The translations under genes were made by a program, and so were the position numbers. This document shows positions 1 through 11,519 of a stretch of DNA of 11,519 bases, in pieces. The stretch is taken from the sequence record MN496308.1, one strand, 5' to 3'. Positions within the stretch are counted from its first letter, which is position 1, and each line of letters begins with the position of its first letter. Below the pieces are notes generated by a model. The model was given only the letters and a program-made list of their open reading frames with translations. It was not told the DNA's origin and made no database searches.

Positions 1-35
1 GCCCTTTATAAAGTCATAATCTTTTTTTACTTCTG
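1..35 (+). promoter_or_regulatory. T9-like promoter (TATA CTTTATAAA) followed by a T-tract that may also terminate the vp1-vp3-vp2 transcript
   Basis: GCCCTTTATAAAGTCATAATCTTTTTT, with ATG at 36 (likely leaderless). 24/27 identical to 7351-7377 with the same offset to ATG. Confidence 0.75.
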
Positions 36-284
36 ATGACTGCGTTAGGCAATACAATCTATGTAATATCTATCCTTTTCCCAGCTGTAGGCATTCTGAG
101 TAGAAACTATCTCATCAATTTAATGGGGTTTTTTGTTGGGACCCTAGGATTTCTTATCTTTGTACAAGGATACACAGACATTAGCTTTTCAGGGAGTACT
201 TTCTACTTAGCAATATTTCCTTTGCTGTTAGGGCTAGTAAACTTAGGCTTCTTCTTCAATTGGTTGAGGGAAGAAAGGATATGA
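36..284 (+). CDS. SSV1 A82-like core membrane protein (82 aa)
   Basis: Three hydrophobic segments. First gene after vp2, as in SSV1. Confidence 0.85.
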   Translation: MTALGNTIYVISILFPAVGILSRNYLINLMGFFVGTLGFLIFVQGYTDISFSGSTFYLAIFPLLLGLVNLGFFFNWLREERI

Positions 285-583
285 GGTGGTTTCATGTTTC
301 TAACAGAGTTAATCCCCGAAAAAGTTCTCGTATACGGGGCAATCATAGATACAATATTTATTATTATGTATCTTCTTGCAAGAAAATCGAAGACCAAACA
401 AGAGAAATTCATAGAGAGATTGCAAAATATAAGGCTATTAGGATACTATCTCATAGGGGCTTCTATCTTTACGCTTCTGATAGTGCACATGGCGGAATTC
501 TCAGGCTTAGTAGATTATTACTTAGGTCTTTCGCTAGATTCGCTTCTATTCTTTATCGGGTTAAAAATGGTGATGAAGAATGA
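281..583 (+). CDS. SSV1 C84-like basic protein in a frame overlapping the A92-like gene (100 aa from ATG 281)
   Basis: ATGA overlap with the A82-like stop. Arg-rich. An overlapping ORF is annotated at this position in SSVs, but expression is uncertain. Confidence 0.45.
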   Translation: MRWFHVSNRVNPRKSSRIRGNHRYNIYYYVSSCKKIEDQTREIHREIAKYKAIRILSHRGFYLYASDSAHGGILRLSRLLLRSFARFASILYRVKNGDEE

Positions 584-587
584 GTAA
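294..587 (+). CDS. SSV1 A92-like core membrane protein (97 aa)
   Basis: GAGGTG Shine-Dalgarno (SD) at 283-288, hydrophobic helices, synteny. Confidence 0.8.
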   Translation: MFLTELIPEKVLVYGAIIDTIFIIMYLLARKSKTKQEKFIERLQNIRLLGYYLIGASIFTLLIVHMAEFSGLVDYYLGLSLDSLLFFIGLKMVMKNE

Positions 588-1353
588 TGGAAGTTTGGAA
601 AAGGCAATGGAAGAAGCACTCAAGAACGCTAAAACGCTGGAAGAATTAGAACAGCTCTACAGACAGATACCACAACCCTCAAAGAAACTCTACAAAGCCT
701 ATGAGAAACGAAAATTTGAGTTAAAGTATGAGCAATATAAGAAGCTAAAAGAGGAACTAGCACAGAAGCGGAAGAAGCTAAAGAAAGAGAAAGTTGATAT
801 TCGTGTTAAGATAACAAAGAAATGGATAAACAGCAGACTGTTCACAGCAGAGCATTATGTCGCATTGCTTCAGCAAAGTAAAGATGGTCTACAGTTAATG
901 TTTCTCAGAAAGGTGAAACTTGTTGAGAATCAAGGCTATTTAATGATTGAAAGTAAGAAGCTCAGAAAGGCATGGGTTCTTGTCGGTGAGCCGGTCCTTC
1001 TTGAAAAGAGCAGAATCTTTGGGAAGAAATTTGTTGCAGTGCACTTTGTCTTGCCAGATTTTCCATATACTCTTGACATAGCTGTGGATGAAAAATTAAG
1101 GCAATTAGCAATCAAAGGAGTAAACGGCCCACAGATATTGCATAGTGTCGTCAGGACCAAGTTCTTTGAGGCACTGGCCCGTGTTGGGACAGGGCCAGAT
1201 TATATGATGCTTATTATTGGCGCAGTGATGGGAATAGGACTAGGAATGGCGATTGGCTTCGGCGTATCGCTATTCCACTTAACATCTACTCCACCCGCTC
1301 ATACTAACACAACAACCACAACCATGAATCCATTCCCTACGTCAACAAAATGA
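580..1353 (+). CDS. SSV1 B277-like core protein (257 aa)
   Basis: N-terminal charged coiled coil, C-terminal Gly-rich transmembrane helix and Thr-rich tail with an NTT sequon. Synteny. Confidence 0.85.
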   Translation: MSNGSLEKAMEEALKNAKTLEELEQLYRQIPQPSKKLYKAYEKRKFELKYEQYKKLKEELAQKRKKLKKEKVDIRVKITKKWINSRLFTAEHYVALLQQSKDGLQLMFLRKVKLVENQGYLMIESKKLRKAWVLVGEPVLLEKSRIFGKKFVAVHFVLPDFPYTLDIAVDEKLRQLAIKGVNGPQILHSVVRTKFFEALARVGTGPDYMMLIIGAVMGIGLGMAIGFGVSLFHLTSTPPAHTNTTTTTMNPFPTSTK

Positions 1354-1362
1354 GGTGAGACA

Positions 1363-1830
1363 ATGCCCAACAAAAAAGCATCCGGTAATGCTGTCGAAGA
1401 GCTAAAGAAAGAAAATGAAGAGCTAAGAAAGAAAATTGAGGAATTGGAAGCTTTGTTAAATGGACCAGAAGAGGAAGATGAGGAAATACAAGAAATCGAG
1501 AACCCTTACACAGTCACAAACCGAGCAATCTCAGAGTTAGTTGAGCCCAAAGACACTATGTTATATCTTTCGGGAAGTCAGATTAATCTGATTTTATCCG
1601 CTTACGAATTCGCCCGTTTACCCGTTTATTTTGGGGAAGAGCCTGTGCTAGAGTTGGCTGAGTTTGCGAGTAAACTGAAGTACTACTTAGTGAGTAAGGG
1701 CGGACGCGGTAGAAGGGATATACTCAGAGTGCTGAGAGTAAGCAGTGGCCAGACTAGGGAAAATGTCAATAAATCAATCTTTAGGCAACTACTACAAGGG
1801 GGGAAAGATTCAGATGTCGAAGAAGACTGA
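1363..1830 (+). CDS. SSV1 A154-like core protein (155 aa)
   Basis: GAGGTG SD. Coiled coil, acidic linker, ENPYTVTN and SKGGRGRRDILRVLR motifs. Directly upstream of the B251-like ATPase. Confidence 0.9.
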   Translation: MPNKKASGNAVEELKKENEELRKKIEELEALLNGPEEEDEEIQEIENPYTVTNRAISELVEPKDTMLYLSGSQINLILSAYEFARLPVYFGEEPVLELAEFASKLKYYLVSKGGRGRRDILRVLRVSSGQTRENVNKSIFRQLLQGGKDSDVEED

Positions 1831-2536
1831 AGAACAGAAAGCTGATGATTTACTATGGTTGGCACAAAAAATAGTGTCAGCATATAAGAATGTAGGATTT
1901 GTATCAGCAGTGATTTTCGGCAAACAAGGAAGTGGCAAAACAACATACGCATTTAAAGTAGCGAGAGACGTTTTCTACAAACTATATAATTTACAGACAA
2001 AGGATGAGGCATGGCAATATGTTAGGACCAGCTATTTCTTTGAATTGCCAGAAGCATTGATGAAGATACAGGATGCAATAGACAATGACTACCGCATTCC
2101 ATTGATAATCTTTGATGATGCGGGAATATGGCTTTCAAAATATGTGTGGTATGAGGACTACATGAAGGCGTTTTATAAAATATATGCACTCATACGAACT
2201 AGGGTGTCGGCTGTTATCTTCACTACACCCAGCCCAGAAGATATAGCATTCTTCTTAAGGGAAAAAGGATGGTACCAAATCAAGATTAGTATGATAAATA
2301 GAAAGGATATGATTGCGAGAGCAACTTTATACGCTAAAGATTTCGCAAGGAATACAAAGGGCGAAATTGTCACTCAGGTGAAGACAAAGGCGTTAGATAT
2401 GTTTAAGGTTGATATTCCAAATAATATATATGAGGAATATATGCAAAAGAGAAGAGAAACAGAAAGAAAATTACTCGCAGAGCTGAAACAAATACTATCA
2501 AGTTTTACGGAAAAGAACGCCGTTATTGAGGCTTGA
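1814..2536 (+). CDS. SSV1 B251-like P-loop ATPase (240 aa from ATG 1814)
   Basis: Walker [10 protein letters not shown] and Walker B IIFDD. The ORF-track start at 1745 lies deep inside the A154-like gene, so ATG 1814 is preferred. Confidence 0.92.
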
Positions 2537-3563
2537 AAACGGGGGTAGGCTCATTTATAATATTTTTCAACCACTCCGCGTATTTCTTGTAGTGTTCTTT
2601 TGCAACACCAAATAATGAAACATAATGTTGTGTAGCAACTCTTATCGGTTTTCTACCTTGAATAAAATCTATGACGTCTAGCGGAATACCTAATTGGGCC
2701 ATTTGAGTTGCGACAAATTTTCTTATGTATTTTATGCGCACAGCGTCTTTGTACGTTTTCTCAAATTTTGCAATTACACCGCGCGTTATATTTGTTTGTC
2801 GTAGTGGCGTTATGTGGAATAGATAAAAGGACCCTTTATAGCCTCTGGTCCAACTGATTGGATAATAACGAATCTCACCATCAGCGATATCACGCTCTGG
2901 CTCTCTTAATACTTTTAGTATTTCAATTAATCTAGCCCCTGACTCCAAAGCTAAGCGATAAACGAGATAAACGTTATCGCTATACTCTTTCGCAAGCAAC
3001 AATGTTTGCTTTATTTGTTCAATTGTAGGAACGTATAGGTCAGCCTTAGTTGATTTTACTTTAATGATCTTCAACACTTTATCAGCAAACTCCTCACTAA
3101 TTAAGCCACGTAATGCTAAGTATTTTGCAAATAGTCTGTACGCTTTCTGTGAATTTCTACTATCTGTATATTTGCGCCTTAACGCATTGATGTATTCTTT
3201 TACTGTTTCTTCAGATATTCTTCTTTTATTGATCAAATATTCAAAGAACCCGTTAATGTTGCCGTCTGTCGCATATTGGCGTAAATTGGCAACCACGCCA
3301 ATTTTACGCCGTTCTTCTTTTTCAGACGGGCCTCCCAAGCCGGTGATCCCGGGTTCAAATCCCGGCGGCCGCATAGTGGGGGATTCCCCCACACCCCCAT
3401 TTTCTTTCAATTTAATGTATGTTTCTACGACATCAGTTAAGGGACCTACATAAGTTTCCTTTAACTTACCGTTTATCGTTCTCAGTATATAAACATAATA
3501 CTTCCCTTTTCTTTCCCTTATGATTACATCACCATATTTATAACGCGTCTTATCTTTTGTCAT
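2523..3563 (-). CDS. int: SSV-type tyrosine integrase (D335 family, 346 aa), intact
   Basis: [15 protein letters not shown] and HYV catalytic motifs. The tRNA-derived MRPPGFEPG segment marks the internal attP. Confidence 0.97.
3329..3373 (+). other. attP: 3' half of tRNA-Gly(CCC), 45 bp, not a complete tRNA gene
   Basis: GGC-CTCCCAA-GCCGG anticodon arm (CCC at 3334-3336), T arm CCGGG-TTCAAAT-CCCGG, acceptor strand CGGCCGC plus discriminator A. No 5' half upstream. Confidence 0.92.
3376..3392. repeat. GC-rich inverted repeat adjacent to attP
   Basis: GTGGGGG-ATT-CCCCCAC, a perfect 7-bp stem. Confidence 0.85.
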
Positions 3564-3583
3564 ATTCCCCTAATGTATTATGA

Positions 3584-3613
3584 TTGCCAAAAGAGGTTTA
3601 TAAGCTCTGGCAA
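3584..3613. promoter_or_regulatory. TATA box (TTTATAA) inside an imperfect palindrome TTGCCA...TGGCAA; could fire in either direction
   Basis: TTGCCA-AAA-GAG-GTTTATAAG-CTC-TGGCAA. Lies about 35 nt from the int ATG and about 30 nt before 3630. Confidence 0.55.
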
Positions 3614-3629
3614 CTCGTAAATTTTTGCC

Positions 3630-3652
3630 GTTAAAAAACGTAGAATTGAAAG
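3630..3652 (+). other. Solitary CRISPR-repeat-like sequence (not an array)
   Basis: GTTAAAAAACGTAGAATTGAAAG. The last 12 nt match the 3' end of the Sulfolobus/Saccharolobus repeat (G[AC]TAATCT..TATAGAATTGAAAG), including the ATTGAAAG handle. The 5' half is divergent. Confidence 0.35.
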
Positions 3653-3733
3653 TAGACGGCAAAGATTCCTAGGCAGTAATACTAAAAATATCGTATTATT
3701 ATTATATAGTTATTTGAGCAAATTACCTATTAC

Positions 3734-3799
3734 GCTAATAGCAGCATTGCTGCTACTAATAGCAGCGATTTAGCAAAACATTGCTGCTAATAGCAGCAT
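3734..3799. repeat. Cluster of alternating direct and inverted TAGCAGC(A) repeats
   Basis: CTAATAGCAGC at 3735, 3756 and 3787. Palindromes TAGCAGCA-T-TGCTGCTA (3739-3755) and TGCTGCTA-A-TAGCAGCA (3782-3798). Confidence 0.9.
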
Positions 3800-3806
3800 C
3801 GTCGTA

Positions 3807-4361
3807 TTACTTTACGTAGACTGAAAGCCATCTCTTAAACTGAGATGGCTTCATCCAGTCTTTCCATCTTGTCAGCACATATGTTCTCTCGTCCTTTGCA
3901 AACTCTTCTGAGACGACTGCTTTTCCATGCTTTTCCAATGTTCTCAACAGTGTGAGAGGCATGAATCTAACTTCCCCTTCTGAATCAGCAATATTCATGA
4001 ACACAGCTTTGTATCCCTTAGATTCTAAGATTTCCGCAACACTAACTCTTACGCCTAACACAGCAATTACTGAGCCTTGCATATTCATCTTATGAGCTCT
4101 GCTTTTACTCTGTCCCTTCGTCAAAGAAGTACCAGTAACATCAAGATATAATTTGAAGCGGGGAATGTAAAAATCAAACTTCTTGAAAGGATCCCCTTCC
4201 CATGTTTCGTCTACTCTGTCAGTTGACAATACACCAATTCCATTCACTGTAATGTCCTTTTCCTTAAGATTTAGGACCAAACGTAGCCATTTTTTCGCAA
4301 TCTCTTCCCTAATTGAAGATATAGCCCAATACTTTTCGTATTTATCCTTCAGTTCGCTCAT
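3807..4361 (-). CDS. Putative PD-(D/E)XK-fold nuclease (SSV1 D244 / SSV-RH D212-like, 184 aa)
   Basis: Helix-1 REE, then FDF..LYLDVTG pattern. Position next to int. Family assignment from memory only. Confidence 0.6.
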   Translation of the reverse strand: MSELKDKYEKYWAISSIREEIAKKWLRLVLNLKEKDITVNGIGVLSTDRVDETWEGDPFKKFDFYIPRFKLYLDVTGTSLTKGQSKSRAHKMNMQGSVIAVLGVRVSVAEILESKGYKAVFMNIADSEGEVRFMPLTLLRTLEKHGKAVVSEEFAKDERTYVLTRWKDWMKPSQFKRWLSVYVK

Positions 4362-4534
4362 TCTTCTTCCCTCAGATGGTAGAGGTCCGCGAAAATCTGT
4401 TGACTTAGGAGTAGGGCCTTATCTATTTTCTCTTGGCAGTTTTTCTCTAACATTAGGTCAATTTTTATCTCGCGAACTAGAGATAATAGTTCTCTTGCTT
4501 CTTTGTCTAAATTAAGCAGATAGCCCTCATCCAT
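4358..4534 (-). CDS. SSV1 D63-like ROP-like helical hairpin protein (58 aa)
   Basis: LDKEARELLSLVREIKID resembles D63 LDEDVRELLSLIHEIKID as recalled. The GGTGA SD favours ATG 4534 over TTG 4540. Confidence 0.85.
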   Translation of the reverse strand: MDEGYLLNLDKEARELLSLVREIKIDLMLEKNCQEKIDKALLLSQQIFADLYHLREEE

Positions 4535-4536
4535 CT

Positions 4537-5160
4537 TCAATTCACCAGTTCTTTTAATGCGGTAATTCGAGTCTCAAGGTCCTTCATTCTTGCTGGAGGT
4601 ATCAAATAACAGTTGAGGTCCTTTCTGAAATTATTCTTCTGAATTTGCATTAGTAAAGCCTCTAACTCATTAATCACATCCAATAATTTTGTTATATCGA
4701 TTTTTGCTTCAGCTTTTGCTTCGGCTCTGGATTCGCTTATATTAATATTTACAATGGGCTGAATTGATTCTTTTGCTAGCTCTAGCCCTAGCTCCCTTGA
4801 TACTCTGTTCAAGTCTTCTTTGTGGCCAGAAAGAGCGTAAATAAGGGTCTCAAGGCCTAGTTTCACAATCCTTTTCTTTCTAGGCGAAAGTGACATATAA
4901 CGCGCCTTTGCCACTGCACTAATTCTGAAAGCAATGAGCGATGTAACGCCCGTGAAATCCTCGTCGCTTTTTCCAATATTTTCTATATCTTTTTGTATAA
5001 GAGTGTTTGTGTTAGTGTTTGTAGGGTTGTTTGTTTGTGTTTGTTTGTTTGACGTTTGTCTAACAGTTTTTTCTGAACCCGCTTTTGTGTTTGTGTTTGT
5101 TAGTGTGTTTGTATTTTTGTAGTTTTGTGTGAAGAAATTGAAAGAATCACTGTCAGCCAT
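4537..5160 (-). CDS. Hypothetical protein (207 aa): Asn/Thr-rich N-terminus, central RHH-like segment, C-terminal coiled coil
   Basis: Long ORF overlapping its neighbours in the leftward operon. The IAFRIS...KKRIVK segment aligns with the B129-like N-terminus. Confidence 0.8.
   Translation of the reverse strand: MADSDSFNFFTQNYKNTNTLTNTNTKAGSEKTVRQTSNKQTQTNNPTNTNTNTLIQKDIENIGKSDEDFTGVTSLIAFRISAVAKARYMSLSPRKKRIVKLGLETLIYALSGHKEDLNRVSRELGLELAKESIQPIVNINISESRAEAKAEAKIDITKLLDVINELEALLMQIQKNNFRKDLNCYLIPPARMKDLETRITALKELVN
5002..5130. repeat. Strand-biased GT-rich short repeats (TTTGT / GTGTTTGT) within the 207-aa gene
   Basis: More than ten TTTGT units. The + strand is nearly G/T-only apart from a short central spacer. 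Confidence 0.85.
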
Positions 5161-5332
5161 CAATGATCCCCTTCAACTCTTCCTTGTGCCTTTCCAAATA
5201 CTCTTTGAGGGCCTCGTTTAGCAAATCCGTAAAAGTCTTCTTATGTTTGATCGAGAGGATTTTTCCTTTTAAAAAAAGATCTTCTTGTATGTATAATGTG
5301 GTTTTAACTTGTCTTACTTCTTGGGTGTTCAT
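5153..5332 (-). CDS. RHH DNA-binding protein (59 aa), paralog of the E73-like protein
   Basis: KTTLYI strand followed by two helices (FTDLLNEALKEYL). 19/44 ungapped identity to 5639-5869. ATG about 25 nt below a TATA box. Confidence 0.88.
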   Translation of the reverse strand: MNTQEVRQVKTTLYIQEDLFLKGKILSIKHKKTFTDLLNEALKEYLERHKEELKGIIDG

Positions 5333-5386
5333 CAATTTGTCAATCTATCAATCCAAGTATATAAACTTTTCTATCTATCAATCCGT
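5333..5386 (-). promoter_or_regulatory. T5-like early promoter with tandem GATTGATA operator-like repeats
   Basis: Minus strand ACGGATTGATAGATAG-AAAAGTTTATATA-CTTGGATTGATAGATTGACAAATTGATG. 5340-5374 is 34/35 identical (inverted) to 5935-5969. Confidence 0.85.
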
Positions 5387-5409
5387 ATTTCAGCCGTAAT
5401 ATAAAGCAT

Positions 5410-5427
5410 AAAAAAGAAAACAAAAAA
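5410..5427 (-). terminator. Oligo-T terminator after the E73-like unit
   Basis: Minus strand TTTTTTGTTTTCTTTTTT, just downstream of the stop at 5445. Confidence 0.65.
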
Positions 5428-5444
5428 GAGTACGTAATTTCCTT

Positions 5445-5642
5445 CTATCCATCTGTCTGTCCTTTTAGCCTGTTGAACCTTTCAAGTAATATTTTGAATG
5501 TCTCATACGCTTCTTTGGCCTCTTTAGAATCTAATATACCTAATATTTTCAAAAATTCAGCATATGGAATAGTAATAGCACCCCCACCTAACGCTAGTAA
5601 TGTTGTTAATAATTCCTTTATTTGATTATTATAGTCCTCTAT
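5445..5642 (-). CDS. Unannotated 65-codon ORF without a canonical start (IEDYNNQIKELL...KGQTDG)
   Basis: The frame is open 5669-5445, fills the gap between the E73-like stop and the terminator, and encodes a helical, protein-like sequence. No ATG/GTG/TTG before codon 31. Confidence 0.5.
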   Translation of the reverse strand: MEDYNNQIKELLTTLLALGGGAITIPYAEFLKILGILDSKEAKEAYETFKILLERFNRLKGQTDG

Positions 5643-5869
5643 TTTGAGGGGAAAAACCGCTTCCCAACCTCATCTATTTTTGGTTGGATCTCTTGAGGTA
5701 ATTCCTCTTTATGTGCAATTAACCATGTAACCACTGCTTCCTCAATTATGTCAGTCATATCTCTGTTCAGATATACAGATACTATTTTCAAAACGTAGTA
5801 AACATCTTCATCAAATGCTAATGTTGTTTTCTTCTTTTGGATCCTTGTCTCACTTTTAAATTCACTCAT
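5639..5869 (-). CDS. SSV-RH E73-like RHH (RH3) transcription regulator (76 aa)
   Basis: KKKTTLAFDEDVY..LK.VSVYLNRDMT.IIEEAVV.WL and C-terminal KRFFP match E73 as recalled. Confidence 0.93.
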   Translation of the reverse strand: MSEFKSETRIQKKKTTLAFDEDVYYVLKIVSVYLNRDMTDIIEEAVVTWLIAHKEELPQEIQPKIDEVGKRFFPSK

Positions 5870-5898
5870 CTCTCTCTAGTTTTCTTATTCCTTTCTCG

Positions 5899-5926
5899 CT
5901 TTATATTTTTATGGTTTTCAATCCGT
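5899..5926 (-). promoter_or_regulatory. Probable promoter of the E73-like gene
   Basis: Minus strand ACGGATTGA-N7-AAAAATATAAAG. Same motif and spacing as in the T5-like promoter. ATG 30 nt downstream. Confidence 0.55.
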
Positions 5927-5934
5927 CAACATAA

Positions 5935-5981
5935 ATAGAAAAGTTTATATATTTGGATTGATAGATTGATAGATAGAGGTG
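5935..5981 (+). promoter_or_regulatory. T6-like early promoter with tandem repeats and SD
   Basis: AAAAGTTTATATA, then GATTGATA-GATTGATA-GATAGA and GAGGTG. ATAGATAGAG (5969-5978) resembles the SSV1 F55 site ATAGATAGAGT. Confidence 0.85.
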
Positions 5982-5986
5982 GCAAA

Positions 5987-6289
5987 ATGGAAACCCCCGA
6001 ATTAAAACCCCCAAAAATGGTATCTGAAGAAGAAATGCATTTTTTTGTAAGAACGTTGCGTGAAGAAGAACCACCATATGACAAATACATTGAAATAGAA
6101 TTTGTTAAGCCGAGTGCGTTTGCTGACAGATTCTATATTGGCGACATAAGCGTAGAATCCGTCGAAAGAGAGGTAAAATACATATTACAATTATATAAAA
6201 TATATAACAAAACAGCTAATGGCGAATTGCAAAATGAAATACGAAAAGAGATCCTTATAACTTTAGCGAAAATTGCCGGCATGTTGTGA
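5987..6289 (+). CDS. SSV1 A100-like protein (100 aa)
   Basis: GAGGTG SD before ATG 5987. PY..Y..I and LY..Y...Q..I.KE.L.T.AKI patterns. First gene of the T6-like operon. Confidence 0.8.
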   Translation: METPELKPPKMVSEEEMHFFVRTLREEEPPYDKYIEIEFVKPSAFADRFYIGDISVESVEREVKYILQLYKIYNKTANGELQNEIRKEILITLAKIAGML

Positions 6290-6295
6290 TGCAAG

Positions 6296-6466
6296 ATGAA
6301 AGTAGTGACGTTTAAGCTAGAAGATGACTTGTTAAGGATTTTAGACTTATACGCTATCAAGACGAAAACGACAAGAAGCGACGTAATTCGCCAAGCATTG
6401 ATGTTGTTATTGAAGGATGAAATAAACAAAGCGAGAGCAAAAGTTGAAACAATCCCGCTGAGGTGA
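6296..6466 (+). CDS. CopG-like RHH protein (56 aa; C80-like), absent from the ORF track
   Basis: Manual translation MKVVTFKLEDDLLRILDLYAIKTKTTRSDVIRQALMLLLKDEINKARAKVETIPLR gives a classic RHH pattern. Confidence 0.9.
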   Translation: MKVVTFKLEDDLLRILDLYAIKTKTTRSDVIRQALMLLLKDEINKARAKVETIPLR

Positions 6467-6470
6467 AACT

Positions 6471-6638
6471 ATGTATTACCAATGTATAAAGTGCGGACAG
6501 ATTTTTCCCAAGAGAAAACAAATAAGGACCCATCTTAGAACACAGCACAAAGTTAATGAAATCGTAGTTGCTTTCTTCATCTCAGCTTTTCCCCACTTTG
6601 GGTCTACAGAAAAAGAAGGGTGGGAATATGATTTATGA
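6471..6638 (+). CDS. C2H2 zinc-finger protein (55 aa; A45-like), absent from the ORF track
   Basis: GAGGTG SD. Manual translation MYYQCIKCGQIFPKRKQIRTHLRTQHKVNE... gives C-x2-C-x12-H-x4-H. Confidence 0.9.
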   Translation: MYYQCIKCGQIFPKRKQIRTHLRTQHKVNEIVVAFFISAFPHFGSTEKEGWEYDL

Positions 6639-6945
6639 TATAATATTGTTTTGCATACTCGAGTTTCACGATTATTTTAGTACTGTCTTGGCACTAAGAA
6701 AAACCCCTCAAATGCAAGAGATAAACCCAATACTGCACCCCGTACTTTCTTCACCAATAAAATTTGCAATCTTCAAGTTCGGGGCTGTTACGATTGTAGT
6801 CTTGTTGATTCTGATTTTTTGGGAGCTTAACCCAATAGTCTTTGGATACACATTACTTGGTTTAGAGTTGTTTGAAGGGGCTGTGGTTTGCAATAACTTA
6901 TATTTTTTATATGTTGCCTCTAAAAGTCAGAAAGGGATGGTATGA
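6628..6945 (+). CDS. Small multi-pass membrane protein (105 aa; probably C102b/DUF5658-like)
   Basis: DYFST...EINP motif and hydrophobic helices. ATG 6628 overlaps the upstream stop. Family label tentative. Confidence 0.7.
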   Translation: MIYDIILFCILEFHDYFSTVLALRKTPQMQEINPILHPVLSSPIKFAIFKFGAVTIVVLLILIFWELNPIVFGYTLLGLELFEGAVVCNNLYFLYVASKSQKGMV

Positions 6946-7346
6946 TGAGCACTCCAGATACTCCTAATAGAGAATCAGGCGCCAAAAGTAGCCTGATTGA
7001 TAACCACCCAAAAATTTCGTTACATGTGACTCGCAAAGAATTGGAAACATACCATAAACTTGACAGAGACAAGAAAAGGCTGATTCGTTCAATAGTTAGA
7101 ACGTTACTTCAACACCCGGAATTGCTAGATTACGCTGACTTCTGGCAAAAGTTTTTCGCAAGTAAGATTGTAAGCGAATATGTCTGCCCGTTGTGTTTGA
7201 TGCCCTTTCCTACCAGATTTTCTCTCATACAGCATATCCGATATGGCGAACACGAGACTGAGTGCAAACTTTGCAAGAAGAAGTTTGTGAACACAGACGC
7301 GTTAATGGACCATATTTGCAAAAAACATAACATCTGCATTTCCTAG
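6942..7346 (+). CDS. SSV1 B129-like tandem C2H2 zinc-finger DNA-binding protein (134 aa)
   Basis: YVCPLCLMPF...QHIRY.EH and C..CKK.F..TD...DH.CKKHNIC.S match B129 as recalled. Confidence 0.95.
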   Translation: MMSTPDTPNRESGAKSSLIDNHPKISLHVTRKELETYHKLDRDKKRLIRSIVRTLLQHPELLDYADFWQKFFASKIVSEYVCPLCLMPFPTRFSLIQHIRYGEHETECKLCKKKFVNTDALMDHICKKHNICIS

Positions 7347-7350
7347 TTGG

Positions 7351-7385
7351 GCTCTTTATAAAATCATATTCTTTTTTGCCCATTA
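7351..7385 (+). promoter_or_regulatory. Late-type promoter directly upstream of vp4; its T-tract may terminate the T6-like operon
   Basis: GCTCTTTATAAAATCATATTCTTTTTT, 24/27 identical to 1-27. ATG at the same offset. Confidence 0.75.
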
Positions 7386-9779
7386 ATGAAGTGGCTACTA
7401 TTTTTACTGCTATTACTAGGAGTTATAACAATAGTAGGACCAACTGTTAATGCTATAGTGGCCCCACCCCCCGGCAGTGGCGGGGCTTATGCTACAACAT
7501 ACAACTTCACATTACCAGTTACCACATATACAAAAACATGTCAAGTAGTGCAGAATGGTTCTACTTTCGCTTCAGCTTCATGGCGTAACCCATCGTATGT
7601 TAGTGTGTATAATACATACTATCTGCAAATATTGCCGAATCAAGAATACATAAACAATAACGTATCACTAGCTCTTTCGGCATCAGTAATCGCATTAAAT
7701 GCTACTTTTCAATTAGCTAGCAGTAGTAACAGCGGAAGTTATGGTGGTGTGGCAATAGGATACGGAACGCTTATAAACCCCAACATGGGTAACTATGGGC
7801 CTCAACCCCCATATTATGCTACTGGAATTGTTGTGTGGTTAGAACACGGTGCAATGAGTACATATCATCTATTTGTATTTTACAATGGGCAGATGGTGCT
7901 GAATGCCAGTGTTGGGAGTGTTGCTATTGGTCAGAAATTAGGAATAGGTTTTTGGTACACGTTTGGTCAACCAATAAAGATATACTACTATAATGGTTCT
8001 GTGTACACGTATAGCTTATCTATATATAATTCTATGGCGACAATAAACAGCTATTATATCATATCAGCTTCTAACGCTGGCCCGGTTTATGGTTATGGGC
8101 AATGGGTCCTTTTAAACATACAGTATTTCCAGACGCAAACGATTACTTACACAGCTACATTTTCTTATTACGCAGTTCAGTTGTCCAATGGCGTTAATGC
8201 ATTAGTAGCATACACTGACGCTTACAACCCAGTAAACATAACTTCTAATGCGTCATATGGTGTTATCGCAATAGTGAAAGAAGTAAACTATAGTGTCAGT
8301 AATGCACAATACCCCGTTTCTTCACCATTCTCATTTCTTCCTAGCTCTAACGGCATATATATCATAGCTTATTCTTATCCCTTCCCCTCAATAAACTCAT
8401 ACTATATCAACATCACATTTAACTTCCAATTCGTGACACCGCAACAAACAGTTTTCAAGAACGTCACAATTCCAGTGATTGTCTTTGCATTTGCATTCGC
8501 ATTTTCCTATGTTAAGTTGCCAAACTCTACCTATCTTCCCGGCCAAACTGTGACTTTGACATATTCTGCTAGTCCAAATTATCCGCCAAACATGGGGTAC
8601 ATACCGATTTCACCGCCGACAGTCTCAATTAATGCACCCGGTGTTGTACAAGCAAATTACCCTGTTACATTCAAAATACCTAATGTAACAACACCACAAG
8701 CATTTAGTTACACAATAACGGTGAGTGAAGGTTCTTTCGTTATAGCTACATATAATGGTACGCTGTATGTTATAGTGCCTAACAAACTTCCCGTTATTTT
8801 CGTTCAACCTTATCCCACTACAGTGACCCAAGGACAAACTCTCAAACTAACATTCCAATTTAGTTATGCCACACCTCTAGAGAACATAAGTACAAGTGTA
8901 TTTCAAAAAGGGGCAAATTACTTGTATTTGCCCGCACAAATAGTATCTGCAAATGCGGTCATACAGTTCTACGCATCTTGGAGCAGTTCCAATGATGGCC
9001 TAATCATATTCACAAATACTGTGAATTACATTATCCCATTCAATGGCACAAACGCACTCACTTTCACAAATAACAGTATAAACACGCTAACAATTTCTGT
9101 GTCCAATGGGACAATCCTTATTTCAAATGGAGTCAACAAACTGCTGCTACAGAACACCTCACCAATTATCGGAATAGGCTTTTACAACCCATACCCAATT
9201 AACATTAAATGGGTATATTTGTTTGGGATTGTCACCCCTACTGCGACTGCGGGTCAATCATATGTGATTCTCATAGGGCAAAACCCATCAACATTGCAAC
9301 AATACACAACTGGTTACGTTAATCAGTCAGGGTGGGCTACCGTAAGCATACCGATTACACAGACACCATATGAGCTGATTGATATTGATTGGTATGGCGT
9401 GAAATACATCATATTGAATATATCAGTAACTCAACCTACAACTACAACAACACCTACTGTGAATACTTCAACTCTCACTTACAACTACACCCCACCATTC
9501 AGCAATAGCATCCAACCAAATAGCACATTGTATAATTTTGCAAATGCCCAGCCATGGGCGACTGTGATTGGGATAATAGTGGTTGTTGTCATAGCATTAT
9601 TGGGATGGAAATTTGGAAGTCTAAGCGGTGCAATAGGCGGTGCGACAGCGGGCCTAATAATGACAGCTTATCTTGGTTTACTGCCATGGTATCTATTCTA
9701 CATCTTTGTTCTCGGAATTGCAATGCTTCTCGCAAAATTGATAGCAGATAAATTCATGAGTGGTGATTCAGATGACTGA
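7386..9779 (+). CDS. vp4: VP4 tail/adsorption glycoprotein (SSV1 C792-like, 797 aa)
   Basis: Signal peptide, NPSYVSVYNTYYLQ.LPNQEYI motif, about 24 N-x-S/T sequons counted by hand, C-terminal transmembrane helices. Confidence 0.95.
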   Translation: MKWLLFLLLLLGVITIVGPTVNAIVAPPPGSGGAYATTYNFTLPVTTYTKTCQVVQNGSTFASASWRNPSYVSVYNTYYLQILPNQEYINNNVSLALSASVIALNATFQLASSSNSGSYGGVAIGYGTLINPNMGNYGPQPPYYATGIVVWLEHGAMSTYHLFVFYNGQMVLNASVGSVAIGQKLGIGFWYTFGQPIKIYYYNGSVYTYSLSIYNSMATINSYYIISASNAGPVYGYGQWVLLNIQYFQTQTITYTATFSYYAVQLSNGVNALVAYTDAYNPVNITSNASYGVIAIVKEVNYSVSNAQYPVSSPFSFLPSSNGIYIIAYSYPFPSINSYYINITFNFQFVTPQQTVFKNVTIPVIVFAFAFAFSYVKLPNSTYLPGQTVTLTYSASPNYPPNMGYIPISPPTVSINAPGVVQANYPVTFKIPNVTTPQAFSYTITVSEGSFVIATYNGTLYVIVPNKLPVIFVQPYPTTVTQGQTLKLTFQFSYATPLENISTSVFQKGANYLYLPAQIVSANAVIQFYASWSSSNDGLIIFTNTVNYIIPFNGTNALTFTNNSINTLTISVSNGTILISNGVNKLLLQNTSPIIGIGFYNPYPINIKWVYLFGIVTPTATAGQSYVILIGQNPSTLQQYTTGYVNQSGWATVSIPITQTPYELIDIDWYGVKYIILNISVTQPTTTTTPTVNTSTLTYNYTPPFSNSIQPNSTLYNFANAQPWATVIGIIVVVVIALLGWKFGSLSGAIGGATAGLIMTAYLGLLPWYLFYIFVLGIAMLLAKLIADKFMSGDSDD

Positions 9780-10011
9780 TGCAATTAGTTTGGCTTTGGG
9801 GACTGGCTTAGGACCAATAATAGCGATTGTTATCATTATAGCAATGATGGGATTGACATACAAGATGGCGGGGAAGATTAGTGCAATAATAGTGGGGATA
9901 GGGGCTACATTTGCAATGATGTTTTTAGATTTCATTCCGGTATACTGGGGTGTTGCAATAATTTTCGCTATGATAGCGGGCATATTTGTGGGTGAAAGAT
10001 ATGGGAACTAA
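9772..10011 (+). CDS. SSV1 B78-like membrane protein (79 aa)
   Basis: GGTGA SD before ATG 9772. Fully hydrophobic. Follows vp4. Confidence 0.88.
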   Translation: MTDAISLALGTGLGPIIAIVIIIAMMGLTYKMAGKISAIIVGIGATFAMMFLDFIPVYWGVAIIFAMIAGIFVGERYGN

Positions 10012-10471
10012 ATTAGTTGTCTATGTTCTATTAGTTGATGTATTGTTGGCACTGATGATAGGTGCGTTCAGTGGAATATCTCTGCCATCTATTCCGCAAA
10101 CGCCTAGCTATCAACAAGCTGTACAAACAATGAGCTCAATATCGATTAGTGTGGGGTGGCCCGCTATCACATTAATTCCTAGCTTTAGCATCCTTGGGGC
10201 TACAGTCCCAGCGCTACAAATACCAGCTGTCACATTGTTCTCGTTTAATTTTGGATTCTTAGCACCACTTTATTTCGGCATTCTCGTGGTTGACTGGTTC
10301 TTTACTATCATTTTTGATGTAGTGTCATACATCGTGTCAGTAATCAGTGGCGGTGTCACAATCTTGGTATCTGTTCCGGTAATTGGTCCCTTTTTGACTG
10401 CCATTTTAGTGTTGTTAAACTTCATATTGCTGTGGGAACTACTGAAGCTCATTTTGGGCGTGAGACTATGA
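10001..10471 (+). CDS. SSV1 C166-like core membrane protein (156 aa)
   Basis: GGTGA SD at 9991. MGTKLVVYVLL start, multiple transmembrane segments, synteny. Confidence 0.88.
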   Translation: MGTKLVVYVLLVDVLLALMIGAFSGISLPSIPQTPSYQQAVQTMSSISISVGWPAITLIPSFSILGATVPALQIPAVTLFSFNFGFLAPLYFGILVVDWFFTIIFDVVSYIVSVISGGVTILVSVPVIGPFLTAILVLLNFILLWELLKLILGVRL

Positions 10472-10791
10472 CTTACAATGCAAATGAAATAAGGGCCAAG
10501 ATATTGCGAAAGAAGATACTGCAGTTGATAGCAGAAAATTACGTTTTGTCTGCCTCGCTGATATCGCACACATTATTATTAAGTTATGCTACGGTCCTGA
10601 GGCATCTGCGAATCCTTCAAACCGAAGGATACATTGAACTACACAAAGAAGGGCGTACATTATATGCAAAAATTAAACAGAACAGTGAACAAATTCAGAT
10701 TCTGAATTCAGAACTAGGGCTTTTTAAAAAGCCTCAATCCCTGGTAGACTCGAAGAAAAATGAGGTTCGGAAAAAAGTTAGCAAAGGCTGA
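10468..10791 (+). CDS. SSV1 B115-like winged-helix regulator (107 aa)
   Basis: ArsR-like pattern LSYATVLRHLRILQTEGYIEL.KEGRTLY. ATGA overlap with the C166-like stop. Confidence 0.9.
   Translation: MTYNANEIRAKILRKKILQLIAENYVLSASLISHTLLLSYATVLRHLRILQTEGYIELHKEGRTLYAKIKQNSEQIQILNSELGLFKKPQSLVDSKKNEVRKKVSKG
10718..10733 (+). promoter_or_regulatory. T1/T2-like capsid promoter TATA within a perfect 16-bp palindrome
   Basis: GGCTTTTTAAAAAGCC, ending 26 nt before the vp1 ATG, which fits a leaderless transcript. Confidence 0.65.
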
Positions 10792-11011
10792 AGGAGCAAA
10801 TATCGGAACTTTGCTAGGGCTCTTCATATTTATTCTCGTAGGGATTGTGTTACTGCCGATAATAACATCCCAAGTAAATACCTTGACTGGCGGAACTAAC
10901 CCACAAGTCACCGGGACAAACGCCACATTGCTAAATCTAGTCCCATTGTTCTACATCTTAGTGCTCTTGATAGTCCCCGCAGTTATCGCATACAAAATCT
11001 ATCGCCAGTGA
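10760..11011 (+). CDS. vp1: Major capsid protein VP1 precursor (83 aa; predicted mature 73 aa from Glu11)
   Basis: EGANIGTLLGLFIFIL.GIVLLP...GTNATLLNLVPLFYILVL matches mature SSV1 VP1 as recalled. An in-frame TAG at 10745 excludes a longer precursor. Confidence 0.97.
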   Translation: MRFGKKLAKAEGANIGTLLGLFIFILVGIVLLPIITSQVNTLTGGTNPQVTGTNATLLNLVPLFYILVLLIVPAVIAYKIYRQ

Positions 11012-11024
11012 AAGGTGATAATGG

Positions 11025-11291
11025 ATGGAGGTAAATCTAAAGCAAATTCTTTTTTTGTTTTTGTTTATCGTCATTGGAGTGGTGCTGTTAAGCCCTATCA
11101 TGTCATATGTAACGACTCTAACAACTCCATATTTTACGACCGTTAGCGGAACTGTGACTTCAACTATTTCAAATTCGCAGTATGTAGGGCCAACTAACGC
11201 CACTCTCATATCATTAGTACCGATATTCTACATCTTGATACTCTTGGTCGCTCCCGCGGTCCTCGCGTATAAGATGTGGAGGGATGAGTAG
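11025..11291 (+). CDS. vp3: Minor capsid protein VP3 (88 aa), VP1 paralog
   Basis: GGTGA SD. Two hydrophobic helices, [15 protein letters not shown] motif. Confidence 0.95.
11050..11066 (+). terminator. Possible intragenic oligo-T terminator early in vp3
   Basis: TTTTTTTGTTTTTGTTT about 40 nt after the vp1 stop. It also encodes LFLFLF, so it may be only a coding effect. Confidence 0.45.
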
Positions 11292-11519
11292 ATGGTAGAA
11301 AAATGGATTCAAAAAGCGATAAAGAGGAAAGGCAGAGTGCACAGATATTTAATGCGACTTTACGGAAAACGCGCTTTCAAGAAGAATGGTGACATTAAAA
11401 TTGAGTACATTAATAAAGCAATAAAGCATGTGAAAAGAAGCAAACTTAGTAAGGAAGAGAAAAGAAGCTTATTATCTGCACTTTATCTGGCAAAGCGCCT
11501 TAAGAAGATGCACAAATAG
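11292..11519 (+). CDS. vp2: VP2 basic DNA-binding virion protein (75 aa)
   Basis: KW.QKAIKR.GRVHRYLMRLYGKRAF...RSLLSAL.LAKRLK matches SSV1 VP2 as recalled. Highly basic. Confidence 0.95.
   Translation: MVEKWIQKAIKRKGRVHRYLMRLYGKRAFKKNGDIKIEYINKAIKHVKRSKLSKEEKRSLLSALYLAKRLKKMHK

Follow-up and report, generated by a model that had tools for sequence, protein, structure and literature searches.

A clustered array of GCWGC palindromes upstream of the SSV22 integrase gene as a candidate protein docking site in fuselloviruses

To our knowledge, some 40 years of research on the fuselloviruses, a model family of archaeal viruses, have yielded no replication origin, initiator or maintenance site. In E. 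coli oriC and the pac site of phage P1, GATC motifs are clustered and their methylation state can gate the activity of the site. Among the fuselloviruses, a role as replication origin was proposed for the 'Tori' region of SSV10 with the stem-loop of ORF A49 (Goodman & Stedman 2018, PMC6080066). This proposal has thin genetic evidence: Tn5 insertion into the central repeat was non-viable (0/3 transformations) and insertion 77 bp away was viable (2/3) (PMC6080066). The repeats of this region are GTAGTAACGTAGTAT and GTAGTAAGG, three copies of each, located at 4371-4563 of SSV10. The origin of the Sulfolobus plasmid pRN1 is a non-coding stem-loop of ~100 bp, immediately 3' of an operon and essential in cis (Joshua et al. 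2013, PMC3869888), and a pSSVi-like plasmid, cited here as a positional analogue, carries a palindrome with 42-nt arms built from 9-bp iterons. The only fuselloviral arrays with a demonstrated protein partner are the F55 operator repeats at the T5, T6 and Tind promoters of SSV1.

The window analysed in this study is the full genome of fusellovirus SSV22 (11.5 kb). An array of short inverted repeats (3739-3798) was located in a gap of 243 bp. The gap is bounded on one side by the start of int at 3563 and on the other by the stop codon, at 3807, of a D244-like nuclease gene. The features of this region are as follows.

2523-3563, minus strand: SSV-type integrase gene (int)
3564-3698, minus strand: integrase control block, conserved across fuselloviruses and homologous to SSV1 'ORF E-54'
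3676-3733, no strand: A+T-rich tract (81% A+T) containing the TATA-like TTATATA (3702-3708), readable from either strand
3691-3698, plus strand: left copy of the 8-bp direct repeat TCGTATTA, containing GTATTA, the seed of the aCcr1 box
3734-3747, plus strand: left copy of the 14-nt direct repeat GCTAATAGCAGCAT bounding the array
3739-3798, no strand: five 8-bp half-sites (TAGCAGCA/TGCTGCTA) in strictly alternating orientation, with GCWGC at 3741, 3749, 3762, 3783 and 3793
3739-3755, no strand: perfect 17-bp palindrome TAGCAGCA-T-TGCTGCTA
3771-3778, plus strand: degenerate sixth copy, TAGCAAAA
3782-3798, no strand: perfect 17-bp palindrome TGCTGCTA-A-TAGCAGCA, followed on the minus strand by ATGTTTTGCT, terminator-like by bacterial consensus
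3786-3799, plus strand: right copy of the bounding repeat GCTAATAGCAGCAT
3802-3809, plus strand: right copy of TCGTATTA, overlapping the nuclease stop codon
3807-4361, minus strand: PD-(D/E)XK nuclease gene (D244/D212 family) that closes the T5-like operon; the array starts 9 nt past its stop codon

The word TAGCAGC was found at 3739(+), 3749(-), 3760(+), 3783(-) and 3791(+), with a sole further genomic copy at 9143. Dinucleotide-preserving shuffles contained a mean of 1.3 copies, and at least six copies were reached in 0/200. GCWGC sits inside every TAGCAGC copy, and for both words five of the six genomic copies are packed in 59 bp. The first-pass annotation had described five alternating TAGCAGC copies, and this was confirmed, including the starts of the minus-strand 8-mer half-sites at 3748 and 3782. 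The other elements it listed are equally present, namely the partial copy at 3771 (TAGCAAAA), TTATATA at 3702-3708 and the flanking repeat at 3691 and 3802, which is the direct repeat TCGTATTA. A further half-site pair, with a 4-nt spacer, lies at 3748-3767, and half-sites of the same orientation are spaced 21 and 31 bp apart. The bounding repeat GCTAATAGCAGCAT measures 16 nt in SSV19, SSV20 and SSV21. With a score of 21 vs 6 for the runner-up, the array is the top-scoring repeat cluster of SSV22 and the only iteron-like cluster of the genome; a tandem-repeat finder returned nothing. Among 90-nt windows of single-stranded DNA the array region has the most stable fold of the genome (z -4.9); the 81-nt stretch folded alone as DNA was less extreme (z -2.4). 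The adjoining tract at 3676-3733 is essentially the most AT-rich 58 bp of SSV22.

The array was rejected as coding sequence: a plus-strand frame (3621-3773) and a 19-aa ORF with a TTG start cross it, but these frames are not kept in the relatives. For the annotated plus-strand ORFs over the arrays of SSV3, SSV4 and SSV7, agreement is confined to a conserved DNA block. The E-54 homologue was likewise found to be non-coding, as the frame at 3578-3709 is open but has no start codon and shifts among viruses. GC skew was dropped as an origin marker, since in SSV22 it tracks the direction of transcription only.

The GCWGC content of the repeats is the new point of this analysis and their most informative property, one that had been missed by the first-pass annotation. 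The SSV22 genome holds six GCWGC copies vs ~15.7 expected, SSV1 two vs 15.0 and SSV10 one vs 9.8. Across 13 fusellovirus genomes, zero to three copies were found outside the locus upstream of int, vs 10 to 16 expected, and the word is not depleted in the sampled DNA of the host order. GCWGC and GGWCC are recognition words of type II restriction/m5C-methylation systems. The Sulfolobus enzyme SuiI reportedly cuts GCWGC. Other work refers to Sollner et al. 2006 in connection with GCWGC. C5-methyltransferase genes (PF00145) occur in 305 of 325 host-order genomes. In REBASE, where sites are known or predicted, GCWGC m5C enzymes are listed for other Thermoproteota. The C5-methylase of S. acidocaldarius is assigned RGATCY.

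Clusters at the same position were observed in many other fuselloviruses. In SSV22, SSV20, SSV3, SSV4, SSV6 and SSV7, a stretch of about 100 bp immediately upstream of the integrase control block, 120-260 bp ahead of int, holds four to eight GCWGC copies, and in SSV4 all seven genomic copies lie at this locus. At the equivalent place SSV2 (33 copies), SSV5 (20) and SSV6 (seven) have arrays of GGWCC, in which a spacing of 11 bp dominates. Both arrays stand side by side in SSV6, and the SSV2 genome contains no GCWGC at all. Elsewhere in the genome, both words are depleted in several SSVs; GGWCC is not avoided in SSV22, which has 20 copies. The junction 'nuclease stop - AAGTAATAC - palindrome' is common to SSV22, SSV3 and SSV4. 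In SSV20, a gain of 27 bp corresponds to one further complete palindromic unit, giving seven half-sites with the alternation kept; the copy number has changed and the design has been preserved. A word array at this locus is absent in SSV1, SSV8, SSV9, SSV14 and some Kamchatka SSVs, though all of these replicate.

Judged by sequence comparison, the array is a member of a conserved, selected class of DNA-level element, because the word is purged elsewhere and arrays recur at the same locus in relatives. A private, lineage-specific insertion was considered and is overturned by the arrays in SSV3, SSV4, SSV6 and SSV7. The importance of this small, sharply defined cis-element is argued from evolution, not from resemblance: a costly and otherwise eliminated word is tolerated only at this locus, and the relatives do likewise with the same or a second word.

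Conservation among SSV19-22 has to be read with care. The array travels in a 3.3-kb module. This module, comprising A153, the DnaA-like B251, int, the array and the nuclease, is ~100% identical between the two viruses, whose genomes are otherwise divergent. The near-perfect conservation among SSV19-22 lies in a mosaic block, where the first 37 codons of int also lack any synonymous change. The near-identity may reflect recent recombination rather than selection, and the mosaic block makes it unusable as an indication of purifying selection. The islands of identity in mosaic SSV genomes are centred on the array locus.

The flanking repeat TCGTATTA encloses a 103-bp segment, as a target-site duplication would, and removal of 3699-3809 restores the uninterrupted sequence of SSV1 and M.03.0.42 (shuffle p about 0.005-0.01), homology to both resuming downstream of the right copy. 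Just as well, SSV1-type viruses may have lost the array through this repeat. Terminal inverted repeats are absent, the ends TTATTATATAG... and ...AGCAGCATCG being unrelated, and no further copy was found in phage and plasmid records, IMG/VR, JGI metagenomes or 325 host-order genomes (the actual hosts E5-1 and E11-6 not being covered as whole genomes). The motif matches in IMG/VR and the metagenomes are Ala/Leu-rich coding segments on unrelated contigs. A MITE or other mobile element was rejected, given the lack of copies elsewhere and of terminal inverted repeats.

We tentatively favour the reading that the array is the SSV22 version of a conserved fuselloviral cis-element and a candidate docking platform with multiple protein sites, resembling an origin or maintenance site. 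The element would consist of W-centred pentanucleotide palindromes, with the final gene of the T5-like operon on one side and the integrase control block on the other, the word being GCWGC in SSV22, SSV20, SSV3, SSV4, SSV6 and SSV7, and GGWCC in SSV2, SSV5 and also SSV6. The retention at one locus of 4 to 33 copies of a word purged elsewhere suggests that it is read as double-stranded DNA by a sequence-specific protein. Protein dimers could occupy the 17-bp palindromes, and the 21- and 31-bp spacing would place half-sites of the same orientation on one face of the helix. Located beside the most easily melted tract of the genome, the array would be laid out like an origin or a partition-like maintenance site, whose activity might be gated by cytosine methylation of the words in the host. 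Such a role in replication or maintenance, perhaps under control of methylation, appears the most likely function, with an operator or insulator for the integrase gene and the T5-like operon as the main rival. It would link the maintenance of the virus genome to restriction-modification in the host, a connection that has received little study in archaea.

The interpretation offered by the first-pass annotation is supported in part. An iteron or cruciform origin beside an unwinding element was one of its suggestions. This suggestion is compatible with all findings and appears strengthened by the comparison with other viruses, considering the sole iteron-like cluster, the AT-rich tract, the arrays at the same locus and the origin proposed for SSV10. 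As in iteron origins, several copies of a short word lie in a non-coding region (five half-sites within 59 bp of SSV22, and seven half-sites in the SSV20 array), and an A+T-rich candidate unwinding element (3676-3733, 81% A+T) adjoins them. Host ORB or mini-ORB boxes would be expected if the origin depended on host Orc1/Cdc6, and no match to their consensus was detected within three mismatches near the array. The B251 allele of SSV20, encoding the DnaA-like protein, is very divergent from that of SSV22, with about 50-60% nucleotide identity, and the array is the same, making B251 a less likely candidate for the protein that binds it. Since the viruses without an array replicate, the element would not be a universal fuselloviral origin unless origins are modular.

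Methylation was considered as an addition to the docking reading. The array is a local cluster of a methyltransferase word: five of the six GCWGC copies of SSV22 lie in 57 bp of it, five other SSVs have such a cluster and three have one of GGWCC. The purged words concentrated beside the integrase block could be the only substrates of the virus for a host cytosine methyltransferase, forming an epigenetic gate on replication initiation, episome maintenance or integration and marking the SSV origin. Such a gate could work as a hemimethylation clock or as a sensor of host identity, and would be the archaeal-virus counterpart of the GATC clusters in oriC or P1 pac. We regard this extended proposal as unlikely, if worth stating.

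The main rival, transcriptional control, is a possible explanation of lower probability than the docking reading. The palindromes would serve as operators and be bound by a dimeric regulator of the RHH, wHTH or zinc-finger type, encoded by the virus or its host. Through it the T5-like operon would be insulated or terminated, and either the separate integrase transcript Tint or a promoter in the TATA-like tract would be controlled. The array lies exactly between the last stop codon of the operon and the conserved Tint promoter block, and separate transcription of int is thought to be general to the SSVs, SSV1 excepted. The 17-bp palindromes fit dimeric regulators, of which SSV22 encodes several candidates (RHH, wHTH, zinc-finger), TTATATA lies 30 bp from the array, and the array is flanked by seeds of the aCcr1 box, which show enrichment around int. 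The highest-scoring repeat clusters of SSV1 are F55 operators at early promoters; as these operators at T5, T6 and Tind are the only fuselloviral arrays with a tested function, the analogy favours a transcriptional role. The first-pass annotation had also suggested an attenuator between the T5-like operon and int. On the minus strand, TGCTGCTATTAGCAGCA followed by ATGTTTTGCT would form a terminator-like hairpin with TGTTTTG, for which alternative folds exist; the consensus is bacterial and of doubtful relevance in Sulfolobus. Archaeal termination is not known to require hairpins. Set against an operator are the distance of 170-240 bp between the array and the ATG of int and the occurrence of the word at no other SSV22 promoter. 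The 33 copies of SSV2, spaced at 11 bp, far exceed the needs of an operator, and the cost in restriction or mutation would be borne for a word that a regulator could avoid. If the array is an operator, it would be a new regulatory site for integrase expression.

More doubtful still is an element directed at restriction-modification itself, in the form of a methylation-sensing switch, a sink for methyltransferase or endonuclease, or a site left open to cleavage on purpose, so that recombinational repair is triggered and co-infecting viruses exchange DNA. This would suit the nature of GCWGC and GGWCC, both classic type II/m5C words and both arrayed in SSV6, their depletion elsewhere in several SSVs, the near universality of C5-methylase genes in the host order and the centring of the identity islands of mosaic genomes on the array locus. 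A decoy is needless, however, in a genome without other sites, and SSV22 itself does not avoid GGWCC with its 20 copies. The proposal also overlaps with the docking platform instead of excluding it.

A role at the RNA level is considered very improbable. It would make the array a stabiliser or attenuator in the 3' UTR of the T5-like mRNA, or a plus-strand antisense RNA with kissing hairpins bound by the Rop-like D63. Folding of the array RNA gave z-scores of -6.75 (plus strand) and -6.55 (minus strand), so that very stable folds are predicted on both strands. The alternative hairpin pairings proposed by the first-pass annotation are real, the minimum-energy RNA structure making up no more than 3-10% of the ensemble. 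At one position of a stem the pair is G-U on the plus strand and A-C on the minus strand, a D63 homologue is encoded nearby, and a plus-strand 'Tori' transcript has been proposed at the equivalent place in SSV10. The search with Rfam covariance models returned no match for the array and a lone chance match elsewhere (E = 0.84). Homologues of D63 are present in SSV1 and SSV10, both without such an array, and the antisense RNA with a D63/Rop-like partner put forward in the first-pass annotation found no support. Furthermore, in SSV2 and SSV5 most GGWCC copies are arranged as direct repeats whose 11-bp spacing is a signature of double-stranded DNA and not of hairpins, and an RNA structure would need no particular purged word. 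Least credible is a palindromic insertion without function and prone to slippage, either MITE-like or produced by template switching, with an 8-bp target duplication, which would agree with the different copy number in SSV20 but not with the related arrays at the same locus in SSV3, SSV4, SSV6 and SSV7, and which would be unlikely to persist neutrally with a word that is otherwise purged.

Comparison with the known systems places the array among, but apart from, several of them. With the RNA I/RNA II-Rop system of ColE1 it shares possible hairpins on both strands and a Rop-like four-helix protein of the D63 family encoded nearby, but D63 and arrays do not co-occur across the SSVs. The F55 operators are the top repeat clusters of SSV1 and lie within a region once proposed as its origin; they differ from the SSV22 array in being direct repeats of a GATAGA-like word at early promoters and not on the int side, and F55 is found only in SSV1. 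The origin of pRN1 can be likened to the array as a mapped stem-loop 3' of a replication gene, but it works with the primase-polymerase Orf904, has a GTG motif in the loop and is a single stem-loop without an array of a purged word. By analogy with GATC in oriC and pac, GCWGC in SSV22 would be a locally concentrated methyltransferase word; GATC is not known to be purged in those systems, whereas GCWGC is nearly absent elsewhere in SSV22. The Tori region of SSV10 uses another word with long-range arms, has one GCWGC nearby and shows no sequence homology to the array, but it too lies between the T5-like operon and int and combines clustered repeats in inverted and direct orientation. The 62-bp tandem repeat of SSV2, present in 4.5 copies (repeat_region 2901-3181, NC_005265), overlaps annotated small ORFs and carries GGWCC (33 copies), mostly in direct orientation at 11 bp; like the SSV22 array, it occupies the locus between the nuclease stop codon and the integrase block and is built on a W-centred pentanucleotide palindrome.

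Record MN496308.1 is the whole circular genome of Sulfolobus spindle-shaped virus SSV22 (11,519 bp; host Sulfolobus sp. E5-1, Philippines). The array of TAGCAGC half-sites lies in a 243-bp gap that separates two minus-strand genes, and its main features are:

2523-3563, minus strand: SSV-type integrase gene (int)
3739-3755: perfect 17-bp palindrome made by TAGCAGC copies
3782-3798: perfect 17-bp palindrome made by TAGCAGC copies
3807-4361, minus strand: D244/D212-family nuclease gene (PF12187), final gene of the T5-like operon

The five TAGCAGC copies in alternating orientation described in the first-pass annotation were recovered by sequence search at 3739+, 3749-, 3760+, 3783- and 3791+, together with the degenerate 3771 copy, the TTATATA motif (3702-3708) and both occurrences of the TCGTATTA repeat (3691 and 3802). 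A third pair with 4-nt spacing is also formed. The sole further TAGCAGC in the genome is at 9143; shuffled SSV22 sequences held 1.3 copies, and six were reached in 0 of 200 shuffles. With 7-mers repeated at least three times counted, the array scored 21 versus 6 for the runner-up window. The A+T content is 81% at 3676-3733, and no 58 bp of the genome is more AT-rich. The array folds far better than shuffled sequences (z −6.75 and −6.55 on the two strands) and, as single-stranded DNA in 90-nt windows, is more stable (z −4.9) than any other part of the genome, the tRNA-derived attP within int being the only near competitor. The proposed alternative hairpins were borne out, the best structure making up only 3-10% of the fold ensemble. 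A separate perfect hairpin with a 10-bp stem (AAGCCATCTC/GAGATGGCTT) is present at 3825-3851, within the final codons of the nuclease gene, in SSV19, SSV21 and SSV22, and is destroyed by substitutions in SSV20.

Outside SSV22 the array was at first found solely in SSV19, SSV20, SSV21 and the chromosome of Sulfolobus sp. E11-6, which carries an SSV19-like copy. Excising 3699-3809, with one TCGTATTA left, rejoins sequence that runs uninterrupted in SSV1 and M.03.0.42 (shuffle p ~0.005-0.01). This pattern resembled a private insertion of 103 bp flanked by an 8-bp target duplication, a reading overturned by arrays in SSV3, SSV4 and SSV7. A MITE origin was also rejected, as no copies were found in phage and plasmid records, IMG/VR, JGI metagenomes or the genomes of 325 host-order species, matches outside relatives being chance only, in Ala/Leu-rich coding DNA, and the element has no terminal inverted repeats. 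Through the TCGTATTA repeat the array may have been gained or, in SSV1-type viruses, lost. In E11-6 (CP045706.1, 2527237-2547377) the SSV19-like genome has an intact int. For another int sequence, a 257-aa C-terminal fragment (P0005), the listed contig size is 2,549,580 bp, that of the E11-6 chromosome, suggesting that integration was tandem or complex; the RHH gene also has a truncated copy of 46 aa that may mark a junction in the T6 region.

SSV3 and SSV4 resemble SSV22 in having a gap, of ~220 bp, between the nuclease gene and the int that follows it, and theirs carries GCTGCATACAGCAGC and GCTGCATGCAGC palindrome arrays. All three viruses have in common a junction that runs from the nuclease stop through AAGTAATAC and 4 or 5 nt to TGCTGC..AGCAGCA, and SSV7 retains GCTGCATGCAGC at the matching position. 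The core common to these four arrays is GCWGC. Counted 120-260 bp upstream of where int starts, there are five copies in SSV22, seven in SSV20, eight in SSV3, seven in SSV4 (all of its genomic copies), five in SSV6 and four in SSV7. The 27-bp gain of SSV20 is one more perfect palindromic unit that keeps the alternation (><><> to ><><><>). SSV2 and SSV5 have no GCWGC genome-wide; their int-upstream locus holds 33 and 20 copies, respectively, of GGWCC, another W-centred palindrome, with a main spacing of 11 bp, and the annotated 62-bp x4.5 repeat of SSV2 is this array. In SSV6 a GCWGC array adjoins a GGWCC array. No word array was found at this locus in SSV1, 8, 9, 10 and 14, SSV10 having a different inverted-repeat cluster and SSV14 palindromes.

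A CTATATGTAC/GTACATATAG palindrome element adjoining the int block is common to SSV7 (L069, ~3740-3830) and SSV14 (L031, 339-405). The SSV7 record notes a resemblance between the C-termini of A49 (9468-9617) and B76; a second copy of the element may thus be located at the distal end of the SSV7 plus-strand gene block (~9570-9617), in which case the two might be the repeats that published work invokes to explain T5-region inversion.

Outside the int-upstream locus, 0-3 GCWGC copies were counted versus 10-16 expected from simple models in 13 fusellovirus genomes of about fifty. With dinucleotide-preserving shuffles, expected and observed counts were 15.7 and 6 in SSV22, 15.0 and 2 in SSV1, and 9.8 and 1 in SSV10. 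The depletion was absent from sampled host-order DNA: 100 kb of Acidianus manzaensis held 82 copies (36 expected by a zero-order model, 101 by a Markov model) and a second genome 67 (61-66 expected). GGWCC is missing from SSV8 and SSV9, scarce in SSV1 and SSV14, and not avoided in SSV22. SuiI of Sulfolobus islandicus reportedly recognises GCWGC. The word is also the ApeKI/TseI site and is listed, as a known or predicted site, for many m5C methyltransferases of Thermoproteota (REBASE-derived). Sollner et al. (2006) is cited in a GCWGC context. Purging could reflect restriction or decay of methylated cytosine at 80°C. Other short palindromes are also strongly under-represented in SSV22 and 12 other SSV genomes: GCGC occurs 0-4 times in most (~20 expected) and 8-9 times in SSV20 and SSV22, CCWGG once in SSV22 and never in SSV1 and SSV9, and SSV22 has 10 GATC and 11 TCGA (40 expected of each). 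As depletion differs by lineage, different restriction histories are suggested.

Since the word is eliminated elsewhere yet kept in multiple copies at the homologous position, across viruses with an integrase identity of only ~39%, it is, judged from sequence comparison, under selection there, whether purging is restriction or cytosine decay. The near-identity of SSV19-22 is uninformative on selection because the block also shows no synonymous change. By these comparisons the array is a real, selected, DNA-level element of a recurrent class; in the literature searchable here, no description of purged-word arrays in these terms was found.

Between the array and int, 3564-3698 aligns at ~75% identity to int-upstream sequence of SSV1, Kamchatka SSVs, ASV1 and pSSVi-like integrative plasmids from metagenomes, and is conserved in alpha- and betafuselloviruses and these plasmids. 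It contains a TATA box with flanking inverted repeats and a conserved hairpin (TTTTTGCCGT/ACGGCAAA); some viruses have the pair GTAATACTA/TAGTATTAC. The block corresponds to SSV1 'ORF E-54' (L005, 1969-2147), whose reading frame shifts from virus to virus, indicating conservation at the DNA level, and lacks a start codon in SSV22. E-54 is therefore probably not a gene and the block probably the integrase promoter/control region; a separate int transcript (Tint) is described for all SSVs but SSV1. Five of the eight GTATTA words of the genome fall within 314 bp around the int start, in sites at:

3496-3501
3574-3581
3677-3682
3693-3698
3804-3809

GTATTA, included in the 8-bp TCGTATTA flanking repeat, is the seed of the aCcr1-box; the ccr-2 box is TGTATTAT. 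Between the int TATA box and ATG lies (A/T)GTATTATG; GTATTATG is invariant across six aligned fuselloviruses, though not in SSV3/4/7. An RHH protein resembling aCcr1 is encoded by SSV19-22 (6296-6466), and integrase expression may be tied to the cell-cycle regulator.

The simplest reason for retention would be a sequence-specific protein that reads the word on double-stranded DNA, possibly docking cooperatively on one helix face. Such docking fits the 17-bp palindromes of SSV22, the distances of 21 and 31 bp between half-sites of like orientation, and the 11-bp GGWCC periodicity. A candidate origin or maintenance platform is ranked first, at slightly less than an even chance, generic docking included. 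The array is the genome's only iteron-like cluster, adjoins its most meltable tract and lies within a 3.3-kb module (~1050-4340; B277 3' end, A153, DnaA-like B251, int, array, nuclease) that is ~100% identical between SSV19 (L037) and SSV22, with flanks only 30-80% identical. Against this, several SSVs have no such arrays, the SSV20 B251 allele is ~50-60% identical though the array matches, no ORB-like boxes were found near the array, and F55 operators are the sole fuselloviral repeats with a known partner.

An operator or insulator, ranked second, is less likely; in its favour, the array has the end of the operon on one side and the Tint promoter on the other, with a TATA-like element nearby and a minus-strand terminator-like hairpin followed by TGTTTTG. 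Less probable again, in third place, is a restriction-modification-directed role. GCWGC and GGWCC are both words of that type, and C5-methylase genes occur in 305 of 325 host-order genomes, but the S. acidocaldarius enzyme is assigned RGATCY. Mosaic-genome identity islands are also centred on the locus: SSV20 (L063) and SSV22 differ by 10-50% over 1100-4160 save a 386-bp island (3451-3836) centred on the int start and array. The D63-bound antisense RNA of the first-pass annotation found no support: a look-up of RNA runs returned none, the array has no Rfam match, D63 occurs in SSV1 and SSV10 without arrays, and direct 11-bp-spaced repeats form no hairpins.

The candidate origin or maintenance platform has counterparts in known systems. 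The equivalent SSV10 region ('Tori', A49 stem-loop) was proposed as an origin by Goodman and Stedman (PMC6080066); in small numbers, Tn5 at position 4468, on the central repeat's edge, gave a non-viable virus and Tn5 at 4545 a viable one. In pRN1 the mapped origin is a stem-loop located 3' of the replication gene (PMC3869888). A pSSVi-like integrative metagenome element (L041, JGI Ga0208429_100405, 2534-2621; also L042, a second such element) has a palindrome with 42-nt arms that looks like an origin. With three 9-bp GCGTAG iterons per arm (3+3), it lies between the common, conserved int block and putative replication genes, the flanking one encoding a 657-aa wHTH-containing protein.

Follow-up and report, generated by a model that had tools for sequence, protein, structure and literature searches.

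Behind the E73-like repressor gene of the Sulfolobus spindle-shaped virus SSV22 lies an open reading frame without a start codon, which, judged by its sequence matches, represents in this virus a gene conserved among fuselloviruses (SSV10 D60, SSV2 ORF72, phrog_21383), and which is under strong purifying selection. This ORF may complete a two-frame gene whose first half, in the zero frame, is E73. In the fuselloviruses that carry an E73/RH3 repressor, a helical domain of about 60 aa encoded in the +1 frame would then be made as a C-terminal extension of E73, and the locus would give rise to a short repressor (73-80 aa) as well as, in minor amounts, a long isoform of about 135 aa. Taken as a whole, with a slip and products that we infer, this explanation is put forward tentatively and stands, in our judgement, a little short of an even chance.

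The window analyzed here, sequence record MN496308.1 (11,519 bp), is the complete genome of SSV22. Its E73-like gene (5869..5639, minus strand; annotated as QGA87296.1) encodes a 76-aa protein with an RH3 ribbon-helix-helix domain, which matches the Pfam family PF22180 (RH3_dom) over residues 9-71 with E = 2e-35 and 121 bits (gathering cut-off 27) and the Arc-like repressor profile phrog_11411 of the PHROG collection with E = 5e-40. The 3' end of the gene reads TTT TTC CCC TCA AAA TAG. The start-less ORF (5669..5445, minus) occupies the -1 frame of E73 and comprises 74 codons from stop to stop, with a TGA at 5672..5670 directly preceding the open frame and its own stop at 5447..5445. An earlier interpretation made from the letters of the genome, hereafter the sequence-only reading, had described such a -1 frame ORF with no ATG, GTG or TTG in its first 30 codons; this description is correct, the first of these codons being a TTG at codon 40. 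Two further elements to which it had drawn attention are also present, namely an ATA (5642..5640, minus) that overlaps the TAG stop of E73, and the heptamer T_TTC_CCC (5654..5648, minus), a candidate site of -1 tandem slippage that stands in X_XXY_YYZ register relative to the E73 frame, the -1 frame being open across it from 5669. The conserved body of the ORF extends from 5642 to 5448 (minus) and is modeled as three helices. Past the ORF stop, a series of T-runs (T6, T4, T6; 5427..5410, minus) likely acts as the archaeal oligo-T terminator of a short transcript of the F73/D60 type (T5').

On the opposite strand, the GenBank record contains a 50-aa CDS (QGA87295.1; 5473..5625, plus), which is probably a mis-call standing in for the start-less gene, since selection is seen in the minus-strand frame and SSV10 has no opposite-strand ORF of at least 30 aa here. 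Public records likewise place opposite-strand hypothetical proteins over this gene in SSV4 and SSV5 (ORF59; at 1217-1396, minus, of our contigs L003 and L010). None of these annotated ORFs of SSV22, SSV4 and SSV5 is conserved across SSVs, and all of them look like mis-calls.

That the start-less ORF is not a chance frame is indicated by its match to phrog_21383, the SSV2 ORF72 / SSV10 D60 family (E = 1e-32, residues 5-61), by tblastn matches in 10 distinct SSV genomes, and by the purifying selection described below. For comparison, about 30 viral, proviral and metagenomic junctions were compiled. Contigs with E73 homologues, together with a scan of genome and metagenome contigs with a DNA pattern derived from the E73 gene, supplied some 20 junctions from metagenomes and one provirus of Acidianus ambivalens in addition to the SSV genomes. 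The single genome match of the DNA pattern, in a Chloroflexota MAG (L047), was rejected as a chance match inside a kinase-like ORF. Synteny is constant, the ORF lying directly behind an E73 homologue at all loci, and it is the +1 frame of the E73/RH3 gene at every junction save that of SSV22, where it is the -1 frame. The annotation of this region is irregular elsewhere too: in M.14.25.SSV (MK054210; 900-1137) the E73 homologue is unannotated and a minus-strand ORF at 950-1096 is annotated across it, and in the metagenome junction L029 the 88-aa protein P0011 predicted by the gene caller runs past the TGA stop of the domain.

The absence of a start codon is widespread. In nine lineage groups in all, the conserved body is preceded by neither ATG nor GTG nor TTG; these include SSV10 (SSV-L), SSV8 (SSV-RH), SSV4, SSV5 and SSV6, the A. 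ambivalens provirus, and the metagenome groups L019-24, L026-28, L029 and L045. In these lineages the +1 frame opens only two codons before a run of T, after a TAG or TAA that derives from an Ile or Leu codon of E73. At about half of the junctions an in-frame start is present upstream, as ATG in SSV21 and one large metagenome clade, as TTG in SSV2, SSV3 and M.14.25, and as GTG in L044/46. The check suggested in the sequence-only reading, a TBLASTN comparison of how homologues begin, gave a divided answer, with normal starts in SSV21 and others and none in the nine start-less groups. In a tree of 24 junctions, the deepest branches are start-less and at least four changes of state are required.

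Pairwise dN/dS values, calculated over the 50 codons downstream of the overlap, have a median of 0.16 in the frame of the ORF vs about 1.2 when the two shifted frames are read. Where both viruses of a pair are start-less, the values range from 0.06 to 0.5; SSV10 and SSV8, for example, show a dN/dS of 0.07 at a dS of 0.24, and the SSV22 ORF compared with start-less relatives gives 0.06-0.3. Purifying selection among start-less lineages suggests that the domain is made in viruses which offer no canonical start for it, and most relatives would apparently reach the ORF only by a slip of the ribosome from E73.

A candidate site for such a slip is found at the T-run itself. At every junction except that of SSV22, the E73 frame reads AAR CGN TTT TTT CNC, where CNC is CCC, CAC or CGC, and CGN TTT TTT CNC is invariant across these junctions while adjacent synonymous positions vary. 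Elsewhere, in other ORFs of at least 80 aa from four SSV genomes, TTT TTT is used for only 5 of 50 Phe-Phe pairs, and in none of these does a C follow. The tetranucleotide UUU_C is an established +1 shift site in influenza PA-X and in amalgaviruses, where tRNA-Phe in the P site leaves UUU and pairs again with UUC, to which it is better matched (PMC3498833, PMC5052127). By the same mechanism, the invariant UUU_UUU_C would let tRNA-Phe move in the P site from UUU onto UUC, which would join E73 to the domain in a product that reads ..KRFFPQNE... Slippage of RNA polymerase on the T-run would lead to the same protein and is an alternative to the ribosomal slip. The stretch between the T-run and the first conserved helix is variable in length and sequence and resembles a linker.

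The likeness to PA-X and the amalgaviruses (UCC_UUU_CGU, UUU_CGN) consists of a zero-frame UUU followed by C at which tRNA-Phe can re-pair to UUC, of a downstream ORF in the +1 frame without its own start, and of the dispensability of RNA structure; in the L019 group the site reads UUU_UUU_CGC. The result that no conserved RNA structure was found 3' of the +1 site across the junctions is compatible with this class of site. The fuselloviruses differ in being DNA viruses of a crenarchaeal host and in having CCC, CAC or CGC in the A site and UUU in the E site of the proposed shift. Among the A-site codons, CGC and CAC are rare (4.1 per 1000 each) and CCC is not (11.6 per 1000 in the ORFs of SSV22), which weakens an argument from a slow A site. 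The Arg codon before the T-run (5657-5659 in SSV22, and equivalents) is always CGN, in the forms CGG, CGA and CGT, and never AGA or AGG, AGR being the common choice for Arg and CGG, at 1.9 per 1000, the one used least for Arg in SSV22; this preference may belong to the context of the shift or be due to chance.

Other ways of crossing from E73 into the ORF were discarded. Readthrough of TAG from an ATG-ARA-TAG mini-frame is made unlikely by L019 and L027, which have two stops and no upstream ATG, and a frameshift at the stop codon of E73 by the lack of re-pairing potential and of a conserved context there. One metagenome contig, L034 (ERZ1669412), has one T fewer in the run and thereby encodes E73 and the domain in a single frame, as protein P0028. 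The addition of one T to L034 restores the usual GGT AGA TGA stop. As L034 is a singleton of 522 bp, covered 3.4x, and could carry a homopolymer error, the in-frame fusion lends weak support to a two-domain product. Positions 1-33 of the contig consist of adapter sequence, which we take to be that of the Nextera transposase, and the assembly is thus not fully adapter-trimmed. A search for longer natural homologues of E73 returned none among the 16 homologues of its length range, up to 133 aa.

The two-frame explanation thus draws on the constant +1 frame, the missing start, the start-less deep branches, selection, the invariance of the site, the precedent of UUU_C and the fusion in L034. Against it, the upstream starts at about half of the junctions mean that independent initiation may be the rule there, and the conservation of TTT_TTT_C is also expected if FFP is coded in both frames. 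These objections can be extended to the family as a whole: the domain would always be a separate gene, with the start-less lineages using some other route of initiation or carrying decaying copies, and TTT_TTT_C would be kept for the sake of Phe-Phe in both proteins. In keeping with this, ATG, TTG and GTG starts exist in the lineages named above, gene callers predict proteins of 70-76 aa, and dual coding would fix T6C3 if both frames must read FFP. Decay, however, is difficult to reconcile with dN/dS values far below 1 in nine start-less groups, also when these are compared among themselves; the two stops before the run in L019 and L027 make readthrough an improbable substitute route; and the Phe-Phe of the domain falls into its variable linker region. 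On this balance a gene that is always separate appears unlikely to us.

A more specific form of independent expression was suggested by the sequence-only reading, which considered re-initiation at the ATA that overlaps the E73 stop; translation from this ATA in SSV22, and from AUA in SSV10 D60, would produce a separate protein of about 65 aa. Indeed, D60 of SSV10 lacks a canonical start and is annotated with a non-canonical AUA at the equivalent place (PMC6080066), and the ATA/TAG overlap resembles coupled gene junctions. Yet the ATA of SSV22 is itself a product of a recent deletion, SSV21 reading AAT AAA GAG at this position. An ATA at the equivalent codon is restricted to SSV10, SSV8 and a few others, most start-less lineages have GTA (SSV4, SSV5, SSV6, L017, L027 and L029), and in the L019 group there is no counterpart. 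Moreover, all lineages keep the +1 frame open across the T-run, although a start located 3' of the run would have no need of this. Initiation at ATA is thus very unlikely, and the suggestion is not borne out by the relatives.

The SSV22 junction departs from that of all other viruses in ways that are best followed in its sister SSV21, with which it is 99.3% identical in the junction region. The SSV21 copy is an annotated gene of 76 aa in the +1 frame, and its ATG precedes the E73 stop by 35 nt. Relative to SSV21, SSV22 has lost 2 bp (TAAAG to TAG; 5639..5641, minus), a loss that displaces the ORF from the +1 into the -1 frame and from which the TAG stop and the ATA across it both arise. SSV22 also carries a T>C substitution at 5651 (minus), 11 bases from the deletion, which distinguishes it from SSV21 and all other relatives, is synonymous in E73, and turns T6C3 into T5C4. 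This substitution removes UUU_C and completes the heptamer U_UUC_CCC. SSV22 has consequently lost the features of the UUU_C class, its ORF being in -1 and its site reading TTT_TTC_C. All outgroups show the SSV21 state, and SSV22 is therefore the derived form. What is left of the +1 frame (5673..5629, minus) begins at the ATG of the SSV21 76-aa ORF and now ends after 14 codons; after the deletion, this ATG and any +1 slip reach only this dead-end frame. A recent loss of the start codon, which the sequence-only reading had mentioned as a possibility, is hence part of the story, in that the deletion separates the ATG from the ORF.

If the domain is still made in SSV22, it would be by a -1 tandem slip on T_TTC_CCC, with a protein of 141 aa as the product. 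The distribution of the mutations speaks for such a rescue. Outside one divergent block, the backbone of about 9.3 kb shows some 26 differences between SSV22 and SSV21, of which the 2-bp deletion is the only indel, and three of these differences (the deletion and two substitutions) crowd into 41 nt at the junction. Only two single substitutions could have given a perfect X_XXY_YYZ in the register of E73 and the displaced ORF, and T>C is one of them. A rough estimate of the probability of this coincidence is about 0.002 if the events were independent and about 0.02 if they formed one mutation cluster, which favors compensation and the 141-aa product. The divergent block itself (1170-3350) contains about 560 of 585 substitutions and 16 of 17 indels of SSV22 vs SSV21, the remainder of the genome being about 99.7% identical, and suggests a replacement by recombination upstream of and into the integrase gene.

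Several observations weigh against a -1 slip in SSV22. Heptamers with Y = C are atypical, and no stimulatory structure was found 3' of the heptamer, where 78 nt fold at -7.7 kcal/mol (z = 0.03 vs shuffles). T_TTC_CCC occurs at no other junction among the approximately 30 compared, SSV21 having T6C3 and a +1 ORF. The same observations, the missing downstream structure and the restriction of the heptamer to SSV22, would be expected if the deletion had simply knocked the gene out, leaving a fresh pseudogene in which T>C arose by coincidence or together with the deletion in a single clustered event. SSV21 retains an intact version with an ATG, and at about 0.3% divergence outside the recombinant block there was no time for decay, so that a dead frame would still look intact. 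A simple knockout would also be tolerated, given that transposon insertions in F73 or D60 leave SSV10 viable (PMC6080066). What a pseudogene leaves to chance is the crowding of the only backbone indel and two substitutions into 41 nt, and a T>C that happens to create exactly X_XXY_YYZ in register. We regard the pseudogene as a considerable possibility, though clearly below an even one. A sequencing or assembly error is a further explanation for the deletion, in which case the real SSV22 would have the SSV21 arrangement, with ATG and +1 frame. The deletion is indeed the only indel in a conserved backbone and lies in an A-rich stretch; the loss of 2 bp from TAAAG is, however, not a typical homopolymer error, and a real substitution lies 11 nt away. 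An error is highly improbable.

Returning to the rescue of the SSV22 ORF by a -1 slip, we consider its chance appreciable and not far below even. The stronger combined claim, that +1 frameshifting at UUU_UUU_C makes a long E73 throughout the family and that SSV22 is a natural switch of direction in which T>C compensated the deletion, is rather doubtful as a whole; its second part is supported by the clustering of the changes and by the register of T>C. The fusion of E73 to the ORF by a -1 shift, as proposed in the sequence-only reading, thus gains support from the relatives as far as fusion is concerned, whereas its direction does not carry over to the family, where +1 at TTT_TTT_C is the candidate, the -1 heptamer being confined to SSV22 and without downstream structure.

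The closest known precedent for the SSV22 arrangement is fucA1 of Saccharolobus solfataricus, whose -1 frameshifting at A_AAA_AAT is, by the account of a 2021 review, the sole case demonstrated in Archaea; among archaeal viruses the review lists only the tailed viruses of haloarchaea (PMC8211752). Both belong to the same host group, and fucA1 also has an X_XXY_YYZ heptamer in a short overlap of two ORFs with rare codons flanking it (PMC8211752); T_TTC_CCC of SSV22 shares this geometry and is immediately preceded by the rare codon CGG. In contrast to SSV22, with no structure, Y = C and a heptamer in one genome, fucA1 has a putative stem-loop and a heptamer that is conserved in its homologues. 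With regard to the organization of products, parallels can be drawn to dnaX tau/gamma, the phage tail chaperones G/GT and IS911 OrfAB, where one promoter and one start serve a major short product and a minor trans-frame product with a common N-terminal domain. The -1 sites of these systems have stimulators, and the part shared by the fusellovirus products would be a ribbon-helix-helix DNA-binding domain.

Within the family, SSV10 F73/D60 and SSV2 ORF79a/ORF72, on the T5' transcript, are orthologous pairs in the same promoter-to-terminator cassette as in SSV22. Goodman and Stedman reported F73 and D60 on a short T5' transcript, present in 7 of 11 fuselloviruses, and joint up-regulation of the homologues in SSV2 at a late stage of infection is also reported (PMC6080066). 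The published annotations of these pairs differ from the arrangement in SSV22 in relying on an AUA or TTG start, and the SSV22 ORF lies in the other frame. A full-text literature search for fuselloviruses and frameshifting found no paper that proposes recoding or fusion at the E73 junction.

The AlphaFold model of the ORF domain consists of three helices (pLDDT 76). Pfam returned only sub-threshold noise for it, Foldseek against the PDB gave no match at E <= 0.001, a wide VIA search only generic helical matches (Z <= 6.3), and a protein atlas search no usable match. E73 alone has been found to bind SSV-RH DNA non-specifically in vitro (PMC5569661), and we speculate that the extra domain of the long isoform could supply specificity or higher-order assembly. 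The cassette of E73 and the ORF is flanked by a 47-nt inverted repeat (5332-5378 and 5931-5977; 89% complementary), each arm of which carries a TATA-like box and GATAGAT/TTGATAGA repeats ahead of divergent genes starting at 5335 (minus) and 5987 (plus). These repeats resemble the reported F55 operator of SSV1, ATAGATAGAGT (PMC5569661), and by this likeness may be putative targets of E73-type proteins. Directly downstream of the cassette lies a second small ribbon-helix-helix gene (5153-5335, minus; 60 aa) with weak RH3 matches in relatives, which has its own copy of the repeat-bearing promoter and no start-less ORF behind it.

If the two-frame explanation is true, crenarchaeal viruses would have their first recoding event and Archaea only their second demonstrated one, and a conserved, simple UUU_C site in a genetically tractable family of Sulfolobus viruses would give a second testable archaeal system, of the +1 type, for which SSV21 and SSV22 offer a ready natural comparison of a +1 with a -1 arrangement. 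It would also explain the uneven annotation of a conserved gene, which has been given an AUA start, a TTG start, the wrong strand or no annotation at all. For the biology of the fuselloviruses, it would mean that E73, seemingly non-specific in vitro, has a longer natural form which has never been studied.
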